A DNA stretch of 64,000 nucleotides from Escherichia coli. GTDB lineage: Bacteria; Pseudomonadota; Gammaproteobacteria; Enterobacterales; Enterobacteriaceae. The stretch lies in the NCBI RefSeq assembly GCF_041886205.1, contig NZ_CP169029.1. One strand, 5' to 3'. The translations under genes and the position numbers were made by a program. This document shows positions 1 through 64,000 of the stretch, piece after piece. Positions within the stretch are counted from its first letter, which is position 1; the number at the start of each line of letters is the position of its first letter. The notes under the pieces were generated by a model that saw only the letters and a list, made by a program, of their open reading frames with translations, did not search any database and was not told the DNA's origin.

Positions 1-2215
1 CGTTGTGGATACCGCGTTTTTGGGCATCAAGCGGGTTGATCCACATTTCCTGACGGCAAGCCGCTTTCAGCACATCAACGTTGCCGTAAGTTGAGTGAAC
101 GCGAGATTTATAGTGGAAACCTGTAAGCTGCAGCGGATACTGTTTGTTCAGCGGATCCTGATAACTTTCAAAGCCCGGCGTGTAGATCGGCAGTGGATCG
201 ATCACATCGCCTTCTGGCAATTCCCAGGTAGCGGCAATGTCAGCCAGCGCCTGCGAATAAATCTCAATTTTGCCCGATGGCGTAGTCAGTGGGTTTGCCT
301 GCGGATCTTCACGGAAGGCTTTATAAGCAACGTGATGCCCTTGTGGGTCGCGCTTTTTAAAGATCCCCTGCTTGCGGAACTCTTCAAACGTTGGCAGTTC
401 AGGAATCGCTTCCCGCGACTGGGCATACAGATGCCGCATCCACTCTTCCTGGGTACGGCCTTCAGTAAACTGTTGCTCAACGCCAAGACGTTTTGCCAGT
501 TCGCTGGTCATTTCATAGATGGTCTTACATTCAAAGCGCGGTTTAATCACCTGATCGTTGAAAATCACGTAAGACATATTCCCGCAGGATGCATCCAGTG
601 CAAAGTCCATCTGTTCGGAAGCGGTGCAGTCAGGCAGCAGGATGTCAGCATATTTCGCCGATGAGGTCATGTGGCAGTCGATAACCACAATCAGCTCGCA
701 CTTCTTATCATCCTGAAGGATTTCATGGGTACGGTTGATTTCAGAATGCTGGTTAATCAGGCAGTTACCGGCATAGTTCCAGATCATTTTGATCGGCACA
801 TCCAGCTTATCTTTCCCGCGCACACCATCACGTAGCGCCGTCATTTCCGGGCCACGTTCAATGGCATCGGTCCACATAAACATAGAAATGCTGGTCTGGA
901 TCGGGTTTTCGAGGGTCGGCATACGGACAAACGGCAGGCTATAGGAACCTTCACGCGCGCCGGTGTTACCGCCGTTAATGCCGACGTTACCGGTCAGAAT
1001 CGCCAGCATCGAGATAGCGCGAGTCGCGATTTCGCCGTTGGCGTGACGCTGCGGGCCCCATCCCTGGCTGATAAACGCCGGTTTGGTACTGCCGATTTCC
1101 CGTGCCAGTTGAATGATTTTCTCTGCCGGGATACCGGTGATTTGCGAGGCCCATTGCGGCGTTTTAGCAACGCCATCTGGCCCGTCACCCAGAATATAGG
1201 CTTTATAGTGACCGTTTTTCGGCGCGCTAGCGGGCAGGGTTTTCTCATCGTAGCCAACGCAATATTTATCGAGGAATGCCTGATCCACCAGGTTTTCAGT
1301 GATCATGACGTACGCCAGACCGTTAACCAGTGCGGCATCTGTTCCTGGACGAATAGGGATCCACTCATCTTCGCGCCCGGCACCGGTGTCGGTATAGCGC
1401 GGATCGATGATGATCATGCGAGCATTAGATTTCTGACGCGCCTGTTCAAGATAGTAAGTCACCCCACCGCCACTCATTCGCGTTTCGCCAGGGTTATTAC
1501 CAAACAGCACTACCAGCTTACTGTTTTCGATATCCGACGGGCTGTTGCCATCTGCCCAGCCGCCGTAGGTATAGTTCAGACCTTCCGCAATTTGCGCGGA
1601 AGAGTAGTCACCGTAATGGTTCAGATAGCCGCCGCAGCAGTTCATCAGCCGCGCGACCAGGGTATTTCCCGGCGGCCAGGAGCGGGTCATGGTGCCACCC
1701 AGCGTACCGGTGCCATAGTTCAGATAGATGGATTCGTTGCCGTACTCTTTGATCAGGCGCTGCATATTGGTCGCGATGATGTCGTAGGCTTCTTCCCAGC
1801 TAATGCGCTCGAATTTGCCTTCACCGCGCGCCCCGACTCGTTTCATCGGATATTTCAGGCGGTCCGGATTGTAGACACGGCGACGCATGGAACGCCCACG
1901 CAGGCAGGCGCGAACCTGGTGCAGGCCGTCGTAATTGTCATCGCCGGTATTGTCCGTTTCGACATATTTGATTTCACCGTCCACGACGTGCATACGTAGC
2001 GGGCAGCGACTACCACAGTTAACTGTACAGGCGCTCCAGATAACCTTTTCGTCTGATTTTGTTGGAATGGCGCTATCGACAGCGTGCGCAATCCGACTAA
2101 AAGGTAATGTTAATGCGCTGCTGGCCATTGCCAGGCCGCCGATCGCTGTCGTTTTTACCAAACCACGGCGACTCACCTCAGCAGCCAATACCGCATCAGG
2201 GATTTTCGTTTTCAT
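1..2215 (-). CDS. dmsA: Anaerobic DMSO reductase catalytic subunit DmsA, 5' portion; C-terminus lies beyond the window start
   Basis: Reverse-complement translation from the ATG at 2215-2213 gives MKTKIPDAVLAAEVSRRGLVKTTAIGGLAMASSALTLPF, a twin-arginine (SRR) signal typical of DmsA. The ORF runs off the window edge, so it is absent from the ORF track; plus-strand track ORFs here are antisense artefacts. Confidence 0.85.
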   Translation of the reverse strand, partial: MKTKIPDAVLAAEVSRRGLVKTTAIGGLAMASSALTLPFSRIAHAVDSAIPTKSDEKVIWSACTVNCGSRCPLRMHVVDGEIKYVETDNTGDDNYDGLHQVRACLRGRSMRRRVYNPDRLKYPMKRVGARGEGKFERISWEEAYDIIATNMQRLIKEYGNESIYLNYGTGTLGGTMTRSWPPGNTLVARLMNCCGGYLNHYGDYSSAQIAEGLNYTYGGWADGNSPSDIENSKLVVLFGNNPGETRMSGGGVTYYLEQARQKSNARMIIIDPRYTDTGAGREDEWIPIRPGTDAALVNGLAYVMITENLVDQAFLDKYCVGYDEKTLPASAPKNGHYKAYILGDGPDGVAKTPQWASQITGIPAEKIIQLAREIGSTKPAFISQGWGPQRHANGEIATRAISMLAILTGNVGINGGNTGAREGSYSLPFVRMPTLENPIQTSISMFMWTDAIERGPEMTALRDGVRGKDKLDVPIKMIWNYAGNCLINQHSEINRTHEILQDDKKCELIVVIDCHMTSSAKYADILLPDCTASEQMDFALDASCGNMSYVIFNDQVIKPRFECKTIYEMTSELAKRLGVEQQFTEGRTQEEWMRHLYAQSREAIPELPTFEEFRKQGIFKKRDPQGHHVAYKAFREDPQANPLTTPSGKIEIYSQALADIAATWELPEGDVIDPLPIYTPGFESYQDPLNKQYPLQLTGFHYKSRVHSTYGNVDVLKAACRQEMWINPLDAQKRGIHN

Positions 2216-2385
2216 AATGGCTCACTCAAGCTTGCTCACGATTGATTCCAGTAACAAACCGTATTGTGTAATTATTTCTATAGCAGCTCGCTATATAGGT
2301 TTGTATACATCGAATAATTTGAAAATCAAAGAGATAGGTAGATTTTCACTCGAAAGTAGTATTACGTGTAAGTGAGGAGTAATTA

Positions 2386-2399
2386 TTGTTCGGTATCAA
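2386..2399 (-). promoter_or_regulatory. Candidate FNR binding site in the dmsA promoter region
   Basis: TTGTTcggtATCAA matches the FNR consensus TTGAT-N4-ATCAA in 9 of 10 half-site positions and lies upstream of dmsA, a known FNR-activated operon. Confidence 0.45.
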
Positions 2400-2407
2400 A
2401 GGGAGAC

Positions 2408-2434
2408 AAAAAAAGCGCCCGCAGGCGCTTTTTA
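2408..2434 (-). terminator. Intrinsic terminator downstream of serS (palindromic, possibly bidirectional)
   Basis: aaagcgcc-cgca-ggcgcttt hairpin flanked by A-run and T-run, immediately 3' of the serS stop. Confidence 0.5.
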
Positions 2435-2453
2435 GATTCAGAAAAATTGGGTA

Positions 2454-3767
<1,314 letters not shown>

Positions 3768-3836
3768 TTAAATGGGAGATGTGGCCACAGCCTGCGACCA
3801 CAGGGATACAGTAACAACATTACCGCAACGATAACA

Positions 3837-5180
3837 TTAACGGTAGCGTTTTATGGGGCTATTTTGATCCTGTTCAGCCAGCCAGGCGAGCTTTTCGCCA
3901 ATCTTGCCTTCAAGGCCCCTGTTTGTCGGGAAATAATAGCGTGTTTGTGCTATTTCCGGCGGGAAGTAAACCTCACCGGCAGCATAAGCGTTTGCTTCAT
4001 CATGAGCGTAACGATATTCCTGCCCATAGCCCATTTCCTTCATTAATTTCGTCGGCGCATTACGCAAATGAACCGGTACGTCATAATCCGGGCGTTCGCG
4101 AGCATCGGCCAGCGCGGCTTTAAACGCAGTGTAGACAGCATTGCTTTTTGGCGCGCAGGCCAGGTAAACAATCGCCTGAGCAATGGCGCGTTCACCTTCC
4201 GCCGGGCCAACGCGAGTAAAGCAATCCCAGGCCGCAATTGCCACCTGCATCGCTCGTGGATCAGCGTTACCCACATCTTCAGACGCTATCGCCAAACAGC
4301 GACGCGCGACATATAACGGATCGCCACCAGCGGTAATAATTCGCGCATACCAGTACAGCGCCGCATCGGGTGCGCTACCACGTACCGACTTATGCAGTGC
4401 GGAAATGAGATCGTAAAAGCGATCGCCTTTGTTATCAAAGCGGGCGCTACGTTCACCGGCGATTTCGGTCAGTAATTCAGGCTTCAGGACCCGCTTACCG
4501 CGATCATCGACTTCGGCCATATCCGCCATCATTTCCAGCGTATTTAACGCCCGCCGCGCGTCGCCATTCACCAGTTCTGCAATGGCACGTCGTGTTTCAT
4601 CTGGCAGAACAATATCCTGACCACCATAGCCACGGGTTTTGTCTTCCATCGCCTGAGTTAGTACTTGCTCAATATCCTCTGTACTCAGGGATTTCAACAG
4701 ATAAACACGGGCACGGGAAAGCAGTGCCGAATTAAGCTCAAACGACGGGTTTTCAGTGGTTGCGCCAATAAAAGTGATGGTGCCGTCTTCAATATGTGGC
4801 AGAAATGCATCCTGCTGGCTTTTGTTGAATCGGTGCACTTCGTCAACAAAAAGAATAGTGCGGCGACCTGCATTGCGGTTTTGCCGGGCGCGCTCGATCG
4901 CCTCGCGAATCTCTTTCACGCCAGAGGTGACGGCAGAAATACGTTCCACATCAGCGTTCGCATAGCGGGCAATCACTTCAGCGAGGGTTGTTTTGCCGGT
5001 ACCCGGCGGCCCCCAGAGGATCATAGAATGTAAATGCCCGGCTTCGATAGCGCGCGGCAACGGCTTCCCCGCAGCCAGCAAATGTTGCTGGCCGATATAC
5101 TGTGCTAAATTTTCTGGCCGCATACGCGCGGCCAGAGGTTGAAAAGTATTATCCGAAAAATCGAGCGACAGATTGCTCAC
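3837..5180 (-). CDS. rarA: Replication-associated recombination protein A (AAA+ ATPase)
   Basis: 447-aa ORF with Walker [10 protein letters not shown]; RarA/MgsA-like sequence; conserved position between serS and lolA. Confidence 0.95.
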
Positions 5181-5190
5181 TCAGGTGCCT

Positions 5191-5802
5191 CTACTTACGT
5201 TGATCATCTACCGTGACGCCTTGCGGCGGGGTGAAGGTAAATTTCGCTGCATCCACAGCCCCATTTTGCTGGGATTTCAGTTGATAACTGCTGCGCTGAT
5301 CGTCCTGCTCCACCGCGCTAAACTGATGGATTGTGCCATCACGTCCCACGTTAATGGTGAACTGCTTCAGATTGCCATTGCTGGCTTTCGGCGTCAGGAC
5401 AAAGTCATCGCCATTCTGTTTGATATTGTACTGCTGCCAGTCGCTGGACTGGTTGCGGGCAATCAGCATAAACGGCGTATTACCGGTGGCATCTTTCAGC
5501 CAGGTTGCCGTAGCTTGCTCAACGAACGGGTTATAGAACCACAGTGTTTTACCGTCAGAAACCAGAATGCTTTCATCAGGTTGTGTCATATGCCAGTTGA
5601 ATAAGTTTGGACGTTTCACCCACAGATCGCCCTGACCTTCCTGCACCGCCGCGCCGCTACCGTCAGTCACTTTTTGTGTGAAGCTGGCGTGGAAGCTGCT
5701 GACTTTATCCAGGCGGCTTTTCAGATCGCTTGCGGCATCAGCCCAAACGCTGCTTGCTACTAAGCTTGAGAGTAATGCACAGGTGATGGCAATTTTTTTC
5801 AT
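5191..5802 (-). CDS. lolA: Outer-membrane lipoprotein carrier protein LolA
   Basis: ORF track 5191..5805; start trimmed to the second Met to give the 203-aa LolA beginning [21 protein letters not shown] (signal peptide). Confidence 0.93.
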
Positions 5803-5913
5803 CATTATTCCTCAAATTACGTCACTCCCGATCGGGAGTTCCCTCTACTCTCTATTCCAGGCTAATAATCAGCTTGAGGAAAGAAGAAAATACTGAATTT
5901 TCAGTTGATAGAG

Positions 5914-5948
5914 TGCCGGATGCGACGCTACCGCGCCTTATCCGGCAA
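5914..5948. repeat. REP (repetitive extragenic palindrome) element
   Basis: gtgccggatgcgacgctaccgcgccttatccggca matches the GCCGGATG...CTTATCCGGC REP core; intergenic between lolA and ftsK. Confidence 0.5.
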
Positions 5949-5956
5949 TGCATTAA

Positions 5957-8900
5957 TTAGTCAAACGGCGGTGGGGCCAGCACTTCACGATTACCGTTGT
6001 GCCCCTGTTCGCTGACAATCCCCTGCGCTTCCATCTGTTCGATAATACGCGCTGCACGGTTATAACCAATGCGGAACTGACGCTGTACGCCTGAAATTGA
6101 CGCTTTGCGTTTTTCAGTGACAAACTGCACCGCCTGATCGAACAACGGATCCAGTTCTTCAGCGCCATCGAAACCGCCCGCGCCACCTTCGCTTTCGCTG
6201 TCGGAGGTGATGCCATCAATATACTGTGGGCGACCACGCGCTTTCCAGTCCTGCACTACGGCATGAACTTCCTGATCGCGAACAAAAGCACCATGGACAC
6301 GTACCGGTAACGTGGAGTTCGGCCCAGAGTAGAGCATATCCCCCATACCCAGCAGTGATTCCGCACCAGCCTGATCAAGAATGGTACGTGAGTCAATCTT
6401 ACTGGATACGGTAAAGGCGATACGGGTCGGAATATTCGCTTTAATCAGACCAGTAATAACATCAACCGATGGACGCTGAGTTGCCAGTACGAGGTGGATA
6501 CCCGCGGCACGGGCTTTTTGCGCCAGACGTGCTATCAGCTCTTCCACTTTTTTACCTACCGTCATCATCAGGTCGGCAAATTCGTCCACCAACACCACAA
6601 TGTATGGTTCTTTTTTCAGCACCGGATGCTGGGCGTCCATACTGTCACCCGGCTTCCAGTACGGGTCTGGAATCGGACGCATCATGCGATCGGCTTCAGC
6701 AATTTTTTCGTTATAACCCGCCAGATTACGCACACCCAGCGCAGACATCAGTTTATACCGACGCTCCATCTCGTTAACACACCAGCGCAGCGCGTTGGCG
6801 GCATCTTTCATATCAGTAACGACTTCCGTTAACAGGTGCGGAATGCCTTCATACACCGAAAGCTCCAGCATTTTCGGGTCGATCATGATGAAACGCACAT
6901 CTTCTGGCTGTGCTTTATAAAGCATGCTCAGGATCATCGCGTTCACACCGACAGATTTACCGGAACCGGTAGTCCCCGCAACCAACAAGTGCGGCATTTT
7001 CGCCAGATCGGCAACCACCGGCTCACCGGCGATATCTTTACCCAGCACCACGGTTAATGGCGACGGATTATCGCGGAATTTGGCGTTATCCAAAACTTCG
7101 CGCAGATAAACGGTTTGTCGTTTTTTATTTGGTAACTCCAGACCTACATAGGGTTTGCCAGGAATAACTTCAACGACACGCACCGCCACCGTCGAAAGTG
7201 AACGGGCAAGGTCCCGTGACAAGTTAGAAATGCGCGCCGCTTTTACGCCAGGAGCCAGGTTAAGTTCAAAGCGAGTGATAACCGGCCCCGGAGAGTAATT
7301 GACGACATCGGCTTTAATACGGAAATCAGCCAGACGCGCTTCCACCAGACGAGCCATTTGTTCAAGCGCAAAGGTATCTACCGGCTCCACTTCGCTCGGC
7401 GGCGGTGTCAGCAAATCCAGAGAAGGCAGCGGCGTCGTCGGTTTATGCAACGGACGGCTGTCGCCATTACGCATCAACAGCGGATGAAGCAGGGTATCCT
7501 GCTGCTGCGGTGCAACCGGTTGTTGCGGCTGCTGATACTGCTGCTGCGGCGCAACTGGTTGTTGCGGCTGCTGATATTGCGGCTGTGGCGCAACCGGTTG
7601 TTGCGGCTGCTGATATTGTGGCTGCGGCGCAACCTGCTGTTGTGGCTGCTGATACTGCGGCTGCTGATATTGCTGCTGTGGCGCAACCGGCTGTTGTGGC
7701 TGCTGATACTGCTGCTGCGGTGCAACCGGTTGTTGCGGCTGCTGTACAGGTTCAACAATTGGCGTAAACAACGGTTCGTGTGGACCATCATCCAGCAACG
7801 CTTTCATTGGCGAAAATTCAAAATCATCCAGCGAGAACGGATTCGCCCCAGCCGGTTGTTCGCCGGAATAACGTTGTTGTTGAGTTTGCGCAAACTGACG
7901 AGCCAGTTCAGCCTCTGCCGCAGCATCTGCATCTTCTGCGTTTACGGGCACATCATGTTGATACTGTTCGCCATAGCGTTGCTGCTGTGTCTGGGCGAAC
8001 TGACGTGCCAGTTCATCCTGCTGCATCGCATCGATTTCATCATCGTTGTACTGATCGCCAGAATCGTACTGATTGCGCTGGGCTTCACGGGCTTTTTCTT
8101 CCGCCGCACGCTGTGAGGGCAGCTTAATACCGTAAGACGCCAGTTCACGACGAGTTGGCACGCGGATACGTTTCGGTCGTGGCAACTGCGGGCCAATCCC
8201 CTCTTTGACCTGCGGACGCGGTCCACCGCTATTTGCCAGACTGAAGACTGGCGCGGCAACGGTTGCGGCAGCCCCCGTCGCCAGTGTCGCTTTTTTCACG
8301 CCAGATGCCAGCGGAGAAACAGCGGCAGCGGTTTCTACTGGAGGTACTGCTGCAACAGAAGGTGCTTTCAGCGAAGATTTGATCGGTTCTGGTTCTTTAA
8401 CCGGTTCTGGAATCGGTTGATACCAGGCCGCAAGTTGTTCACGTTCACGGGCACGCTTCTCTTCCACTTCTTCAAAGTAGTAAAGCGGAGGACGCGCGGG
8501 TTTTGTCTCTTCTACAACGGGTTCAGGTTCCACAACAGGCTGCTGTTCAACAGGTTGCGGCTGTTGGTACAACGGTTCCTGAGCGGCTGGCTGCTGATAA
8601 GTTTGCTCAGTCTGGTATGTAGACTGTGGAGCAAAAGTGGATTGCTGCTCTTCGGCTTGCCAGGCGTTACCTGCCACCGGTTGTTCTGGCGCGGGGGCGT
8701 AATACGGTTGCTGAACAGGTTGTTCCGCCGCAGGAGCGTAGTAAGGTTGTTGCACAGGTTGTTCAGCTGCAGGCGCATAATACGGCTGCTGTGGCTGTAC
8801 AGGTTGTTGCAGCGGCTCATTATATTGCACTGCAGGCTGCGCATATTGTGGCTGCTGTGGGTAACCTTCCGGTGCAGGAGCAATAACCGGCTCTCCCGTT

Positions 8901-10000
8901 TGTGGACCCGGTACAGGCTGCCAGGCTACTGTAGGTTGCGAAGGTGGAACATCAACAGAGGCAACAGGCGGCGTATGAGTCACAGGTTCAACCGGCGCAG
9001 CCCAGCCTTGTGTCGCCGTGGTAGCAGCAGCTGCTACAGCGACAGGTTCGGTAATTGGCGCACCGTTTAATAATGGATCGTATTCGTCATATTCTGGCTG
9101 CGTTGCACGATTGCCCGAAAATAGGACGTCGTCCGGGTCGGCAGCCACACCGCGTGCAGTGTAGGTAATCTCTTCGTCATCATCCATCCGCTTACCGGAG
9201 AACAACGCAGCGTCTGTTTGCCGCCCCATCGGATTAATGAATTTTTCCGCCAACCGTTTACGACGCGCTAGCGCGCCGCGAAGAATACGGGCACGGCGTG
9301 ATTCATGCTGTTTGCCGTGGTTTTCATCTTCATACTCTTCGTCATCTTCATATTCATCTTCATCGACCCAGGTATCATCGCGACGGGTACGATTACTGGC
9401 GAAGGTGAGAATGTTTAAAATCCAGCCGCCGAGTTTTTCAGCAATGGTCACCCATGACCAACCGGTGAACAGCGTCAGGCCCGCAGCCCAAACGCAGAGC
9501 AGCGCAATAGTTCCCCCGCTACTGTGTAGCAGTGGTTGTAGCGTAGTACTTAGTAAGCTGCCAATGACGCCACCGGAGGCAAAATACCAGATATCGTCAG
9601 CGTTGATTGCCGCCAGACCACAGGAGGTAAGGATGAGCGCCAAAACGCCAATGATGCGTAGCGAAACGGCAAAATAATCAATGTATTCGTCGCTGGACTG
9701 ATGACGCCAGGCAAACCAACAACCGCCGACAATAATGACGGGAATGGTGTAAGCCATCACGCCAAAAATAAAGAACAGCGTATCTGCCAACCACGCACCG
9801 GGCATCCCACCTAAATTATGGATAGGTTCATGCCAGGCCGTTTGCGACCAGCTGGGGTCCGAAGGGTTAAAGCTTAGTAAGGCAGCCATCAACCAGACGG
9901 CAAACAGGACAATAAGGATCAGCAACGCCTCCAGAAGGCGGCGGCCGCTACTTAACTTTGTCAATGTGACTTCTTTGTCTTCAGTGTATTCCTGGCTCAA
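5957..10000 (-). CDS. ftsK: DNA translocase FtsK (membrane domain, Pro/Gln-rich linker, RecA-like motor, gamma domain)
   Basis: 1347-aa ORF; N-terminus [27 protein letters not shown]; Walker A GTTGSGKS; long PQ-rich linker encoded by tandem 39-bp repeats. Confidence 0.95.
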
Positions 10001-10078
10001 GAAAGGCTCTCCAGGTTACAGGCTTTTCCTGCCCGATGCTAAAACGGACAACAGTACCAGGTTACCCCAGTACTGTTG

Positions 10079-10094
10079 CTGTATGGATTAACAG
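10079..10094. promoter_or_regulatory. Candidate LexA (SOS) box in the ftsK promoter region
   Basis: CTGTatggattaACAG fits the CTGT-N8-ACAG LexA consensus; ftsK has a known SOS-inducible promoter (dinH). Confidence 0.5.
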
Positions 10095-10134
10095 GAGTGT
10101 AATCAAAATACGCCGATTTTGCACCTGTTCCGTG

Positions 10135-10629
10135 TTAGCGCGTCTTTATAACCAGACGATTACTCTGCTTGACTTCTTCCATAACAACGTATGTCCGTGT
10201 GTCATTGACGCCAGGCAGACGCAGCAGGGTTTCCCCCAGCAACTTACGGTAAGCTGACATATCCGGCACGCGTGTTTTCAACAGGTAGTCGAAATCACCA
10301 GATACTAAATGACACTCCTGAATTTCTTCAAGTTTTTGTACAGCGGTATTGAATTGTTCAAACACATCCGGTGCGCCACGATTCAGAGTAATCTCAACGA
10401 ATACCAGAAGTGATGCATCCAGATAATGGGGGTTCAGCAGCGCAGTATAGCCCTGAATAAACCCTTGTCTTTCCAGCCGACGCACACGCTCAAGGCACGG
10501 CGTTGGGGAAAGTCCCACACGTTTAGAAAGCTCGACGTTAGAAATACGCCCATCCTTTTGCAACTCATTAAGAATGTTACGATCGATACGGTCGAGATCT
10601 TTGCCAGGGCGCTTCTTGCTATCTACCAT
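10135..10629 (-). CDS. lrp: Leucine-responsive regulatory protein
   Basis: ORF track 10135..10683; start trimmed to MVDSKKRPGKDLDRIDRNIL to give the 164-aa Lrp (AsnC family HTH). Confidence 0.95.
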   Translation of the reverse strand: MVDSKKRPGKDLDRIDRNILNELQKDGRISNVELSKRVGLSPTPCLERVRRLERQGFIQGYTALLNPHYLDASLLVFVEITLNRGAPDVFEQFNTAVQKLEEIQECHLVSGDFDYLLKTRVPDMSAYRKLLGETLLRLPGVNDTRTYVVMEEVKQSNRLVIKTR

Positions 10630-11056
10630 TATTATTGTCTCTCTGTATTCCTTCCCTACTCCTGTCTGACCCTGAAACATCACTGTTCAGAGTCGCTACC
10701 CGTCACGATAGACCGAAATCATGAAGATTCACGGCGCGCAATGCCTGGGTCTACGGTGAGAAGACCGTTGCCTTGTGGCAGCTATCGACATCACGAATGG
10801 CGTCTGTCCACACCATACGTAGATTTCACTAGCACGGTAAACATGGTATTTACATGCATGGTTATGCGCATATAAGAATACTGTTTTTTTTCTTCCTCGA
10901 ATGTTTTCGCAAAACACCAGGGGATTGTCAAAGCAAAACATCGATTTTTAGTACAACATGCCAGATATTCATTAACAGGGGCGTTTATTCATCATTTAAT
11001 CGGCTTATAAAGCGTGAAATTTAAGTAGCAGAGGTGATAATGACGGGAGAATTTGA

Positions 11057-12139
<1,083 letters not shown>

Positions 12140-12166
12140 TTTTACAAATCAGTAACAAAAGTAAAG

Positions 12167-12206
12167 AAGGCGACACCATGCGACTATGGGTCGCCTTTAT
12201 TTTTTC
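12167..12206 (+). terminator. Intrinsic terminator after trxB
   Basis: aaggcgac...gtcgcctt stem followed by tattttttcc. Confidence 0.45.
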
Positions 12207-12261
12207 CCCGTTGTAACATTGCTCTGCAAATAATTCTGATAACTCACCTGCTAAGCGTGCA

Positions 12262-14028
12262 ATGAATAAATCCCGTCAAAAAGAGTTAACCCGCTGGTTA
12301 AAACAGCAAAGCGTCATCTCCCAACGTTGGCTGAATATTTCTCGTCTGCTGGGCTTTGTGAGCGGCATATTGATCATTGCCCAGGCCTGGTTCATGGCGC
12401 GAATTCTGCAACATATGATTATGGAGAATATTCCCCGTGAAGCCCTGCTGCTTCCCTTTACGTTACTGGTTCTGACCTTTGTACTGCGCGCATGGGTGGT
12501 CTGGTTACGCGAACGGGTGGGTTATCACGCCGGGCAGCATATCCGCTTTGCCATCCGCCGTCAGGTTCTCGACCGTCTGCAACAGGCAGGGCCAGCGTGG
12601 ATTCAGGGTAAACCTGCGGGGAGCTGGGCGACGTTGGTACTCGAGCAAATTGACGATATGCATGATTACTATGCACGCTACCTGCCGCAAATGGCGCTGG
12701 CAGTGTCGGTGCCGTTGCTGATTGTGGTGGCGATCTTCCCCTCTAACTGGGCTGCGGCGCTCATTCTGCTGGGTACAGCACCGTTAATTCCGTTGTTTAT
12801 GGCGCTGGTTGGAATGGGGGCTGCCGATGCTAACCGACGTAACTTTCTCGCTCTTGCTCGCTTAAGTGGGCATTTCCTCGATCGCCTGCGCGGCATGGAA
12901 ACACTGCGTATTTTTGGTCGTGGTGAAGCTGAAATTGAAAGTATTCGTTCTGCTTCGGAAGATTTCCGCCAACGGACAATGGAAGTGCTACGGCTGGCGT
13001 TTTTATCCTCCGGCATTCTCGAATTTTTTACCTCGCTGTCAATTGCTCTGGTGGCGGTCTACTTTGGTTTTTCCTATCTCGGCGAGCTGGATTTTGGTCA
13101 CTACGATACTGGCGTGACGCTGGCTGCGGGTTTTCTGGCCCTGATCCTTGCGCCAGAGTTTTTCCAGCCATTACGCGATCTCGGTACGTTTTATCATGCT
13201 AAAGCCCAGGCTGTTGGCGCAGCTGACAGTCTGAAAACGTTTATGGAAACCCCGCTCGCCCATCCGCAGCGCGGTGAGGCGGAATTAGCATTGACCGATC
13301 CGCTGACCATTGAGGCCGAGGATCTGTTTATCACGTCGCCGGAAGGTAAAACGCTGGCCGGACCGCTGAACTTTACTTTGCCAGCAGGCCAACGTGCAGT
13401 GTTGGTTGGTCGCAGCGGTTCAGGTAAAAGCTCACTGCTGAACGCGCTTTCTGGTTTTCTCTCATATCAGGGATCATTACGAATCAACGGGATAGAATTA
13501 CGCGATTTATCACCAGAATCATGGCGTAAACATCTCTCATGGGTTGGGCAAAATCCACAATTACCGGCAGCAACATTACGGGATAACGTACTACTGGCGC
13601 GACCTGATGCCAGCGAACAAGAATTACAAGCAGCGCTGGATAACGCCTGGGTCAGCGAGTTTCTACCGCTCCTGCCACAAGGCGTTGATACGCCTGTTGG
13701 CGACCAGGCTGCCCGCCTTTCCGTGGGGCAGGCGCAGCGCGTGGCGGTGGCCCGTGCGTTACTAAATCCCTGTTCGCTATTACTGTTGGATGAACCCGCT
13801 GCCAGCCTTGATGCTCACAGTGAACAGCGCGTAATGGAGGCGCTGAATGCCGCCTCTCTGCGCCAGACAACGTTAATGGTCACCCACCAGTTAGAAGATC
13901 TTGCTGACTGGGATGTCATTTGGGTTATGCAGGATGGCCGGATTATTGAGCAAGGACCTTACGCGGAATTAAGTGTGGCTGGTGGCCCATTCGCCACATT
14001 ACTGGCCCATCGTCAGGAGGAGATTTAA
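12262..14028 (+). CDS. cydD: ABC transporter (cysteine/glutathione export, cytochrome bd assembly) subunit CydD
   Basis: 588-aa ORF; TM domain plus ABC ATPase (GRSGSGKSS, LSVGQAQR); abuts cydC. Confidence 0.96.
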   Translation: MNKSRQKELTRWLKQQSVISQRWLNISRLLGFVSGILIIAQAWFMARILQHMIMENIPREALLLPFTLLVLTFVLRAWVVWLRERVGYHAGQHIRFAIRRQVLDRLQQAGPAWIQGKPAGSWATLVLEQIDDMHDYYARYLPQMALAVSVPLLIVVAIFPSNWAAALILLGTAPLIPLFMALVGMGAADANRRNFLALARLSGHFLDRLRGMETLRIFGRGEAEIESIRSASEDFRQRTMEVLRLAFLSSGILEFFTSLSIALVAVYFGFSYLGELDFGHYDTGVTLAAGFLALILAPEFFQPLRDLGTFYHAKAQAVGAADSLKTFMETPLAHPQRGEAELALTDPLTIEAEDLFITSPEGKTLAGPLNFTLPAGQRAVLVGRSGSGKSSLLNALSGFLSYQGSLRINGIELRDLSPESWRKHLSWVGQNPQLPAATLRDNVLLARPDASEQELQAALDNAWVSEFLPLLPQGVDTPVGDQAARLSVGQAQRVAVARALLNPCSLLLLDEPAASLDAHSEQRVMEALNAASLRQTTLMVTHQLEDLADWDVIWVMQDGRIIEQGPYAELSVAGGPFATLLAHRQEEI

Positions 14029-15750
14029 ATGCGCGCTTTGCTACCCTATCTGGCACTGTATAAACGTCATAAATGGATGTTAAGTCTTGGTATTGTGCTG
14101 GCAATTGTGACGCTGCTCGCCAGTATCGGTCTGTTGACACTTTCCGGCTGGTTCCTCTCTGCCTCAGCGGTTGCGGGGGTTGCCGGACTGTACAGCTTCA
14201 ACTATATGCTACCCGCTGCGGGCGTGCGTGGTGCAGCAATCACCCGTACTGCCGGGCGTTATTTTGAACGTCTGGTAAGTCACGACGCGACTTTCCGCGT
14301 GTTGCAGCATCTGCGCATTTACACCTTCAGCAAATTGTTGCCCCTCTCCCCTGCCGGACTGGCGCGCTATCGTCAGGGCGAATTGCTCAATCGCGTGGTG
14401 GCGGATGTTGATACGCTCGATCATCTTTACCTGCGCGTTATCTCGCCGCTGGTGGGCGCTTTTGTGGTGATTATGGTGGTGACAATCGGGTTAAGTTTCC
14501 TTGATTTCACCCTCGCCTTTACGCTGGGCGTCATTATGTTACTGACGCTTTTCCTGATGCCACCGCTGTTTTATCGTGCGGGAAAAAGCACCGGGCAAAA
14601 TCTGACTCATCTTCGCGGACAGTATCGCCAACAACTGACGGCCTGGCTGCAAGGGCAAGCTGAGCTGACCATTTTTGGTGCCAGCGATCGTTATCGCACG
14701 CAACTAGAGAATACAGAAATTCAATGGCTGGAAGCGCAACGCCGTCAATCTGAACTGACCGCATTGTCGCAAGCGATAATGCTGCTCATTGGCGCGTTAG
14801 CGGTGATCCTGATGCTGTGGATGGCGTCTGGCGGCGTTGGCGGCAATGCTCAACCCGGCGCGTTAATTGCCCTGTTTGTCTTCTGCGCGTTAGCCTCGTT
14901 TGAAGCACTGGCACCAGTAACGGGTGCATTTCAGCATCTGGGGCAAGTCATTGCCTCTGCCGTTCGGATCACTGATTTAACGGATCAAAAACCGGAGGTC
15001 ACCTTCCCTGATACCCAAACTCGTGTTGCCGATCGCGTTTCGCTGACATTACGGGATGTTCAGTTCACTTATCCGGAGCAATCCCAACAGGCACTTAAAG
15101 GGATTTCTCTTCAGGTAAACGCCGGGGAACATATTGCGATTCTCGGGCGAACCGGATGCGGCAAATCAACACTGTTACAACTGCTGACCCGCGCTTGGGA
15201 CCCGCAACAGGGCGAGATTTTGCTTAACGATAGTCCCATAGCCAGCCTGAATGAAGCGGCTCTACGACAGACCATCAGCGTTGTTCCTCAGCGAGTGCAT
15301 CTGTTTAGCGCCACGCTGCGTGATAATCTGTTACTCGCCTCGCCTGGCAGTAGTGATGAGGCTCTGGCGGAGATCTTACGTCGCGTTGGTCTGGAGAAGC
15401 TGCTCGAGGATGCAGGTCTCAACAGTTGGTTAGGTGAAGGCGGACGCCAGCTCTCCGGTGGTGAACTGCGCCGTCTGGCTATCGCTCGTGCGCTGTTACA
15501 TGATGCGCCACTGGTGTTGCTGGATGAACCTACCGAAGGCTTAGATGCCACAACCGAAAGCCAGATCCTTGAATTGCTTGCAGAAATGATGCGTGAGAAA
15601 ACGGTGTTAATGGTCACCCATCGACTTCGCGGACTCTCTCGTTTCCAACAAATAATAGTGATGGACAACGGGCAAATTATTGAGCAAGGTACTCACGCAG
15701 AGCTGCTTGCCAGACAGGGGCGTTATTACCAGTTCAAGCAGGGTTTGTAA
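14029..15750 (+). CDS. cydC: ABC transporter subunit CydC
   Basis: 573-aa ORF starting one base after the cydD stop; ABC ATPase motifs (GRTGCGKST, LSGGELRR). Confidence 0.96.
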   Translation: MRALLPYLALYKRHKWMLSLGIVLAIVTLLASIGLLTLSGWFLSASAVAGVAGLYSFNYMLPAAGVRGAAITRTAGRYFERLVSHDATFRVLQHLRIYTFSKLLPLSPAGLARYRQGELLNRVVADVDTLDHLYLRVISPLVGAFVVIMVVTIGLSFLDFTLAFTLGVIMLLTLFLMPPLFYRAGKSTGQNLTHLRGQYRQQLTAWLQGQAELTIFGASDRYRTQLENTEIQWLEAQRRQSELTALSQAIMLLIGALAVILMLWMASGGVGGNAQPGALIALFVFCALASFEALAPVTGAFQHLGQVIASAVRITDLTDQKPEVTFPDTQTRVADRVSLTLRDVQFTYPEQSQQALKGISLQVNAGEHIAILGRTGCGKSTLLQLLTRAWDPQQGEILLNDSPIASLNEAALRQTISVVPQRVHLFSATLRDNLLLASPGSSDEALAEILRRVGLEKLLEDAGLNSWLGEGGRQLSGGELRRLAIARALLHDAPLVLLDEPTEGLDATTESQILELLAEMMREKTVLMVTHRLRGLSRFQQIIVMDNGQIIEQGTHAELLARQGRYYQFKQGL

Positions 15751-15791
15751 GCTATTATTGAACGATCCGACTTGCGTGGAGTTTTGCGGTC

Positions 15792-16496
15792 ATGCGCCTG
15801 GTTCAGCTTTCTCGCCATTCAATAGCCTTCCCTTCCCCGGAAGGCGCATTACGTGAGCCTAACGGCCTGCTGGCACTGGGGGGCGATCTTAGCCCTGCGC
15901 GCCTGTTAATGGCTTACCAGCGTGGTATTTTTCCGTGGTTTTCTCCAGGCGACCCCATCCTCTGGTGGTCGCCCGATCCTCGCGCGGTGCTTTGGCCTGA
16001 ATCACTGCATATCAGCCGTAGTATGAAGCGATTTCATAAACGCTCGCCCTATCGTGTCACGATGAATTACGCTTTTGGTCAGGTCATTGAAGGCTGTGCC
16101 AGCGATCGCGAAGAAGGAACCTGGATCACGCGTGGCGTGGTCGAAGCCTACCATCGCCTTCACGAACTCGGTCATGCCCACTCCATTGAAGTCTGGCGTG
16201 AAGATGAGCTTGTCGGCGGTATGTACGGCGTGGCCCAGGGAACGCTATTTTGTGGCGAGTCCATGTTCAGCCGGATGGAAAATGCGTCTAAAACGGCGCT
16301 TCTGGTATTCTGTGAGGAATTTATCGGTCATGGCGGTAAGCTTATCGACTGCCAGGTCCTTAACGATCACACAGCGTCGCTTGGTGCCTGCGAAATTCCC
16401 CGCCGGGATTACCTTAATTATCTCAATCAAATGCGCCTCGGACGATTGCCGAATAATTTCTGGGTACCACGATGCTTGTTTTCACCACAAGAATGA
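15792..16496 (+). CDS. aat: Leucyl/phenylalanyl-tRNA--protein transferase
   Basis: 234-aa ORF recognisable as Aat; conserved position between cydC and infA. Confidence 0.95.
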
Positions 16497-16777
16497 ATGT
16501 TTTCGGCACATTTCTCCCCAGAGTGTTATAATTGCGGTCGCAGAGTTGGTTACGCTCATTACCCCGCTGCCGATAAGGAATTTTTCGCGTCAGGTAACGC
16601 CCATCGTTTATCTCACCGCTCCCTTATACGTTGCGCTTTTGGTGCGGCTTAGCCGTGTGTTTTCGGAGTAATGTGCCGAACCTGTTTGTTGCGATTTAGC
16701 GCGCAAATCTTTACTTATTTACAGAACTTCGGCATTATCTTGCCGGTTCAAATTACGGTAGTGATACCCCAGAGGAT

Positions 16778-16999
<222 letters not shown>

Positions 17000-17038
17000 T
17001 TGTTTTACCGCCTGATGGGCGAAGAGAAAGAACGAGTA

Positions 17039-17070
17039 AAAGGTCGGTTTAGCCGGCCTTTTTATTTTGT
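17039..17070 (+). terminator. Intrinsic terminator after infA
   Basis: aaaaggtcgg...ccggcc stem followed by tttttatttt. Confidence 0.4.
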
Positions 17071-17252
17071 GATATGTATGAAGTACTTTGGAAGTATAAG
17101 TCCATAACTTGTCTCGATGTAGATATACTGCACAAGTTGTTTACAGTATGAGCAAACAATAATTATCATTAAAATTCTTCTTGACCGTTTTACTCCAACT
17201 CCCTATAGTAGCGCCCCGTTGCCACCCATGAGGTTTGGCAGCAAAACAATTT

Positions 17253-17340
17253 GGTGAGGTGTCCGAGTGGCTGAAGGAGCACGCCTGGAAAGTGTGTATA
17301 CGGCAACGTATCCGGGGTTCGAATCCCCGCCTCACCGCCA
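17253..17340 (+). tRNA. serW: tRNA-Ser (anticodon GGA), long variable arm, encoded CCA end
   Basis: GGTGAGGTGTCCGAGTGGCTGAAGGAGCACGCCTGGAAAGTGTGTATACGGCAACGTATCCGGGGTTCGAATCCCCGCCTCACCGCCA: class II tRNA cloverleaf with a GGA anticodon loop and T-arm GGTTCGAATCC. Confidence 0.95.
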
Positions 17341-17352
17341 TATTTAAAGAAG

Positions 17353-17380
17353 AGCTCGTACGAAAGTACGAGCTTTTTTT
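17353..17380 (+). terminator. Intrinsic terminator after serW
   Basis: agctcgtac-gaaa-gtacgagct perfect hairpin followed by eight T. Confidence 0.6.
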
Positions 17381-17383
17381 TCG

Positions 17384-17531
17384 CATTTTATCTGCCTGTA
17401 CGGCAGTGAACATGGTGGGCGGGTGGAGTATGTTACCAGTGAATTTCTAAGCTGCCTGTACGGCAGTGAACGCCAACTTTCACAGCCTTTGCAAGATTGT
17501 TCCTTTCTAAGCTGCCTGTACGGCAGTGAAC
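17384..17531 (-). CRISPR. Orphan type I-F CRISPR mini-array: 3 repeats, 2 spacers of 32 nt, no adjacent cas genes
   Basis: Minus-strand 28-nt repeat GTTCACTGCCGTACAGGCAGCTTAGAAA (the E. coli/Yersinia subtype I-F repeat) at 17504-17531 and 17444-17471, plus a degenerate terminal copy at 17384-17411. Spacers at 17472-17503 and 17412-17443 are exactly 32 nt each. Confidence 0.85.
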
Positions 17532-17743
17532 TCAAATACTACACGTTTAGCCCGTTGTTAATAAAGCAAAACCATCTCATTTTCCTGCTGTCACCCTTTT
17601 TTATCCTTACCTTCCAGCAGCACTAATTATCAACAACTTACCTTCACCTCCAAAAATAGGGTTTTCACCGTTCCACCCCATAAATAAAAAGTCCGCAACC
17701 TCTTTCGAGATTACGGACTTGACCAACCTACCTAACAATCAGA

Positions 17744-20020
17744 TTAATGCGCTGCTTCCGCCTTGTGCTTTTGTGCACTCTGGAATCCGTAAGTCAGCTC
17801 ATTTTTCTCTTTATCCAGCGCGACGGTGACCTGACCGCCGTCCACCAGCGAACCAAACAGCAGTTCGTTGGCGAGCGGTTTTTTCAGGTTGTCCTGGATG
17901 ACACGCGCCATCGGACGTGCGCCCATTGCCCGGTCGTAACCTTTCTCGGCCAGCCAGTTACGCGCTTCCTGGCTCACTTCCAGAGAAACACCTTTCTGAT
18001 CCAGCTGAACCTGCAACTCGACGATGAATTTATCCACCACCTGATGAATCACGTCGGTTGACAAATGATCAAACCAGATAATGTTGTCGAGACGGTTACG
18101 GAATTCCGGTGTAAAGATCTTCTTGATCTCTTCCATCGCATCGGTGCTGTTATCCTGGTGGATAAGACCAATGGATTTGCGCTCAGTTTCCCGTACCCCG
18201 GCGTTGGTGGTCATCACCAGCACCACGTTACGGAAGTCCGCTTTGCGTCCGTTGTTATCGGTCAGCGTACCGTTGTCCATCACCTGCAACAGAATATTGA
18301 ACACGTCCGGATGCGCTTTCTCGATTTCGTCCAGCAGCAGCACCGCATGTGGATGCTTGATTACCGCATCGGTCAGCAAACCGCCCTGATCAAAACCAAC
18401 GTATCCCGGAGGCGCACCAATCAGACGGCTGACGGTATGGCGTTCCATATACTCGGACATATCAAAGCGCAGAAGCTCAATGCCCAACGCTTTCGAAAGC
18501 TGTACCGTCACCTCTGTTTTCCCGACCCCGGTAGGACCGGCAAACAGGAACGAACCGACCGGTTTATGTTCGTGACCTAAACCTGCACGCGCCATCTTAA
18601 TGGCTTCAGTCAGCGCCTCAATGGCTTTATCCTGACCGAAGACCAGCATTTTCAGGCGATCGCCGAGGTTTTTCAGGGTATCGCGGTCACTCTGAGAAAC
18701 ACTCTTCTCTGGAATGCGTGCAATACGGGCCACCACGGACTCAATATCCGCCACATTTACGGTTTTCTTGCGTTTGCTTACCGGCATCAGGCGTGCGCGA
18801 GCGCCCGCTTCGTCGATAACATCAATCGCTTTATCCGGCAGATGACGATCGTTAATGTATTTCACCGCCAGCTCTACCGCCGCACGCACCGCTTTTGCGG
18901 TATAACGCACGTCGTGGTGCGCTTCATACTTCGGTTTCAGGCCATTGATGATTTGAACAGTTTCTTCGATCGACGGTTCAGTAATATCAATTTTCTGGAA
19001 GCGACGCGCCAGAGCACGGTCTTTCTCGAAAATGTTGCTGAACTCCTGATAGGTTGTCGAACCAATTACGCGAATTTTACCGCTGGAGAGCAACGGTTTG
19101 ATCAGGTTAGCCGCATCGACCTGACCACCAGACGCTGCACCCGCACCGATAATGGTGTGGATCTCATCAATAAACAGGATGCTGTTAGTGTCCTGCTCCA
19201 GCTGCTTGAGCAACGCTTTAAAACGTTTTTCAAAGTCGCCGCGATATTTTGTGCCCGCTAACAGAGAACCGATATCGAGAGAATAAATCGTACAGTCAGC
19301 CATCACTTCCGGCACATCACCCTGAACAATTCGCCAGGCAAGACCTTCTGCAATCGCGGTTTTACCGACACCAGACTCCCCCACCAGCAGCGGGTTGTTT
19401 TTACGGCGACGGCAGAGAACCTGAATAGCACGCTCCAGCTCTTTCTCACGACCAATCAGTGGGTCGATTCCGCCCACACGCGCAAGCTGGTTCAGGTTCG
19501 TCGTGAAATTCTCCATACGTTCCTCCCCACCAGCTTGTTCTTCGCTGTTTGGCTGGCTGCCAGGATCAGAAGACTGTGTCGGCTCGTCTTTACGCGTGCC
19601 ATGAGAGATAAAGTTCACCACATCGAGACGGCTGACTTCATGTTTACGCAACAGATATGCCGCCTGCGACTCCTGTTCGCTAAAGATAGCGACCAGAACG
19701 TTTGCACCGGTAACCTCATTGCGACCGGAGGACTGGACATGGAAGACCGCACGTTGCAGTACACGCTGAAAACTCAGCGTCGGCTGTGTATCGCGCTCCT
19801 CTTCACTGGCAGGCAGAACGGGTGTGGTTTGTTCAATAAAGGCTTCCAGTTCCTGACGGAGCGCAACCAAATCCACAGAACACGCTTCCAGCGCCTCCCG
19901 GGCAGATGGGTTACTGAGCAGCGCCAGTAACAAGTGCTCGACGGTCATAAACTCATGACGGTGCTCGCGCGCTCTGGCGAAAGCCATATTTAAACTGAGT
20001 TCCAGTTCTTGATTGAGCAT
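17744..20020 (-). CDS. clpA: ATP-dependent Clp protease ATP-binding subunit ClpA
   Basis: ORF track 17744..20035; start trimmed to [24 protein letters not shown] (758 aa); two AAA+ modules ([16 protein letters not shown]). Confidence 0.96.
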
Positions 20021-20050
20021 AGGCACCTCCCCCAATTTTTATGCCTGCAT

Positions 20051-20371
20051 TCAGGCTTTTTCTAGCGTACACAGCAATGGATGCTCATTCTCCCTCGCGT
20101 ACTTGTTCACCATCGCCACTTTGGTTTCTGCAACCTCGGCGGTAAAGACTCCGCAAATGGCCTTCCCCTGGTAGTGAACAGCGAGCATCAATTGCGTTGC
20201 ACGTTCTACATCATAAGAAAAGAATTTTTGTAACACGTCAATAACAAACTCCATCGGAGTGTAATCATCATTGACTAATATCACTTTATACATAGATGGC
20301 GGTTTTAGCGCGTCGCGAACTTTTTCTTCCGCCAGTTGATCAAAGTCCAGCCAGTCGTTCGTTTTACCCAT
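20051..20371 (-). CDS. clpS: ClpAP adaptor protein ClpS
   Basis: 106-aa ORF directly upstream of clpA on the same strand. Confidence 0.96.
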
Positions 20372-20693
20372 TGTCAGTTATCATCTTCGGTTACGGTTAT
20401 CGGCAGAACGCCCTGCCGCTGACAAGAGCTTATTTGCCTGACCAATCTACTCCATATGATAGATAACTATCATCTATCGTTGGCATCAGCGACATCTGTC
20501 ACATTCCTGTCAATAGCGTTAACTGCTTCAAATTTTTGATTCATACCTGCCCCCTGGCCCCTGTCAAATGCTTGACGGCTCGCCCTAATTCTCTAAATTG
20601 TATTTCTAGAGTTGGCGAGGTTTTGAACAGCCCCCTCTCTGACCCCGGTTTATTCCATCTTACTTGTATAAGATTTGCGAAGGATGTCGAAGC

Positions 20694-20918
20694 ATGGAAA
20701 AGGGTACTGTTAAGTGGTTCAACAATGCCAAAGGGTTTGGTTTCATCTGCCCTGAAGGCGGCGGCGAAGATATTTTCGCTCATTATTCCACCATTCAGAT
20801 GGATGGTTACAGAACGCTAAAAGCTGGACAATCGGTTCAGTTTGATGTCCACCAGGGGCCAAAAGGCAATCACGCCAGTGTTATTGTGCCCGTCGAAGTA
20901 GAAGCGGCAGTCGCATAG
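20694..20918 (+). CDS. cspD: Cold-shock-domain protein CspD (stationary-phase replication inhibitor)
   Basis: ORF track 20664..20918; start trimmed to MEKGTVKWFNNAKGFGFI (74 aa); RNP1 motif KGFGFI. Confidence 0.95.
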   Translation: MEKGTVKWFNNAKGFGFICPEGGGEDIFAHYSTIQMDGYRTLKAGQSVQFDVHQGPKGNHASVIVPVEVEAAVA

Positions 20919-20952
20919 CTCTTCTGTCTCATTGTGTACATCCTAAAGGCAA

Positions 20953-20982
20953 AATGCCAGCCCGATCGGCTGGCATTTTTAT
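20953..20982. terminator. Bidirectional intrinsic terminator between convergent cspD and macB
   Basis: aaaatgccagcc-cgat-cggctggcatttt palindrome flanked by A and T runs. Confidence 0.5.
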
Positions 20983-20990
20983 CTCAAAAA

Positions 20991-22937
20991 TTACTCTCGT
21001 GCCAGAGCATCTACTGGATCCAGTCGTGCCGCATTTCGTGCGGGTAACCAGCCAAATAAAATCCCGGTGACCGTCGAGCAGAGAAACGCCAGCAGCAGCG
21101 CCAACGGTGAAAAACCAATCTCCCAGCCGGGTAAGAAAAGCTGTAAGGTGAAAGCAATTAACAGTGACAGTGTTATTCCCAACGCGCCACCGACCAGACA
21201 AACCAGTACGGCTTCGATCAGGAACTGTTGCAAAACATCGCTTGCTCGCGCACCTACAGCCATGCGAATGCCAATTTCCCGCGTCCGCTCGGTCACTGAC
21301 ACCAGCATAATATTCATTACACCAATACCGCCCACCACCAGCGAAATCACCGCCACCAGCGTCAGAAACAGTTGTAAAGTACGTGTGGTCTTTTCAACAG
21401 TTTTCAAGACGCCGTCCATGTTCCAGGTAAAGAAATCCTTCTTACCGTGGCGCAGTGAAAGTAAACGCGTGAGTTGCTGTTCCGCCTCGGCGCTGTCAAA
21501 TCCTTCTTTTACCCTGACAGTAATGGAGTTAAGCCACGACTGGCCCATAACTCGCCCGGACATCGTGCTGTAAGGTAGCCAGACACGCAGCACTTTACTG
21601 CTACCAAACATCGACTGTTTTTCTTCCGCCACACCAATGACTCTGGCGGGCATATTGCCGACCAGAATCACCTCGCCAACCACATCGGCTTTATGGGGGA
21701 AAAGCTGGCGGCGAGTATTACTGTCGAGAACCACGACCTGCGCACGACCGTTCAGCTGTTCCTGATTAAAGGTGTTTCCTTCACTGAAGGTCATGCCATA
21801 GACATTAAAATAATCGCCGCTCACGCCATTGGCACTGGCAGCAACATCAACATTGTTATAACGCAGGCGCAGGTTTTGCGAGACGGCAGGTGTGGCTGAA
21901 GCGACCCACGGTTGTTTTTGGATGGCGATTAAGTCGTCGTACTTCAGCGCCTGCTGATATTGCGGATCGTCATCGCCAAAATCTTTCCCGGGATAGACAT
22001 CAATAGTATTCGTACCAATAGAACGAATATCCGCCAGCACCATTTGTTTGGCGGCGTCGCCCACCACGACAATGGAAACCACCGACGCAATACCGATTAT
22101 AATCCCCAGCATGGTCAGTAAAGTACGCATTTTATTCGCTGCCAGCGCCCGCCATGCCATCGTCAGCGCCTCGTTAAAACCGCTGACAAACTGCCGCCAG
22201 CCAGACACCGTGTTGACAACAAGCTCTGTCCCGCCAGCAACATTCACTTTTTCAATGGCGGGAGGATTGCGCACAATTTCGCCGTCGCGAATTTCGATCA
22301 CCCGCTCGGCCTGAGCAGCAACCTGCGGATCGTGGGTGACGATAATCACCGTATGCCCGCGATCGCGCAGCTGATGCAGGATCGCCATCACCTCTTCGCC
22401 AGAATGGCTGTCCAGTGCGCCGGTTGGTTCATCGGCAAGAATTACCTGACCGCCGTTCATCAATGCCCGCGCGATGCTGACGCGCTGTTGCTGACCACCC
22501 GAAAGCTGTGCCGGATAATACTCTGTACGGTCTTCCAGCCCCAGTCGTTGCAGTAACTCCTGGGCGCGAAGCAGCCGCTGTTTCCGCTCAAGACCGGCAT
22601 AGACGGCGGGTACTTCAACGTTCTGCTCGGCGGTTAAATGCGAAAGCAAATGGTAACGCTGGAAAATAAAGCCGAAATGCTCGCGGCGCAGTTGCGCCAG
22701 CGCATCGGCGTCCAGTGTGGCAACATCCTGACCGGCGACGCGATAGGTGCCGCTGGTGGCCTTATCCAGACAGCCGAGAATATTCATCAGGGTCGATTTA
22801 CCGGAACCCGAAGCGCCAACAATCGCTACCATCTCACCGGCATAAATATCGAGGCTGATGCCCTTCAGCACCTCAACCTGCTCATCACCGGCAGGATAGC
22901 TGCGACGAATATCCTTTAATTCGAGCAAAGGCGTCAT
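20991..22937 (-). CDS. macB: Macrolide export ABC transporter ATP-binding/permease protein MacB
   Basis: 648-aa ORF; N-terminal ABC ATPase ([17 protein letters not shown]) fused to a FtsX-like permease. Confidence 0.96.
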
Positions 22938-24049
22938 TGTGCAGCTCCTGGTTTGGCCTCACCAATCACCACTTCATCGCCCGCTTCCAGCCCTTTGACA
23001 ATCTCAACATCGGTATCGTTACGTGCGCCAATCGTCACTTCACGCTCGCGTGTTTCACCATTACGTAACAATTTGACTTTATAACGATTATCGCCAACCG
23101 GATCGCCTAACGCCGACAGAGGGATCGTCAGCACATTTTTCACATCGGTGAGCTGAATATGCACTTGCGCAGTCATATCCAGCCGCAGCAAACCATTGGG
23201 GTTGGGGACTTCAAAACGGGCGTAATAGAAAATAGCGTCGTTAACCTTTTCCGGCGTCGGTAGTACATCCTTGATTTGCCCCTCGTAGCGCGTCAGTGGA
23301 TCGCCAAGTACCGTAAACCAGGCTTTTTGCCCTGGCTTCAGGTGGATTACATCCGCTTCAGAAACCTGCGCTTTTACCAGCATGGTGCTCATATCTGCCA
23401 GCGTCAGAATGTTCGGTGCTTGTTGTGCGGCAATCACCGTCTGGCCTTGCAGAGTGGTGATTTGCGTGACTTCCCCGGCTATCGGGGCAACGATGCGAGT
23501 GTAATCGAGATTGGTTTTAGCCGTATCGAGAGAAGCCTGATTGCGCTTGATTTGCGCGTCAATGGTGCCAATTTGCGCCTGTTTCACAGCCATCTCCGTC
23601 GCGGCGGTGTCGAGATCCTGCTGTGAAACCGCCTGCGTTTGTGCCAGACGTTGCTGACGGGAATACGTCACCCGCGCCAGTTTCAGCTCCGCTTCCGCCT
23701 GCTGCCGCTGCGCGCGTAGCTCCATCAGCGTTGCTTCGACCTCCTTGATCTGGTTTTCAGCCTGTTCAGGATCAATGACCCCTAAAAGCTGGTCTTTTTT
23801 TACTTTATCGCCAATCGCCACCGACAGCGTTTTCAACTGACCGCTGACCTGCGCGCCCACGTCAACCTTACGCAGCGCGTCCAGCTTTCCGGTCGCCAGC
23901 ACGCTTTGCTGTAAATCACCGGGGCGCACAATCAGTGTCTGATAAGTCGGCACGGGTGCGTTAAGAATTCTCCATAACGTAATCAGTCCGGCGATGACTA
24001 TCACCAGCGCAATAACGTAACGCTTCTTCACGGTTTTCCGCTTTTTCAT
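22934..24049 (-). CDS. macA: Macrolide export periplasmic adaptor (membrane fusion protein) MacA
   Basis: ORF track 22934..24076; start trimmed to [22 protein letters not shown] (371 aa); overlaps the macB start by 4 nt. Confidence 0.94.
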
Positions 24050-24163
24050 AAATATTCTGAATACTCCATATGCCAATCCGGGTCATTAACTTCAACGAAA
24101 TATCAACAAACCCCTAAAATTTACGTTAGTAATCACACTATTGATGTTTGGTTAAGATACGCA

Positions 24164-25156
24164 ATGGTGAAATCGACGTCATGTATAACCATTGATTTCA
24201 TGAATATGTCGCAGCTAACTGAACGGACCTTTACGCCATCTGAATCTCTCAGCAGCCTGTCACTTTTTCTTAGTCTGGCACGTGGACAGTGTCGGCCGGG
24301 TAAATTCTGGCATCGCCGTAGTTTTCGCCAGAAATTTTTGCTGCGCTCGTTGATTATGCCGCGTTTAAGCGTTGAGTGGATGAACGAACTTTCCCACTGG
24401 CCTAATCTCAATGTATTGTTAACGCGCCAGCCGCGACTGCCTGTGCGTCTGCATCGCCCTTACCTTGCGGCGAATCTTAGCCGTAAGCAATTGCTGGAGG
24501 CGTTACGTTACCATTATGCGTTACTCCGCGGATGTATGTCGGCGGAAGAATTCAGCTTATATTTGAATACCCCCGGGCTGCAACTGGCGAAGCTGGAAGG
24601 CAAAAACGGCGAGCAGTTCACGCTTGAGCTGACCATGATGATCTCAATGGATAAAGAAGGTGACAGCACAATCTTGTTCCGCAACAGCGAAGGTATTCCT
24701 CTGGCAGAGATCACGTTTACCCTGTGTGAATATCAGGGGAAAAGAACGATGTTTATTGGCGGACTGCAAGGCGCAAAATGGGAAATTCCACATCAGGAAA
24801 TCCAGAATGCGACGAAAGCCTGCCACGGGCTATTTCCCAAACGCCTCGTGATGGAAGCGGCCTGTCTGTTTGCCCAACGTTTGCAGGTAGAGCAGATTAT
24901 TGCCGTCAGCAATGAAACGCATATTTACCGCAGCCTGCGTTATCGCGATAAAGAAGGCAAGATCCACGCTGATTACAACGCTTTCTGGGAATCGGTTGGC
25001 GGCGTATGTGATGCTGAACGCCATTACCGCCTTCCAGCACAGATAGCACGAAAAGAGATTGCCGAAATCGCCAGTAAAAAACGGGCTGAATACCGTCGGC
25101 GCTATGAGATGCTCGACGCTATTCAGCCACAAATGGCCACGATGTTTCGCGGTTAA
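24164..25156 (+). CDS. ybjX: VirK/YbjX family (DUF535) protein
   Basis: 330-aa ORF divergent from macA. Family assignment is from memory of K-12 ybjX; the exact start is uncertain (alternative Met codons at 24203 and 24209). Confidence 0.8.
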   Translation: MVKSTSCITIDFMNMSQLTERTFTPSESLSSLSLFLSLARGQCRPGKFWHRRSFRQKFLLRSLIMPRLSVEWMNELSHWPNLNVLLTRQPRLPVRLHRPYLAANLSRKQLLEALRYHYALLRGCMSAEEFSLYLNTPGLQLAKLEGKNGEQFTLELTMMISMDKEGDSTILFRNSEGIPLAEITFTLCEYQGKRTMFIGGLQGAKWEIPHQEIQNATKACHGLFPKRLVMEAACLFAQRLQVEQIIAVSNETHIYRSLRYRDKEGKIHADYNAFWESVGGVCDAERHYRLPAQIARKEIAEIASKKRAEYRRRYEMLDAIQPQMATMFRG

Positions 25157-26811
25157 TCCGCGCGACCGCGCGCCAGCCACAGCACGCGTGAGAACATTTT
25201 TTTCAGCAGCGTCGGTACGGAGTCCACACCACGACGTCCTGCCTCCATTGCCACTTCAATGGCAAGATCGGGTTTGGAAGAGCGATGGATCGCTTTCGAG
25301 ATAATTTTGCGTAGATTCATCGGTACATTTTCCGGGATTTGCGCCACGCGGTGGAACACATCGGAAAATCCCTGGCGATACATAAAATGTTCCATATCCA
25401 GCGCCGGTAACGCCGTTAAATGTTCTCGTTCGGCTTCCCGATCGTTATTCAACAGGCTGCGTACCGTAGCGGCATATTTCTTCCCTGCTTCATCGCCATC
25501 GACCAGTACATGCCATTCAATCCCGATTCGGCGGGCAAATTTAACCAGTGGCTTTAGCCCGGACTGGGCAAACTCAATGACCTTGATCCCTTCGGCATCA
25601 AAATGATGTCCGCACTGACGCGCCAGTTCATTGATAACCCAGGTTTCCGTTTCCCCTTCCACCAGCAACCAGCAGCGTGCAAACAGCGATGACGGACGGT
25701 TAAAACGAATGTGAAAGGATATGCGTCGGCTATCTTCGGTACTCAAGCCACTCGGCCCCAGACGCCAGGCGGCAACGCGCGAGGACTCACGTACCAGTCG
25801 GCAAACATGCTCTACCGGCGTTAACGAAAGCAACTCACCCGAGTTGGTGGTGGCAATGCGCTGCAATGGCAGAAGATTCAACAGATGCCAGGCAACTGAA
25901 AGCATAATGGGGTGTAAACGGGTTTCTGGATCTTCGATCAGCAACAATGGACGGGCGTCTTTATCCAGTCGCAATGTGCCTTTTGCCTGCAACAAAGTAG
26001 CAAACAGGCCGAGCAAAATAACCCGATACGAGCGCCCACCAGGTCGGTCAATCATCCGGTTGATGATATCCAGATAGCGCCAGCTTCGTTGCTCATTGCT
26101 GGCTCGCCGCCGCATTAAACGATATCGCGCCTGTCCGGCCCCCTGCTCAGAGAAATAATGCTCAAGCAGCTGTACCATTGCGGAAAGTCCCTGACGAATC
26201 TGCCCATCAGAGAGATTTTGCGGATGTGAGGATAACTCACGGGCGAGGAAATCGAGCTGGCGCGCGGTGACTTCCACATTAGGGACATTTGGCACCGTGC
26301 CGTTACGAATACGGCGCATAAAACGGGCATCACGCAAGCGCAGCACCGGCATTAAACGCACCAGATGGCGTGCCTGATCGTTAATATCCTCGACATCAAT
26401 CGGATGTCCGTCTTTATCGAGAAAACTGCGCAGTGTCATCACGCTGCCGTCTTCCGCACTCTCCCCTTCCAGACGATAAAAAATACGGTGATAGCCATCG
26501 GTGCATGGCGTCCAGCACGCTTCCAGCGGCCGATAACGGCGAACCCGATGTCGGCCTGGCAGCGATTCGCGGAAGGTCAAAATAATATGCAGATGATGTT
26601 CTCGCCCGTTGATATCTCCCGGCGGGAACCAGAAATCGTCGCGCTCAAAATGGTAGAGATCTGATTCTGGCGATAGCAGCAGGGTTAAGGCGTCCAGCAA
26701 GCTGGATTTACCCCACGCGTTCTCCCCAATCAGGACGTTGTTTTGTTCCAGCATCAACGACAAACGGTTGATACCGCGAAAACCCACAATTTCAACGCGC
26801 TCAAGAATCAT
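25153..26811 (-). CDS. ybjD: OLD-family ATPase/TOPRIM nuclease homolog (class 1, single gene)
   Basis: 552-aa ORF; N-terminal ABC-like ATPase (MILERVEIVGFRGINRL...GENAWGKSSLLDAL) and a C-terminal TOPRIM-like acidic segment (CWLLVEGETETWV). Confidence 0.88.
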   Translation of the reverse strand: MILERVEIVGFRGINRLSLMLEQNNVLIGENAWGKSSLLDALTLLLSPESDLYHFERDDFWFPPGDINGREHHLHIILTFRESLPGRHRVRRYRPLEACWTPCTDGYHRIFYRLEGESAEDGSVMTLRSFLDKDGHPIDVEDINDQARHLVRLMPVLRLRDARFMRRIRNGTVPNVPNVEVTARQLDFLARELSSHPQNLSDGQIRQGLSAMVQLLEHYFSEQGAGQARYRLMRRRASNEQRSWRYLDIINRMIDRPGGRSYRVILLGLFATLLQAKGTLRLDKDARPLLLIEDPETRLHPIMLSVAWHLLNLLPLQRIATTNSGELLSLTPVEHVCRLVRESSRVAAWRLGPSGLSTEDSRRISFHIRFNRPSSLFARCWLLVEGETETWVINELARQCGHHFDAEGIKVIEFAQSGLKPLVKFARRIGIEWHVLVDGDEAGKKYAATVRSLLNNDREAEREHLTALPALDMEHFMYRQGFSDVFHRVAQIPENVPMNLRKIISKAIHRSSKPDLAIEVAMEAGRRGVDSVPTLLKKMFSRVLWLARGRAD

Positions 26812-27236
26812 ATCCCCTCCAGAAATATGTGACTTATCCTTTACGCTGGCAGTATAACGGGAAAGGCCTTGCTAATACGTGATGACATCACATTTAAGCA
26901 TGGCAAATGTCTGAAAAATGAGCGAATAATCGCGTTATACTCCCTCTTGCTGATAAGTCTGCAAAAACAACAAAATCAAATAATTAGCATGATAAATTAT
27001 TTTTTATTACGCCTAAAGGATTAAATCTTTTGCGTGCACTACACTGTCAATCAGACAAATGACTATATGGGGCAACCCGCTGTTGCCCTAAATCAAATTT
27101 ACTGGATTTATTTATCTGGTGAATGACTCGCCTTCGTTTTTAAAATAGCCGCGCATTATTTCCGTCGTCACTTTTTTACGACGACCCTATAAAACGACCA
27201 TATTTTTCACAGGGTCAATTTTTAATTGAGGTGGAT

Positions 27237-27932
27237 ATGTTCAGAAAATTAGCAGCTGAATGTTTTGGTACTTTCTGGCTTGTTTTTGGTGGCTGTGGTA
27301 GTGCTGTACTGGCCGCAGGCTTCCCGGAATTAGGCATTGGTTTTGCCGGCGTGGCGTTGGCGTTCGGTCTGACCGTTCTGACGATGGCCTTTGCTGTTGG
27401 TCATATTTCTGGTGGTCATTTTAACCCGGCGGTCACTATTGGTTTATGGGCTGGCGGACGTTTTCCGGCAAAAGAAGTCGTTGGCTACGTAATTGCCCAG
27501 GTTGTCGGCGGTATTGTTGCAGCGGCGCTGCTGTATTTAATTGCCAGTGGTAAAACGGGTTTTGACGCGGCAGCCAGCGGTTTTGCTTCTAACGGTTATG
27601 GCGAGCATTCACCAGGCGGTTATTCCATGCTTTCCGCGCTGGTAGTTGAACTGGTATTGAGTGCAGGTTTCCTGTTGGTGATCCACGGCGCAACCGACAA
27701 ATTCGCGCCGGCAGGTTTTGCGCCGATCGCTATTGGTCTGGCCTTAACCCTGATTCACTTAATTAGTATTCCGGTGACTAACACTTCTGTTAACCCGGCG
27801 CGCAGCACCGCGGTTGCTATCTTCCAGGGCGGCTGGGCATTAGAACAACTGTGGTTCTTCTGGGTGGTGCCAATTGTCGGCGGCATTATCGGTGGTCTGA
27901 TTTACCGGACCCTGCTGGAAAAGCGTGATTAA
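27237..27932 (+). CDS. aqpZ: Aquaporin Z
   Basis: ORF track 27231..27932 (GTG); start trimmed to [22 protein letters not shown] (231 aa); two NPA motifs (GGHFNPAV and NTSVNPAR). Confidence 0.95.
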
Positions 27933-27943
27933 TTAACGCAGAA

Positions 27944-27971
27944 GGCCTGGCGTAATGTCAGGCCTTTTTTT
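27944..27971 (+). terminator. Intrinsic terminator after aqpZ
   Basis: aggcctg-gcgtaatgtc-aggcct hairpin followed by seven T. Confidence 0.55.
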
Positions 27972-28039
27972 AAGATGTTGTTATATGTTGATTCATCATC
28001 TTGTTGCGCTCCTTTCATGAGCTAAGCCACATATTGCCA

Positions 28040-28255
28040 CTGGCGCAAGGAGCGCGCAGGGGGCGGCCAATCGCCGCCGCCCCCTGCACCCCCGGGCTCT
28101 GGCGAACAAAATCGCCGCTGCGCGGTGCCCTCGACTTATCCCTTACGGCTACCGGGTCGGGCGCGAGGTAACATCCCTGTAAAACGCGCCCTCAGCCCAC
28201 ATCCATGTGGGCTGCCCCGGCCTTCAGGGAACGCCTCGGCGATTTTGACGCCACC
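28040..28255. repeat. GC-rich, imperfectly palindromic intergenic element (unclassified)
   Basis: About 215 bp of unusually high GC with nested inverted repeats: gcgctcct/aggagcgc, ggcgaacaaaatcgccg versus cggcgattttgacgcc, and the hairpin agcccacat-cc-atgtgggct at about 28193-28212. Lies between the aqpZ terminator and the lysO start. Confidence 0.3.
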
Positions 28256-28426
28256 AACATCGGTGCAGTTTGTAATTAAAGCGCAAGAATATCTTTAAAT
28301 GAAAACGAATACTCTACTGCTCCTTATGCATAACATTTCCTTTTAATTGCAACTTTACTCGTCCTTCCGCTTTCAGTAGTGTGTCATCGCGCATTTCGAC
28401 TTCATCTTTGCAAGGACTGGGTTTTC

Positions 28427-29326
28427 ATGTTTTCTGGGCTGTTAATCATTCTGGTTCCCCTGATTGTGGGTTACCTTATTCCGCTTCGCCAACAAGCTGC
28501 GTTAAAAGTTATTAATCAGCTATTAAGCTGGATGGTTTACCTTATTCTCTTTTTTATGGGTATCAGTCTGGCGTTTCTCGATAACCTCGCCAGTAACCTG
28601 TTGGCGATTCTGCATTATTCTGCCGTCAGTATTACCGTTATTTTACTGTGTAATATTGCCGCCCTGATGTGGCTCGAGCGAGGCCTGCCGTGGCGCAACC
28701 ACCATCAGCAAGAAAAACTCCCGTCGCGTATTGCGATGGCGCTGGAGTCGCTAAAACTGTGCGGCTTAGTAGTGATTGGTTTTGCCATTGGTCTGAGTGG
28801 ACTGGCTTTCTTACAACACGCGACCGAAGCCAGTGAATACACGTTAATTTTGCTACTTTTCCTCGTTGGTATTCAGTTGCGCAATAATGGCATGACCTTA
28901 AAGCAGATTGTCCTTAATCGCCGGGGAATGATTGTCGCCGTGGTGGTGGTTGTCAGTTCATTAATTGGTGGTTTAATTAACGCCTTTATTCTTGATCTCC
29001 CCATCAATACCGCGCTGGCAATGGCCTCCGGTTTCGGCTGGTATTCTCTTTCCGGTATTTTATTGACCGAATCTTTTGGTCCGGTAATCGGGAGCGCGGC
29101 GTTTTTTAATGATCTGGCCCGTGAACTGATTGCTATTATGTTGATCCCTGGGCTGATTCGCCGCAGCCGCTCTACTGCACTGGGCTTATGCGGTGCCACA
29201 TCAATGGATTTCACCCTGCCCGTTCTTCAACGTACTGGCGGGCTGGATATGGTCCCGGCGGCAATTGTTCACGGTTTTATTCTTAGCCTGTTAGTGCCGA
29301 TCCTCATCGCCTTTTTCTCTGCGTAA
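28427..29326 (+). CDS. lysO: Lysine exporter LysO (YbjE)
   Basis: ORF track 28379..29326; start trimmed to MFSGLLIILVPLIVGYLIPL (299 aa); polytopic membrane protein. Confidence 0.93.
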   Translation: MFSGLLIILVPLIVGYLIPLRQQAALKVINQLLSWMVYLILFFMGISLAFLDNLASNLLAILHYSAVSITVILLCNIAALMWLERGLPWRNHHQQEKLPSRIAMALESLKLCGLVVIGFAIGLSGLAFLQHATEASEYTLILLLFLVGIQLRNNGMTLKQIVLNRRGMIVAVVVVVSSLIGGLINAFILDLPINTALAMASGFGWYSLSGILLTESFGPVIGSAAFFNDLARELIAIMLIPGLIRRSRSTALGLCGATSMDFTLPVLQRTGGLDMVPAAIVHGFILSLLVPILIAFFSA

Positions 29327-29359
29327 TACCTCTCTGGCGGTAGATCCCTGCCGCCAAAA

Positions 29360-29373
29360 TTGCGCTAAATCAA
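29360..29373 (+). promoter_or_regulatory. Candidate FNR site upstream of hcp
   Basis: TTGcgctaaATCAA resembles TTGAT-N4-ATCAA; hcp-hcr is a known FNR-activated operon. Confidence 0.4.
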
Positions 29374-29432
29374 TCTCCCTTAAAGTTGCATGAAAAATCC
29401 CTTTTATCCCCGCGTTAAGCGTCTTAACCTTA

Positions 29433-29455
29433 AACATGTATATTAAATATAACTT
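29433..29455 (+). promoter_or_regulatory. Candidate NsrR operator overlapping the hcp promoter
   Basis: aacATGtATatTAAATATaac is an AT-rich inverted repeat resembling the NsrR consensus (AAnATGCATTT...AAATnCAT); hcp is a known NsrR-regulon member. Confidence 0.4.
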
Positions 29456-29469
29456 TAAAAGGTGTGATC

Positions 29470-31122
29470 ATGTTTTGTGTGCAATGTGAACAAACTATCC
29501 GTACTCCGGCAGGAAACGGCTGCTCATACGCGCAGGGGATGTGTGGTAAAACGGCGGAAACTTCTGACCTTCAGGATTTACTCATCGCGGCGCTGCAAGG
29601 GCTTTCTGCCTGGGCGGTAAAAGCGCGTGAATACGGCATCATCAACCACGATGTTGACAGCTTCGCGCCACGTGCCTTTTTCTCAACCCTGACCAACGTT
29701 AACTTCGATTCTCCGCGTATTGTCGGCTACGCTCGTGAAGCGATTGCCTTGCGCGAGGCGCTGAAAGCACAATGCCTGGCTGTAGATGCCAACGCGCGCG
29801 TCGATAACCCGATGGCTGACCTGCAACTGGTGAGCGATGATCTCGGCGAGCTGCAACGTCAGGCAGCAGAATTTACCCCTAACAAAGATAAAGCGGCGAT
29901 TGGCGAAAACATTCTCGGCCTGCGTCTGCTGTGCCTGTATGGCCTGAAAGGTGCGGCGGCCTATATGGAACACGCGCATGTTCTCGGTCAATACGACAAC
30001 GATATTTATGCCCAGTACCATAAAATCATGGCGTGGCTGGGGACCTGGCCTGCCGATATGAACGCGCTTCTTGAGTGTTCAATGGAAATCGGCCAGATGA
30101 ACTTCAAAGTGATGAGCATTCTGGATGCAGGCGAAACCGGTAAATACGGTCACCCGACGCCAACCCAGGTCAACGTCAAAGCGACGGCGGGTAAATGCAT
30201 TCTGATTTCCGGTCACGATCTCAAAGATCTCTACAACCTGCTGGAACAGACCGAAGGCACAGGCGTTAATGTCTACACCCACGGCGAAATGCTGCCTGCG
30301 CATGGCTACCCGGAGCTGCGTAAATTCAAGCATCTGGTCGGTAACTACGGCAGCGGCTGGCAGAATCAGCAAGTAGAGTTCGCTCGTTTCCCTGGCCCCA
30401 TCGTGATGACCTCGAACTGCATCATCGACCCAACCGTAGGCGCTTATGACGATCGTATCTGGACCCGCAGCATCGTTGGCTGGCCTGGCGTGCGTCATCT
30501 GGATGGCGAAGATTTCTCTGCGGTCATCGCCCAGGCGCAACAAATGGCGGGCTTCCCGTACAGCGAAATTCCTCACCTGATCACCGTGGGCTTTGGTCGC
30601 CAGACGCTGCTTGGTGCAGCCGATACGCTGATTGATCTGGTTAGCCGTGAAAAACTGCGTCATATCTTCCTGCTTGGTGGCTGTGACGGCGCACGCGGCG
30701 AGCGCCACTACTTCACCGATTTCGCCACCAGCGTGCCGGATGACTGCCTGATCCTGACCCTCGCCTGTGGTAAATATCGCTTTAACAAACTTGAGTTTGG
30801 CGATATCGAAGGTCTGCCGCGTCTGGTAGATGCAGGTCAATGTAACGATGCTTACTCAGCAATTATTCTGGCTGTCACTCTGGCAGAGAAACTGGGCTGT
30901 GGTGTGAACGATCTGCCGCTGTCGCTGGTGCTCTCCTGGTTTGAACAGAAAGCGATTGTCATTCTGCTGACGCTGCTTTCTCTGGGCGTGAAAAATATCG
31001 TCACCGGCCCGACTGCACCTGGTTTCCTGACACCAGACCTGCTGGCGGTGCTGAACGAGAAATTCGGCCTGCGTTCTATCACCACTGTTGAAGAAGACAT
31101 GAAGCAACTGTTGAGCGCGTAA
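29470..31122 (+). CDS. hcp: Hybrid-cluster protein (NO-detoxifying, S-nitrosylase)
   Basis: ORF track 29464..31122 (GTG); start trimmed to [30 protein letters not shown] (550 aa) with the N-terminal Cys cluster. Confidence 0.96.
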
Positions 31123-31133
31123 GGAGTTTGTCG

Positions 31134-32102
31134 ATGACGATGCCAACGAATCAATGCCCGTGGCGGATGCAGGTTCATCACATTACGCAAGAAACGCCGG
31201 ATGTGTGGACGATTTCCCTGATTTGCCACGATCACTACCCATATCGCGCCGGGCAATATGCACTGGTCAGCGTGCGAAACTCAGCGGAAACGCTGCGTGC
31301 TTACACCATTTCCTCCACGCCAGGCGTGAGTGAATATATCACCCTGACCGTGCGGCGGATTGATGACGGTGTCGGCTCCCAGTGGCTGACGCGCGATGTA
31401 AAACGCGGTGATTATCTCTGGCTTTCGGACGCGATGGGGGAATTTACCTGCGACGATAAAGCAGAAGATAAATTCCTGTTGCTGGCGGCAGGCTGCGGCG
31501 TCACGCCGATTATGTCGATGCGTCGCTGGCTTGCGAAGAACCGTCCACAGGCCGATGTGCGGGTGATCTACAACGTGCGTACGCCGCAGGATGTTATTTT
31601 CGCCGATGAGTGGCGTAACTATCCGGTAACGCTGGTGGCAGAAAATAACGTTACCGAAGGCTTTATCGCTGGTCGTCTCACTCGCGAACTGCTGGCAGGT
31701 GTACCTGACTTAGCTTCACGTACCGTGATGACCTGCGGCCCGGCTCCGTATATGGATTGGGTAGAGCAGGAAGTGAAAGCGCTCGGCGTGACGCGTTTCT
31801 TTAAAGAGAAATTCTTCACCCCAGTAGCAGAAGCGGCGACCAGCGGTCTGAAATTCACCAAACTGCAACCGGCACGAGAATTTTACGCCCCGGTTGGCAC
31901 CACGCTACTGGAGGCGCTGGAAAGCAATAACGTTCCGGTTGTCGCTGCCTGCCGTGCGGGTGTTTGCGGCTGCTGTAAGACAAAAGTGGTTTCCGGTGAA
32001 TATACGGTGAGCAGCACAATGACGCTGACCGACGCCGAAATCGCTGAAGGTTACGTACTGGCCTGCTCCTGCCATCCGCAGGGGGATTTGGTTCTCGCAT
32101 AA
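31134..32102 (+). CDS. hcr: NADH oxidoreductase for Hcp (FNR-like flavin/NAD domain plus 2Fe-2S ferredoxin)
   Basis: ORF track 31128..32102 (TTG); start trimmed to ATG MTMPTNQCPWRMQVHH (322 aa); C-terminal CRAGVCGCC 2Fe-2S motif. Confidence 0.95.
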   Translation: MTMPTNQCPWRMQVHHITQETPDVWTISLICHDHYPYRAGQYALVSVRNSAETLRAYTISSTPGVSEYITLTVRRIDDGVGSQWLTRDVKRGDYLWLSDAMGEFTCDDKAEDKFLLLAAGCGVTPIMSMRRWLAKNRPQADVRVIYNVRTPQDVIFADEWRNYPVTLVAENNVTEGFIAGRLTRELLAGVPDLASRTVMTCGPAPYMDWVEQEVKALGVTRFFKEKFFTPVAEAATSGLKFTKLQPAREFYAPVGTTLLEALESNNVPVVAACRAGVCGCCKTKVVSGEYTVSSTMTLTDAEIAEGYVLACSCHPQGDLVLA

Positions 32103-32109
32103 TCGCCTT

Positions 32110-32143
32110 ATGCCCGATGATATTCCTTTCATCGGGCTATTTA
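32110..32143 (+). terminator. Possible terminator after hcr
   Basis: gcccgatga...tcatcgggc stem followed by tatttaacc; weak U tract. Confidence 0.3.
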
Positions 32144-32234
32144 ACCGTTAGTGCCTCCTTTCTCTCCCATCCCTTCCCCTTCCGTCAGATGAACTAAACT
32201 TGTTACCGTTATCACATTCAGGAGATGGAGAACC

Positions 32235-33953
32235 ATGAAACAAACGGTTGCAGCTTATATCGCCAAAACACTCGAATCGGCAGGCGTGAAACGCATCTGG
32301 GGAGTCACAGGCGACTCTCTGAACGGTCTTAGTGACAGTCTTAATCGCATGGGCACCATCGAGTGGATGTCCACCCGCCATGAAGAAGTGGCGGCGTTTG
32401 CCGCTGGCGCTGAAGCACAACTTTCAGGAGAACTGGCGGTCTGTGCCGGATCGTGCGGCCCCGGCAACCTGCACTTAATCAACGGCCTATTCGATTGCCA
32501 CCGCAATAACGTTCCGGTAATGGCGATTGCCGCTCATATTCCCTCCAGCGAAATTGGCAGCGGCTATTTCCAGGAAACCCACCCACAAGAGCTATTCCGC
32601 GAATGTAGTCACTATTGCGAGCTGGTTTCCAGCCCGGAGCAGATCCCACAAGTGCTGGCAATTGCTATGCGCAAAGCAGTGCTTAACCGTGGCGTTTCCG
32701 TTGTTGTGTTACCGGGTGACGTGGCGTTAAAACCTGCGCCAGAAGGAGCAACTACCCACTGGTATCATGCGCCACAGCCAGTTGTGACGCCGGAAGAAGA
32801 AGAGTTACGCAAACTGGCGCAACTGCTGCGTTATTCCAGCAATATCGCCCTGATGTGTGGCAGCGGCTGCGCGGGGGCGCATAAAGAGTTAGTTGAGTTT
32901 GCCGGGAAAATTAAAGCACCTATTGTTCATGCCCTGCGCGGTAAAGAACATGTCGAATACGATAATCCGTATGATGTTGGAATGACCGGGTTAATCGGCT
33001 TCTCGTCAGGTTTTCACACTATGATGAATGCCGATACGTTAGTGCTGCTCGGCACGCAATTTCCCTACCGCGCCTTCTACCCGACCGATGCCAAAATCAT
33101 TCAGATTGATATCAACCCAGCCAGCATCGGCGCTCACAGCAAGGTGGATATGGCACTGGTCGGCGATATCAAGTCGACTCTGCGTGCATTGCTTCCATTG
33201 GTGGAAGAAAAAGCCGATCGCAAGTTTCTGGATAAAGCGCTGGAAGATTACCGCGACGCCCGCAAAGGGCTGGACGATTTAGCTAAACCGAGCGAGAAAG
33301 CCATTCACCCGCAATATCTGGCGCAGCAAATTAGTCATTTTGCCGCCGATGACGCTATTTTCACCTGTGACGTTGGTACGCCAACGGTGTGGGCGGCACG
33401 TTATCTAAAAATGAACGGCAAGCGTCGCCTGTTAGGTTCGTTTAACCACGGTTCGATGGCTAACGCCATGCCGCAGGCGCTGGGTGCGCAGGCGACAGAG
33501 CCAGAACGTCAGGTGGTCGCCATGTGCGGCGATGGCGGTTTTAGCATGTTGATGGGCGATTTCCTCTCAGTAGTGCAGATGAAACTGCCAGTGAAAATTG
33601 TCGTCTTTAACAACAGCGTGCTGGGCTTTGTGGCGATGGAGATGAAAGCTGGTGGCTATTTGACTGACGGCACCGAACTACACGACACAAACTTTGCCCG
33701 CATTGCCGAAGCGTGCGGCATTACGGGTATCCGTGTAGAAAAAGCGTCTGAAGTTGATGAAGCCCTGCAACGCGCCTTCTCCATCGACGGTCCGGTGCTG
33801 GTGGATGTGGTGGTCGCCAAAGAAGAGTTAGCCATTCCACCGCAGATCAAACTCGAACAGGCCAAAGGATTTAGCTTGTATATGTTGCGCGCAATCATCA
33901 GCGGACGCGGCGATGAAGTGATCGAACTGGCGAAAACGAACTGGCTAAGGTAA
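32235..33953 (+). CDS. poxB: Pyruvate oxidase (ubiquinone-dependent, ThDP/FAD)
   Basis: 572-aa [35 protein letters not shown]; ThDP-binding GDGGF motif. Confidence 0.96.
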
Positions 33954-33989
33954 AAAGGGTGGCATTTCCCGTCATAATAAGGACATGCC

Positions 33990-34991
33990 ATGATTGATTT
34001 ACGCAGTGATACCGTTACCCGACCGAGCCGCGCCATGCTCGAAGCAATGATGGCCGCCCCGGTTGGGGACGACGTTTACGGAGACGACCCTACCGTTAAT
34101 GCTCTGCAGGACTACGCCGCAGAGCTTTCCGGTAAAGAAGCCGCCATTTTTCTGCCGACCGGCACTCAGGCCAACCTGGTCGCTCTGCTCAGTCACTGCG
34201 AACGTGGCGAAGAGTATATTGTCGGTCAGGCCGCGCATAACTATCTGTTTGAAGCCGGTGGCGCAGCGGTGCTGGGCAGTATTCAGCCGCAACCCATCGA
34301 CGCGGCTGCCGACGGCACGCTACCGCTGGATAAAGTGGCGATGAAAATCAAACCCGACGATATCCATTTCGCCCGCACCAAATTACTCAGTCTGGAAAAC
34401 ACCCACAACGGCAAAGTGCTGCCGCGTGAATACCTGAAAGAAGCATGGGAATTTACCCGCGAGCGCAATCTGGCGCTGCATGTTGACGGTGCGCGCATCT
34501 TTAATGCCGTGGTGGCTTACGGCTGCGAACTGAAAGAGATCACGCAATATTGTGATTCGTTCACCATTTGCCTGTCGAAAGGTCTTGGGACGCCAGTCGG
34601 TTCATTACTCGTCGGTAATCGTGATTACATTAAACGTGCCATCCGCTGGCGGAAAATGGCCGGTGGCGGGATGCGTCAGTCCGGGATTCTGGCTGCCGCC
34701 GGGATGTATGCCCTGAAAAATAACGTCGCACGGTTGCAGGAAGATCACGACAACGCCGCCTGGATGGCGGAGCAACTGCGTGAAGCAGGCGCGGATGTGA
34801 TGCGTCAGGACACTAATATGCTGTTTGTTCGCGTCGGGGAAGAAAATGCTGCCGCGTTAGGCGAATACATGAAAGCGAGAAACGTGCTGATTAACGCCTC
34901 GCCGATTGTCCGCCTGGTGACGCATCTTGACGTCTCGCGCGAACAACTGGCGGAAGTCGCCGCCCACTGGCGCGCATTCCTGGCGCGTTAA
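33990..34991 (+). CDS. ltaE: Low-specificity L-threonine aldolase (PLP-dependent)
   Basis: 333-aa [23 protein letters not shown]; conserved position after poxB. Confidence 0.95.
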
Positions 34992-35001
34992 GGAGAGAGA
35001 C

Positions 35002-36432
35002 GTGCCGCAACGCATTTTAGTTCTCGGTGCCAGTGGCTACATTGGTCAGCATCTGGTGCGCACACTCAGCCAGCAAGGGCATCAGATCCTGGCGGCGGCA
35101 CGTCATGTCGACAGGCTTGCAAAGCTGCAACTGGCAAACGTCAGTTGCCATAAAGTCGATCTCAGCTGGCCGGATAACCTTCCGGCCCTGTTGCAGGATA
35201 TCGATACCGTCTATTTTCTGGTGCACAGCATGGGCGAAGGCGGCGATTTTATCGCTCAGGAGCGCCAGGTGGCTCTCAACGTCCGCGATGCGCTACGTGA
35301 AGTACCAGTTAAGCAATTAATCTTTCTCAGTTCGTTGCAGGCCCCGCCACATGAGCAGTCGGATCATCTGCGTGCTCGTCAGGCTACGGCGGACATTCTT
35401 CGTGAAGCGAATGTACCTGTGACCGAACTTCGGGCCGGAATTATCGTTGGCGCAGGTTCAGCGGCGTTCGAAGTCATGCGCGATATGGTCTACAACCTGC
35501 CAGTGTTAACGCCGCCACGCTGGGTACGTTCACGCACCACGCCCATCGCGCTGGAAAACTTGCTGCACTATCTGGTGGCGTTGTTAGATCATCCGGCCAG
35601 CGAACACCGCATCTTCGAAGCCGCCGGACCAGAGGTGCTCAGTTATCAGCAACAGTTTGAACATTTTATGGCGGTGAGCGGTAAGCGCCGCTGGTTGATC
35701 CCCATCCCCCTCCCCACCCGCTGGATTTCGGTATGGTTTCTCAATGTGATTACTTCCGTACCGCCCACCACCGCCAGGGCGTTGATTCAGGGGCTGAAAC
35801 ACGATCTGCTGGCGGATGATACCGCGCTACGTGCACTCATCCCACAACGGCTGATCGCTTTCGATGACGCGGTACGTAGCACGTTGAAAGAGGAGGAAAA
35901 ACTGGTCAACTCCAGCGACTGGGGCTACGACGCTCAGGCCTTTGCCCGCTGGCGACCGGAGTACGGTTATTTTGCCAAACAGGCGGGGTTTACCGTTAAA
36001 ACGTCCGCCAGCCTTGCTGCTTTATGGCAGGTAGTGAACCAAATCGGCGGTAAAGAGCGTTATTTCTTTGGCAATATTTTGTGGCAGACACGGGCGTTGA
36101 TGGACCGCGCGATCGGTCATAAGCTGGCGAAAGGCCGCCCGGAGCGCGAATATTTACAGACTGGCGATGCGGTAGATAGCTGGAAAGTGATTGTCGTTGA
36201 ACCGGAAAAACAACTTACGTTGTTATTTGGCATGAAAGCGCCGGGGCTGGGACGACTGTGTTTTAGCCTGGAAGATAAAGGCGACTATCGTACTATCGAT
36301 GTCCGCGCTTTCTGGCATCCGCACGGTATGCCGGGGCTGTTTTACTGGTTATTGATGATCCCCGCGCATCTGTTTATTTTTCGCGGAATGGCAAAACAAA
36401 TCGCCAGACTGGCAGAACAAAGCACAGATTAA
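35002..36432 (+). CDS. ybjT: NAD(P)-binding Rossmann-fold (NmrA/SDR-like) protein with C-terminal DUF domain
   Basis: ORF track 34927..36432; start placed at GTG 35002 ([18 protein letters not shown]), 4 nt after the [13 protein letters not shown] and downstream of the ltaE stop; 476 aa. Confidence 0.88.
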
Positions 36433-36530
36433 TCGACAAAACCTGCGTTATTCTTTCATGTTTCCCATTGCATCATGGGGGAAATCACGGAAGAATGCGC
36501 ACGTTATTTTCTCAACAACAGTGGATTGAT

Positions 36531-45928: not shown

Positions 45929-47410
45929 CTACACTAACCCCAGGCGCTGAAACTGCTCTGGCGGCGCATCATTGTCTTTCATCAACTGAATCAGCAACGC
46001 GATCATCCGGGCCTCGATCGCATCATCATGAATCGGATGCAGCTGCTGCGGATCGTTTTGCAGATCAAACAGCAAATGACCAAACTGATTCAGCCCCTTA
46101 TATTTCTCCTGTGCCGGGATGCGTAGCACCTTTAACCCTTTGGTGAAACGAAACGGTGGAGCCAGCGATAAAGCCCGCATCTCATCCACCGGATAGCGGC
46201 TGTTCATTTTGCAAGCCATTAAGGTGTAGTTAGCAATATCATCCTCACGCCCCGGCAGCGCGGCACGCATATACACATAACGCCCATCGGTTACGTTGAC
46301 ATGACCACTGAAGACACCAAATATAACCGCACTGCGTACCGGTTCATCGTGGCTGACCGTTTTCGCCAGCGGTTGCCCCTGCACATCGGGCGGCACCGGC
46401 TGCTGAAAAAAGTCATACAACGTAGGTGCCCAGTCGATCATCTGCACCAGCGCCTGACGCCGTTCGCCTTTTACACCGCTGCGCGGATCCCATATAAACA
46501 GCGGGTTATTCGCCACTTCGTTGTAATAAGGCATCTGGTTTTTCGCCCACCAGCCATGCTCACCAAGTAAAAAACCGTGGTCGGTGCCAACAATCAGCAT
46601 GGTGTCTCGCCACAGATCGTGCTCATCCATCAGGTCGAGAATGCGCCCCAGGTTACGATCGCACATCGATACCAGCGAGCGATATCGGCAGCGGATATGC
46701 TCCACGGCCTCGTCGCTTTCCTGAACCCTGCCACGTGGCCAGTCATAATACGGCCCGCTCCAGTCATCCTCATATAACGAAAGGTACTCTTCCGTTGTGT
46801 AAAACGGCTCGTGCGGATCAAACGTTTCGACCTGCAATAACCAGTTATCTTGCGCGTGGTTTTTGTGGATAAATGCACAACCCGCGTCAAAGACTTTGGT
46901 TTGGGGAAAATCCGCTTCCTGCTGAATATATTCCCGGTTGGCCCAGTCATGACGCCACAGGCCAGAAACACCGCCGCCGGTCTGCTTTTGCGGCTCCCGT
47001 AGCACCTCGGGAATAGGCGGTTGCGCAACGCTCGCCTGCCAGTGATCGCCTTCCTGGCCGCGCACAATCTCCCATGAACTGTAGCGATTATGGTAATTTC
47101 CGCCACCATCTTCCCAGTAATGCAAATGATCGCTTATCAGGTGGGTATAGATCCCCGCCTTTGTAAGCAGCTCCGGCATGGAGTCGTCAAACGGTTCTAA
47201 CGGCCCCCACTCCCGGTGCAGAAAATTGCATCGCCCGGTATGCAGCTCCCGTCGGGCGGGCATGCAGGGCATACTCCCGACGTAGCTGTTTTCAAAGGTG
47301 GCGGCATGTGCCGCCAGGCGTTGGAAGTTCTCTGCTTTTGTCAATAAGTCGCCATACGGGGGTAAATATCTTTTGTTCAGGCTATCGAACAGGAGAATAA
47401 TGGCTTTCAT
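45929..47410 (-). CDS. Cys-type (formylglycine) sulfatase, predicted cytoplasmic (accessory)
   Basis: 493-aa ORF; intact sulfatase signature C-x-P-x-R-x4-T-G (CMPARRELHTGR) near residue 48; no N-terminal signal peptide (MKAIILLFDSLNKRYLPPYGD); ATG at 47410. Confidence 0.85.
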   Translation of the reverse strand: MKAIILLFDSLNKRYLPPYGDLLTKAENFQRLAAHAATFENSYVGSMPCMPARRELHTGRCNFLHREWGPLEPFDDSMPELLTKAGIYTHLISDHLHYWEDGGGNYHNRYSSWEIVRGQEGDHWQASVAQPPIPEVLREPQKQTGGGVSGLWRHDWANREYIQQEADFPQTKVFDAGCAFIHKNHAQDNWLLQVETFDPHEPFYTTEEYLSLYEDDWSGPYYDWPRGRVQESDEAVEHIRCRYRSLVSMCDRNLGRILDLMDEHDLWRDTMLIVGTDHGFLLGEHGWWAKNQMPYYNEVANNPLFIWDPRSGVKGERRQALVQMIDWAPTLYDFFQQPVPPDVQGQPLAKTVSHDEPVRSAVIFGVFSGHVNVTDGRYVYMRAALPGREDDIANYTLMACKMNSRYPVDEMRALSLAPPFRFTKGLKVLRIPAQEKYKGLNQFGHLLFDLQNDPQQLHPIHDDAIEARMIALLIQLMKDNDAPPEQFQRLGLV

Positions 47411-47422
47411 TGCTCATCCCTT

Positions 47423-47743
47423 TTATTTGTTTATCAGATAAGGGAAATGCTGTTGGACGACTTCATAAATCTGTGCACCAATCGTTTCACCATCCATAAT
47501 ATTTTCAATCGGGATCAGATATTGCCCGTGTTTCGGGTCCAGACTGACTACGTCGAGTAATTTTTTGGAAATAGCAAAAATATCTGCCCAGTCGGTAAAT
47601 CCTCCCACCTCACCTGCGGCAGTATGTTCCATTTCAACTTTGAACTCATATTTCGTCAGTGCTTTTTTAACGACCGTTTGTAACATCACGCTACTACCGA
47701 CACCATAACCACAGACAAACAGAATATTAATTGTATCTTTCAT
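47423..47743 (-). CDS. PTS EIIB component, ascorbate/galactitol-type (accessory)
   Basis: 106-aa ORF with N-terminal phospho-Cys loop ILFVCGYGVGSS, resembling UlaB-type EIIB; tightly spaced between the EIIC and sulfatase genes. Confidence 0.85.
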   Translation of the reverse strand: MKDTINILFVCGYGVGSSVMLQTVVKKALTKYEFKVEMEHTAAGEVGGFTDWADIFAISKKLLDVVSLDPKHGQYLIPIENIMDGETIGAQIYEVVQQHFPYLINK

Positions 47744-47764
47744 TTTTACATCCTTAATAGTGAA

Positions 47765-49090
47765 TTATCCCGCGTAAGGACCAAGGTGGAATGTTGCAGC
47801 GATAAATTTCAGAACTTCACAAATAGCAGGCCATACAGTTGCCCAGTCAAATATTCCTGTCCAGCCGACGCCATTTTCAGCAAGCCCGGTTAACGGAATA
47901 GCCCACACCGTACCGAAGGTCTGAATAATACCCAGCAAGAAGGTACAGATAATTACGGAGCGGTATCCGCCCATGCGGTTTGCTAAAACGCCAATCGGGC
48001 CGCCTGAGAAAAATAACGGTACAAAGCCTGGCAATACCATAATGGGGCTGTGGATCAGTAATAAGATACCCATCGAGAAAATGGTGCCAAAAGTACAGAA
48101 GACAAAACCTAACGTTGCGGCTTTGGGTGAAAAAGGCAACAGCGCGGCGACATCGACGGCGGGAATGGCATTAGGAATAAAGCGATCCTGCCAGCCTTTA
48201 AAAGAACCGTTAATTTCACCGACCATCATGCGCACGCCCTGCAACAGAATGACCATGTACATGGAGAACTGTAAGCCCAGGTTGATAATATAGATGTACC
48301 AGGGTTTACCTTTTGCCATCATCTGAACGTTATCGATGCCCGTGGAGAGCAGGAACCCGCCAACAAACAGCGTCATCACAATGGCGATAGCCGTCACGTT
48401 GTGGTTAAAAATCGCCAGCCAGCCGGGGAGTTTCAGGTTTTCAGCATCGTGCTTTTCCGGGTCGCCAAATTTATGCGCGAATTTGGAGAAAAACCACAAA
48501 CCCAACATCTGGTTATGGGCAATGGTAAAACCGGCATCTTTGGTCACTTTGGCAATGGGTTTAGCAATGAGCGTGGTGGAAAAAGCCCAGAATATACCCG
48601 TTAATACCCCGGCGATAATAATCGATGTAGTCCAGCTAAATCCTAACCAAAAAACGATTAACCATAATACTGCCTGAGAATGTGACACACCGGTATTACC
48701 GGTCAGGAATATTCCTTTGGCACCGGTATAGCGACCAAACAGCACCAGTAAGAGGTTGGTAAAAAACGCCAGAACAAATACATAACCTACGTAACCAAAA
48801 TTATCCCCCAACGCAATTTGCGTTGCGGCTTTCATGGCGTAGGAATCCATTAAATAACCGTGAACGCCATAGGCTTTACTTACCGCTTCTGCCACCGGTT
48901 TAAAGGTTGCGGAAAACTGAAAACCACCAAATAGCACCATCATTAATCCCACCATGGCACTGACCATACCGGTGATTATTTTGATGGGCGATTTTTTATC
49001 GAGGGCATAACCAATGCCCACCAGCAAACCAATTAATATTGCGGGTTCGGTTAAAAACGTTTGAATAACATCTATGAATTTGGCAAACAT
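47765..49090 (-). CDS. PTS EIIC permease, ascorbate (UlaA/SgaT) family (accessory)
   Basis: ORF track 47765..49108; clear similarity to UlaA (e.g. LQGVRMMVGEI...PGFVPLFFSGGPIGVLANRMGGYRS versus UlaA TQGVRMFVAEL...[25 protein letters not shown]). Start preferred at ATG 49090 (MFAKFIDV), which has a GGAGGG Shine-Dalgarno 10 nt upstream; 49108 is the alternative. Confidence 0.85.
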   Translation of the reverse strand: MFAKFIDVIQTFLTEPAILIGLLVGIGYALDKKSPIKIITGMVSAMVGLMMVLFGGFQFSATFKPVAEAVSKAYGVHGYLMDSYAMKAATQIALGDNFGYVGYVFVLAFFTNLLLVLFGRYTGAKGIFLTGNTGVSHSQAVLWLIVFWLGFSWTTSIIIAGVLTGIFWAFSTTLIAKPIAKVTKDAGFTIAHNQMLGLWFFSKFAHKFGDPEKHDAENLKLPGWLAIFNHNVTAIAIVMTLFVGGFLLSTGIDNVQMMAKGKPWYIYIINLGLQFSMYMVILLQGVRMMVGEINGSFKGWQDRFIPNAIPAVDVAALLPFSPKAATLGFVFCTFGTIFSMGILLLIHSPIMVLPGFVPLFFSGGPIGVLANRMGGYRSVIICTFLLGIIQTFGTVWAIPLTGLAENGVGWTGIFDWATVWPAICEVLKFIAATFHLGPYAG

Positions 49091-49296
49091 CGTCGGAACG
49101 CCCTCCATAAGCGTACATTTCCGTTGTCAATGCATGAACCTTCTGCTGACGTTAATAATGCTTCAGGTATTTTTTATTTTTCGCTAAGCGATGCCTCTGC
49201 TAGTATTCGGTAAACGCACTGTAGTAATCAAAACAGTTCATTTAAAGATCTTATTTGATTATTTGTGATTTGATTTGCAAAAATAGCGCAATATAT

Positions 49297-49338
49297 AACC
49301 GTGATCGATCGGTTAATATTAATCGATCGATCACGGTT
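49297..49338. promoter_or_regulatory. 42-bp near-perfect palindrome between the rlmC stop and the PTS-sulfatase cassette promoter (operator, terminator or insertion-junction candidate)
   Basis: aaccgtgatcgatcggtt-aatatt-aatcgatcgatcacggtt: 18-bp arms with one mismatch around a central AATATT. Confidence 0.4.
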
Positions 49339-49388
49339 ATTATTTGGAATGGATGTATGCCGAAGTGATATTGATTTGAGTGATGTAT

Positions 49389-50516
49389 TTACATTTTTAC
49401 CAGCAGCGTCAGCACTTCATAGTGCGCGGTGTGCGGGAACATATCAAAAAGCTGTACCCGTTCAATACGAAACCCAGGCAGTTCGCGGATATCTTTCGCC
49501 ATAGTTTGGGCGTTACAGCTGGAGTAGATAATAAAACGCGGTGCCATCGTTGAGAGATAATCACACAGCGGTTTACCAATGCCGCGGCGCGGCGGGTTAA
49601 CCAGCACCAGCTCCGGCACCTCCCCCTGAGCGGTGGCAAACTGAGTGGAGTCCAGCGCCTGAAATTGCAAACGCGTTAAGCCCAGTTCAGCGGCTGACTG
49701 CTTTGCACAGGCAATGGCCTCTGGCGCAATTTCGATCCCGGTTAACTGCATGTCAGGCGTCGCGCAGTGTAAACCAAAGCCCCCCACACCGCAGAACAGA
49801 TCCCACATATGTTTAACCGGCAGCTGTCGTACCCAGTCGCGCGCGGTGGCGTACAACTGGCTGGCGACAGCCGGATTAGTCTGGAAGAAACTTTGCGGAC
49901 GGATCCACAGCGGTACGTCATTAAAACGCTCCGCCAGCGACTGTTGTTCGGTCAGGTAGATCTCCGTCTCCCCTTCCATAATCGCCATATGTACCGGCTG
50001 AATATTGACGGTAATAACTTTCAGCTGCGGTAGTTGTTCCTGTAACCACGGCAATGCCTTACGCAGTTGTGCCAGTTTGGTTTCAGAACGCAGTACAAAG
50101 CGCAGCATCATGCCGCCATCGCTCTGGCTTTCAGTCAGCAGAATGTATTTCAGTTCGCCACGCTTACGCGCCACGTTGTAGGGCGTTAACCCCGCTCGGG
50201 CGATAAACGGTTTTAGCGCCGCAAAAACGGGCGCAAATGAGGCAGGATAAAGCGGGCAGTCACAAAGGTCTTCTGGTGTGCCGTCGCGATGCAGCATACC
50301 GAGCAGTGGTTTTTCAACGCTACCACTCACCACCATTTTGGCTTTATTACGAAACCCTTGTTCCGGGCCTGACACCGGCGCGCACCATTCCTCAACCGGA
50401 AAGTCGGCGAGCAGATTTTTAAGATCGGCGGTTTTAGCGGAGAGTTGCTCTGGAATCGGCTGCGTTATCCACTGACAGGAACGACAGCGACCCGCGTCGT
50501 AAAGTGCGCACTGCAT
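49389..50516 (-). CDS. rlmC: 23S rRNA (uracil747-C5)-methyltransferase RlmC
   Basis: 375-aa ORF with N-terminal Cys cluster (CRSCQW) and SAM-dependent MTase motifs ([12 protein letters not shown]). Confidence 0.95.
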
Positions 50517-50556
50517 ACATTGACCTTCACATCATCAGGGGCGACGATTATACACA

Positions 50557-51045
50557 TTATTGCAACTGGAAGAACCGCCGACTGGTCGAGGGAACGAACA
50601 GTAGCATCAGGATGAGCATATCCGGCAATTTCTGCAGCATCAGGCTATGGAAGATTTCACGTTTTGATTCACCGGGAATGCTGAACAGCTCCGGATAACC
50701 ATACCCCAGCGAAGCCGCCCACAAGTAACTTGCGGCCGTGATTTGTGTCAGCAGATACAGCCAGCGCGCCCAGCGACGCCCTTTCACCAGTGAAAACGCA
50801 CACCAGATCTCAATGAAAACCAGCACCAGACTGCTTAAAAAGACCAGCGTTAAACTCCAGGTTTGTACGCTGCGATGAATGAACTCGCCAATACCGCGCA
50901 CGCCCAGCGTATTGAAAATCATCAGCACGTCGAGGCCACGGATCATAATAATGGCGAGCGCCGCCACCTGCACCAGCGCAGGTACATTCAGGCGAGCATG
51001 AGATGAAGATGTTTTCTTAAAAAATCCCAACGTTTCGTCTTCCAT
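50557..51045 (-). CDS. ybjO: Inner-membrane protein YbjO
   Basis: 162-aa hydrophobic ORF; conserved position between potI and rlmC. Confidence 0.92.
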   Translation of the reverse strand: MEDETLGFFKKTSSSHARLNVPALVQVAALAIIMIRGLDVLMIFNTLGVRGIGEFIHRSVQTWSLTLVFLSSLVLVFIEIWCAFSLVKGRRWARWLYLLTQITAASYLWAASLGYGYPELFSIPGESKREIFHSLMLQKLPDMLILMLLFVPSTSRRFFQLQ

Positions 51046-51104
51046 GAAAACAATGCCGCGACATGCGCGGCATTATGTAGCCAGGTTGGCAAATTTTAGT
51101 GTCT

Positions 51105-51950
51105 TCAGCCACGTCTTGCACGCTGGATATCGCGTATCCGCTGCTTTTCTGCGCGCGCCATCAGATACCAGGCGATAAATCCGACAATTCCGACCGCGCC
51201 GAGGATTAACGTCGCCAGGGCGTTAATTTCCGGATTCACCCCCATCCGCACGCTGGAGAAGACCAGCATCGGTAACGTGGTGGCTCCCGGCCCGGAAACA
51301 AAGCTGGCGATCACCAGATCATCAAGCGACAAAGTAAAAGCAAGCAGCCAGCCAGAAATGATCGCGGGCATGATCATCGGTAGCGTAATGACGAAAAACA
51401 CTTTCAGCGGCGTCGCACCGAGATCCATCGCCGCTTCTTCTATCGAGCGATCCAGTTCCCGCAGACGCGAAGAAATAACGACCGCCACATAAGCCGTACA
51501 GAAAGTGACATGCGCCAGCCAGATGGTGAGCATACCGCGGTCCGCAGGCCAGCCGATGGCGTGTGCAAGCGCGACAAACAGTAGCAGCAACGACAGCCCA
51601 GTGATCACATCCGGCATCACCAGCGGCGCGGTGATCATAAAGGCAAAGCCATTTGATCCGCGAAACCTGCCAAAGCGCACCAGCACCACCGCCGCGATAG
51701 TACCGAGGACAGCCGCCGCCGTCGCCGCACAGGCGGCAATCGTCAGGCTTAAACCCACCGCGCTCATCATCGCGTCATCACGCAATAATTCGCCGTACCA
51801 GCGCGTTGACCAGCCCGCCCATACCGTCACCAGCTTCGAGCTGTTAAACGAATAGATAACCAGCATCAACATTGGCGCATAGAGAAAGGTGAAGCCCAGC
51901 AGCAAAATCACAATCCGCCAGGGCGAACGAACTACCGGTAAATTATTCAT
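51105..51950 (-). CDS. potI: Putrescine ABC transporter permease PotI
   Basis: ORF track 51105..51992; start trimmed to MNNLPVVRSPWRIVILLLGF (281 aa); overlaps the potH stop. Confidence 0.95.
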   Translation of the reverse strand: MNNLPVVRSPWRIVILLLGFTFLYAPMLMLVIYSFNSSKLVTVWAGWSTRWYGELLRDDAMMSAVGLSLTIAACAATAAAVLGTIAAVVLVRFGRFRGSNGFAFMITAPLVMPDVITGLSLLLLFVALAHAIGWPADRGMLTIWLAHVTFCTAYVAVVISSRLRELDRSIEEAAMDLGATPLKVFFVITLPMIMPAIISGWLLAFTLSLDDLVIASFVSGPGATTLPMLVFSSVRMGVNPEINALATLILGAVGIVGFIAWYLMARAEKQRIRDIQRARRG

Positions 51951-52900
51951 CCGTGTTCTCCCACGCTTTTTTGCTGGTGTTTGTGAAACCACATTATCGG
52001 CACAATTAGCAGCAGCAACATGATGATCGCTACCGCCGAGGCCACCGGCCAGTCGCGGTTGTTAAAGAACTCCTGCCATAGCACGCGCCCGATCATGATG
52101 CTGTCCGGGCCACCGAGCAGTTCCGGGATCACAAACTCGCCCACAGCCGGGATAAACACCAGCATCGATCCGGCAATAATCCCACCTTTAGTCAGCGGCA
52201 CGATCACAGTAAAGAACGTTTTCAGCGGTCGTGCACCGAGATCCAGCGCTGCTTCCACCAGCGAATAATCAATACGAATCAACGCGGTATAAATCGGCAG
52301 TACCATAAACGGCACGTAAGCGTAAACAATGCCGATATAAACGGCCAGATTGGTATGCAGAATGGTCAGCGGTTGATCGATAACCCCCAGCCACAGCAGA
52401 AAATTATTCAGCACACCGTTGTTTTTTAATATTCCCATCCAGGCATAAACGCGGATCAGAAACGAGGTCCACGACGGCAGGATCACCAGTAGTAATAAAA
52501 TATTACGGGTCGAAGGCTTACTGTGCGCCACCGCCCACGCCAGCGGATAGCCGATCAGTAAACAGCAAAATGTCGAAATCGCCGCCACCTGTAACGACTG
52601 GAGATAAGCATCGAAATAGAGCGGATCGTCGGTCAGTTGCAGGAAATTACCGAAATTAAGGGTGATGGACAGTTGCCCGTCAGCCCACTCCATCAGTTCG
52701 GTATAAGGTGGAATAGCGCGCGCCATCTCCGCCAGGCTTATTTTAAAGACAATCAGAAATGGCAATAGAAACAGCAGGATTAGCCAGATATACGGCAACG
52801 CAATGACCAGTTTGCGCCCATGCTTCATTTGCAACTGCGACAACCACAGCTTAAATCCGCCCGGCGGTCTCGACTGGGCAGCAGGTTCAAGTGTACTCAT
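51947..52900 (-). CDS. potH: Putrescine ABC transporter permease PotH
   Basis: 317-aa polytopic ORF MSTLEPAAQSRPPGGFKLWL. Confidence 0.96.
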   Translation of the reverse strand: MSTLEPAAQSRPPGGFKLWLSQLQMKHGRKLVIALPYIWLILLFLLPFLIVFKISLAEMARAIPPYTELMEWADGQLSITLNFGNFLQLTDDPLYFDAYLQSLQVAAISTFCCLLIGYPLAWAVAHSKPSTRNILLLLVILPSWTSFLIRVYAWMGILKNNGVLNNFLLWLGVIDQPLTILHTNLAVYIGIVYAYVPFMVLPIYTALIRIDYSLVEAALDLGARPLKTFFTVIVPLTKGGIIAGSMLVFIPAVGEFVIPELLGGPDSIMIGRVLWQEFFNNRDWPVASAVAIIMLLLLIVPIMWFHKHQQKSVGEHG

Positions 52901-52909
52901 CTTTGCTCC

Positions 52910-54043
52910 TTAAACCGTCAGCACCACACAGCTGTCCACTTCCCAGCACAAACGTACTTCGTCGCCCCAGGTCGGTAACCCTTTACGATGACGATGGGCG
53001 TTTTGTAGCTGGGCGCTGATCATCTGCCCACTTTTCAGACGAACGTGATACACCGAAAGATCGCCGAGATAGGCAATGTGTATCACCTCCCCCACCGCGA
53101 AGTTACAACCATTGGCGGGCGGCTCTTCGCAAAGCATGATTTTTTCCGGACGCAGCGCTACGTGTACCGGCACGTTATCGACTACTGAAGCATCCGCATC
53201 GACTTTCAGTGGATGCACCAGCCCCGGCGAATAAAGCACCAGACCATCTTCCTGACGCTCTTTGAGTACACCTTCAAAGACATTAACCGAACCGATAAAT
53301 TCAGCGCTATAGCGGGTGGTCGGATGCTCGTAGATCTCTTCTGGTTCGCCAATCTGGACAAATTTCCCACGATTCATAATGGCGATGCGCCCCGCCATGG
53401 TCATCGCCTCTTCCTGATCGTGGGTGACCATCACACAAGTCACACCGACGCGCTCCAGAATATCCACCACTTCAAGCTGCATCCGGTCACGCAGCTTTTT
53501 ATCCAGCGCGCCCATCGGCTCGTCGAGCAGTAATAGTTTCGGGCGCTTCGCAAGGCTTCGGGCCAGGGCCACACGTTGTCGCTGACCACCGGAAAGCTGA
53601 TGCGGTTTGCGTTTGGCGAACTCCTGCATATGCACCAGACCGAGCATCTCATTGACCCGGCTGGCAATTTCCGCTTTCGGTAGTTTGTCCTGTTTCAGGC
53701 CAAAAGCGATGTTCTGTTCCACGGTCATATGCGGAAACAGCGCGTAAGACTGAAACATCATATTGATGGGGCGCAGGTAAGGCGGAACCTGTGACAAATC
53801 GACGCCATCAAGCATTATCTGTCCGGCAGAAGGTTGTTCAAAACCTGCCAGCATACGCAGCAGCGTGGACTTGCCACAGCCGGATGCGCCCAGCAGCGCG
53901 AATATTTCGCCTTTATAGATGGTCAGGCTGACATCATCCACCGCATGTTGACCATCGTAGGATTTAGTCAGATTACGGATTTCTAAAAGCGGCGTCAGCG
54001 CCTTACGGGTTTTCGCCTGCGGGCGAGGGATAGCGTCATTCAC
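52910..54043 (-). CDS. potG: Putrescine ABC transporter ATP-binding protein PotG
   Basis: ORF track 52910..54124; start placed at GTG 54043 ((M)NDAIPRPQAKTRK; 377 aa); Walker A GASGCGKST and LSGGQRQR. Confidence 0.92.
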   Translation of the reverse strand: MNDAIPRPQAKTRKALTPLLEIRNLTKSYDGQHAVDDVSLTIYKGEIFALLGASGCGKSTLLRMLAGFEQPSAGQIMLDGVDLSQVPPYLRPINMMFQSYALFPHMTVEQNIAFGLKQDKLPKAEIASRVNEMLGLVHMQEFAKRKPHQLSGGQRQRVALARSLAKRPKLLLLDEPMGALDKKLRDRMQLEVVDILERVGVTCVMVTHDQEEAMTMAGRIAIMNRGKFVQIGEPEEIYEHPTTRYSAEFIGSVNVFEGVLKERQEDGLVLYSPGLVHPLKVDADASVVDNVPVHVALRPEKIMLCEEPPANGCNFAVGEVIHIAYLGDLSVYHVRLKSGQMISAQLQNAHRHRKGLPTWGDEVRLCWEVDSCVVLTV

Positions 54044-54137
54044 GGCTGCTCTCCGGCATTGAATGTGTGCAAGCGCACCATGATGGTGCGAATTGCCGGC
54101 GGGTGTGGTGCACCCGTCCAGCATCTACGACTGCGGA

Positions 54138-55250
54138 TTATTTTCCGCTCTTCACTTTGGTCCACGCGCGGGTGCGCACACGGTCGATTTTCGGGTCCTG
54201 CACTTTCAGAGTGAACATCTTCGCACGGACATCCGCAGGCGGATAAATACCCGGGTTATCACGAACTTCCGCACTCACCAGCGGCGTGGCTGCTTTATTG
54301 GCGTTAGCATAGAACACATGGTCAGAGATATGTGCCACCACATCCGGACGCAGCAGGTAATTCAGGAACTGATAGGCTTCGTCTTTATTTTTGGCATCGG
54401 CAGGCATGGCGAATACATCAAAGAACGCCATCGCCCCTTCTTTTGGAATCGAGAACGAGACATTCACGCCATTCTTCGCTTCCTTCGCGCGGTTTGACGC
54501 CTGCCAGACATCACCTGCCCAACCGATAGCGACGCAAATATCGCCGTTTGCCAGGTCGTTAATGTATTGAGATGAATGGAAATAACGAATGTTCGGGCGC
54601 AGCTTTAACAGCAGATCGGTTGCCGGTCCGGTGTAATCATCTGCTTTAGTGCTGTTGGGATCTTTGCCGAGATAATTCAGCACGGTAGCAAAAACTTCTT
54701 CTGGCGCATCGAGGAAAGATACACCGCAGCTTTTCAGTTTTTCCAGATTTTCAGGCTTGAGGATCAAGTCCCAGCTATCGACGGGCGCGTTTTCGCCCAG
54801 CACCGCTTTGACTTTATCGACGTTATAGCCAATCCCGGTCGTCGCCCACATATAGGGCATAGCAAATTTATTGTCGGGATCGTGTTTGGCGACCAACTTC
54901 AGCAGTTCCGGGTCGAGATTCTTCCACTCCGGCAATTTGCTTTTATCCAGCGGCTGGAAAACTCCCGCTGTCAGCTGGCGTTCAAGAAAGCTTGCTGACG
55001 GCACCACCAGGTCAAAGCCGGTGCTCCCGGCCATTAATTTGCCTTCCAGTACTTCGTTAGAGTCGAAAACATCGTAGACGACTTTAATACCGGTTTCTTT
55101 TTCAAAATTGGCCACCGTGTCCGGGGCGATATAATCAGACCAGTTATAAATGTGGAGTGTTTTTTGTTCAGCCGCGAGCGTGCCGACAGAGACGGCCATC
55201 AGAGCACCCGCAACCAGACCCGATAGCCATTTTTTATTTAAGGCGGTCAT
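54138..55250 (-). CDS. potF: Putrescine-binding periplasmic protein PotF
   Basis: ORF track 54138..55400; start trimmed to MTALNKKWLSGLVAGALMAVSVGTLAAEQ (370 aa, signal peptide). Confidence 0.95.
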   Translation of the reverse strand: MTALNKKWLSGLVAGALMAVSVGTLAAEQKTLHIYNWSDYIAPDTVANFEKETGIKVVYDVFDSNEVLEGKLMAGSTGFDLVVPSASFLERQLTAGVFQPLDKSKLPEWKNLDPELLKLVAKHDPDNKFAMPYMWATTGIGYNVDKVKAVLGENAPVDSWDLILKPENLEKLKSCGVSFLDAPEEVFATVLNYLGKDPNSTKADDYTGPATDLLLKLRPNIRYFHSSQYINDLANGDICVAIGWAGDVWQASNRAKEAKNGVNVSFSIPKEGAMAFFDVFAMPADAKNKDEAYQFLNYLLRPDVVAHISDHVFYANANKAATPLVSAEVRDNPGIYPPADVRAKMFTLKVQDPKIDRVRTRAWTKVKSGK

Positions 55251-55600
55251 ATCTCTTTCCTTCTGAAAGTTCGTTAACAAACGAACAAAAGTTGTCACAC
55301 TGAAAGATATGCAATAAACGTGCATATTTTTTATCGGCGCGGTGTAAGAAAAGAGAACTCTCTCCCGGCCAGCACTGCTCGCTATATAAAAGCATCGCAA
55401 GAATAACTTTAGCCAGGGTTTGAGACTATAGCTCGGATTAAAAAACGGTATTTAACAAATTTTTATGCGTATTTGCTCTATGTGATAAAGCCAAATCGAC
55501 ACAAGAGAAGTGAAATAATCTTTAAGAAAAGGTTAAAAACAGCAGATAATTTTGCAGCGCGCAGTCACTGCGGCAGCGACTGCGTGCTCGAAAGGAGTTA

Positions 55601-64000: not shown

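Follow-up and report, generated by a model that had tools for sequence, protein, structure and literature searches.

How far the length of FtsK can differ between strains of Escherichia coli, by what kind of change, and whether such differences matter to the cell, are the questions raised by the ftsK gene in a stretch of E. coli DNA of 64,000 nucleotides (hereafter the window). According to the list of open reading frames and its translation, the gene occupies positions 5957..10000 on the minus strand and encodes a DNA translocase FtsK of 1347 aa from a TTG start; MG1655 ftsK, which also has a TTG start, encodes 1329 aa. Both figures had been correctly given in a preliminary description of this DNA, which ascribed the difference to the number of 39-bp repeats in the linker of the protein. 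The gene is identified as the ftsK orthologue by its neighbourhood, with lrp upstream and lolA downstream in the usual lrp-ftsK-lolA-rarA order, together with the 4TM, alpha, motor and gamma domains of its product, for which all four Pfam matches lie above the cut-offs (FtsK_4TM at residues 20-191, FtsK_alpha at 858-958, FtsK_SpoIIIE at 966-1179 and FtsK_gamma at 1282-1342). Its sequence matches the ftsK annotated in E. coli VE-T9 at 100% identity.

The FtsK linker is described as an unstructured, Pro/Gln-rich tether of ~650 residues, with a species-dependent length, which is required for the full activity of FtsK and touches other divisome proteins (PMC5357621; PMC3870252), and deletions within it lead to filamentation (reviewed in PMC5357621, citing Bigot 2004 and Dubarry 2010). 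The functional studies in this literature concern K-12 only, where the tether leads from FtsK-N to the alpha-beta-gamma motor. The repeat under study, here called array B (7499..7744, minus strand), is part of this tether: it lies between FtsK_4TM and FtsK_alpha, makes up the final 82 residues of the linker (residues 753-834, of which 54% are Gln and 24% Pro) and stops 24 residues short of the alpha domain. It is thus the C-terminal Pro/Gln-rich block of the linker that joins the membrane and divisome anchor FtsK-N to the DNA-pumping motor FtsK-C, and its placement in the Pro/Gln linker by the preliminary description was right.

Array B consists of six 39-bp units and one truncated unit of 15 bp, 246 bp in all, in frame with ftsK. 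The full units encode 13 residues each, ending in (Q/P)QY, with the final unit lacking the last Tyr codon, and the truncated unit (7652..7666, minus strand) reads CAG CAG CCG CAG TAT, that is, the five residues QQPQY. Because of this short piece the period-39 array is split in two by TRF, into a row at 7499-7664 (4.3 copies, 89% matches, score 255) and another at 7656-7744 (2.3 copies, score 143), which are bridged by a period-93 row spanning 7563-7744 (score 294). The identity of the array to itself at a lag of 39 bp is 0.826, compared with 0.514 +/- 0.032 and a maximum of 0.618 in 2000 codon shuffles preserving composition and frame, and since it exceeds every shuffle by a wide margin, chance is no explanation for the periodicity. 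The unit map and TRF agree with the earlier count of about six head-to-tail copies. The array reported at 7498-7752 is real, with an overshoot of 8 bp on one side, and the consensus proposed for it is the true unit in rotated form, with the variable position misplaced, the variant being QQ(P/Q)VAP and not QQP(V/Q)AP.

When FtsK of the window is aligned with that of K-12, exactly two gaps appear, of 13 and 5 residues, which account for the 18 aa. The 5-residue gap is the truncated unit of array B, which has six full units in both proteins, and the 13-residue gap falls in a second 39-bp repeat of the linker, array A (8679..8791, minus strand; TRF period 39, 2.9 copies), with three units of the peptide QP(V/A)QQPYYAPA(A/P)E in the window and two in K-12. 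The ascription of the 18-aa excess to the repeats at array B therefore holds for the 5 aa of the truncated unit and fails for the remaining 13 aa, and the length gap between the two proteins has its origin in two separate arrays rather than in one. A common origin was considered for the two arrays, both of which have 13-residue periods starting QPV, but their peptides otherwise show little likeness.

The variability of array B among strains was assessed with a 491-bp segment bracketing it (7380-7870), which was compared by megablast with 5,426 complete genomes, 60 records being sampled at even steps down the ranking. Fifty-two of these aligned in full, with a segment span of 515 bp in 28 records (seven units), 476 bp in 21 (six units, the K-12 type), 491 bp in two, as in the window, and 413 bp in one, a shorter allele. 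The alignments of the other eight broke, and the four of them that were fetched had 3, 8 or 9 units or an irregular array. In a set of 21 alleles, comprising 20 annotated ftsK genes and that of K-12, array B has 3-9 units, in some alleles with one or two QQPQY pieces, and array A has 1-4. The length of FtsK in this set ranges from 1290 to 1394 aa, the non-repeat remainder being constant at 1214-1215 aa, so that all length variation among the 21 alleles is confined to the two arrays. The suggestion that the repeat number of the linker is polymorphic is thus borne out by the very comparison that had been put forward as its check, an alignment of E. coli ftsK alleles with a count of their units, in which both linker lengths and repeat counts differ. 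The TTG start (window 9998-10000) is common to all 21 alleles, including K-12, and agrees with the RefSeq annotation. Across the complete genomes, 26 places matching ftsK queries lie on records labelled plasmid, perhaps because chromosomal contigs were given that label, and a single genome among the 5,426 has no ftsK match at all, possibly through a mislabelled or incomplete assembly.

The polymorphism of the ftsK linker repeats is already known, under other names, as a strain-typing marker since 2007-2008. The locus CVN001 reportedly belongs to the generic E. coli MLVA scheme of Lindstedt et al. 2007, and ms07 and ms06 are said to come from the Shigella / E. coli MLVA panel of Gorge et al. 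2008. The primer sequences were taken from Table 1 of PMC8143711 for CVN001 and from Table 1 of PMC8215070 for ms07 and ms06. Exact matches in the window were found for the reverse (7398..7417, plus strand) and forward (7839..7857, minus strand) primers of CVN001, with an in-silico amplicon of 460 bp, and for the reverse (7403-7422, plus strand, overlapping the CVN001 reverse site) and forward (7985..8004, minus strand) primers of ms07, with an amplicon of 602 bp; each of these primers has a single site in the window, where none is expected by chance. With primers that flank it, a unit of 39 bp and a varying copy number, array B is the published VNTR marker CVN001 / ms07. The ms06 primers, with one mismatch, flank array A (8882-8901 and 8562-8581; amplicon 340 bp), which is the MLVA locus ms06. 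The published descriptions of ms06 and ms07 show no difference from the two arrays: both are listed with 39-bp units, with alleles 2-4 for ms06 and 1-12 for ms07 (PMC8215070). The literature search returned no paper containing both CVN001 and ftsK, and neither PMC8215070 nor the CVN001 papers name the gene, so that the assignment of the three markers to ftsK was made here by in-silico PCR.

The generic E. coli scheme containing CVN001 has been used in PMC8143711 and PMC5217547, with a size formula that divides by 39 (PMC8143711) and published alleles 4-8, of which '5' makes up 40%, '6' 40%, '7' 13% and '8' 5% (PMC5217547 Table 3). These alleles correspond to 5-9 units as counted here; the K-12 amplicon of 445 bp, for example, scores '5' by the published formula and has six units. 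Once this offset is allowed for, the genome sample (six units in 21/52, seven in 28/52) agrees with the published frequencies. CVN001 and array B are the same locus with the same unit and differ in nothing biological, except that the 460 bp of the window give (460-250)/39 = 5.4, a non-integer that would be rounded to '5'. Non-integer alleles of this kind, attributable to slippage by 24 or 15 bp, are rounded off by fragment-size MLVA, and the window allele would be scored '5' like K-12 though probably descended from a '6' allele, a case of size homoplasy. The variability of the linker is already discussed in reviews and the locus is a routine typing marker, so it matters little as a discovery.

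The origin of the odd length can be approached through related alleles. Compared codon by codon, the full counterpart of the truncated unit is CAG CAG CCG [CAA CAG CCG GTT GCG CCG CAG CCG] CAG TAT, the bracketed 24 bp being those missing in the window; it is found as unit 3 in O145:NM and DETEC-E601 and as unit 5 in O121:H19, where the neighbouring units are identical. The missing 24 bp are flanked by two copies of an 8-bp direct repeat, CAGCCGCA, and the truncated unit is best explained by a 24-bp deletion between CAGCCGCA repeats inside unit 3 of a seven-unit allele. A 15-bp duplication was also considered as its source, and the deletion was preferred because the codons fit the third unit of the related alleles and neither of the neighbours. 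O150:H6 shows the opposite change, with a unit that is longer by 24 bp.

Whole units also come and go, often several at a time. In O121:H19, the 78 bp of units 1-2 recur without change as units 3-4, the PI12 allele equals the K-12 allele minus units 2-4, and 504239 and CX12 have two units (78 bp) fewer than the window allele, with which they share the first four units exactly. Over the 3,648 bp of non-repeat ftsK, DETEC-E601 and TW10722 are 1 SNP apart and have 7 and 9 units, F467 and PI12 are likewise 1 SNP apart and have 6 and 3, and in general alleles with 0-5 substitutions in this part can differ by one to three units. Such differences between nearly identical genes imply that a change of unit number is at least as frequent as a point substitution over the rest of the gene. 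The non-repeat part of the window ftsK differs from those of 504239 and CX12, which have the same truncated unit, by 24-25 substitutions; this is more than simple descent would lead one to expect, and the array may have been carried from one background to another by recombination within the gene, which may complicate descent among the three alleles.

The explanation that we regard as very probably correct brings these observations together. Array B is a minisatellite-type VNTR, with 39-bp units differing mainly at synonymous positions, in which whole units, often two or three together, would be gained or lost by replication slippage or by unequal exchange between sister copies, and in which parts of units would occasionally be lost or gained, 24 or 15 bp at a time, by slippage at the 8-bp CAGCCGCA, which recurs at alternating 24- and 15-bp intervals. 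As 39, 24 and 15 are each divisible by 3, no such event disturbs the reading frame, and each alters only the length of the tether, by 5-39 residues of ~650, a change that appears to be tolerated. The window allele, at the locus known as CVN001 / ms07, would then be a seven-unit allele the third unit of which was hit by a 24-bp deletion. The pattern of gains and losses is the one expected where short direct repeats slip during replication or are exchanged unequally between sisters, and we infer such a mechanism from sequence, in which slippage and RecA-dependent exchange would look the same.

A comparable repeat has been described in Salmonella, where the 39-bp VNTR of ftsK is known as STTR7/SENTR2 (PMC2430564). 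Going by the published descriptions, it resembles array B in its polymorphic, in-frame 39-bp unit and in lying at the same place in the linker region of ftsK (indel at nt 2269-2352, residues 757-784), and differs in belonging to another genus and in its higher copy number (9.3 in S. Enteritidis NCTC 13349). The exchange of S. Enteritidis ftsK alleles differing by 2 of 9 repeats left survival in egg white unchanged (PMC6137255). Judged by this one negative phenotype test and by the coexistence of many alleles, the variation in unit number is probably near-neutral. The peptide itself is another matter: the DNA units come in 26 distinct forms yet specify just 7 peptides, with 1.2 synonymous and 0.2 non-synonymous variants per site, the latter mostly P<->Q, and this synonymous excess indicates that the peptide of array B is constrained and is not a wholly arbitrary spacer. 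The strength of the excess hints that the 13-residue peptide may be maintained for its own sake, beyond its length.

The same purifying selection on the unit peptides could be taken as a sign that repeat number is adaptive, with the length of the tether tuning the reach or speed of the motor to the DNA at the closing septum and with optima specific to each lineage. The requirement of the linker for full FtsK activity and the filamentation caused by its deletions (PMC5357621) would agree with such a role, as would the dominance of six- and seven-unit alleles in the genome sample, were it not that clonal population structure explains the latter equally well. The whole span from 3 to 9 units shifts a linker of ~650 aa by <12%, very different counts occur on nearly identical backgrounds, and the allele swap in Salmonella was without phenotype in the one assay tried. 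Adaptive tuning of the tether, with the constraint on the peptide as its one positive support, is considered highly improbable. It is likewise very unlikely that the natural range of tethers (3-9 units of array B and 1-4 of array A, for an FtsK of 1290-1394 aa), against the six and two units of the K-12 protein used in functional work, has a measurable influence on when or how efficiently chromosome dimers are resolved or the septum closes; if it did, the ftsK VNTR alleles would be functional variants and not neutral markers.

Repeats that lie inside a coding region and change faster than its flanks, as these do, also call to mind contingency loci, in which changes in repeat number turn a gene on and off (phase variation), the gene here being that of FtsK or one overlapping it. 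Three overlapping reading frames cover array B, two of them antisense (7358..8116, plus strand, 252 aa; 7405..7767, plus strand, 120 aa) and one out of frame on the coding strand (7474..7791, minus strand, 105 aa). They are nonetheless spurious: no stop codon interrupts five of the six frames over array B because its codons are almost only CAG/CAA/CCG/CCA/GTT/GCG/TAT, and in the 20 RefSeq records inspected no overlapping gene is annotated there, ftsK being the only one. Real antisense genes at array B are ruled out on these two grounds, and the long antisense frames, which the preliminary description had already called spurious, are by-products of composition; gene-callers should expect such false ORFs in five of six frames over CAG/CCG-rich repeats. 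As for ftsK itself, each of the observed steps (39, 24 and 15 bp) is divisible by three, and 21/21 alleles are intact and in frame, which is not the behaviour of a frame-shifting or expression-switching repeat. The N-terminal part of ftsK is, moreover, essential. Uniformity of the array within clones, seen in the K-12 derivatives sampled here and in ST131, which is monomorphic at CVN001 (PMC5217547), would also speak against switching, and we see hardly any prospect that array B is a phase-variable locus.

Equally untenable is the idea that the odd length of six units plus 15 bp, or the differences between genomes, arose by collapse or expansion of repeats during assembly: tandem repeats are a classic source of error in short-read assembly and the window allele is rare, but its 491-bp segment is found unchanged in 30 complete genomes of independent projects, with three more of the same length at 98-99.8% identity, the hosts including human, pig, cattle, capybara, genet, bear and chicken. 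At 246 bp the array is short, and it is in frame in every allele; the K-12 derivatives in the sample are all at 476 bp and the sampled O157:H7 genome(s) at 515 bp, and PCR sizing has independently found the same polymorphism (PMC8215070; PMC5217547), so that an artefact is effectively refuted and would be exceedingly improbable. The window allele is real and heritable, and it is present in about 0.6% of genomes.

The window FtsK contains two further repeats. An acidic repeat at 9323-9364 (minus strand), detected by TRF with periods of 6, 9 and 18, codes for the stretch just past the membrane domain and showed no length variation among the 21 alleles. A segment of 14 residues is present twice, at window positions 7868-7909 and 7973-8014 (minus strand; residues 663-676 and 698-711), the copies lying 35 residues apart, and may stem from an old duplication of 105 bp within the linker; its copy number seems invariant, the linker outside the two arrays being of constant length in the 21 alleles.

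Follow-up and report, generated by a model that had tools for sequence, protein, structure and literature searches.

Tandem repeats with a 39-bp unit have been described in both E. coli and Salmonella and are used as markers in strain typing. Locus ms06, a marker of the Shigella/E. coli MLVA scheme of Gorge et al. (2008), the primers and allele table of which are used here as given in PMC8215070, has a 39-bp unit, alleles of 2, 3 and 4 copies, amplicons of 301-379 bp and a Simpson index of 0.63 (PMC8215070). In the typing literature surveyed, the original paper of Gorge et al. (2008) aside, neither the host gene nor the unit structure of ms06 is given. Another E. coli locus, CVN001, has been named as an ftsK locus (PMC11773471), and the Salmonella locus STTR7/SENTR2 is a 39-bp VNTR of ftsK with about 9 copies (PMC2430564). 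When ftsK linker-repeat alleles differing by 84 bp were swapped in Salmonella Enteritidis, survival in egg white, the sole trait tested, was unchanged (PMC6137255). The linker of FtsK itself has been described as unstructured and Pro/Gln-rich, and its length differs by species; in E. coli it is about 650 residues long, against some 200 in Vibrio and some 125 in Pseudomonas (PMC5357621). As summarised in that paper from Bigot (2004) and Dubarry (2010), full FtsK activity requires the linker, and contacts of FtsZ, FtsQ, FtsL and FtsI with parts of it have been reported (Dubarry et al. 2010, via PMC5357621).

The window analysed here, i.e., the whole stretch of 64,000 nucleotides of Escherichia coli DNA (NZ_CP169029.1), contains a 39-nt repeat inside ftsK, with the following features:

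5957-10000, minus strand: ftsK coding sequence, 1347 aa, TTG start (ORF list, Pfam and RefSeq).
8744-8782, minus strand: unit 1, class A, TATTATGCGCCTGCAGCTGAACAACCTGTGCAACAACCT, 13 residues, aa 407-419 (in-register reading).
8705-8743, minus strand: unit 2, class B, TACTACGCTCCTGCGGCGGAACAACCTGTTCAGCAACCG, aa 420-432 (in-register reading).
8666-8704, minus strand: unit 3, class C, terminal and degenerate, TATTACGCCCCCGCGCCAGAACAACCGGTGGCAGGTAAC, aa 433-445 (in-register reading).
8679-8791, no strand assigned: extent of the repeat by Tandem Repeats Finder, with period 39, 2.9 copies, 78% matches, no indels and a score of 135.

Four Pfam domains were found in the 1347-aa ORF, namely FtsK_4TM (20-191), FtsK_alpha (858-958), FtsK_SpoIIIE (966-1179) and FtsK_gamma (1282-1342). 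All matches to the gene are annotated as ftsK ('DNA translocase FtsK') in RefSeq, and matches were present in 5,425 of the 5,426 complete E. coli genomes. The adjoining genes in the window are lrp and trxB, the same arrangement as in K-12. The repeat, at residues 407-445, falls between FtsK_4TM and FtsK_alpha and thus in the linker (FtsKL), where the original prediction had placed it. The linker (residues 192-857, 666 residues) consists of 16% Q and 14% P, and the proportion is higher at residues 340-500 around the block, with 22% P and 21% Q (P+Q 43%). No Pfam domain was found between residues 192 and 857, and the solved FtsK structures cover residues 822-1347 only. By composition, Pfam and structure coverage, the block is therefore situated in a Pro/Gln-rich segment free of a recognised folded domain, the unstructured state of the linker being taken from the literature. 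A different, short-period repeat (6/9/18 nt) at 9323-9364, also in ftsK on the minus strand, codes for an acidic run of 14 residues just past the membrane domain. Some 8-12 ftsK matches were on records labelled as plasmids, e.g., NZ_OZ547091.1 (262 kb), and these probably represent pieces of chromosome, or else chromids labelled wrongly in the assemblies.

Other features of the window were recorded by Rfam matching. Two CRISPR-DR4 repeats on the minus strand, at 17444-17471 and 17504-17531, each score 50 bits (gathering score 35). They lie 32 nt apart and form a mini-array of two repeats and one spacer, about 100 nt from tRNA-Ser(GGA) at 17253-17340; this mini-array may resemble the I-F-type CRISPR remnant of E. 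coli. Two sRNAs were matched at full length on the plus strand, STnc130 at 2306-2440 (140 bits) and RybB at 60980-61058 (104 bits).

In codon register the whole array spans 8666-8782 on the minus strand and comprises three 39-nt units, corresponding to ftsK codons 407-445. Both this reading and Tandem Repeats Finder agree with the peptide YYAPA(A/P)EQPVQQP and the number of about three units that had been proposed; the proposed coordinates, 8680-8800, pointed to the right place, but their bounds were 10-20 nt off. The classes (A, B, G and C, where C is the degenerate terminal unit with an AGN end) were defined from four-unit alleles, in which the codons used are distinctive for each position; the window allele is A-B-C, without G. 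Pairwise identities among its three units are 31/39, 24/39 and 23/39 nt. Unit 1 is 2 nt off the class A reference unit, and unit 2 has the sequence of unit b in 5 of the 13 other alleles read (SCU-308, H10, H22, ST131 and S10). Units 1 and 2 encode an identical peptide of 13 residues and differ at 8 nt, all synonymous, which amounts to about 8 of 9 synonymous sites. The AGN-ending terminal unit, or a close variant of it, was present in every allele read, including the allele with one copy. The region around the block is 100% identical to that of strain LHM10-1. The window allele with its flanks (8400-9060) is rare, with at least 99% identity in 6-8 of 5,426 records, and its best matches are LHM10-1, from a pig, and wlxctx60, from an Asian black bear.

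The block is the MLVA locus ms06 and is thus already known, because the published ms06 primers map on either side of it:

8562-8581, plus strand: ms06 MLVA primer site, TGTTGGTACAACGGCTCCTG, 1 mismatch (primer from PMC8215070, Table 1, mapped on the window).
8882-8901, minus strand: second ms06 primer site, AAACGGGAGAGCCGGTTATT, exact (primer from PMC8215070, mapped on the window).

Neither primer has a further site in the 64 kb, where chance would give 0. They are predicted to amplify a product of 340 bp (8562-8901), the 3-copy member of the published range of 301-379 bp. The 39-bp unit, the series of 301, 340 and 379 bp and the copy-number polymorphism of ms06 were all recovered at this block, and the Simpson index calculated from our three genome samples is about 0.66-0.67, as compared with the published 0.63.

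Tandem repeats with a score of at least 80 were found at only two places in the window, the present block and a second block in the same gene:

7499-7744, minus strand: the other 39-bp ftsK repeat, block 1, which is ms07/CVN001 (Tandem Repeats Finder and primers).

The ms07 primers map at 7403-7422 and 7985-8004, and those of CVN001 (Lindstedt scheme) at 7398-7417 and 7839-7857. CVN001 was considered as a name for the ms06 block and was rejected, as its primers enclose block 1 (7398-7857). A kinship between the two blocks was also considered and rejected; the units of the ms06 block, in their best rotation against the block-1 consensus, gave an identity of 18-21/39, the level of the codon-shuffled null (20.3 +/- 1.6). 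In the 14 alleles read, 1-4 copies of the ms06 block combine freely with block-1 spans of 85, 90, 98 or 111 residues. This identity at the null level and the independent variation of the two blocks bear out the original prediction that the repeat belongs to a family distinct from that at 7498-7752. In the window, block 1 measures 90 residues between FTPIVEP and DTLLHP, while other strains have 85, 98 or 111 (in 13-residue steps), and it carries an extra partial unit of five residues, YQQPQ (15 nt), which is in frame and outside the 39-nt register. STTR7/SENTR2 of Salmonella is likewise apparently the counterpart of block 1 and not of ms06, as its copy number and the position of the 84-bp indel (codons 757-784; PMC6137255) indicate.

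Copy number was surveyed in three systematic samples from the 5,426 complete E. coli genomes, each of 60 records taken at even steps down the match ranking. With the block and its flanks as the query, 17 records had 2 copies, 21 had 3, 21 had 4 and one had a single copy; 14 of the 21 four-copy rows were partly aligned, so that their number is inferred, and the two that were checked by sequence both had 4 copies. When the flanks only were used and the array size was measured from the span between them in each genome, the counts for 2, 3 and 4 copies were 18, 23 and 18 with 334 nt of flank and 19, 19 and 21 with 544 nt, with one other record in each sample. Thus 2, 3 and 4 copies make up about one third each in every sample and the 1-copy allele is rare; alleles with five or more units were not found in the about 175 E. 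coli genomes sampled. Arrays read directly contained 1 unit in strain 1409, 2 units in K-12 AB1157 and O157:H7, 3 units in the window, S10, FDAARGOS_497 and S1-ZIM-01-A, and 4 units in ST131, SCU-308, H10, NR3736, AF40 and EC571. The reading frame was kept in all 14 alleles read, with FtsK at full length (1316-1368 aa). The block had been proposed as a site of in-frame expansion or contraction, and this is what the multi-genome comparison revealed, with 1, 2, 3 or 4 units across E. coli genomes rather than the invariance that would have spoken against the proposal.

All but one of the spans were whole multiples of 39 apart. The exception, strain H22 (NZ_CP120563.1), has two units and a 57-nt deletion at about ftsK codons 395-420, which removes VQPQQP together with the first unit and apparently arose between short direct repeats coding for QQP. 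Not all length changes at the block are therefore in the 39-nt register.

Further information on how the arrays changed was provided by hybrid units, which sit in shorter or rearranged alleles and whose mosaics join neighbouring classes. Unit d, found in K-12 and O157:H7, is an A/G mosaic with 0 mismatches, versus 2 for the best single parent. The corresponding values are 1 versus 3 for unit q (A/B), 2 versus 5 for unit p (B/G) and 2 versus 4 for unit r (C/G). Several independent events are needed to account for the alleles seen. As hybrid units occur at the junctions, the copy number most likely changes when units misalign in register, either by replication slippage or in unequal homologous exchange. 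The mechanism is read from the footprints left in the hybrid units, and slippage and RecA-dependent exchange would look alike in such sequences. Every in-register event would preserve the frame because 39 is 3 x 13, and each unit would add 13 residues to the tether between the membrane/divisome anchor and the C-terminal DNA motor, so that one unit gained or lost would shift the length of the linker by about 2%. The most likely role of the block is that of a length-variable spacer. Since the cell tolerates 1-5 units, copy number is most likely close to neutral and drifts slowly. By analogy, the Salmonella Enteritidis swap, which points to tolerance of length changes in the linker repeat, may be counted in favour of near-neutrality. 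All K-12 derivatives and O157:H7 genomes listed in the samples had 2 copies, which suggests that copy number is stable within clones, and with alleles stable within clones and differing between lineages the locus can work as a typing marker. Taken together, the block is very probably a protein-coding minisatellite (ms06) in the FtsK linker, a length-variable spacer with in-register turnover and near-neutral copy number.

To estimate how far the repeat extends beyond E. coli, one genome of each species was scanned with a degenerate DNA pattern encoding YYA[PT]A[AP]EQ. The pattern had 27 matches, 5 of them in Escherichia ftsK, i.e., in E. albertii, E. whittamii, two further Escherichia species and a divergent representative genome labelled 'E. 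coli', with arrays of 4, 5, 2, 2 and 4 units, respectively. The 22 other matches, in unrelated taxa, were set aside as chance matches from a hand-calculated expectation alone (about 35 matches for a 34-bit pattern over about 6e11 positions). Between species, the terminal unit could be matched and the first unit loosely so, and the inner units had no positional counterpart; the arrays have therefore turned over independently. In E. albertii, units have diverged at as many as 4-5 of their 13 residues. Searching at the protein level with the linker segment yielded only incomplete proteins, none longer than 400 aa and several from frameshifted assemblies (P0018, P0028, P0039), and is suited to showing the state in Salmonella and not to a taxonomic survey. 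The motif was absent from the homologous place of Salmonella FtsK, where both flanks align (partial sequences P0029 and P0038), and a single unit, YYASAPEQSV, was seen in a close relative (P0023, P0033). From the arrays of 2-5 copies in Escherichia and the absence in Salmonella, the array can be regarded as a feature of the genus Escherichia.

Other explanations of the block should also be considered. Some self-similarity is to be expected in a segment of which the surrounding 160 residues are 43% P+Q, and the periodicity could in principle be a chance product of this low complexity, or the copy differences could be artefacts of assembly. The linker codons were shuffled as the null for this very reason, the surrounding sequence being of low complexity (Pro/Gln). 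The best 78-nt stretch at lag 39 had 60/78 matches, but the shuffled linker gave a mean of 33.5 (sd 2.3) and a maximum of 44 at this lag in 2000 shuffles, none of which reached even 45/78; with the lag left free between 9 and 120, 300 shuffles gave at most 45. The 39-nt repeat is thus far beyond chance. The same exact 39-nt classes recur in finished genomes and amplicon sizes were determined independently by PCR (PMC8215070), which also argues against artefacts, and neither form of this explanation deserves any appreciable credence. An intragenic tandem repeat the copy number of which differs among strains could also be a contingency (phase-variable) locus that switches the state of FtsK by frequent changes in length. 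On the other hand, the unit is a multiple of three and all 14 alleles are in frame with a full-length FtsK, so that no on/off switching is seen, and the units are only 59-79% identical at the DNA level, which disfavours frequent slippage. The single copy number shared by the listed K-12 derivatives and O157:H7 genomes is an indirect indication against variation within clones. Moreover, ftsK is an essential division gene. A contingency function is accordingly very improbable.

The 13-residue unit could alternatively be a functional short linear motif whose copy number tunes avidity and is under selection. Its tyrosine pairs recur at 13-residue intervals amid Pro and Gln, and it might bind a partner in the divisome or mediate weak multivalent self-association of the linker. 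In agreement with this, units A and B are identical at 13/13 residues although their synonymous sites are saturated with differences, and comparisons among classes A, B and G give 5-7 synonymous versus 2-4 non-synonymous nt differences, with 10-12 of 13 residues identical. The motif has also been retained among Escherichia species through the turnover of the arrays, and parts of the linker are reported to interact with division proteins, as cited above. Against a pure spacer, YYAP[AV][AP]EQPVQQP is found again in other Escherichia species, where other codons encode it, and a peptide shared despite codon divergence suggests that sequence may matter and not only length. However, natural strains carry anywhere between 1 and 5 units, with similar frequencies of 2, 3 and 4, Salmonella FtsK is without the motif at the homologous place, the units of E. 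albertii have diverged to the extent noted, no interaction has been mapped to the unit residues in the literature surveyed, and thirteen codons offer very little material for a test of selection. An important role of the motif is disfavoured because it is absent from Salmonella and copy number is free, and we consider a functional motif under selection unlikely; that the unit is an Escherichia-specific motif, of which 1-5 copies tune the hold of the DNA motor at the septum, is quite unlikely. If it were true, the saturated synonymous divergence could result from selection that acts on the peptide or that favours scrambled codons, which would stabilise the array; between peptide constraint and array-stabilising scrambling, thirteen codons cannot decide. 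The retention of the peptide while its codons are scrambled nevertheless raises the question of a genus-specific motif in the FtsK linker.

Under the preferred explanation of a near-neutral coding minisatellite, the block has little significance beyond bookkeeping, as a slow in-frame length polymorphism of the linker that is used for typing E. coli and Shigella. A literature search for papers linking ftsK to a 39-bp tandem repeat found none; the present results place ms06 at ftsK codons 407-445 and make it possible to read its alleles straight from genomes. In addition, the internal unit structure, with four positional classes and their hybrids, records events of deletion and duplication and would allow finer typing than amplicon size.

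In comparison with the described systems, ms06 is the same locus as the block and nothing essential differs, although strain 1409, with 1 copy, and E. whittamii, with 5, fall outside its published range of 2-4. The ms07/CVN001 repeat and STTR7/SENTR2 resemble it in the 39-nt (13-aa) period, the P/Q-rich unit, the location in the ftsK linker, the in-frame polymorphism and the use in typing. However, ms07/CVN001 is situated at about aa 750-835, just before the motor, and has a different unit in about 5-9 copies, with 7 alleles versus 3 for ms06 in PMC8215070; the block 1 repeat is also found in Salmonella, whereas the ms06 block is not. The tolA repeat (CVN004/SENTR1) is similar as an in-frame coding minisatellite in a long flexible region of an E. 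coli envelope/division protein, polymorphic and used in typing, but it belongs to another gene and encodes another peptide, with a unit of 15 bp in E. coli (CVN004) or 45 bp (SENTR1).

Follow-up and report, generated by a model that had tools for sequence, protein, structure and literature searches.

It is clear that the three short repeats lying between serW and clpA in this 64,000-nucleotide stretch of Escherichia coli DNA (hereafter the window, meaning the whole stretch analysed) make up the orphan type I-F CRISPR array known in E. coli since 2010 and designated CRISPR3 by Touchon and Rocha and CRISPR4.1-2 by the Mojica group. Both of its spacers match I-F cas genes, and the array is very probably a latent anti-cas device. 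The support assembled here comes from the anatomy of the array, its strand, the homology of its leader, the hairpins of its repeats, the matches of its spacers to cas genes with accompanying PAMs, the absence of cas genes from the window and the separation of spacers and cas operons across the population. Transcription, interference and priming of the array are taken from the literature, namely from two reviews (PMC8616872; PMC5972030).

Much of the background to this locus was laid out by Touchon and Rocha (2010; PMC2886076), who placed CRISPR3 and CRISPR4 between clpS and aat with tRNA-Ser in between, found that spacers 1 and 2 of CRISPR3, with which those of the window agree, correspond to the Ypest-subtype (I-F) proteins Cas1 and Cas3, and reported at least one such spacer in every E. 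coli without I-F cas genes. The same study described the terminal repeat as conserved, proposed an 'anti-CRISPR' function for CRISPR3, and argued that anti-cas spacers persist where other spacers get deleted (PMC2886076). The single cas-less array received the name CRISPR4.1-2 in Almendros 2014 (PMC3903273), and two reviews from the Mojica laboratory (PMC8616872; PMC5972030) credit Almendros 2016 with showing that the array is constitutively expressed, that it interferes with plasmids bearing I-F cas genes, and that it gives rise to primed adaptation.

A repeat finder identified three type I-F repeats on the minus strand, starting at 17384, 17444 and 17504 and thus spaced by 60 + 60 nt (Table 1). 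Judged against the Rfam model CRISPR-DR4 (RF01317, the I-F repeat model for repeat cluster 4, gathering score 35), repeats 1 and 2 are identical in sequence and equal in score (E 4e-10 each), and the terminal repeat falls under the gathering score (E 7.5e-4), its nucleotides 1-20 following the consensus and its last 8 nt reading ATAAAATG in place of CTTAGAAA. With at most three mismatches the I-F repeat occurs twice in the window, against 0.00 times in 100 shuffles, and no fourth copy was found in the 64 kb when up to 7 mismatches were allowed. Folding gave a hairpin of -8.6 kcal/mol for each of the three repeats, all of which retain the 5-bp Cas6f hairpin, and both crRNAs could therefore be matured, with the 8-nt handle drawn from repeat 1 or 2 and the 3' hairpin from repeat 2 or 3; the divergence of the terminal repeat is limited to the 8 nt that no crRNA needs. 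The locus combines the repeat match, a 60-nt period, two different 32-nt spacers, an AT-rich leader, a degenerate repeat at the opposite end and CC PAMs, as a type I-F array does. The original prediction, which had described two perfect repeats and one degenerate copy enclosing two 32-nt spacers at 17384-17531, is borne out by the repeat finder, by Rfam and by the sequence itself, and a careful alignment leaving only one recognisable repeat, which would have spoken against it, is countered by the three copies.

Table 1. Coordinates of the array and of its neighbours in the window
Feature	Position	Strand	Description
Repeat 1, leader-proximal	17504..17531	-	Perfect 28-nt I-F repeat GTTCACTGCCGTACAGGCAGCTTAGAAA; Rfam CRISPR-DR4 50.1 bits
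Spacer B, newest	17472..17503	-	32 nt; crRNA sense GGAACAATCTTGCAAAGGCTGTGAAAGTTGGC; anti-cas3f
Repeat 2	17444..17471	-	Perfect 28-nt I-F repeat GTTCACTGCCGTACAGGCAGCTTAGAAA; Rfam CRISPR-DR4 50.1 bits
Spacer A, oldest	17412..17443	-	32 nt; crRNA sense TTCACTGGTAACATACTCCACCCGCCCACCAT; anti-cas1f
Terminal trailer-side repeat, degenerate	17384..17411	-	GTTCACTGCCGTACAGGCAG then ATAAAATG; Rfam 29.7 bits
Array leader	17532..17688	-	AT-rich; homologous to leaders of I-F+ strains
clpA intrinsic terminator	17689..17720	-	Terminator scan: 14-bp stem then T tract
serW = tRNA-Ser(GGA)	17253..17340	+	ARAGORN; Rfam tRNA 52.2 bits
serW terminator hairpin	17346..17381	+	Terminator scan; ends 2 nt before degenerate repeat
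clpA ORF	17744-20035	-	
infA	16781-16999		

Across positions 8899-26000 the window is 99.96% identical to and collinear with E. coli XJ5.2, from whose annotation the gene names at the locus were transferred and in which the order is trxB-cydDC-aat-infA-tRNA-Ser followed by clpA-clpS-cspD-macBA. That the array occupies the clpA-infA location of CRISPR3/4, between serW and clpA, had been proposed beforehand and is confirmed by ARAGORN, by the open reading frames and by this collinearity. The 157-nt leader is 61.8% AT, compared with 49.1% in the window; the 45 nt adjoining repeat 1 are identical across five loci, and the clpA-side intergenic region as a whole shows 87-97% identity among the loci compared. 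The strand of the Rfam hits, the side on which the leader lies and the end at which the degenerate repeat sits all agree, and the array is read on the minus strand, in the order leader, repeat 1, spacer B, repeat 2, spacer A, degenerate repeat 3 and serW terminator. The clpA terminator stands between clpA transcription and the leader. A sigma-70 scan of the leader at default thresholds returned no site, and a looser promoter scan reached at most 8 of 12 matches, its sole weak candidate being TTTGGA-17-GATAAT at approximately 17654-17626. In the same window two sRNA genes of ordinary enterobacterial kinds lie over the Rfam gathering threshold, STnc130 at 2306-2440 (+, 140 bits) and RybB at 60980-61058 (+, 104 bits).

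Within the window the array is an orphan, flanked by serW and clpA and not by cas1f, cas2-3f, csy1-3 or cas6f. Searches of the 64 kb for I-F cas genes, by tblastn with Cas6f, Csy3, Csy2, Csy1, Cas3f and Cas1f of ATCC 43896 and by blastn with the whole I-F operon, returned the two spacers and nothing else. The claim that no cas genes lie in the window is upheld by both searches, and the adjacent I-F cas genes that would have spoken against an orphan array are absent from it, serW and clpA standing in their place. In I-F+ strains the order is infA, array, serW, cas6f-csy3-csy2-csy1-cas3f-cas1f, array and clpA, such that the serW terminator is followed by cas6f, where in the window it is followed by the array. 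The roughly 89 nt from the infA terminator to the serW promoter (17064-17152) are without counterpart in I-F+ strains, which carry at the same spot about 1 kb made up of the CRISPR4.2 array and its leader. A leftover of this infA-side array in the window was considered and ruled out, the sequence at 17064-17152 being unrelated.

Spacer A matches cas1f of B2-type operons (such as those of IHE3034 and FDAARGOS_1284) at 31 of 32 positions, with the mismatch at position 4, and cas1f of the B1-type operon (ATCC 43896) at 30 of 32, with mismatches at positions 4 and 10; the PAM is CC in both. Spacer B matches cas3f of the B1-type operon (ATCC 43896) at 31 of 32 positions, with a mismatch at position 19 and a CC PAM, and the B2-type gene (IHE3034) at 29 of 32, with TC in the PAM position. 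The best matches of either spacer to the cas genes have an E value of 6e-6 in 28 Gb, and 1.5 kb separates the protospacer in cas1f from that in cas3f, the two being on opposite strands of the operon. For I-F in E. coli the PAM is 5'-CC on the crRNA-like strand, at the leader-proximal end, and it has been given as GG following the protospacer on the other strand (PMC3506596).

No perfect match to spacer A or spacer B occurs among the 241 cas operons of the RefSeq complete genomes. In a scan of one genome per species, spacer A proved to match perfectly, beside a CC PAM, in the cas1f gene of a strain labelled 'E. coli E69' (CP089930.1, locus 924-955); over the part compared, this gene and its flank share only about 83-85% identity with the B1 and B2 types, and they lie beside a 37-repeat array. 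The E69-type allele is missing from all 241 I-F+ RefSeq genomes. For spacer B, a metagenome scan disclosed no perfect cas3f protospacer among 11 loci, which proved to be orphan arrays or B1-type cas3f genes with the same position-19 mismatch. Escape of present-day cas alleles from the anti-cas spacers by mutation was also considered and is unsupported: B1 and B2 differ at 1-2 positions per protospacer, and escape was rejected because these differences do not exceed the overall B1/B2 divergence of about 8%.

Phage, plasmid and chromosomal targets had all been entertained for these spacers at the outset. A search of 72,556 plasmids and of 50,697 phage records with the concatenated spacers gave chance-level partial matches only (E at least 5); what the spacers match, with CC PAMs, is cas1f and cas3f. 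An IUPAC pattern scan of IMG/VR with both spacers returned 0 and 2 loci, the latter both chromosomal in appearance, one holding a cas1f gene plus array and the other an orphan array. The first of these UViGs contains cas1f, an array and clpA-side sequence, and the second a K-12-type orphan array; both are probably chromosomal flanks of prophage or misclassified contigs. In IHE3034, phage-type genes (terminase, capsid and primase) are situated just past clpS. For mini-arrays such as this one, a comparison of the spacers with cas genes should come before any appeal to phage targets.

The anti-cas effect of the orphan array is said to have been tested experimentally by Almendros et al. 2016 (Nat Microbiol 1:16081). 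In the mechanism that we favor, the array would be transcribed from its own clpA-side leader, constitutively according to the reviews, into a short pre-crRNA from the minus strand that would be inert in a cell without Cas6f or Csy proteins. Were an I-F cas operon to enter, whether by conjugation, by transduction or by recombination at the same locus, the incoming Cas6f would cut at the three intact hairpins and the Csy complex would take up two guides, directed at cas1f and cas3f, each with a 5'-CC PAM beside its target. Cas2-3 would then degrade its own coding DNA, primed adaptation could add further anti-cas spacers, and the net outcome would be that a functional I-F system cannot establish.

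In this strain the array should still be effective. By established I-F rules the seed comprises positions 1-5 and 7-8, and every sixth base is unpaired. With mismatch positions and PAMs read in this way, a target preference is predicted in which the array should act best against B1-type operons through spacer B, with its single PAM-distal mismatch, and against E69-type operons through spacer A, which is perfect; it should act poorly against the common B2-type, for which the mismatch of spacer A falls in the seed and spacer B meets a TC PAM and 3 mismatches, and where priming is still plausible. Several observations count against an anti-cas role. None of the 241 RefSeq operons gives either spacer a perfect match, spacer A is mismatched at seed position 4 with respect to both B1 and B2, and spacer B is poor against B2. 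Arrays have drifted, as seen in the G17A change of K-12, in the 4-nt deletion within spacer A, and in arrays from which A has been lost or B is missing. Further, no strong promoter emerged from the scans, and the separation from cas genes is partly structural.

That separation was surveyed in 5,426 complete genomes of E. coli, of which 241 have the I-F cas operon, in single copy and on the chromosome in all and never on a plasmid; in the three I-F+ loci that were read, it sits between clpA and serW. The operons fall into two sequence types: 39 are at least 99% identical to that of ATCC 43896 and 202 are 90-95% identical to it. Spacer B was found in 761 genomes at 762 places, of which 520 are perfect copies in cas-less arrays; the remaining 241 genomes have matches with 1 or 3 mismatches, a number that equals that of the I-F+ genomes. 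Spacer A was found in 2,578 genomes at 2,582 places, and once the 241 cas1f protospacers are taken off, approximately 2,337 remain as cas-less arrays that carry it or a close variant. No more than 1 genome holds spacer B together with its target, and at most 4 hold spacer A together with its target. The separation of spacers and cas operons is thus nearly complete, and it is partly structural, the two being alternative and phylogenetically non-independent haplotypes of one locus. In nearly all RefSeq records (PGAP) the orphan mini-arrays are without an annotated feature, and few are labelled CRISPR; automated surveys based on annotation will miss them.

The cas-less arrays are not uniform. K-12 and O157:H7 carry spacer A alone, in the same form or as a 1-nt variant; in K-12 the spacer is changed at position 6 and the terminal repeat bears G17A, which disrupts the hairpin (-1.4 kcal/mol, where the window has -8.6). 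Among the orphan arrays read, those of the window, O157 and K-12 and most of those from metagenomes end in ATAAAATG, two metagenomic ones differing by one base each; the longer end …GGCAGATAAAATG is that of the same arrays except the K-12-type, which add G17A. Further haplotypes occur in metagenome and IMG/VR contigs, which have spacer B alone, spacers C, B and A' (A with a 4-nt deletion), or spacers D and A. Spacers C and D are directed at cas3f with CC PAMs, D being perfect against the B1-type allele, and the protospacers of A, B, C and D all fall inside 2.2 kb of the 8.3-kb operon.

Placement of the additions at the leader end matches expectation for genuine acquisitions. These arrays share a backbone of spacer A plus trailer, and the leader-end additions therefore suggest that Cas1 and Cas2-3 were once active in lineages now cas-less. 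The differences among arrays may instead reflect differential loss of spacers from a longer ancestral array. We regard it as possible, if somewhat short of probable, that the array is a dated record of failed invasions and not one ancient scar, a proposal that extends published ideas and introduces no new mechanism. Its basis is that spacer A has its only perfect protospacer in the E69-type allele and that B, C and D would have been drawn from B1-like alleles. If true, cas-less lineages would repeatedly have met, primed on and expelled different I-F operons, and array haplotypes could serve to trace the cas-F alleles that were in circulation and their timing.

The rival that survives best is that the array is a neutral fossil, in which self-acquired anti-cas spacers caused autoimmunity, selection then favored deletion of the cas operon, and an inert scar was kept by inertia. 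Self-targeting is said to have been named as the cause of cas gene loss in Diez-Villasenor 2010, and Vercoe 2013 reportedly supports loss driven by self-targeting in principle. Recurrence of the ATAAAATG terminal repeat and of its junction with the serW terminator in orphan arrays, with two single-base variants, speaks for one ancestral event, and both the mismatches of the spacers to all extant RefSeq cas alleles and the signs of decay in the arrays (the K-12 hairpin mutation, the 4-nt deletion in A, and the loss of A or B) are as a fossil would have them. Both theories are stated in PMC3630108, where self-targeting is also shown to delete genomic regions. However, the additions of B, C and D to the A-plus-trailer backbone need Cas1 and Cas2-3, and later transient encounters fit them better than one ancient event does; Touchon and Rocha argue from the persistence of these spacers where others are deleted (PMC2886076), and the reviews report an experimental anti-cas effect (PMC8616872; PMC5972030). 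We therefore consider the fossil explanation unlikely as a full account, and the original prediction's suggestion of a relic is retained as a rival and not as the best-supported reading, the leader-end additions and the reported effect fitting it less well. The two readings are compatible, in that the fossil may account for the origin of the array and the anti-cas role for its maintenance.

Another explanation, excluded at the locus itself and to which we attach very little credence for the genome as a whole, is that the three repeats are the end of a functional array whose cognate I-F cas genes lie elsewhere in the genome. The view is limited to 64 kb, and P. aeruginosa has isolated arrays far from cas genes (PMC13142298). 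Against this, both flanks of the array are in the window, as serW and clpA, without cas genes; the operon is single-copy and chromosomal throughout the I-F+ genomes and at clpA-serW in the loci read; genomes bearing the spacers almost never hold their targets; and a cell with both would target itself. An array transcript that works without Cas proteins, as an antisense or small regulatory RNA, deserves next to no credence: a hairpin-rich transcript would be stable and constitutive expression is reported in the reviews (PMC8616872; PMC5972030), but the near-full-length spacer matches in E. coli outside arrays are to I-F cas genes only, which the window lacks, no Rfam sRNA family reaches threshold over the array, and spacer content differs between strains. 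A role independent of interference had also been suggested beforehand; the role that has been reported makes use of the incoming I-F interference machinery (PMC8616872; PMC5972030; proposed in PMC2886076), and the suggestion finds no support.

On the anti-cas reading, an array kept so that the cell stays free of a matching CRISPR-Cas system bears on the rarity of I-F in E. coli (241 of 5,426 genomes). Several small details are new, including the perfect protospacer of the E69-type allele, the allele-specific pattern of mismatches and PAMs, and the haplotypes [A], [B][A], [B], [C][B][A'] and [D][A], and population-genetic work on anti-cas arrays could draw on them. Further small additions are the terminal repeat with its Cas6f hairpin and the conservation of the leader with cas-linked arrays.

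A separate element was observed in the I-F+ loci themselves. In the 330-nt cas3f-csy1 intergenic region of ATCC 43896 (locus 9401-9470) a pair of degenerate units resembling the I-F repeat lies on the strand opposite to the cas genes, some 30 nt from each other: CACTGCCGTTGGCAGCTTAGAAA (22.7 bits) and CTGCCGTACAGGCAGCT (21.8 bits) by Rfam DR4. The stretch of about 75 nt also occurs in other I-F+ loci, is more conserved between B1 and B2 than the surrounding intergenic sequence, and resembles a mini-array or a crRNA-like element; among the loci compared, its 'spacer' had no target.

Among known systems the closest is CRISPR3 / CRISPR4.1-2, from which the array of the window does not differ materially: both have the same locus, the same 28-nt repeat and modified terminal repeat, the same two spacers against Cas1 and Cas3, and the same lack of I-F cas genes. 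The window represents the two-spacer [cas3f][cas1f] haplotype of approximately 520 of 5,426 genomes, whereas CRISPR3 of K-12 and O157 has one spacer, and the hairpin of the terminal repeat is intact in the window but not in K-12 CRISPR3. The cas-linked CRISPR4.1 of LF82, UTI89, IHE3034 and ATCC 43896 resembles the array in its repeat, its clpA-side position and its orientation, and its leader in an intergenic identity of 87-91% with the 45 nt beside the array identical. It differs in having 4-37 repeats, spacers of plasmid and phage type, a terminal repeat that ends in …CAGTATTCACA, and the cas1f-cas6f operon downstream; the window, unlike these strains, is without the operon and without the infA-side array (CRISPR4.2) and its leader. 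Orphan arrays of other species, such as CRISPR2 of E. faecalis, the orphaned or isolated I-F arrays of P. aeruginosa and RliB of L. monocytogenes, likewise persist without adjacent cas genes and can be put to use in trans by compatible Cas proteins. Those arrays carry spacers that are directed at mobile elements or are unassigned, whereas in the window every spacer targets the cognate cas genes.

Follow-up and report, generated by a model that had tools for sequence, protein, structure and literature searches.

YbjD of Escherichia coli: a core chromosomal OLD-family protein with a predicted GajA-like C-terminal region and no helicase partner

Introduction

About 15% of E. coli genes are still without a known function, and ybjD is among them (PMC13261556). 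The gene occurs universally in E. coli, Salmonella, Klebsiella and related bacteria, where its conservation is strong, and the family to which it belongs is now central in phage-defence research. What is the job of this protein, and is that job phage defence? We addressed the question for the ybjD locus in a stretch of 64,000 nucleotides of E. coli DNA (NZ_CP169029.1; hereafter the window), in which a sequence-only reading had recognized a chromosomal, single-gene Class 1 OLD-family ATPase/nuclease next to a virK homolog and macAB, had judged both the ATPase and the TOPRIM-like acidic motif intact, and had considered the function of the protein not to be established. The last of these statements is still essentially true, except that a phage challenge of a ybjD mutant has now been published (PMC13261556). 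Other papers in which ybjD is named concern a safe-harbour insertion site, expression tables and the transfer of its name to a Gabija gene of SGI1, and none of them deals with function; nor was any housekeeping phenotype for ybjD reported in the literature that we searched.

Results

Identity, neighbors and expression signals of ybjD

The ybjD (oldB) coding sequence lies at 25153..26811 on the minus strand of the window and runs from an ATG start to a TAA stop, giving a protein of 552 aa plus stop, as the ORF list, annotation identity and Pfam together indicate. It shares 100% DNA identity with the RefSeq gene "ybjD: ATP-dependent endonuclease", published ybjD cloning primers match both of its ends, and its Pfam matches, which are far above chance level, are to DUF2813 (residues 1-375, E=2e-160) and to OLD-like_TOPRIM (PF20469; residues 376-440, E=7e-16). 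The window gene is the already published E. coli ybjD, lately renamed oldB, without any difference in sequence, and the ORF, Pfam, DNA identity and Foldseek matches (see below) agree with the sequence-only reading of it as a single-gene OLD-family ATPase/Toprim nuclease.

On one side ybjD is flanked by ybjX (24164..25156, plus strand; DUF535, VirK/YbjX family) followed by macA and macB, both on the minus strand, and on the other side by aqpZ, which confirms the adjacency to a virK homolog and macAB that had been read from the sequence. We considered a functional link between these neighbors and ybjD but rejected it, and give the adjacency no functional weight, because the neighbors vary around a fixed ybjD: in the loci of 80 species ybjD was always there, whereas ybjX was found in 56/80, aqpZ in 56/80, macA in 67/80 and macB in 66/80. 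The ybjX gene evolves quickly (57% identity between Citrobacter and E. coli, versus 91% for ybjD), and its co-divergence with ybjD is poor (r 0.51). One locus had the arrangement macA-macB-OEP-ybjD with a 4-nt overlap. Control of ybjX by PhoP comes from a literature source only; our search for PhoP boxes returned 16 matches versus a chance expectation of 13.8, none of them in the macA-ybjX or aqpZ-ybjD intergenic regions. Rfam gave no RNA family within or beside ybjD. An orphan type I-F CRISPR remnant is situated ~7.6 kb from ybjD, between clpA and infA.

Upstream of ybjD the Shine-Dalgarno sequence GGAGG (26816..26820, minus strand) is kept as GGAGG or GGGGG in 10 genera. A consensus sigma-70 scan of the aqpZ-ybjD spacer found no full promoter; a candidate -10 hexamer, TATACT (26851..26856, minus strand), was detected solely via alignment across 10 genera, being invariant in 10/10; apart from the ribosome-binding site and the start codon, it is the principal conserved element in the final ~250 nt before ybjD. 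Downstream, a terminator scan identified a candidate intrinsic terminator of ybjD, a hairpin with a U-tract (25074..25128, minus strand; RNA fold -37.2 kcal/mol, z = -2.8), which is situated within the 3'-terminal part of the ybjX coding sequence; the ybjD-ybjX pair has been listed as a convergent excludon.

ybjD is a vertically inherited core gene

An intact ybjD is present in 5424/5426 E. coli genomes and its chromosomal position is constant in 80 Enterobacterales species. The divergence of YbjD follows that of Hcp, LysO, Hcr and MacB (distance correlations of 0.90-0.94), its dN/dS of 0.015-0.03 is as low as that of its neighbors, and we found no members of the family in phages or true plasmids. 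We conclude that Enterobacterales and related bacteria carry ybjD as a core gene of the chromosome, inherited vertically. An earlier idea, that the family is limited to gammaproteobacteria with Dam, SeqA and MukBEF, was dropped upon finding a 38%-identical member in an Acidobacteria MAG. The proposal that giant homologs (815-1867 aa) contain SMC-like coiled coils was rejected for the one examined, whose inserts, after residues ~63 and ~497, are low-complexity and rich in Ser/Asp/His/Gly/Pro/Ala.

These properties bear directly on the most obvious explanation for an OLD-family protein whose nearest relatives are Gabija GajA proteins, namely that YbjD is a stand-alone, "fixed" innate anti-phage or abortive-infection gene which, when triggered by particular phages, brings about cell death or the breakdown of phage nucleic acid in the manner of P2 Old, Vibrio cholerae (Vc) OLD and Gabija. 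The nearby CRISPR remnant can be counted in its favor, as it implies that the surrounding region has harbored genes for defence. However, anti-phage genes are typically accessory, patchy, mobile and found in defence islands, and ybjD displays the reverse of this pattern: it is core, syntenic, vertically inherited, under strong purifying selection and off phages, plasmids and defence islands.

Predicted domains of YbjD and constraint on its catalytic residues

The AF2 model of YbjD (pLDDT 86) had its best Foldseek matches to GajA, Thermus scotoductus (Ts) OLD as well as the OLD protein of Retron-Eco8, and the YbjD family profile matched GajA, Ts OLD, PtuA, SMC and Rad50; the profile was needed here, as a PDB sequence search with YbjD alone gave only weak, partial matches. 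All features that follow are on the minus strand. The N-terminal lobe of the ABC ATPase (aa 1-159; 26335..26811; AF2 pLDDT >90) has AAA_15, AAA_21 and SMC_N matches and contains the Walker A motif G29-ENAWGK35S (G29-S36; 26704-26727, coordinates verified). It is followed by a helical insert (aa ~160-285; 25957..26334), predicted to be the dimerization domain, in which the model places helices at 180-195, 202-221, 240-255 and 259-277, between strands 156-159 and 289-293; Ts OLD has its dimerization domain at the same position, although this is a low-confidence region of the YbjD model (pLDDT 40-75). The C-terminal ATPase lobe (aa 286-355; 25747..25956), assigned from an alignment to P2 Old and the residue roles of Schiltz 2020, includes Walker B LLLIE293 with D294 and D-loop H300 (25912-25947) and the H-loop position N323 (25843-25845). 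The linker and Toprim domain (aa 356-470; 25402..25746; PF20469) contains E385-G-E-T-E389 (25645-25659) and D438-G-D440 (25492-25500), and the C-terminal helical domain (aa 471-552; 25156..25401) contains D472-M-E474 (25390-25398) and S-K513-P (25270-25278); the model of the C-terminal region has a pLDDT of 94. In the alignment to P2 Old the ATPase lobe pairs with D299, H306 and H332, and the Toprim domain with E398, E402, D453 and D455.

Judged from its sequence, the Toprim and helical domains of YbjD hold a complete two-metal nuclease site, with E385/D438/D440 as predicted ligands of metal A, E389/D472/E474 as those of metal B, plus K513. All seven residues are invariant (115-117/117 family members), and the acidic motif which had been called intact on the basis of this one sequence is indeed present (E385, E389, D438, D440). 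The ATPase, also described as intact, is so in part. Walker A, Walker B E293 and D-loop H300 are present, but the H-loop His that is canonical for hydrolysis (H332 in P2 Old, H310 in Ts OLD) is Asn323 and the residue after Walker B E293 is Asp294 rather than Glu. Both positions vary across the family (N73/H19/Q13/Y9 at the H-loop, D68/E29/N10 at position 294), as does K35 (K103/R10), and the residues for ATP hydrolysis are relaxed. The H310A mutation in Ts OLD leaves no ATPase activity, and the exchange of His for Asn has already been noted to be common in Class 1 OLD proteins (Schiltz 2020).

Could it be that only the ATPase/dimerization module of YbjD works, as an ABC protein that binds DNA or protein, and that the Toprim domain is vestigial, or that the gene is a decaying Gabija remnant that has lost GajB? 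The absence of GajB (see below) would fit, as would reports that residues 1-377 retain the anti-phage phenotype of the protein while a construct without the ATPase does not (PMC13261556). Against a vestigial Toprim are the invariance of the catalytic residues, the location of 20/26 invariant columns between R362 and the C-terminus, in the linker, Toprim and helical domains, and a dN for the Toprim half that is about half that of the ATPase half; decay is excluded by the gene-wide dN/dS and the intactness of the gene in E. coli. The selection data have already largely refuted this explanation, which we consider very improbable in either form.

Is YbjD a Class 1 OLD protein or a GajA?

Schiltz et al. 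(2019) used ybjD as a query in defining the OLD classes and placed it in Class 1 (PMC6755086). The gene context supports this assignment, as no UvrD/PcrA/Rep-like helicase, reverse transcriptase or split Toprim partner is adjacent to ybjD, which is solitary outside Enterobacterales too, and with 552 aa YbjD falls within the Class 1 length range (500-600 aa), whereas the plasmid GajA proteins that we examined have 597-712 aa. YbjD is also like P2 Old, Ts OLD (6P74) and Vc OLD, all of which are single-gene proteins with an ATPase followed by Toprim and a two-metal site. The homology and C-terminal architecture of YbjD, in contrast, speak for a GajA. A C-terminus of the Ts OLD type has no helical domain, no Insert-3 helix and an Arg for the catalytic Lys, none of which describes YbjD, whereas full-length homology, a Toprim plus helical domain and the catalytic Lys are features of GajA-type proteins that YbjD shares. 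GajA, exemplified by the Burkholderia pseudomallei OLD C-terminal region (6NK8) and Bacillus cereus GajA (8SM3), is also the best structural match of the YbjD C-terminal region.

Profile comparisons gave the same picture. The best PADLOC models for YbjD were GajA (8e-80), compared with 1e-23 for the P2-type "Old" model, on which YbjD had 82 bits and P2 Old itself 712 bits (1e-214). In hhalign the family profile aligned end-to-end with two plasmid GajA proteins that are linked to a helicase (E 1e-35 over 530 columns and 1.3e-28 over 522 columns), taking in the D-x-E and SKP motifs, but only partially with P2 Old (8e-13), ending past the DxD motif; P2 Old is a remote homolog, with 28% identity to YbjD over 198 aa. 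The resemblance to GajA does not extend to all residues, as the Walker B pair is E-E in GajA and E-D in YbjD and the H-loop His of GajA is Asn in YbjD.

Another difference is the partner. A Gabija system consists of gajA with a UvrD-like gajB immediately after it, and the best six plasmid relatives of YbjD are all such OLD plus helicase pairs (6/6). At ybjD there is no such pair: tblastn with four GajB queries gave no match in the window and 90 family loci (1.49 Mb), while the same search detected 6/6 Gabija loci as a positive control. YbjD thus differs from Gabija GajA in being without GajB in 90 loci and off mobile elements and defence islands. Taken together, YbjD is Class 1 only under the operational definition by gene context, and its sequence and predicted structure are Class 2-like. 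SGI1 S024, an OLD-family endonuclease, bears the name "ybjD" in annotations and adjoins S023 "uvrD". Together the two form a Gabija-type pair, with a linked helicase, on a genomic island that is mobile; the name reached S024 through annotation transfer, and S024 is not an ortholog of chromosomal ybjD.

Discussion

How do these observations compare with what YbjD does in the cell? Atahualpa et al. (2026) challenged the Keio deletion of ybjD, a non-essential gene, with 68 BASEL phages and saw no change, even though native ybjD is expressed (PMC13261556). Overexpression, at an inducer level that was itself not toxic, diminished plaquing by Bas18 and Bas20 and gave smaller plaques with the T7-like phages Bas64-68; stronger expression was toxic (PMC13261556). 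Point substitution of three acidic Toprim residues, or deletion of the whole Toprim, left the phenotypes unchanged, K35A made the protein more toxic with the phenotype kept, and YbjD, unlike P2 Old, did not kill recBC(ts) cells (PMC13261556).

The plaquing defects under induced expression speak for a fixed defence gene. On the other hand, removal of the native gene had no effect on any of the phages, the phenotype was independent of the Toprim domain, although no other part of YbjD is as constrained, and the recBC result separates YbjD from P2 Old. Mobile elements carry P2 Old and Vc OLD, which become active when recBC is deficient or are opposed by inhibitors from phages. Combined with the mode of inheritance described above, this makes defence as the selected function of ybjD rather unlikely in our estimation. 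A role for the host itself, in maintaining nucleic acids or responding to stress, seems more likely than typical accessory phage defence, with background immunity possibly a side benefit of it, and the weak, Toprim-independent restriction seen on overexpression is probably a by-product of the ATPase/dimerization module.

The explanation that we favor, with moderate confidence, is that YbjD is a helicase-less, GajA-type OLD enzyme, encoded by a vertical core gene, whose nuclease is gated by ATP binding and serves a host function. According to a review (PMC10568477), ATP is inhibitory to the nuclease of GajA, and by analogy the binding of ATP to the head of YbjD, rather than its hydrolysis, may hold the nuclease off. 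Turnover of ATP is probably weak because of Asn323 at the H-loop and Asp294 after Walker B. Loss of nucleotide, or a nucleic-acid or protein trigger, would then lead to metal-dependent nicking or cleavage, and it is this nuclease that the selected function would need. The higher toxicity of K35A matches what one would expect of an ATP-inhibited nuclease such as GajA. It must also be said that the published experiments gave no YbjD phenotype that depends on the nuclease (PMC13261556), which counts against a nuclease model.

Both the effect of ATP and the substrate, DNA or, as for P2 Old and AriB, tRNA, are presumed here by analogy. If the substrate were tRNA, YbjD might not be a DNA nuclease at all but a Toprim toxin that arrests translation, like P2 Old or PARIS AriB, which we regard as improbable.

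What might an ATP-gated nuclease of GajA type do for its host? A possible, if tentative, answer is that YbjD is a "domesticated" Gabija-type nuclease, that is, a GajA lineage that lost its helicase, became fixed in an ancestor of Enterobacterales and related bacteria and has since been maintained by strong purifying selection for a nuclease-dependent host function other than classical defence. Such a function could be, for example, the processing of aberrant DNA structures or a response to nucleotide depletion, possibly with host SF1 helicases. There is a parallel in Cran1, an OLD-family ATPase/nickase of Sulfolobales, whose clade tracks host phylogeny and appears not to be antiviral (PMC12796447). 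Cran1 resembles ybjD in its vertical inheritance and in being harmful when overexpressed (PMC12796447), but differs in being archaeal, essential, cell-cycle regulated and of a separate clade (U11), whereas ybjD is non-essential (PMC12796447; PMC13261556).

Neither the core-gene status and vertical inheritance of ybjD nor its GajA-like C-terminal architecture is reported in the published work on the gene, and the same holds for the discrepancy between a nuclease site that is invariant and phenotypes that do not depend on Toprim. One consequence concerns the abundance of the family: the figure of 0.45% of genomes for single-gene OLD proteins was obtained with a P2-type model that gives YbjD a low score, and it therefore probably omits the very common ybjD clade. 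A second concerns the label given to the gene. That YbjD is so conserved, that it is like GajA but without a helicase, and that its most conserved part, the nuclease site, is irrelevant to the published phenotype suggest that "anti-phage" may miss the real job of this protein. If the domesticated origin considered above is true, YbjD would be the bacterial counterpart of the archaeal Cran1.

Results

Identity, surroundings and transcription signals of ybjD

In the ORF list, ybjD runs on the minus strand from an ATG at 26811 to a TAA stop at 25153 (552 codons), and a ribosome-binding site, GGAGG, lies upstream of the ATG at 26816-26820. Pfam places DUF2813 at residues 1-375 of YbjD (E = 2e-160) and the OLD-like Toprim domain PF20469 at residues 376-440 (E = 7e-16), with weaker matches to AAA_15, AAA_21 and SMC_N at the N-terminus; the literature searched yielded no mention of DUF2813. 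The ybjD DNA is 100% identical to that of a RefSeq E. coli chromosome, on which the gene carries the annotation 'ybjD: ATP-dependent endonuclease'. The reading frame, the Pfam matches and this identity bear out the sequence-only reading of an OLD ATPase/Toprim gene, and the neighbors it named are present: ybjX (DUF535, VirK/YbjX family) faces ybjD in convergent orientation, and macA and macB lie further out. The other flank is the divergent aqpZ, and the G+C and GC3 of ybjD are the same as those of the adjoining genes. ybjD has already been described in the literature. Schiltz et al. (2019; PMC6755086) gathered the OLD family with E. coli YbjD (b0876) as query and assigned E. coli to "Class 1", single isolated genes, as distinct from "Class 2" genes, which adjoin a UvrD-like helicase in the pairing known as the Gabija system.

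A candidate -10 box, TATACT (26851-26856, minus strand), lies 39 nt upstream of the ybjD ATG. The hexamer is invariant in 10/10 enterobacterial genera while the surrounding intergenic region is poorly conserved; over the ~250 nt that precede the gene, little else stands out as conserved except the start codon and the ribosome-binding site. It is a plausible ybjD -10 box, and no recognizable -35 element accompanies it. At the other end, ybjD and ybjX share the palindrome TTAA (25153-25156), in which their stop codons overlap, and a strong hairpin followed by a U-tract (25074-25128, minus strand), a candidate ybjD terminator, lies downstream of the ybjD stop within the ybjX coding sequence. With the hairpin so placed, the 3′ ends of the two transcripts must overlap and be mutually antisense; a 2025 RNA-seq survey includes the pair among its convergent excludons. 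If PhoP induces ybjX, expression of ybjD could thus be affected.

Compared with loci L002-L081, ybjX (24164-25156) evolves very unlike its neighbors. Its identity is 92-98% inside Escherichia but only 56-74% in Citrobacter, where that of ybjD is ~91%, and Klebsiella, Raoultella and several other genera are without it, which suggests replacement or an exchange of paralogs (virK versus ybjX).

Elsewhere in the window there is a small orphan CRISPR array (17384-17536, minus strand) between clpA and the infA side, ~7.6 kb from ybjD, with no cas genes noted nearby. It has three repeats of 28-33 nt at 60-nt spacing, one of them degenerate, and two of the three match Rfam CRISPR-DR4 (type I-F-like). 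Two small RNAs found at the Rfam gathering threshold, STnc130 (2306-2440, plus strand, 140 bits) and RybB (60980-61058, plus strand, 104 bits), are unrelated to ybjD.

Distribution and inheritance

Of 5426 complete E. coli genomes, 5424 carry ybjD, once each and at 95-100% identity. Scanning one genome per species gave 80 ybjD loci in Enterobacterales, among which YbjD identity drops with phylogenetic distance, from 97-99% in Escherichia through ~90-91% in Citrobacter and ~85% in Klebsiella and Enterobacter to 66-68% in Serratia, Pectobacterium and Brenneria. In every one of these loci with flanking sequence the gene sits between hcr-hcp-lysO and cspD-clpS, and what varies around it is ybjX (56/80), aqpZ (56/80), macB (66/80) and macA (67/80). 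Pairwise distances of YbjD track those of Hcp (r = 0.93), LysO (0.94), Hcr (0.91), MacB (0.90) and ClpS (0.86), but correlate with those of YbjX at only r = 0.51. Against E. albertii the dN/dS of ybjD is 0.015, and against Citrobacter it is 0.032, no higher than that of macB, aqpZ or lysO, dS being saturated in the more distant comparisons. Beyond Enterobacterales, ybjD is likewise solitary among housekeeping genes in Vibrio, Motilimonas, Anaerobiospirillum, an Acidobacteria MAG and several further contigs.

Apart from a 2-kb record that resembles host DNA, the phage collection contained only remote partial matches, to P2 old and to an unannotated phage contig (25-28% identity). Among the plasmid matches listed, those of full length are chromids, chromosomes labelled wrongly or pieces of chromosome in which ybjX is still present; below them identity falls abruptly, from 40% or more (E ≤ 1e-117) to 32% or less in matches that are only partial (E ≥ 1e-10). 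This distribution is the opposite of the patchy, mobile pattern of defense genes. This very reasoning led Yang et al. (PMC12796447) to seek, and find, a non-defense role for the archaeal OLD protein Cran1. The prevalence of Class 1 OLD nucleases has been put at 0.45% of genomes by the P2-type model of DefenseFinder (PMC12392090). On the PADLOC counterpart of that model YbjD scores 82 bits versus 712 bits for P2 Old, so the ybjD clade, found in nearly every E. coli and in 80/80 Enterobacterales species sampled, probably went uncounted.

Some further observations concern individual records. The 2060-bp record OR845570.1 ('Escherichia phage ECO95 1-6-1'; match H13) holds the first 98 ybjD codons at 91% identity, probably host DNA in a phage record rather than a phage-borne gene. 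At locus L090 (7001-11223) the E. coli gene order recurs in compact form: there is a 4-nt overlap between the ybjD homolog and the clpS start, and clpA and infA come next. At L091 (2428-8641) macA, macB, OEP and ybjD share one orientation, with a 4-nt overlap, and tig, clpP and clpX come after them; macAB and clp genes thus occur near ybjD repeatedly, in differing arrangements. Giant homologs of 815-1867 aa, of which the named ones come from Anaerobiospirillum (proteins P0294, P0149, P0161, P0163, P0165, P0166, P0175 and P0206), retain all the conserved blocks. In the one examined, P0294 (L085, 8001-11564), long low-complexity segments are inserted after ~residue 63 and, within the C-terminal helical domain, after ~residue 497 (YbjD numbering).

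YbjD is GajA-like but has no GajB

The top PADLOC models for YbjD are GajA (8e-80, 1e-40 and 8e-38), whereas the P2-type 'Old' model gives 1e-23, compared with 1e-214 for P2 Old. Its full-length AF2 model (pLDDT 86, pTM 0.85) has GajA, Ts OLD and Retron-Eco8 OLD as top structural matches. Against PDB sequences the family profile is equidistant from GajA and Ts OLD, with alignments that end near residue 441. For the C-terminal region the structural matches are the C-terminal region of Bp OLD (6NK8, Class 2; values of 16.9, 2.4 Å and 164), GajA (8U7I, Class 2; 12.2, 3.2 Å and 170) and Ts OLD (6P74, Class 1; 11.8, 3.2 Å and 142). Four helices, with an invariant K513, follow the last Toprim strand; such a C-terminal helical domain sets Class 2 apart from Ts OLD (Schiltz 2020).

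Profile comparison of the YbjD family with two plasmid GajA proteins was end-to-end (E = 1e-35 over 530 columns and 1.3e-28 over 522 columns) and took in the D-x-E and S-K-P motifs, while with P2 Old (8e-13) the homology is remote and reaches the DxD motif at furthest. In 6/6 of the best-scoring plasmid relatives, among them these two GajA proteins, the OLD gene is directly followed by an overlapping helicase gene, and such pairs are often beside Shedu or AddAB-like genes. By comparison, tblastn with four GajB queries, which detected every control Gabija locus, found no GajB in 90 YbjD-family loci and the window (1.49 Mb). The designation "Class 1" in the sequence-only reading therefore holds for YbjD as a solitary gene but not for its structure and sequence, which are those of Class 2 in a protein lacking the system-defining GajB. 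These mixed signals agree with phylogenies reported to nest Class 2 inside Class 1, and YbjD resembles a GajA that was stripped of its helicase and turned into a core gene.

Catalytic residues and constraint

Residue roles were assigned by aligning YbjD with P2 Old and transferring those known from P2 Old and Ts OLD. The Walker A lysine is K35 (P2 K37, by motif position), the Walker B acid E293 (P2 D299, Ts E276), the D-loop histidine H300 (P2 H306) and the H-loop residue N323 (P2 H332, Ts H310). Toprim metal A would be bound by E385, D438 and D440 (P2 E398, D453 and D455). Metal B would involve E389 (aligned with P2 E402), D472 and E474, with K513 as the putative catalytic lysine; the last three correspond to P2 D541, E543 and K550 (Bp K562) by analogy, as pairwise and profile alignments with P2 Old end short of this region, but in the GajA alignments they pair with the D-x-E and SKP motifs. 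Judged by its residues, the nuclease site is complete, with a two-metal set present, and the Toprim-like acidic motif of the sequence-only reading is indeed intact. The ATPase, also read as intact, has its nucleotide-binding loop but not the H-loop histidine, and its Walker B acid is followed by Asp and not Glu. Changing this histidine to alanine in Ts OLD abolishes ATP hydrolysis, and exchange for asparagine is frequent among Class 1 homologs (Schiltz 2020).

Searched exhaustively, 1.84 billion representative proteins gave 1974 relatives of YbjD, 333 of them at E ≤ 1e-30. In a 117-sequence alignment (YbjD itself, 115 family members between 480 and 700 aa long and, as an outgroup row, P2 Old) the Toprim residues are kept in 115-117 sequences, while the H-loop position is N73/H19/Q13/Y9, position 294 is D68/E29/N10 and the Walker A lysine is K103/R10. 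Of the 26 columns invariant across a 46-sequence alignment, 20 fall between R362 and the C-terminus, a stretch that comprises the linker, Toprim and C-terminal helical domains. Amino-acid changes in the Toprim half are about half those in the ATPase half in 5/5 Enterobacterales species comparisons, which, with the invariant residues, indicates that selection is strongest on the nuclease part.

Discussion

The phage challenge proposed in the sequence-only reading has been carried out in a 2026 micropublication (PMC13261556), whose authors put forward the name oldB. The Keio ybjD deletion left sensitivity to 68/68 BASEL phages unchanged, whereas arabinose-induced YbjD reduced plaquing of Bas18 and Bas20 and gave smaller plaques for five T7-like phages. 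Residues 1-377, without the Toprim domain, retained these effects, a construct without the ATPase lost them, and the Walker A mutant K35A retained them with raised toxicity. Unlike P2 Old, which is lethal in recBC(ts) cells, YbjD is survived by them. The part of YbjD under strongest selection is, then, dispensable for the published phenotype, and we infer that the phenotype is no readout of what ybjD is retained for. Speculatively, the Toprim-independent restriction on overexpression may come from DNA binding, or titration of a factor, by the ATPase/dimerization module.

From its domain architecture, two-metal site, P-loop, missing H-loop histidine, lack of a partner gene and selection pattern, YbjD would most likely be a GajA-like, nucleotide-gated nuclease. 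ATP on the ABC head would hold the nuclease formed by the Toprim and helical domains off, the nucleotide-free state or some trigger would switch it on, and ATP hydrolysis would be slow or not needed. Such gating fits B. cereus GajA, which is inhibited by ATP and does not hydrolyze it (PMC10568477), and the model accounts for the raised toxicity of K35A, which cannot bind ATP. As to substrate, affinity to GajA and Bp OLD favors DNA nicking, with tRNA cleavage, by analogy with P2 Old and AriB, a minority alternative.

The natural role of YbjD is more likely host nucleic-acid maintenance or a stress response than accessory phage defense, given its constraint pattern, its vertical inheritance as a core gene and the deletion without a phage phenotype. 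A role in fixed "innate immunity" is a less likely alternative. Our analysis draws attention to an OLD nuclease that is present throughout Enterobacterales and whose sole published phenotype leaves out its most conserved part.

Follow-up and report, generated by a model that had tools for sequence, protein, structure and literature searches.

The window, the whole 64,000-nucleotide stretch of Escherichia coli DNA analyzed here (contig NZ_CP169029.1), runs at the locus considered as the reverse complement of the K-12 region around 912-916 kb and shares with it the flanking genes and their order (window coordinate = 943284 - K-12 coordinate). The GC-rich block under study lies in the spacer between two ORFs of the plus strand, aqpZ upstream (27237..27932; K-12 annotation b0875 through a 99.7% match) and lysO, also called ybjE, downstream (28427..29326; ORF and K-12 annotation). 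This spacer measures 494 bp between the aqpZ stop at 27932 and the lysO ATG at 28427, close to the 490 bp or so estimated by an earlier sequence-only reading. Its left end carries the intrinsic terminator hairpin of aqpZ (27941..27972, plus strand), GAAGGCCTG...CAGGCC followed by seven T, recognized by an inverted repeat (27942-27949/27959-27966) and the T-run. This hairpin lies outside the repeat. Towards lysO, Shimada et al. 2014 predicted a constitutive sigma-70 promoter in the ybjE-aqpZ spacer (TTGACG-19-TGTAAT). The corresponding plus strand segment is 28245..28276 (TTGACG...TGTAAT, hexamers 28245-28250 and 28271-28276), with a 20-nt spacer as read here; its -35 hexamer falls inside the right end of the repeat, and our consensus scan missed it. 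Two short ORFs (56 and 57 aa) also span the element; as this stretch is a structured repeat that occurs in both orientations, they were set aside as coding candidates.

Base composition sets this region apart. In 100-bp windows, G+C reaches 63-73% across 28000-28249 vs 35-42% on either side. The high-GC segment of roughly 215 bp proposed from the letters is real: the 222 bp at 28038-28259 have 68.0% G+C, whereas windows of 222 bp average 50.9% (SD 6.2%) across the 64 kb. This value is attained by just 2 of the roughly 6400 windows, and the 64-kb maximum falls inside the element. The nested inverted repeats noticed in the segment are equally real, with perfect stems of 12, 10 and 9 bp and a 16-nt closing stem. 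The absence of a REP core was also borne out. With up to 3 mismatches the REP consensus has no match in the element, its sole match in the 64 kb being at 44939-44972, and no REP-derived Rfam family matches the element. Like REP/BIME sequences, the present element is a repeated intergenic palindrome rich in GC, and an effect on chromosome topology has been suggested for both. However, the REP unit is about 35 bp long and occurs in hundreds of copies, whereas the present unit is about 270 bp long, is found in a handful of copies per E. coli genome and lacks the REP consensus.

The element is 99.7% identical (99.655% over 290 nt) to K-12 positions 915,006-915,295. This match, the conserved order of the flanking genes and the exact occurrence of a published G-quadruplex (G4) forming 20-mer identify the block, judged by sequence and position, as the already known TRIP1a / RRS-lysO. 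The label "unexplained" given to it by the sequence-only reading therefore falls, since it belongs to a repeat family with a name and a published function. Three TRIP1 repeats were found in K-12 by Rudd 1999, as reported by Li et al. 2024 (PMC10888264). In the latter work TRIP1a occupies K-12 915016-915281 (266 bp, top strand), 70 bp after aqpZ, 31 bp downstream of the aqpZ terminator and 158 bp before ybjE/lysO; converted, this is 28003..28268 on the minus strand of the window, between the aqpZ stop and the lysO ATG. TRIP1b follows putP and carries a 125-bp internal deletion, TRIP1c follows yohI/dusC in the opposite orientation, and types d and e lie at alx-sstT and copA-ybaP in strains other than K-12 (PMC10888264). 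The RRS-lysO of Pham et al. 2024 (PMC11194060) is defined as a 222-bp unit located 168-389 bp upstream of the lysO ATG, which corresponds to the 68% G+C segment at 28038..28259 (minus strand). The window copy does not differ from the K-12 TRIP1: it has the same sequence, position and paralogues, with a G+C of 62-68%, and represents the K-12-type "forward" allele. The same 222-bp unit and the exact G4 20-mer of the RRS papers (PMC10287960, PMC11194060, Kusi-Appauh et al. 2026 bioRxiv) are present. The complete sequence shared with paralogues, taken here as the TRIP1 unit, extends over 27993..28275 with its G-rich strand on the minus strand, as delimited by alignment with dusC-yohP copies (O157, strain 81009) and 19 other copies. 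The left boundary first drawn at 27975 was thus some 20 to 60 bp too far left, paralogue homology beginning at about 27993 and the two published units at 28003 and 28038.

Of 5426 complete E. coli genomes searched by BLAST, 5425 carry the element; the median number of places per genome is 3 and the maximum 10. No second copy was found inside the 64-kb window when the element was compared with it by BLAST. Membership of a less common intergenic repeat family, one of the options initially envisaged, is therefore the correct one: multiple near-identical copies of a known family do occur elsewhere in the genome, among them the paralogues that follow dusC and putP. Genomes whose best match is only 91-93% identical led to the paralogue located between dusC and yohP. 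In K-12 this dusC copy (2229115-2229386) is 94.1% identical to the window element and lies on the opposite strand, while the putP copy (about 1080844-1080997) aligns as two blocks with an internal gap. The neighbors of the other copies are unrelated (dusC-yohP, putP-efeU, alx-sstT and copA-ybaP), and 99% of TRIP1 copies were assigned to five fixed loci by Li et al. (PMC10888264). Tail-to-tail pairs are observed in Pseudocitrobacter and Kluyvera, the second Kluyvera element being more divergent.

Both strands have a strong folding potential. Folded as single-stranded DNA, the minus strand reaches -73.4 kcal/mol (z = -6.8 against dinucleotide shuffles) and the plus strand -71.0 kcal/mol (z = -6.9); none of 200 shuffles folded equally well for either strand. 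The consensus fold of the G-rich strand, derived from 20 aligned copies, includes 13 helices and 68 pairs. It consists of a long closing stem and three more enclosing helices around two hairpins with GGA loops, a small side hairpin, and a 3' extension formed by a GC hairpin that overlaps the G4 motif and then a tail hairpin. In the window, the core domain (28107..28247, minus strand) is closed by the 16-nt inverted repeat 28107-28122/28232-28247, with 11 perfect pairs followed by further pairs. Hairpin 1 (28193..28214, minus strand) is an inverted repeat with a perfect 10-bp stem (28193-28202/28205-28214) and the loop region ACAUGGAUGU, which conforms to AYGGAY. Hairpin 2 (28159..28191, minus strand; helix 8 of the consensus) has a 7-bp GC stem, GGGCGCG/CGCGCCC, around ACAGGGAUGU, and its loop is AGGGAU rather than AYGGAY. 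Its inner stem is only 2 bp long in the window copy, and the Kluyvera equivalent is a perfect ACAUGGAUGU hairpin. In the 3' extension, the G4-forming 20-mer 5'-GGGGGTGCAGGGGGCGGCGG-3' (28093-28074, minus strand), described together with its polymerase-blocking activity by Pham et al. 2024 (PMC11194060), has a single exact match in the window and none on the plus strand. It is overlapped by a perfect 12-bp GC hairpin with loop CAATCGCC (28056..28087; stem 28056-28067/28076-28087). The tail hairpin GCGCTCCTT...AAGGAGCGC, at the 3' end of the G-rich strand (28006..28055), has a perfect 9-bp stem (28006-28014/28047-28055).

Covariation was analyzed on the G-rich strand of the 20 copies, which come from Escherichia, Kluyvera and Pseudocitrobacter. 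In this alignment 97.2% of the cells pair. Compensatory changes affect 26 of the 68 base pairs, vs 9.3 +/- 1.8 for shuffles and 3-9 for controls with slid partners, although the copies are mutually related and much of this signal comes from two divergent lineages. The three helices that enclose the two hairpins, beside the closing stem, show covariation. In the GC hairpin (28056..28087, helix 12) compensatory changes concern 5 of 8 pairs and the loop is conserved: the stem GGGGGCGGC/GCCGCCCCC becomes GGGGGAGGA/TCCTCCCCC in TRIP1c and CAGGGTGGT/GCCACCCTG in subfamily 2. The tail hairpin (helix 13) exhibits compensatory changes in 4 of 8 pairs, with GTTCAC/GTGAAC in subfamily 2. The G4 itself is only loosely conserved: the subfamily-2 copies and the Pseudocitrobacter b-type copy retain G-runs but lack the 20-mer, in contrast to the precise covariation of the hairpin stems. 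The conserved agent may therefore lie in the hairpins and not in the G4 by itself. What is conserved is a multi-helix fold of the G-rich strand, about 270 nt long, with extensive compensatory change.

The two strands are not equivalent in this respect. Read on the G-rich strand, wobbles of the G·U/G·T type occupy 80 cells in 18 pairs, vs 8 cells in 4 pairs for A·C. Since the structure had been predicted on the G-rich strand, the alignment was folded as its reverse complement as well. With RNA parameters the consensus fold reaches -87.7 kcal/mol on the G-rich strand vs -72.0 kcal/mol on the reverse complement, and with DNA parameters -40.2 vs -35.7 kcal/mol. The wobble asymmetry and the stabler fold of the G-rich strand together indicate that selection targets the single-stranded form of this strand, as expected if the element acts in replication gaps. 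However, folded single-stranded DNA also tolerates G·T wobbles, and the asymmetry therefore fits a folded lagging-strand template and an RNA equally and does not discriminate between them.

The replication properties of the element come from the RRS literature. When the RRS G-rich strand serves as lagging-strand template, polymerases are blocked on it and gaps as long as 2 kb result (PMC10287960, PMC11194060, Kusi-Appauh et al. 2026 bioRxiv). According to these papers, both RRS of K-12 show RecA and SSB single-stranded DNA peaks on the lagging strand, which are gone once the RRS are deleted; Pol I, II and IV are all stopped at the RRS G4; and the RRS is active wherever it is inserted. In single-molecule replication a gap forms at essentially every RRS encounter, and less often in reverse orientation. 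The two K-12 RRS copies are inverted; they flank dif at a distance of about 650 kb each, where the Ter macrodomain has its edges. Their double deletion was obtained only together with a 200-kb amplification, which points to conditional essentiality, and it alters genome-wide supercoiling. In purified replication systems the element is active as DNA (Kusi-Appauh et al. 2026 bioRxiv). Concerning orientation, no gap peak was seen in vivo with an inverted RRS in one study (Pham et al. 2024, PMC11194060), and some activity was seen in another (Kusi-Appauh et al. 2026 bioRxiv). Polymerase block, gap formation and conditional essentiality have been shown by others in K-12.

On these grounds, TRIP1a/RRS-lysO most probably acts in the window strain as a DNA replication-gap element and not as a leader of lysO; we would give this reading a probability of about 0.85. 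Synteny with K-12 and the plus-strand GC skew (-0.027 over the 64 kb, both origin and terminus being outside the window) suggest that the G-rich minus strand is the lagging-strand template here, and the strain would be expected to behave like K-12 at RRS-lysO. In the proposed sequence of events, unwinding at the fork would expose the G-rich (window minus) strand as lagging-strand template, and the exposed strand would fold into the G-quadruplex and a nest of hairpins. The lagging-strand polymerase would halt at this fold and re-prime beyond it; the transient single-stranded gap so created, up to about 2 kb long, would be occupied by SSB and RecA. In the proposal of the discoverers, such a programmed gap might provide a topological swivel where the Ter macrodomain has its edge; this role as a topological relief valve is the hypothesis of the RRS authors rather than a demonstrated function.

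Natural variation among the 5426 genomes does not fit this scheme in every respect. The RRS papers describe position and sequence as highly conserved, whereas both loci are polymorphic in orientation here, and deletion alleles are common. Between aqpZ and lysO, the K-12-type allele is found in 4026 of the 5426 genomes and an inverted O157-type allele in 1282 (24%). The O157-type allele has the opposite orientation and different flanks, and lacks the aqpZ terminator. In ST131 the allele is forward and carries an 80-bp deletion that removes both GGA hairpins and leaves the G4; in S88 and related strains it is inverted, with about 137 bp deleted and the G4 again kept; the G4 is also largely kept in K-12 TRIP1b. 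At dusC-yohP the K-12 orientation occurs in 3315 genomes, and most of the others (about 2100, including O157, ST131 and W) have the inverted one. A simple site-specific inversion was ruled out, the spacer flanks of the two alleles being unrelated at both loci. The two orientations are therefore likely to have arisen by independent insertion or cassette replacement. Forward and reverse copies had already been counted by Li et al. (PMC10888264); in the RRS and TRIP1 literature examined we found no discussion of what this polymorphism implies for the orientation requirement of the RRS.

These observations weigh against the gap explanation on three points: inverted lysO and dusC copies are common in nature, alleles without the whole two-hairpin core are common too (ST131, S88, TRIP1b), and the G4 20-mer is only loosely conserved. 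The frequency of the core-deletion alleles indicates that the two-hairpin core is not required for a copy to persist. Inverted alleles, and alleles that have lost the core and kept the G4, constitute natural variants that bear on which part of the element is needed and in which orientation. What the present analysis adds to the published descriptions is the orientation variation at both RRS loci, the compensatory changes, the wobble bias of the G-rich strand, and a resemblance to the TwoAYGGAY motif.

This resemblance emerged from Rfam searches, an approach that the sequence-only reading had suggested. At gathering thresholds nothing was detected within the element when the whole window was searched. 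In a permissive cmscan of an 801-bp region, the only notable match was TwoAYGGAY (RF01731) on the minus strand (28248..28109; 30.6 bits, E = 0.011), and no riboswitch, of lysine or another type, and no known sRNA was found in that region. The gathering cut-off of this family, 43 bits, is reached neither by the window copy nor by K-12 TRIP1c (30.9 bits). However, the Kluyvera homologues that can be aligned over their full length exceed it (54.2 bits for L014 and 44.6 bits for L027), and adjacent b-type copies in tail-to-tail arrangement score 49.2 bits. Rfam lists TwoAYGGAY as a candidate RNA without assigned function from Clostridia, gamma-proteobacteria and gut metagenomes; the motif is present in multiple copies in Psychromonas. 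Like the motif (Weinberg et al. 2010), the enterobacterial element has a pair of neighboring hairpins whose loops read A(Y/G)GGAY, enclosed by a long closing stem, and these features lie on its G4-bearing strand; the P1 stem of the motif corresponds to 28107-28122/28232-28247. Both loops are ACAUGGAUGU (AUGGAU) in Kluyvera, and the second loop of E. coli is ACAGGGAUGU (AGGGAU, with G for Y). AGGGAY loop variants occur in the part of the Weinberg et al. 2010 alignment that was examined; that same part yielded no E. coli K-12 entry. The elements differ in several features: the E. coli copies score 30.6-30.9 bits, their second loop, AGGGAU, sits on a poor inner stem, and the enterobacterial element has a 3' extension of about 100 nt (the G4/GC hairpin and the tail hairpin) that is missing from the Rfam model.

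A further link is provided by hairpin 1. In a scan of one genome per species, its exact 20-mer AGCCCACATCCATGTGGGCT was found at 27 loci, a taxonomic range that is a lower bound as the scan favors copies that have hairpin 1, the alignment likewise over-representing conserved hairpin-1 sequences. These loci belong to Escherichia species, Kluyvera, Pseudocitrobacter, three Lachnospiraceae MAG loci, a Thiotrichaceae MAG and others. Those of Lachnospiraceae qualify as genuine TwoAYGGAY RNAs (72-79 bits), and their 20-nt hairpin is identical to that of the enterobacterial element. TRIP1/RRS may tentatively be regarded as the enterobacterial branch of the TwoAYGGAY family, although we consider this possible rather than probable. 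If true, the TwoAYGGAY motifs found in many phyla would be replication-gap elements acting at the DNA level, or the RRS would double as a CsrA-binding RNA. The match of the core in any case points to relatives far outside the enterobacteria, which could serve as natural test cases. A connection between TwoAYGGAY and RRS/TRIP1 was not encountered in the RRS, TRIP1 or TwoAYGGAY literature examined.

The same resemblance leads to the strongest alternative to a replication-gap element, namely that the minus strand also, or instead, produces a structured TwoAYGGAY-type RNA whose GGA loops would capture a CsrA dimer, the RNA being either a decoy or a 3' UTR under regulation. The sub-threshold match on the minus strand and the Kluyvera homologues above the cut-off argue for it, and the covariation and wobble asymmetry fit an RNA made from the G-rich strand. 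The wobble asymmetry is nevertheless not specific to RNA. CsrA binding has moreover been proposed for TwoAYGGAY by Gardner's group. The sequence ACANGGANGT matches only twice in the 64 kb, and the two matches are the two loops, 28 nt apart. ACANGGANGT is the CsrA/RsmE hairpin consensus, and the loop of hairpin 1 fits it as A/UCANGGANGU/A. The likeness to CsrB/CsrC is one of motif only: GGA in hairpin loops, ACA...UGU flanks, and a distance of 28 nt between the two sites that would suit one CsrA dimer. CsrB/CsrC differ by having about 9-22 sites vs two here, and at the present locus neither a promoter or terminator nor CLIP or expression evidence was found. The promoter and terminator scan around the element called no site, a weak negative as the obvious aqpZ terminator (9-nt loop) was also missed. 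The CsrA CLIP-seq gene tables list no binding for ybjE or dusC, where multi-mapping reads from repeats may have been lost, and no literature report of a transcript or of a CsrA target at these loci was found.

The genomic context of such an RNA depends on the allele. In the O157-type arrangement the G-rich strand directly follows aqpZ without terminator, and some alleles at dusC-yohP place it after yohP or dusC; co-transcription as a 3' UTR would thus be possible. In the allele of the window, however, the RNA strand would be antisense to both neighbors and comes after the aqpZ terminator. Deletion alleles lacking the hairpins are common, and the element works as DNA in purified replication systems. 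An RNA function, in addition to or in place of the DNA function, thus seems unlikely, and this includes the unannotated small RNA envisaged by the sequence-only reading.

A second alternative sees in the element a selfish or relic non-autonomous mobile repeat (MITE-like) that has no host function, the gaps being a side effect of its structure. Several features would be expected of such a repeat: up to 10 places per genome, a location that is always intergenic and just after stop codons, either orientation in one spacer with unrelated flanks, internal-deletion derivatives, and the tail-to-tail pairs of Pseudocitrobacter and Kluyvera. The presence of the 20-mer hairpin in distant taxa and the multiple TwoAYGGAY copies of Psychromonas point in the same direction. 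However, no terminal inverted repeats, target-site duplications or associated transposase were seen, and 99% of copies occupy five fixed loci (Li et al., PMC10888264). The fold is under strong purifying and compensatory selection, and the RRS papers report conditional essentiality and a symmetric placement around dif. We regard this origin without function as improbable, marginally more so than the RNA.

A structured 5' leader or riboswitch placing lysO under lysine control was the leading idea of the sequence-only reading. It would agree with the position of the element 158-168 bp upstream of the lysO start and with the overlap between its right end and the lysO promoter predicted in the literature, but it is very improbable: this promoter would initiate transcription downstream of the element, which would thus lie outside the lysO mRNA; no lysine riboswitch or other cis-regulatory Rfam family matches the plus strand at E <= 10; near-identical copies adjoin unrelated genes; the element is inverted in 1282 of the 5426 genomes and half-deleted in others with lysO intact; and the wobble asymmetry favors the strand antisense to lysO.

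The aqpZ-lysO spacer (27933-28426) exists as at least four alleles among the loci compared (L032, L033, L034 and L002), and all four retain the G-quadruplex-forming 20-mer of the repeat element (28093-28074, minus strand). The K-12-type allele is found in 4026 of 5426 genomes. In the ST131-type allele, the element (TRIP1a, 28003-28268; RRS-lysO, 28038-28259) is in the forward orientation and both GGA hairpins of its core are removed by an 80-bp deletion. The O157-type allele carries the element inverted, with unrelated flanks and without the aqpZ terminator (1282 genomes, including its deleted form). In the S88/Z1323-type, the element is inverted and approximately 137 bp of its core are deleted. 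In the O157:H7 strain SS TX 313-1 (L032), the annotation gives aqpZ as a pseudogene interrupted by an internal stop. Record NZ_CP148327.1 (L002; pZ1323HEC0475-2, 42 kb) is annotated as a plasmid. The 8-kb stretch examined there contains chromosomal genes only (poxB, hcr, hcp, lysO, aqpZ, ybjD, ybjX and macA) and the record may correspond to a misassembly or an excised circle.

The copy located between dusC and yohP (TRIP1c/RRS-dusC) is also polymorphic in orientation, as observed by comparing K-12 (L035, 2228000-2231000) with O157 and strain 81009 (L003/L004). It has the K-12 orientation in 3315 of 5426 genomes and is inverted with unrelated flanks in most of the others (O157, ST131, W). The orientation states at the two loci are uncoupled. 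The dusC-yohP match of strain ES2 (NZ_CM184352.1, H171) is divided into two pieces spanning 1578 bp overall, compared to the 801-bp query, and overlaps an IS1A-family transposase gene.

A constitutive RpoD promoter, TTGACG-19-TGTAAT, was listed for ybjE (lysO) in the aqpZ-lysO spacer by Shimada et al. (2014). These hexamers can be read at 28245-28276, where we count a spacer of 20 nt rather than the 19 listed. The -35 hexamer falls within the right end of the repeat, so K-12-type alleles may draw part of their lysO promoter from the repeat.

Tail-to-tail pairs of elements, each combining two different subfamilies with about 30 bp or less between the partners, occur in Pseudocitrobacter, Kluyvera and another Enterobacteriaceae genome (L007, 1860-2140 and 2160-2440; further pairs in L027, L014 and L024). 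The second, b-type, element of these pairs shares the entire architecture of the first and differs in sequence in nearly every stem. A subfamily 2 copy of Escherichia whittamii (L021, ~8461-8840) includes an internal GC-rich, hairpin-forming insertion of approximately 90 bp. The exact 20-mer of hairpin 1, AGCCCACATCCATGTGGGCT, reappears in distant taxa: three times within a different repeat of one Thiotrichaceae MAG (L011-L013), once adjoining tRNA genes in a Gammaproteobacteria MAG (L025), and in canonical TwoAYGGAY RNAs of Lachnospiraceae MAGs (L017-L019), whose closing stems appear very long by eye.

A consensus search of the 64-kb window identified no REP consensus in the element and a perfect match at 44939-44972; the REP family is therefore present in the window, though not in the element. 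STnc130 (2306-2440, 140 bits) and the RybB sRNA (60980-61058, 104 bits) were recovered at the Rfam gathering threshold. Two CRISPR-DR4 direct repeats on the minus strand (17444-17471 and 17504-17531, 50.1 bits each), 60 bp apart, form a minimal orphan array.

Follow-up and report, generated by a model that had tools for sequence, protein, structure and literature searches.

The lysO-hcp intergenic region

The stretch of Escherichia coli DNA analyzed here (64,000 nucleotides, referred to as the window) carries lysO (ybjE), hcp and hcr in this order, all on the + strand, with lysO as the upstream co-directional neighbor of hcp and 143 bp of intergenic sequence between the two. The hcp-hcr operon specifies a high-affinity NO reductase/S-nitrosylase system, and its promoter has reportedly been dissected in work by Filenko in 2005 and 2007, Partridge in 2009 and Chismon in 2010. 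Alignment of window positions 29280-29480 with the lysO-hcp intergenic region of E. coli K-12 MG1655 revealed that every base is the same, so that published K-12 data apply to this DNA base for base. The window strand is opposite to that of the MG1655 record, and the MG1655 v3 position is obtained as 943,284 minus the window position. The promoter is thus that of the K-12 locus with no difference, with an unchanged transcription start, FNR box (-72.5) and NsrR operator, the last lying across that start. Of 5,426 complete E. coli genomes, 5,424 carry a 311-bp segment spanning this region, in every case under lysO and hcp; six matches lie on plasmid-labeled records, and a few E. coli genomes hold two copies.

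The original prediction placed both an FNR-like and an NsrR-like site in the hcp-hcr promoter, within positions 29360-29455, and both are found there (Table 1). The edges of this interval are the outer bases of the two sites, 29360 being the first base of the FNR box and 29455 the last base of the 11-1-11 NsrR operator, so that known regulatory sites had been placed to the base from sequence alone. The same two hcp sites were derived independently by phylogenetic footprinting (Rodionov 2005, PMC1274295). Two elements had been left out, namely a candidate NarL/NarP site just upstream of 29360 and a second NsrR-like half-site inside the interval. Because the NarL/NarP site lies outside, positions 29360-29455 do not take in the whole regulatory region.

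Table 1. Features of the lysO-hcp-hcr locus, with window positions and, where given, positions relative to the hcp transcription start (+1).
Feature	Position	Strand	Remarks
lysO (ybjE) stop codon TAA	29324..29326	+	K-12 annotation through the identical alignment; ORF end 29326
Candidate NarL/NarP 7-2-7 site TACCTCT-CT-GGCGGTA (TACCTCTCTGGCGGTA)	29327..29342	.	outside 29360-29455
GC-rich stem-loop GGCGGTAG-ATCC-CTGCCGCC	29336..29355	+	right after the lysO stop; overlaps the right NarL heptamer
FNR box TTGCGCTAAATCAA	29360..29373	.	center 29366.5, -72.5
Site II, candidate: half-site AAGTTGCATGA (29383-29393), then A-tract and CCTTTT	29383..29405	.	center about -45
-35 element TTTTAT, weak, putative	29402..29407	+	17-bp spacer to the -10 hexamer
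-10 hexamer TAACCT (TAnnnT)	29425..29430	+	-14 to -9; assignment based on conservation and the mapped +1
NsrR operator, 11-1-11 inverted repeat AACATGTATAT-T-AAATATAACTT	29433..29455	.	-6 to +17, center +6
Transcription start (+1), T	29439	+	experimentally mapped; 31-nt 5' UTR
Shine-Dalgarno sequence AAGGTG	29459..29464	+	read from the sequence; conserved
hcp (hybrid cluster protein) CDS	29470..31122	+	ATG 29470
hcr (NADH oxidoreductase) CDS	31134..32102	+	K-12 annotation mapped onto the window; ORF

GTDB species genomes were scanned once with a degenerate pattern for the N-terminal coding region of hcp, which yielded 120 loci, and 74 distinct Enterobacterales hcp promoters were aligned. The mapped hcp start is the T in AAACATG-T-ATATT (Rodionov 2005, Fig. 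S1, PMC1274295), and its assignment to window position 29439 agrees independently with the curated FNR position of -72.5. Conservation together with this start makes TAACCT the evident -10 hexamer, with T29425 and A29426 invariant in the alignment and T29430 conserved in ~80%, the variants being TAATCT, TACCCT and TATGCT. Upstream, 80-100% of the aligned sequences keep CTTTT at 29401-29405, which overlaps the putative -35 element, and conservation falls to 10-50% over the spacer 29406-29424 of the 74 promoters. A promoter scan at hcp returned no consensus sigma-70 promoter, as is expected of a promoter that depends on an activator. The fold of the hcp 5' UTR RNA is not significant (z = 0.35), and no Rfam family was found in the hcp promoter region.

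The upstream FNR box and a candidate NarL/NarP site

The FNR box TTGCGCTAAATCAA matches 8 of the 10 specified bases of TTGAT-N4-ATCAA; its right half is perfect, and both mismatches fall in the left half, TTGCG. Matches with two mismatches to this consensus number 46 in the 64-kb window compared with 33 expected, and on these counts alone the box is not distinguishable from chance. The case for a real site is made by its position, its conservation and binding data in the literature. The center at 29366.5 lies at exactly -72.5 from the published start at 29439, which is the position listed for the hcp-hcr FNR site by Myers 2013 (Table 1, PMC3688515). The supplement of the same study reports the motif TTGATTTAGCGCAA as ChIP-seq-positive for hcp at 913,134 in an older MG1655 numbering, and TTGATTTAGCGCAA is the reverse complement of TTGCGCTAAATCAA. 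An offset of +778 puts this motif on window positions 29360-29373, and the offset is validated by the aqpZ/ybjD motif of that supplement, which also falls exactly on a second FNR box of the window. hcp-hcr is classed there as "Activated" by FNR, with an hcp expression ratio of 0.43 (Myers 2013, PMC3688515).

All 14 positions of the box, including the TTGCG half and the central CTAA, are 80-100% conserved in the 74 Enterobacterales promoters, and within E. coli the 30-mer around it is found exactly in 5,399 of 5,426 complete genomes (99.5%). The distance from the FNR center to the -10 hexamer is 58.5 bp in 66 of the 74 promoters, which come from several families. At the homologous place in Budvicia and Aeromonas lies a perfect TTGAT-N4-ATCAA box. 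FNR acts at the majority of its activated promoters in class II fashion, from a site at -41.5, and the -72.5 position at hcp is unusual but documented. Distal FNR sites of class I promoters, like that of hcp, are also listed for ackA-pta (-74.5) and ydjXYZ (-60.5) (Myers 2013, Table 1, PMC3688515), and in all three promoters the FNR dimer is centered further upstream than usual, by at least one helical turn. The hcp box differs in keeping a left half that is conserved although it departs from the consensus.

The second FNR box of the window, TTGCCCTAAATCAA at 27083-27096, is one base off the hcp box and lies in the divergent intergenic region of ybjD and aqpZ, 147.5 bp upstream of the aqpZ ATG (27237) and 2.3 kb from the hcp box. 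Of 28 further Enterobacteriaceae loci, 22 have kept this box, and it is ChIP-seq-positive with a regulatory outcome that was not assigned (Myers 2013 supplement, PMC3688515). The two boxes are nearly the same in sequence, and both are ChIP-positive and conserved; their flanks are unrelated, so that neither is a duplicate of the other.

The candidate NarL/NarP site begins at the base directly after the lysO stop codon. Binding here is known from the literature, and the center is reportedly placed at -104.5 relative to the hcp start by Chismon et al. 2010. The sequence has two mismatches to TACYYMT-NN-AKRRGTA, a quality of match that occurs five times in the window compared with 2.7 expected and is not significant alone. 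The pattern TACYYC-N3-GGCGGTA is conserved in Enterobacteriaceae, part of which could be explained by the conserved hairpin that overlaps it. Candidate NarP sites were marked at hcp by Rodionov 2005 (Fig. S1, PMC1274295), who also cite NarL/NarP dependence.

This hairpin (29336-29355) has a predicted stability of about -16.5 kcal/mol, and all eight of its pairs stay intact in 40 Enterobacteriaceae sequences. Compensatory changes turn the closing G:C pair into C:G in three cases and into A:U in two, another pair toggles among U.G, U:A and C:G, and the loop varies in length and sequence. The stem-loop probably belongs to the 3' end of the lysO mRNA. We also considered an intrinsic terminator between the two genes and rejected it, since the hairpin is followed by AAAATTG with no U-tract and the terminator scan finds none. 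Seven of the loci, from Yersinia, Serratia, Edwardsiella and Providencia, are without both the NarL site and the hairpin; these share another conserved block, roughly AATA(A/G)TTCYCATYCGCA, upstream of the FNR box (corresponding to ~29327-29359).

The NsrR operator and a second NsrR-like site

The 23-mer AACATGTATATTAAATATAACTT, centered at 29444 and overlapping the transcription start, consists of two 11-bp AAGATGCATTT-like half-sites in inverted orientation with 1-bp spacing, and it is the sole match to the degenerate 11-1-11 consensus in the 64 kb (0.04 expected). We built an NsrR matrix from 25 published CFT073 sites (Mehta 2015, Table 4, PMC5320621) with hcp left out. On this matrix the operator scores 25.6 bits and is the top match in the 64-kb window, a value reached by none of 200 dinucleotide shuffles, whose maxima were 14.2 ± 2.2 bits. 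Read on the opposite strand, the 23-mer is the hcp entry of the same Table 4, where only ytfE ranks above it among the 11-1-11 sites of the CFT073 genome. The ChIP-seq summit of that study (CFT073 967,971) maps to window position 29442, 2 bp from the operator center, and hcp was induced 43.7-fold under NO-generating nitrate growth (Mehta 2015, PMC5320621). A standard published NO reporter plasmid is built on NsrR repression of the hcp promoter.

With the FNR box at its curated -72.5 position and the NsrR ChIP-seq summit this close to the operator center, spacing and sequences fit the known FNR and NsrR control of hcp, as had been proposed, and in the comparison with published and curated site positions neither site is clearly displaced from where it was mapped.

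Across the 74 aligned Enterobacterales promoters the operator is conserved about as well as the FNR box, and the 30-mer around it is found exactly in 5,178 of 5,426 complete E. coli genomes. The half-sites keep the pattern AAnnTGnAT / ATnCAnnTT in distant genera, where substitutions vary the motif without leaving it (AACAAGCATTATAAATGCAACTT in Serratia and Yersinia, for example). Nearly every Enterobacterales locus has an NsrR site of 20-27.6 bits at ~-25 to -31 relative to the ATG; the exceptions are Trabulsiella and two loci of Yersinia, whose top-scoring NsrR match lies at site II. The distance between the FNR and NsrR sites ranges from 76.5 to 80.5 bp, the NsrR site sliding by up to 4 bp, with Mixta as an outlier that is shorter on both this measure and the distance from FNR to the -10 hexamer. 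A fixed distance from FNR to the -10 hexamer and a sliding NsrR site would be expected if FNR is phased with RNA polymerase and NsrR only overlaps the start. The claim that the arrangement is a conserved feature is thereby borne out, both sites being kept across Enterobacterales promoters and within E. coli genomes.

The operators of ytfE and hmp resemble that of hcp in having inverted 11-bp AAGATGCATTT-type half-sites, 1 bp apart, that overlap the core promoter. At hcp the two half-sites, AACATGTATAT and AAGTTATATTT, reach ~12.5-13 bits each compared with 15.7 for ytfE. Unlike ytfE and hmp, hcp also needs the activator FNR, so that release of NsrR is necessary but not sufficient for its expression.

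Two further NsrR-like sequences were found elsewhere in the window. A matrix match at 28333-28355, upstream of lysO (15.5 bits), was dismissed because it falls inside the range of the shuffle maxima. The sequence AACATCGATTTTTAGTACAACAT at 10937-10959 corresponds, in reverse complement, to the NsrR site listed for trxB (Mehta 2015, Table 4, PMC5320621) and scores 13.8 bits on this matrix, which is in the chance range for the window.

Positioned between the FNR box and the -35 element, site II overlaps the region of the -35 and of alpha C-terminal domain (alpha-CTD) docking. At 18.0 bits it is the second-best 23-bp NsrR matrix match in the 64-kb window. Its half-site differs in strength between lineages, the K-12 allele AAGTTGCATGA scoring 9.7 bits compared with 13.0 bits for the CFT073 allele AAGTTGCATTA, which equals either half of the main operator in strength and is listed computationally as an 11-bp motif under the hcp peak (Mehta 2015, Table 2, PMC5320621). 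Of 5,426 E. coli genomes, 4,159 (~77%) contain the exact K-12 36-mer around site II. Across genera the half-site is patchy: it scores at least 9 bits in 20 of 67 aligned promoters (background frequency 0.0004), and Salmonella, Enterobacter and others have lost it. The A-tract and CTTTT are the only parts present throughout, so that the block may equally be alpha-CTD/-35 DNA. We therefore consider it possible, though rather unlikely, that the half-site at 29383-29393 serves as a functional auxiliary NsrR operator. If it did, NsrR would also block the alpha-CTD/-35 docking that FNR needs, and the tightness of NO control of hcp would depend on the strain through the strength of the lineage allele.

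Combined control of hcp-hcr by anaerobiosis and NO

The interval 29360-29455 is almost certainly the regulatory region of the E. coli hcp-hcr operon, acting as an AND-type gate for anaerobiosis and NO. In this gate hcp-hcr transcription would require anaerobiosis and would be released by NO, FNR being the oxygen-sensing activator and NsrR, of the Rrf2 family, the NO-sensing repressor. The core promoter, with its TAACCT hexamer and poor -35 element, is predicted to be weak and to become active only when activated. Activation at hcp follows a class I mechanism. Without oxygen, a [4Fe-4S] FNR dimer on the -72.5 box would activate from upstream of the polymerase, presumably through the alpha-CTD docked on the A-rich DNA at about -45, and where nitrate or nitrite is present NarL/NarP at -104.5 may boost FNR activation. 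Holo-NsrR on the 23-bp inverted repeat from -6 to +17 would block RNA polymerase, probably by steric occlusion, until NO nitrosylates the iron-sulfur cluster of NsrR, whereupon the repressor would dissociate and hcp-hcr be derepressed. The sequences and positions of the sites, their occupancy in vivo by FNR and NsrR, activation that depends on FNR and strong induction when NO is generated are documented by the present analysis or by published data. We infer, or take from established knowledge, which -35 and -10 hexamers are used, the contact with the alpha-CTD and the occlusion step.

Other readings of the promoter have to be weighed against this one. The excess of two-mismatch matches in the window (46 compared with 33 expected) and the non-consensus left half-site are what one would see if the FNR-like box were a functionless chance near-match, with anaerobic control exerted elsewhere or indirectly. 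We give this reading almost no probability and regard it as effectively refuted by the ChIP-seq-positive motif at the exact location (Myers 2013, PMC3688515), by the curated -72.5 position with its fixed spacing to the -10 hexamer, by the contrast between 14 positions at 80-100% conservation and a flanking spacer at 10-50% in the 74 promoters, and by the perfect consensus at the homologous place in Budvicia and Aeromonas. The AT-rich palindrome over the start might likewise be ordinary promoter, initiation or 5'-UTR sequence rather than an NsrR operator, as it overlaps the start and the 5' UTR, is AT-rich as many initiation regions are, and could be conserved for other reasons too. Against this stand the 25.6 bits on a matrix that excludes hcp, with 0 of 200 shuffles reaching that score, the NsrR ChIP-seq summit 2 bp from the center of the palindrome, the half-site pattern specific to NsrR that is kept in distant genera, and a 5' UTR RNA without a significant fold; taken together, these observations make the ordinary-sequence explanation wholly improbable.

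That hcp is driven mainly by a sigma-E-type promoter, and not by an FNR-dependent sigma-70 promoter, also appears very unlikely. The suggestion arises from Myers 2013 (PMC3688515), where no sigma-70 ChIP peak is reported at hcp-hcr and Rhodius 2006 is cited for sigma-E dependence, and from a 2025 paper that names hcp as one of the NsrR targets also listed for the RpoE regulon. However, hcp/ybjW is not mentioned in the main text of Rhodius 2006, and a search near hcp for a sigma-E promoter (a GGAACTT-type -35 and a TCNNA-type -10, 15-18 bp apart) with the loose core AACTT-N15-18-TCNNA gave no match. The same pattern recovers the known rybB promoter at 60945-60970, a sigma-E-type core promoter immediately upstream of the RybB sRNA (Rfam RF00110, 60980-61058) that served as the positive control for the scan. 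The conserved TAnnnT at a fixed distance from the FNR box instead fits a sigma-70 class I promoter, and the absent sigma-70 peak would be most simply explained by NsrR repression in the nitrite-free medium of that ChIP study.

The FNR/NsrR arrangement is therefore real, conserved, ordinary and already known, and the original prediction was right in presenting it as no novelty, this being the textbook E. coli hcp-hcr promoter. Its value is one of annotation only, a correct account of how hcp-hcr comes to be expressed solely under anaerobic nitrosative stress. The questions raised by site II and the lysO hairpin are refinements of a well-understood promoter and advance no open question.

Outside the Enterobacterales, the hcp promoters of Aeromonas have the perfect FNR box ~108 bp upstream of the ATG, and no NsrR site above 14 bits was found in them. 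Those of Shewanella have an NsrR-like palindrome at ~-32 together with a box of the type GTGAT-N4-(T/C)TCAT, without the FNR consensus. The regulatory wiring of hcp is reshuffled across orders.

Elsewhere in the window, two CRISPR-DR4 repeats (Rfam RF01317) lie 60 bp apart on the - strand at 17444-17531 and look like a small orphan CRISPR remnant, and positions 2306-2440 match the STnc130 sRNA (RF02084).

Follow-up and report, generated by a model that had tools for sequence, protein, structure and literature searches.

Three adjacent genes of an Escherichia coli genome, encoding an EIIC, an EIIB and a sulfatase, may form a stripped-down enterobacterial "PTS plus cytoplasmic sulfatase" module that adds one substrate to the L-ascorbate pathway. 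We give this reading, in which the substrate is deduced from genomic and sequence evidence, a probability of about 0.5. The original prediction is borne out but leaves aside what matters most here, a connection with ascorbate catabolism. The cassette lies on the minus strand of the window (the whole 64-kb stretch of DNA that was analyzed), with the gene order EIIC, EIIB, sulfatase:

45929..47410, minus strand: sulfatase gene, encoding a predicted cytoplasmic Cys-type S1 sulfatase of 493 aa
47234..47266, minus strand: formylglycine signature CMPARRELHTG, sulfatase residues 49-59
47423..47743, minus strand: PTS EIIB gene, 106 aa, with the phosphorylatable Cys in VCGYGVGSS; orthologues carry PF02302
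47765..49108, minus strand: PTS EIIC gene, L-ascorbate family, 447 aa, orthologue of Salmonella LT2 STM0884

The present annotation of these genes reads merely "sulfatase" and "PTS sugar transporter."

In the proposed route, the cassette EIIC would import a sulfated L-ascorbate; the most plausible form is L-ascorbate 2-sulfate, which occurs in animals as a metabolite of vitamin C. EIIB, given phosphate by a trans-acting EIIA for which UlaC is the best candidate, would phosphorylate the imported substrate, presumably at C6. The sulfatase would then strip the sulfate in the cytoplasm to leave L-ascorbate-6-phosphate, once a cytoplasmic maturase (AslB, YdeM or the suspected further E. coli system) had turned its Cys49 into formylglycine. 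This product would enter UlaG and UlaDEF catabolism and release UlaR as inducer. Since L-ascorbate-6-phosphate is both the substrate of UlaG/UlaDEF and the inducer that releases UlaR, the cassette could draw on core genes for its regulator, its EIIA, its maturase and the catabolic steps. The analysis directly established which genes are present and their motifs, the cytoplasmic design, how the cassette is conserved and in what genomic contexts it lies, and that its genome also carries ula and aslB; what the substrate is, which EIIA and maturase serve the cassette and how it is regulated are deduced from these.

By domain, signature and modeled fold, the 493-aa product is an S1 sulfatase. The ORF matched the Pfam Sulfatase domain (PF00884) at E 9e-27, plus SGSH_C, and the regular expression [CS]x[PA]xRxxxxTG had a single match in it, CMPARRELHTG. 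Among 87 homologues from many phyla, C49, P51 and R53 never vary and T58 and G59 are near-invariant (at least 90% of the 87), which bears out the intact formylglycine motif of the original prediction. Also invariant in the family are D9, H200 (in DPHEP), D277, H278 and an SDHxHYWEDGG segment, while K290 is near-invariant. The Lys of the GKWH motif of usual sulfatases is here an invariant Asp94, followed by H95, in a region of low-confidence alignment. An AlphaFold2 model from the 87 sequences reached a mean pLDDT of 94.4; it replaced a first model from 16 sequences (pLDDT 62.7), which was discarded. With Foldseek the model matched dozens of S1 sulfatase structures at probability 1.00 and TM scores of at most 0.68, and the best solved-structure matches were S1 sulfatases and phosphonate monoester hydrolases (TM ~0.68, 16-19% identity).

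The enzyme was also predicted to lack a signal peptide. The protein has neither a signal peptide nor a membrane segment: in the N-terminus, MKAIILLFDSLN, the one hydrophobic run is 6 residues long and ends at D9, an invariant Asp at the close of the first predicted beta-strand (residues 2-8), and the highest 19-residue Kyte-Doolittle mean over the whole protein is 0.81. A longer N-terminus is impossible because in-frame stops lie 2 and 4 codons 5′ of the ATG, and 12 nt separate the gene from the stop codon of EIIB. A miscalled start masking a signal peptide was thereby ruled out. In a 16-sequence alignment, 15 sequences share this start, and the remaining sequence is shorter by six residues. 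Since there is no signal peptide and the PTS product arrives in the cytoplasm, sequence and PTS logic both favor the predicted cytoplasmic location. To call this unusual for enterobacterial sulfatases was an overstatement, as YidJ of K-12 also has no signal peptide and carries a Cys-type motif at residue 52.

The EIIC belongs to the SgaT/UlaA type, and its orthologues carry Pfam PF03611. It scored 959 bits against NCBIfam NF009550 (cutoff, 583) and 318 to 353 bits against the NCBIfam ascorbate IIC and IIBC models. Against the UlaA equivalog model it reached 318 bits, under the cutoff of 380, so that it does not qualify as a UlaA orthologue; identity to EcUlaA is 38% over 432 residues. The cassette EIICs form a group of their own, 57 to 69% identical to one another, Firmicutes included, and 37 to 39% identical to UlaA. 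The EIIB matched the NCBIfam ascorbate IIB models weakly (43 to 45 bits) and is 29% identical to UlaB. With identities of 38% to UlaA and 29% to UlaB, cross talk of EIIB with UlaC is not guaranteed. The EIIC clade was compared with the list of ascorbate-contact residues of EcUlaA (PMC6048161). G58, Y87, H194, G286, R288, D314 and F362, which are published ascorbate contacts and pivot glycines, are kept in the clade, and I358 and M410 are largely kept as well. At five pocket positions of EcUlaA (S59, H135, I136, Q139 and Q195) the clade uniformly has smaller residues.

Relatives outside the enterobacteria provide the link to ula genes. Firmicute relatives (57 to 69% identical) have a full module of DeoR regulator, EIIC, EIIB, sulfatase and EIIA, often with an anaerobic sulfatase maturase (anSME) alongside. 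Among 18 non-enterobacterial PTS-linked loci that were compared, a DeoR regulator adjoins 15, and a PF00359-type EIIA is adjacent or fused in 10, with fusion to the sulfatase C-terminus in, for example, P0086 and P0044. The NCBIfam model "PTS ascorbate transporter subunit IIA" was the best match for 6 of 7 cassette-linked EIIAs; CmtB-type was second best and was the best model in L025. In 6 of the 18 loci, ulaG plus ulaD, -E or -F lie within 10 kb, and in the other 12 there are no ula genes within that distance. In Neobacillus niacini the order EIIA-EIIC-EIIB-sulfatase-ulaG-ulaD-ulaE-ulaF runs on one strand, and in Bacillus sp. SD088 ulaF-E-D-G-EIIA-DeoR is divergent from EIIC-EIIB-sulfatase; the remaining four ula-linked loci are L023, L025, L020 and L026. 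The cassette PTS is the sole PTS that our probes detected in the ula cluster in L008, L018 and L025, and in L018 cluster and cassette PTS all lie on one strand with short gaps.

In a tree of the sulfatases, all PTS-linked members form one clade of 25 tips that contains none of 62 non-PTS relatives. A search for residues specific to this clade, such as extra basic ones for phosphate, returned E67 and one inserted loop only (an extra Gly-rich loop is present at residues ~137-150), and very few conserved positions differ from the non-PTS relatives. The latter (53 to 59% identical) adjoin CUT1-type ABC transporters, other sulfatases and GH3 enzymes. Given these ABC sugar transporter and sulfatase neighbors, ascorbate specificity is not intrinsic to the family. 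Sulfur-related and maturation genes recur as neighbors. An arylsulfotransferase gene adjoins the cassette in Enterobacter, with a remnant of one in Yokenella, and a TauE-family exporter gene adjoins it in L097. The PTS cassettes of L014, L015 and L024 have neighboring anSME genes that score above the TIGR03942 cutoff, and that of L097 has a Radical_SAM/SPASM gene (Pfam) beside it. Among the sulfatase-relative loci examined, an anSME gene is adjacent in 11 (phmmer) plus L097 (Pfam), and a gene with an FGE domain is adjacent in 9. This genomic association is consistent with dependence of the sulfatase on a formylglycine-generating system.

Of 5,426 complete E. coli genomes, 566 carry the cassette, located between rlmC and artJ; Salmonella and Yokenella have it at this site too, and at least four genera retain the three-gene form. 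At least 594 stretches encode a sulfatase relative, by genome scan. For all three genes, dN/dS is 0.02 to 0.06 between E. coli and Salmonella or Enterobacter, distances at which synonymous sites are saturated, and the nucleotide identity of the cassette across genera is that of the flanking core genes. As judged from these comparisons, the cassette is under strong purifying selection.

The cassette is flanked by core genes, with rlmC (49389-50516) upstream on the same strand and artJ downstream and convergent. Since rlmC and artJ bound the operon, it does not continue beyond the window, and an EIIA or maturase gene of the same operon just outside is excluded. Within the 64-kb window, phmmer searches of ORFs of at least 60 aa with UlaC and two cassette-type EIIAs found no EIIA at E<=1e-5, searches with AslB and YdeM found no maturase at E<=1e-3, and no regulator for the cassette was present. 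The cassette had been predicted to lack both EIIA and maturase, as these searches indicate, and no EIIA accompanies it in the other five enterobacterial loci either. Because the cassette is under strong purifying selection yet has no EIIA, a trans-acting EIIA is required, in line with the original prediction; ulaC is present in 5,422 of the 5,426 E. coli genomes, the window's genome included. The maturase was likewise expected to be encoded elsewhere. A genome-wide check located aslB in 5,425 and ydeM in 5,346 of the 5,426 genomes, and the ~21 relative loci with an adjoining anSME or FGE-domain gene point the same way. E. coli wlxctx60 matches the window at 100% identity and has an intact aslB, and ulaR, ulaG, ulaABCDEF and aslB are all intact in the window's genome. 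In E. coli, ula and the cassette lie ~1 Mb apart (~0.39 Mb and ~1.45 Mb of NZ_AP045833.1).

Four noncoding elements surround the cassette:

45879..45928, unstranded: GC-rich hairpin GCCGGAGTGGG...CCCACTCCGGC, read from the sequence, between the convergent sulfatase and artJ stops
49221..49278, minus strand: 58-bp block 5′ of EIIC, conserved in an alignment of Escherichia, Salmonella, Enterobacter and Yokenella
49264-49279: CRP-like element TGCAA-N6-TCACA, overlapping the 58-bp block
49296..49339, unstranded: 44-bp near-perfect palindrome with 20 stem pairs, just 3′ of the rlmC stop

The conserved 58-bp block is a probable promoter/operator region. A sigma-70 consensus scan of the minus strand over 49109-49388 found no promoter. 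The block shares 10 8-mers with the K-12 ulaG-ulaA control region, against 2.95 ± 2.3 for shuffled sequences, and 2 of 300 shuffles reached this number. Common to both are AATCAyAAATAATC (13/14), GTTTTGATTA and TGATTACT; the best 14-mer match was equaled in 13 of 300 shuffles. Since the shared words are weakly significant and the CRP site could explain them, control of the cassette by UlaR is a lead only. The palindrome is kept in Salmonella with paired changes on both arms (CCGTG/CACGG to CCATG/CATGG) and probably separates the cassette from rlmC as a terminator or insulator. It matched no Rfam family, and nothing in 45700-49600 scored above chance. The operon probably ends, on its 3′ side, at the GC-rich hairpin.

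A possible though doubtful reading keeps the same architecture and assigns it another substrate (a sulfated sugar, sugar acid or polyol), so that ula neighbors would reflect only the common ancestry of L-ascorbate-family PTSs. The 12 free-standing loci without nearby ula genes and the five changed pocket residues of EIIC fit this reading, and the neighbors of the non-PTS relatives suggest sulfated glycan products. It accounts less well for the complete ula clusters of L008, L018 and L025, in which the cassette PTS is the only one detected, and for the mostly retained ascorbate-contact residues. Moreover, no catabolic enzyme is encoded in the free-standing modules, whose desulfated product must therefore feed into a pathway that the cell already has. 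That the enzyme instead acts on the PTS product as a formylglycine-dependent phosphatase or phosphonate monoester hydrolase, for example on 2-O-phosphorylated ascorbate or another phosphoester, is improbable. Its best profile matches do include SpAS and the phosphonate monoester hydrolase group (4upi, 4upl, 4upk and 2vqr), with which it shares Asp-His-type metal ligands; the usual sulfate-binding Lys aligns with Asp94; and K-12 YidJ is annotated "sulfatase/phosphatase." The recurrent sulfur-specific neighbors (sulfatases, TauE and arylsulfotransferase) speak against phosphoester hydrolysis, however, and we know of no natural source of 2-phospho-ascorbate.

It is very improbable that the enterobacterial cassette is a decaying, nonfunctional remnant that has lost its EIIA, regulator and maturase. 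Signs of loss do exist: the cassette is missing from ~90% of E. coli genomes, the 198-bp rlmC-artJ gap of K-12 is a REP sequence with no cassette trace, truncated alleles of 323 to 378 aa occur (148 member sequences in one cluster), and the EIIC gene of one genome (H6) carries an IS1 insertion. All three ORFs of the window are nevertheless intact, the three-gene form is conserved across genera together with its upstream block, and decay was rejected on dN/dS, which is like that of the flanking core genes.

If the proposed ascorbate route is correct, it would give a function to a conserved accessory operon that E. coli shares with Salmonella (STM0884 and two downstream genes), Enterobacter and many gut Firmicutes, and would add a sulfated host or dietary metabolite of vitamin C to the list of gut nutrients. 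The cassette would be a minimal three-gene add-on that borrows EIIA, repressor, maturase and catabolic enzymes from core operons. A large, highly conserved cytoplasmic S1 sulfatase family without a solved structure would become defined, and E. coli would have a natural cytoplasmic Cys-type sulfatase offering a selectable phenotype for the long-suspected third formylglycine-forming system. A literature search on bacterial ascorbate-sulfate metabolism, such PTS-linked sulfatases and the locus tags of Salmonella turned up no functional study and no paper that ties the cassette to a substrate, and the proposed ascorbate-sulfate route into the normal ascorbate pathway is not known to have been described before. 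The odds are slightly against the fuller claim of a previously unrecognized gut-bacterial route that combines PTS import of L-ascorbate 2-sulfate, cytoplasmic desulfation and a native Cys-type client of the E. coli maturation machinery.

Several known systems resemble the cassette in part. The SPH1922-SPH1929 operon of Streptococcus pneumoniae encodes a lactose-type PTS, a sulfatase, a sulfatase-modifying enzyme and TauE (PMC3302838). By gene content it likewise joins a PTS to a sulfatase, and the combination of PTS, sulfatase and maturase implies desulfation of an imported, phosphorylated substrate. Unlike the cassette, its PTS is of the lactose/cellobiose and not the L-ascorbate type, and maturase and EIIA lie within the operon. 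YidJ of K-12, a putative cytoplasmic Cys-type sulfatase, resembles the cassette enzyme in its leaderless N-terminus, in a C-x-P-x-R motif ~50 residues from it and in having a transporter gene (for the YidK symporter) next door. It belongs to another S1 subfamily ("putative sulfatase yidJ" structures match the query at E ~3e-7), and since its partner is a Na+/solute symporter and not a PTS, its substrate would not be phosphorylated.

AslA and YdeN are also formylglycine-dependent S1 sulfatases, and the core genes encoding AslB and YdeM supply the candidate maturases. In contrast with the Cys-type, cytoplasmic enzyme of the window, whose gene lies far from any maturase gene, both AslA and YdeN are of the Ser type, have signal peptides and are exported, and their genes adjoin their own maturase genes. 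SpAS1/SpAS2 (4upi and 4upl), phosphonate monoester hydrolases (4upk, 2vqr and 2w8s) and BetC (6fny) share the S1 fold, the Cys-type formylglycine motif and the Asp-His ligands; they were among the best profile and fold matches, and presumably they too have no signal peptides. Identity to these enzymes is 16 to 19% with TM ~0.6 to 0.68, and the cassette family, which has no solved structure, is set apart by the invariant SDHxHYWEDGG segment and, in the PTS clade, by the Gly-rich loop.

The closest comparison is with UlaABC, UlaG, UlaDEF and UlaR. The cassette differs in the sulfatase gene that follows EIIB, in an EIIC below the UlaA cutoff with five smaller pocket residues and, in enterobacteria, in lacking its own EIIA, its own regulator and its own catabolic genes. 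It shares with the Ula system the EIIC family (PF03611), the EIIB fold and, in the complete relatives, the EIIA family and DeoR-type regulators. The ascorbate contacts are mostly kept, and relatives of the cassette lie inside ulaG/D/E/F clusters.

Three co-directional minus-strand genes separate rlmC from artJ, which is convergent with them. The window comes from the E. coli chromosome, and the cassette flanks are the core genes potFGHI-ybjO-rlmC and artJ-artMQIP.

47765-49108, minus strand, EIIC gene (447 aa)
47423-47743, minus strand, EIIB gene (106 aa)
45929-47410, minus strand, sulfatase gene (493 aa)

The intergenic gaps are 21 and 12 nt, and 280 bp of non-coding sequence lies upstream of the EIIC gene. 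Positions 45880-49390 are 100% identical to E. coli strain wlxctx60 (NZ_AP045833.1). Elsewhere in the window, an island of 32% GC separates ybjQ from ybjP and contains a 600-aa ORF (38902-40704, minus strand). Its sole RefSeq label is "pentapeptide repeat-containing protein" (WP_238092862.1), and its composition suggests horizontal acquisition.

The cassette was found in 566 of 5,426 complete E. coli genomes, single copy and chromosomal in every case; at the K-12 rlmC-artJ site there is just a 198-bp REP sequence. The same three genes lie directly between rlmC and artJ in Salmonella enterica, S. arizonae and an Escherichia sp. Yokenella has the cassette in this interval with several further genes inserted, and Enterobacter has it at a different site. 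No EIIA or regulator was found beside the cassette at any of these loci. For all three genes, dN/dS was 0.02 to 0.06 between E. coli and Salmonella or Enterobacter (synonymous sites being saturated), and nucleotide identity to Salmonella (77 to 82%) was the same as for rlmC and artJ. These results indicate that the cassette is old, vertically inherited, often lost and functional where retained, and it is undergoing loss in parts of E. coli. Some E. coli lineages have truncated sulfatase alleles (protein matches P0119, 323 aa, 148 member sequences, and P0031, 378 aa, 39 contigs), one of them from an EHEC record, and in one genome (H6, strain ET201) IS1 is inserted in the EIIC gene. An arylsulfotransferase gene (AssT, PF05935) adjoins the cassette in Enterobacter (locus L009, 6466-7881), and Yokenella has a 73-aa remnant of such a gene beside its cassette (locus L099, 11542-11763), so that another function concerned with sulfate esters accompanies the three genes. 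The cassette EIIC of S. Typhimurium LT2 is STM0884, listed as "ulaA" (PMC3844500); STM0884 is also tabulated in transcription profiling of avirulent S. Typhimurium regulator mutants (PMC2639726).

Since the cassette is functional where retained, its EIIA and maturase must come from elsewhere. As the original prediction had stated for the cassette, neither a PF00359-type EIIA nor an AslB/YdeM-like protein is encoded anywhere within the 64-kb window. The genome matching the window exactly carries intact ulaR, ulaG and ulaABCDEF at 388-395 kb and aslB adjoining aslA at 4.507 Mb. Across the 5,426 E. coli genomes, ulaBC is present in 5,422, aslB in 5,425 and ydeM in 5,346. For the EIIA, UlaC is the most parsimonious candidate, followed by CmtB-type EIIAs. 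The anaerobic sulfatase maturases (anSMEs) are cytoplasmic enzymes, and in anaerobes their genes neighbor this sulfatase family. The earlier deductions of a maturase encoded elsewhere, a trans-acting EIIA and a cytoplasmic enzyme were right. The absent EIIA, maturase and signal peptide are no anomalies but marks of a minimal add-on module relying on core functions.

The sulfatase matches Pfam Sulfatase and SGSH_C. Its formylglycine motif is intact, as predicted, with a single signature match (CMPARRELHTG, residues 49-59). The predicted lack of a signal peptide was likewise borne out: in the N-terminus, MKAIILLFDSLN, the hydrophobic run ahead of Asp9 is only six residues long; Asp9 is invariant in the family and ends the first beta-strand in the model. 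Mean hydropathy over 19 residues peaks at 0.81, the reading frame is closed by stops 2 and 4 codons 5′ of the ATG, and 15 members of a fully printed 16-sequence alignment share the start position. Invariant residues in an 87-sequence alignment include D9, C49, P51, R53, R54, H65, R66, D94, H95, H97-G103, H200, D277 and H278; K290 is nearly invariant. An AlphaFold2 model from this alignment was confident (pLDDT, 94.4) and has the S1 sulfatase fold. No close solved relative was found among the structure matches (best TM, ~0.68; identity, 16 to 19%), and the top sequence-profile matches were SpAS1/2, GlcNAc-6-sulfatase, phosphonate monoester hydrolases and choline sulfatase (E ~1e-30). SDHxHYWEDGG (residues 93-103), invariant across the 87 homologues, aligns at low confidence to the stretch that holds "GKWH" in other S1 enzymes, which would place Asp94 where those usually have a sulfate-binding Lys.

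Sulfatase homologues show unusually high conservation, with 53 to 69% identity over Firmicutes, Actinobacteria, Chloroflexi, Planctomycetes, Proteobacteria and Lokiarchaeota, and at least 594 genomic stretches encode a relative. ORFs in 86 loci were labeled by phmmer with E. coli Ula proteins, cassette proteins, two Firmicute EIIAs and DeoRs, AslB and YdeM as queries. Two tiers emerged. With one exception (locus L017), sulfatases scoring ≥730 bits against the window protein adjoin an orthologous EIIC-EIIB pair. These PTS-linked sulfatases form one clade of 25 tips in a neighbor-joining tree, with 0 of 62 non-PTS relatives inside. Nearly all clade-specific differences are an inserted Gly-rich loop, PQKQTGGGxSG (residues ~137-150; nt ~46961-47002), absent from non-PTS relatives, and Glu67, where those relatives have Ser. 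Speculatively, the loop might bind a phosphate of the substrate. The non-PTS relatives (53 to 59% identity) neighbor other sulfatases, CUT1-type ABC transporters, ROK regulators and GH3 enzymes, with an FGE-domain gene at 9 loci and an anSME at 7. Because of these contexts, the family is read as cytoplasmic formylglycine-dependent sulfatases whose substrates are sulfated carbohydrates brought in from outside. Within it, the PTS clade acts on PTS-delivered, hence phosphorylated, substrates.

Among 18 non-enterobacterial PTS-linked loci, a DeoR-type regulator adjoins the cassette in 15, and an EIIA is adjacent or fused to the sulfatase C-terminus in 10 (fusions P0086, 635 aa, and P0044, 643 aa). 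An anSME is nearby in five: three score above the curated TIGR03942 cutoff, one is Radical_SAM plus SPASM by Pfam, and one is fragmented. L-Ascorbate catabolic genes lie within 10 kb in 6/18:

L018, Neobacillus niacini: EIIA-EIIC-EIIB-sulfatase-ulaG-ulaD-ulaE-ulaF, one strand
L008, Bacillus sp. SD088: ulaF-E-D-G-EIIA-DeoR, divergent from EIIC-EIIB-sulfatase
L025, Clostridium sp.: ulaG-EIIA-EIIC-EIIB-sulfatase, then ulaF and ulaE
L023, Bacillus sp. FJAT-50079: UlaA-type PTS alongside the cassette PTS
L020, Olsenella: ula genes within 10 kb of the cassette
L026, Oscillospiraceae MAG: ula genes within 10 kb of the cassette

The anSME gene 3′ of ulaF in L018 (15650-16899) is broken into five ORF fragments, by either pseudogenization or assembly error. 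In a gut Firmicute contig (L097, 219-7154), a second sulfatase, a mannose-type PTS (EIIAB, EIIC, EIID), a GntR regulator, a radical-SAM/SPASM maturase and a TauE exporter lie directly upstream of the cassette; PTS-sulfatase pairing may be a recurrent design.

From these contexts and the following comparisons, we infer a sulfated ascorbate as substrate. At 38% identity to UlaA, the EIIC is a member of the L-ascorbate PTS family but no UlaA orthologue. The ascorbate-IIA model was the best match for 6/7 cassette-linked EIIAs, the linked regulators are of the DeoR family, as is UlaR, and in L008, L018 and L025 the cassette PTS is the sole PTS detected within a complete ula cluster. All 21 cassette EIICs retain the E. 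coli UlaA (EcUlaA) vitamin C contacts (reported in PMC6048161) Y87, H194, D314, F362 and R288 as well as pivot glycines G58 and G286; I358 and M410 are mostly retained. Smaller residues uniformly take the place of S59 (G), H135 (N), I136 (A/T/S), Q139 (A/S) and Q195 (N) (EcUlaA numbering); Ser59 is reported to bond O3 of ascorbate in the occluded state (PMC6048161). This pattern fits a UlaA scaffold whose pocket has extra space on one side. Modules that stand alone bring no catabolic enzyme with them, so desulfation has to yield an intermediate of ordinary metabolism; L-ascorbate-6-phosphate, the UlaG substrate and UlaR effector (PMC5934670), fits.

Sulfated ascorbate would thus be taken up by the PTS and desulfated in the cytoplasm, and the product would enter the Ula pathway. 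We put the general mechanism of PTS uptake and cytoplasmic desulfation at roughly 0.85. Whether the specific substrate is ascorbate 2-sulfate, a recognized vitamin C metabolite in humans (e.g., PMC11322087), is an even bet. A literature search found no paper tying a bacterial sulfatase or PTS to ascorbate sulfate; the only related remark found was a sulfatase gene "inserted" in the Sebaldella termitidis ula regulon (PMC3219644). The predicted pathway is a more interesting outcome than the features originally flagged.

Upstream of the cassette, a 58-bp block (49221-49278) is conserved in four genera and overlapped by a CRP-site-like sequence, TGCAA-N6-TCACA. It has several words in common with the ulaG-ulaA control region, a modest excess over shuffled controls, and co-regulation with ula is a lead. 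Directly 3′ of the rlmC stop codon lies a 44-bp near-perfect palindrome (TAACCGTGATCGATCG...CGATCGATCACGGTTA, 49296-49339); in Salmonella, both arms have changed in ways that keep the pairing. The palindrome was absent from the Enterobacter upstream region inspected and matched no Rfam family.

The view that a cytoplasmic sulfatase is unusual in enterobacteria stood as to location but overstated the rarity. AslA and YdeN of E. coli are exported Ser-type enzymes, in contrast with the cytoplasmic Cys-type window sulfatase, but K-12 YidJ is, like it, both cytoplasmic and Cys-type.

Follow-up and report, generated by a model that had tools for sequence, protein, structure and literature searches.

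Why does a long, nearly perfect palindrome stand between rlmC, an rRNA-methyltransferase gene, and a cassette of PTS and sulfatase genes in Escherichia coli? An earlier note on this DNA had offered three readings of it: an operator for an unlinked regulator, a bidirectional terminator insulating rlmC from the cassette, or a scar or target site of the cassette's insertion. We weighed these readings, and others that the sequence itself raised, by analysing the window (the whole 64-kb stretch of DNA under study) and by comparing it with related genomes.

The longest inverted repeat of the window separates rlmC from the PTS-sulfatase cassette

The genes ybjO, rlmC, PTS IIC, PTS IIB and sulfatase lie on the minus strand of the window, and artJ converges on them from the plus strand. 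The features discussed below are as follows.

49389..50516, minus strand: rlmC, whose transcript would run into the dyad (Pfam, RefSeq annotation)
49341..49388, minus strand: 48-nt spacer, the rlmC 3' UTR, ending in the A-rich AATAATAA (sequence identities)
49295..49340, minus strand: 46-bp dyad, arms 49295-49317 and 49318-49340 (existence, significance, folds, paired changes between Escherichia and Salmonella)
49277..49294, minus strand: U-rich tail or linker AUAUUGCGCUAUUUUUGC after the hairpin, reading UUAUAUAUU when the last stem bases are included
49264..49279, no strand assigned: CRP-like site TGTGATTTGATTTGCA, TGTGA-N6-TTGCA (letters, within the cross-genus block)
49217..49283, minus strand: conserved promoter block TTTTTGCAAATCAAATCACAAATAATCAAAT...TTTTGATTACTACAGTG, also read TTTTTGCAAATCAAATCACAAATAATCAAAT...TTTTGATTAnTACAGTG (cross-genus conservation)
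47765-49108, minus strand: PTS IIC, EIIC-GAT (Pfam, RefSeq annotation)
47423-47743, minus strand: PTS IIB (Pfam, RefSeq annotation)
45929-47410, minus strand: sulfatase (Pfam, RefSeq annotation)
45929..49108, minus strand: whole IIC-IIB-sulfatase cassette, downstream of the dyad (Pfam, RefSeq annotation)

Read directly from the window, the letters at 49297-49338 are AACCGTGATCGATCGGTT-AATATT-AATCGATCGATCACGGTT. The 42-bp core is thus as originally written, and its true extent is slightly bigger: a repeat finder widens the dyad to 46 bp (49295-49340), with two abutting 23-nt arms that are 96% complementary and differ by a single mismatch, G.T on the plus strand and A.C on the minus strand. In our own scan, this dyad is the longest hairpin-capable inverted repeat of the 64-kb window (23 nt, the runner-up reaching 16), and the longest inverted repeat in 20 block-shuffles of the window was 15. 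When the arms were searched against the window with up to three mismatches, the only matches were the two arms themselves, with 0.06 expected by chance. The placement between the rlmC stop and the cassette promoter region also holds, as the dyad lies 48 nt past the end of rlmC and 186 nt before the start of PTS IIC, on one transcribed strand, with no other hairpin between the rlmC stop and the promoter.

The runner-up is the terminator shared by the convergent artJ and sulfatase genes. There, at 45886-45919, a GC-rich hairpin with 16-bp arms (TTTGCCGGAGTGGG...CCCACTCCGGCAAA) bounds the cassette at its other end as a typical bidirectional terminator.

The cassette itself combines a UlaA/UlaB-like PTS with a sulfatase, and both an EIIA and a regulator of its own are absent. 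Its substrate may, speculatively, be a sulfated ascorbate-like or sugar-acid compound. Lesions at the locus, an IS1 inserted in the IIC gene of ET201 (NZ_CP100994.1) and a frameshift in rlmC of FORC_044 (NZ_CP016755.1), show that it is decaying locally in some strains.

The dyad is a single-copy companion of the cassette

A 52-bp dyad probe matched 566 of the 5,426 complete E. coli genomes, at one locus each (every single locus being reported on both strands, since the probe is palindromic), and none of the rest. The 5' part of the IIC gene was also found in 566 genomes, and the dyad and the cassette co-occurred in 566/566. No copy of the dyad was detected in the approximately 4,860 complete E. 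coli genomes that are free of the cassette. The earlier note had reasoned that the same palindrome at the rlmC 3' end of cassette-free genomes would point to a native terminator, and many genome-wide copies to a repeat family. With exactly one copy per carrier and none elsewhere, the dyad is neither.

K-12 stops being homologous to the window within the last two codons of rlmC, and its rlmC-artJ junction holds REP/BIME sequence plus a different hairpin. REP elements stabilise upstream mRNA and mark operon boundaries. The REP/BIME sequence of K-12 resembles the dyad in being an extragenic palindrome at the rlmC 3' end, but REP elements are GC-rich and come in hundreds of copies, whereas the dyad is AT-rich, single-copy and unrelated in sequence.

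The dyad was also searched for outside complete chromosomes. No genuine plasmid copy emerged from a plasmid database, where the two hits fell in E. coli records of 0.7 Mb and 4.9 Mb that look like chromosomal sequence filed as plasmid, and the six hits in a phage database were partial and unrelated. A metagenome scan with the pattern TGATCGATCG-N8-14-CGATCGATCA returned at least 120 hits; among the matches listed, the extended dyad occurred only in sequences matching E. coli variants, flanks included, the others being unrelated high-GC palindromes or (GATC)n microsatellites. At a permissive E-value, an Rfam scan gave only generic miRNA-like hairpin matches (13-23 bits, against gathering thresholds of 40-369), and a literature search returned no paper on the dyad sequence or the rlmC-IIC junction. 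One Logan contig (SRR26525721) stops within the dyad, a sign that short-read assemblies may break at the palindrome. The practical use of these observations is modest: long AT-rich dyads can be expected to interrupt such assemblies, and the element can help to annotate operon boundaries in Salmonella and EHEC.

The cassette is an old resident of the locus

Other Escherichia species share the gene order rlmC-IIC-IIB-sulfatase-artJ, and so do S. enterica subsp. arizonae, diarizonae and enterica. For subsp. enterica, the RlmC protein probe is indexed in 1,577 blocks of the collection, and IIC follows downstream in each of the contexts read; in LT2, the IIC gene is STM0884, labelled 'ulaA'. In Yokenella, the cassette is again next to artJ, with four extra genes separating it from rlmC. 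These extra genes (L007, 1977-5690) code for a molybdopterin oxidoreductase, a cytochrome b561 and a two-component system, and resemble MsrPQ and HprRS.

Because the same gene order spans Escherichia and Salmonella, the cassette appears, from these sequence comparisons, to be ancestral and to have been lost from K-12-type and most other E. coli. This corrects the picture of the locus, in which the cassette had been taken as inserted, and bears on an operon that occurs in O157:H7 and throughout Salmonella.

An insertion scar, a target site or an element end (att site, transposon end, MITE or integron attC) was suggested by the position of the dyad at the rlmC-side edge of DNA absent from K-12, and its ends do loosely resemble attC core sites, with one mismatch each. 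However, the cassette occupies one and the same locus in S. arizonae, S. diarizonae, S. enterica and Escherichia species, and Yokenella has it in the same neighbourhood. The dyad is flanked by rlmC and the IIC gene, no integrase or transposase is present, and no target duplication was seen at the two junctions read. The dyad is found once per genome, with no genuine plasmid or phage copy, and the metagenome matches listed show its extended form only in E. coli-variant sequences. As the cassette is old and the locus common to several genera, with no mobile-element signature, the scar or target reading falls away, and we regard it as extremely improbable.

Pairing rather than sequence is conserved between Escherichia and Salmonella

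Comparison of the window with S. arizonae reveals an uneven pattern of conservation. The arms of the dyad are identical at 31/34 positions (91%) and its apex at approximately 50%. On the rlmC side, the spacer of 48-59 nt is only 56% identical and unalignable (53-56% for Salmonella overall), while on the other side identity is 67% in the cassette 5' UTR, 85% in the promoter block and 83% in the IIC coding DNA. Within E. coli, the dyad is at least 95% identical to that of the window in 556 of the 566 carriers, a level that the adjacent IIC coding DNA reaches in only 7. The dyad has evolved under constraint.

At this position, S. enterica subsp. enterica and the related Logan assembly L166 have another dyad, 45 nt long and different in its letters, ATAAATACAATCAATTGATTATTT(A/C)ATTCAATTGGTTGTATTTAT. 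The layout is the same: the rlmC stop, a spacer ending in AATAATAA, the dyad, 13 nt, and then TTTTTGCAAATC. We aligned the dyads of nine lineages from Escherichia, S. arizonae, S. diarizonae and S. enterica (alignment A2). In this alignment, 97.6% of the cells are paired, and both sides have changed in 7 of the 19 stem pairs. The covariation score is 0.345, against 0.174 after shuffling (0/500 shuffles reach 0.345) and at most 0.105 in partner-slid controls. Intermediate states of the stem are mostly G.U, and one pair has gone independently from C-G to U-A in E. whittamii. All nine lineages aligned share the same flanks, A-rich AATAATAA and U-rich TTATATATT. Between the dyad and the promoter block there are no indels across genera, and the apex differs in length by 1 bp between Escherichia and Salmonella. 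Compensatory substitutions across the Escherichia-Salmonella split thus form an unusually clean record.

The arms of the E. coli dyad contain four GATC sites, as do those of other Escherichia and of S. arizonae; S. diarizonae has three, and S. enterica subsp. enterica has none. Since the letters of the S. enterica dyad have changed and its GATC sites are gone while the pairs are kept, it is the pairing that is conserved, and not the sequence or the Dam sites.

This result bears on the idea of a Dam/OxyR switch, in which an OxyR-like factor would compete with Dam at the four GATC sites of two ATCGATCGAT boxes and make expression of the cassette phase-variable, as in agn43, gtr and opvAB. Those systems likewise have, at a promoter or upstream of it, GATC clusters within ATCGATCG-type repeats. 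The dyad packs its four GATC sites within 30 bp and has two ATCG elements 22 bp apart upstream of a promoter, and ATCGATCGAT also occurs in the OxyR/Dam region of agn43. Nevertheless, the dyad matches the OxyR consensus (ATAGnTnnnAnCTAT-N7-repeat) at only 12/20 positions, against 14 for agn43 and 17 for grxA, and 58 positions of the window score 12 or more. Its GATC spacing is unlike that of agn43 and P22 gtr, and the GATC-free dyad of S. enterica, together with the site missing from S. diarizonae, undercuts the idea further, making such a switch very improbable. The best OxyR-consensus match of the window (17/20), which served as a positive control, lies at 58185-58221, 45-80 bp upstream of grxA (58266-58538, plus strand); we take it to be the known OxyR site of grxA, the glutaredoxin 1 gene.

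The same paired changes could have a purely mutational origin. A quasi-palindrome with little or no function might have arisen, for example, by slippage of (GATC)n and maintained itself through homogenisation of its arms by hairpin template switching. Template-switch correction yields mirror pairs of changes in the absence of RNA selection, which is how the changes arrive here, and the arms do contain tandem GATC units. One such unit (4 bp) has been lost from one arm in about 10 of the 566 carriers (L037 and L038; E. coli SCU-316 and ESDR8), and recombination and assembly breakpoints fall at the dyad. What this explanation leaves unaccounted for is that position, a length of 45-46 nt and the flanks are all maintained across the Escherichia-Salmonella split, next to a 48-59 nt spacer that cannot be aligned, and that the dyad is so much better kept than IIC coding DNA (556 versus 7 of the 566 carriers). 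On balance we consider such an origin unlikely.

Recombination may have left other traces around the dyad. The spacer at 49341-49388 exists in Escherichia as two haplotypes that are 67-69% identical, with adjoining DNA at 94-97%. O157-type genomes join one spacer type to the other dyad and UTR type, and L166 is approximately 99% identical to S. arizonae downstream of the dyad and not upstream. Breakpoints seem to cluster at the dyad edges.

The dyad probably forms a long hairpin at the end of the ybjO-rlmC transcript

In the minus-strand, rlmC-sense RNA, the dyad forms a 17-bp stem, followed by the A.C mismatch, two or three further pairs and an AU-rich apex. The Escherichia dyads fold at -26 to -31 kcal/mol (z -5.8 to -8.3) and those of Salmonella at about -20 to -25 kcal/mol. 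Every variant, including the 4-bp deletion, folds stably in the rlmC sense (-20 to -29 kcal/mol, z -6 to -8); in the deletion variant, the hairpin re-registers to a 16-bp stem of -20.8 kcal/mol.

Is this hairpin a terminator? A stable stem-loop just downstream of a gene on the same strand is what a terminator requires, and the dyad has it. Its stem of 17-23 bp exceeds, as had been pointed out, the G+C-rich stem of roughly 5-14 bp of ordinary terminators; it is two to three times as long as usual and AT-rich, above all in S. enterica. G-C pairs number 8/20 in the E. coli stem and about 3 in that of S. enterica. A terminator consensus scan flagged the E. coli dyad on the plus strand only, with the tail TTATTTGG. 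In the rlmC sense, the tail UUAUAUAUU contains 5 U in 8 when the last G-C pair is counted as the end of the stem; past the 20 pairs that the scan assigns to the stem, it stays below the required 5 T in 8. The U-tract is interrupted. The S. enterica dyad was not flagged by the scan, owing to its G-C pairs and loop size. The clues to the acting strand are mixed, with three U.G/G.U sites favouring the sense strand and two A.C sites the antisense. In the dRNA-seq supplement for S. Typhimurium SL1344, ybjO has a primary TSS of its own, indicating that a ybjO-rlmC transcript runs toward the dyad, and no TSS is listed for STM0884.

Known bidirectional Rho-independent terminators share several traits with the dyad: a stem-loop right after a gene, an A-rich run on the 5' side and a U-rich run on the 3' side, so that both strands offer a hairpin and a U-tract, compensatory conservation, and a location at an operon boundary. 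The dyad departs from them in its 17-23 bp stem (other hairpins of the window have arms of 12-16 bp), its AT-richness, its interrupted U-tract, its location between co-directional rather than convergent genes, and the pairing held along the whole helix. It can also be likened to RNase III hairpins (rpsO-pnp, the rnc leader, the T7 early intercistronic sites), which are intercistronic, comprise about two turns of near-perfect dsRNA and conserve the length of the helix and not its sequence. RNase III substrates need about 20 bp or more of near-continuous dsRNA, which the dyad provides, with 17 plus two or three pairs and four flank pairs in Escherichia and a continuous stem of 18 bp in S. enterica. 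RNase III sites usually carry internal loops and proximal and distal boxes; the likeness of the dyad is one of helix and position.

An intrinsic terminator requires only about 8 bp of stem. Compensation along the whole 17-bp stem exceeds this need, and leaves room for RNase III processing, for a 3'-stabiliser role or for template-switch homogenisation.

From the structure, compensatory conservation, position and genome distribution observed, we infer termination and the acting strand. The dyad would act as a nucleic-acid hairpin rather than as a sequence-specific protein site. Transcribed 48 nt past the rlmC stop, it would fold into a stem of 17-22 bp, and the A-rich run upstream and UUAUAUAUU downstream would give it the layout of a bidirectional-type intrinsic terminator. 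Such a hairpin would end or strongly attenuate transcription of rlmC some 70 nt short of the cassette promoter's -35 region, and so keep housekeeping read-through out of the PTS IIC-IIB-sulfatase operon. With about two helical turns, it could also serve as a 3'-end stabiliser or a site of RNase III processing.

Among the three readings first proposed, insulation by a terminator is the best supported, by the compensation within the stem, the invariant flanks, the absence of any other hairpin after the rlmC stop, and the pattern of genomic contexts described below. We give an even chance to the reading in which the ybjO-rlmC transcript closes with this RNA hairpin, which would serve as terminator or insulator and might double as a 3' stabiliser or RNase III site. 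It is best filed as a lineage-specific terminator/insulator hairpin of unusual length. If this is right, the locus offers a clear natural case of an insulating hairpin that shields a regulated accessory sugar-sulfate uptake operon from the transcript of an rRNA methyltransferase.

The dyad follows the upstream gene and not the promoter block

Downstream of the dyad, the promoter block is kept in Escherichia, Salmonella, Silvania, Leclercia and Yokenella. From its conserved TAnnGT pattern, we infer a -10 element TACAGT at 49223-49218 and a TSS near 49211. The CRP-like sequence mentioned in the earlier note is indeed present at 49264-49279; relative to the putative TSS, it would be centred at about -60.5 and the dyad at about -106.5. 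The block also contains three AATCAAA repeats. K-12 has this heptamer too, both ahead of ulaR and between ulaG and ulaA, a hint that UlaR may control the cassette promoter. Judged by these motifs, the promoter looks to be under activator plus repressor control. The overall likeness between the cassette intergenic region and the K-12 ulaG-ulaA region was no better than that of shuffled sequences (40/200 reach the score). The real control region of the cassette is this conserved block just downstream of the dyad, with its CRP-like site and Ula-like repeats.

The dyad does not accompany the block everywhere. It is present where rlmC reads directly into the promoter block, in Escherichia and Salmonella. 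In Silvania and Leclercia, the upstream gene is divergent and encodes an arylsulfotransferase, and no comparable inverted repeat was found. Two candidate relics of the dyad in these genera, TAATAATCATG..GTTATATAT in Silvania and a TCGA-rich stretch in Leclercia, were not significant and form no inverted repeat. Yokenella is also without the dyad; the co-directional histidine-kinase gene upstream of its cassette ends in a hairpin of its own, TTGCCGC-TGTAA-GGCGGCAA, and rlmC in a separate GC-rich hairpin. This pattern of presence and absence, drawn from a handful of contexts, fits a boundary element and not an operator that belongs to the promoter.

The comparison across genera weakens, without removing, the proposal of an operator for an unlinked regulator. 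Here the dyad, near -106.5, would be a distal site for a symmetric oligomeric protein, such as a tetramer of the DeoR/UlaR type that contacts proximal sites in the promoter block by looping. The cassette has UlaA/UlaB-like parts and AATCAAA repeats as in the ula regulon, where UlaR has been reported to bind four operators as a tetramer (PMC3219644), and a multi-operator tetramer would fit a distal site. Each arm contains a sub-palindrome of 10-12 bp, ATCGATCGAT in E. coli and AATCAATTGATT in S. enterica, that outlasts the change in sequence; the spacing between dyad and block is constant, free of indels across genera; AATCAAT in the S. enterica arms comes close to the AATCAAA found in the promoter block and in the ulaR and ulaG-ulaA regions of K-12; and the Bacillus cassette adjoins a DeoR regulator with repeats such as GATCAATTCGA. 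Against these points, 7 of the 17 half-site positions differ in S. enterica, always with a mirror change, and the outer stem covaries, which a short core half-site would not need. The apex is 1 bp off between Escherichia and Salmonella, and the dyad is missing from three genera, Silvania, Leclercia and Yokenella, that keep the block. The E. coli dyad reads AATCGA and not AATCAA, the ula likeness stays at the level of shuffles, and no regulator is linked to the cassette in Enterobacteria. We judge a distal operator unlikely.

A related possibility is that the dyad is a DNA element read by its structure upstream of the Ula-like promoter, either as a supercoiling-dependent cruciform or as a distal operator of a tetrameric DeoR/UlaR-type repressor, with arms that co-evolve; the four Dam sites, gained in Escherichia, would then make expression of the operon heterogeneous or epigenetically switchable. 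We hold this to be quite improbable.

In the L011/L012 comparisons, cassettes of other bacteria are accompanied by the partners that the E. coli one lacks. That of Bacillus sp. SD088 adjoins the DeoR regulator, an EIIA and a UlaG-like protein of the metallo-beta-lactamase fold (a hydrolase), and that of Neobacillus adjoins a PRD regulator, an EIIA and an FGE-type sulfatase maturase.
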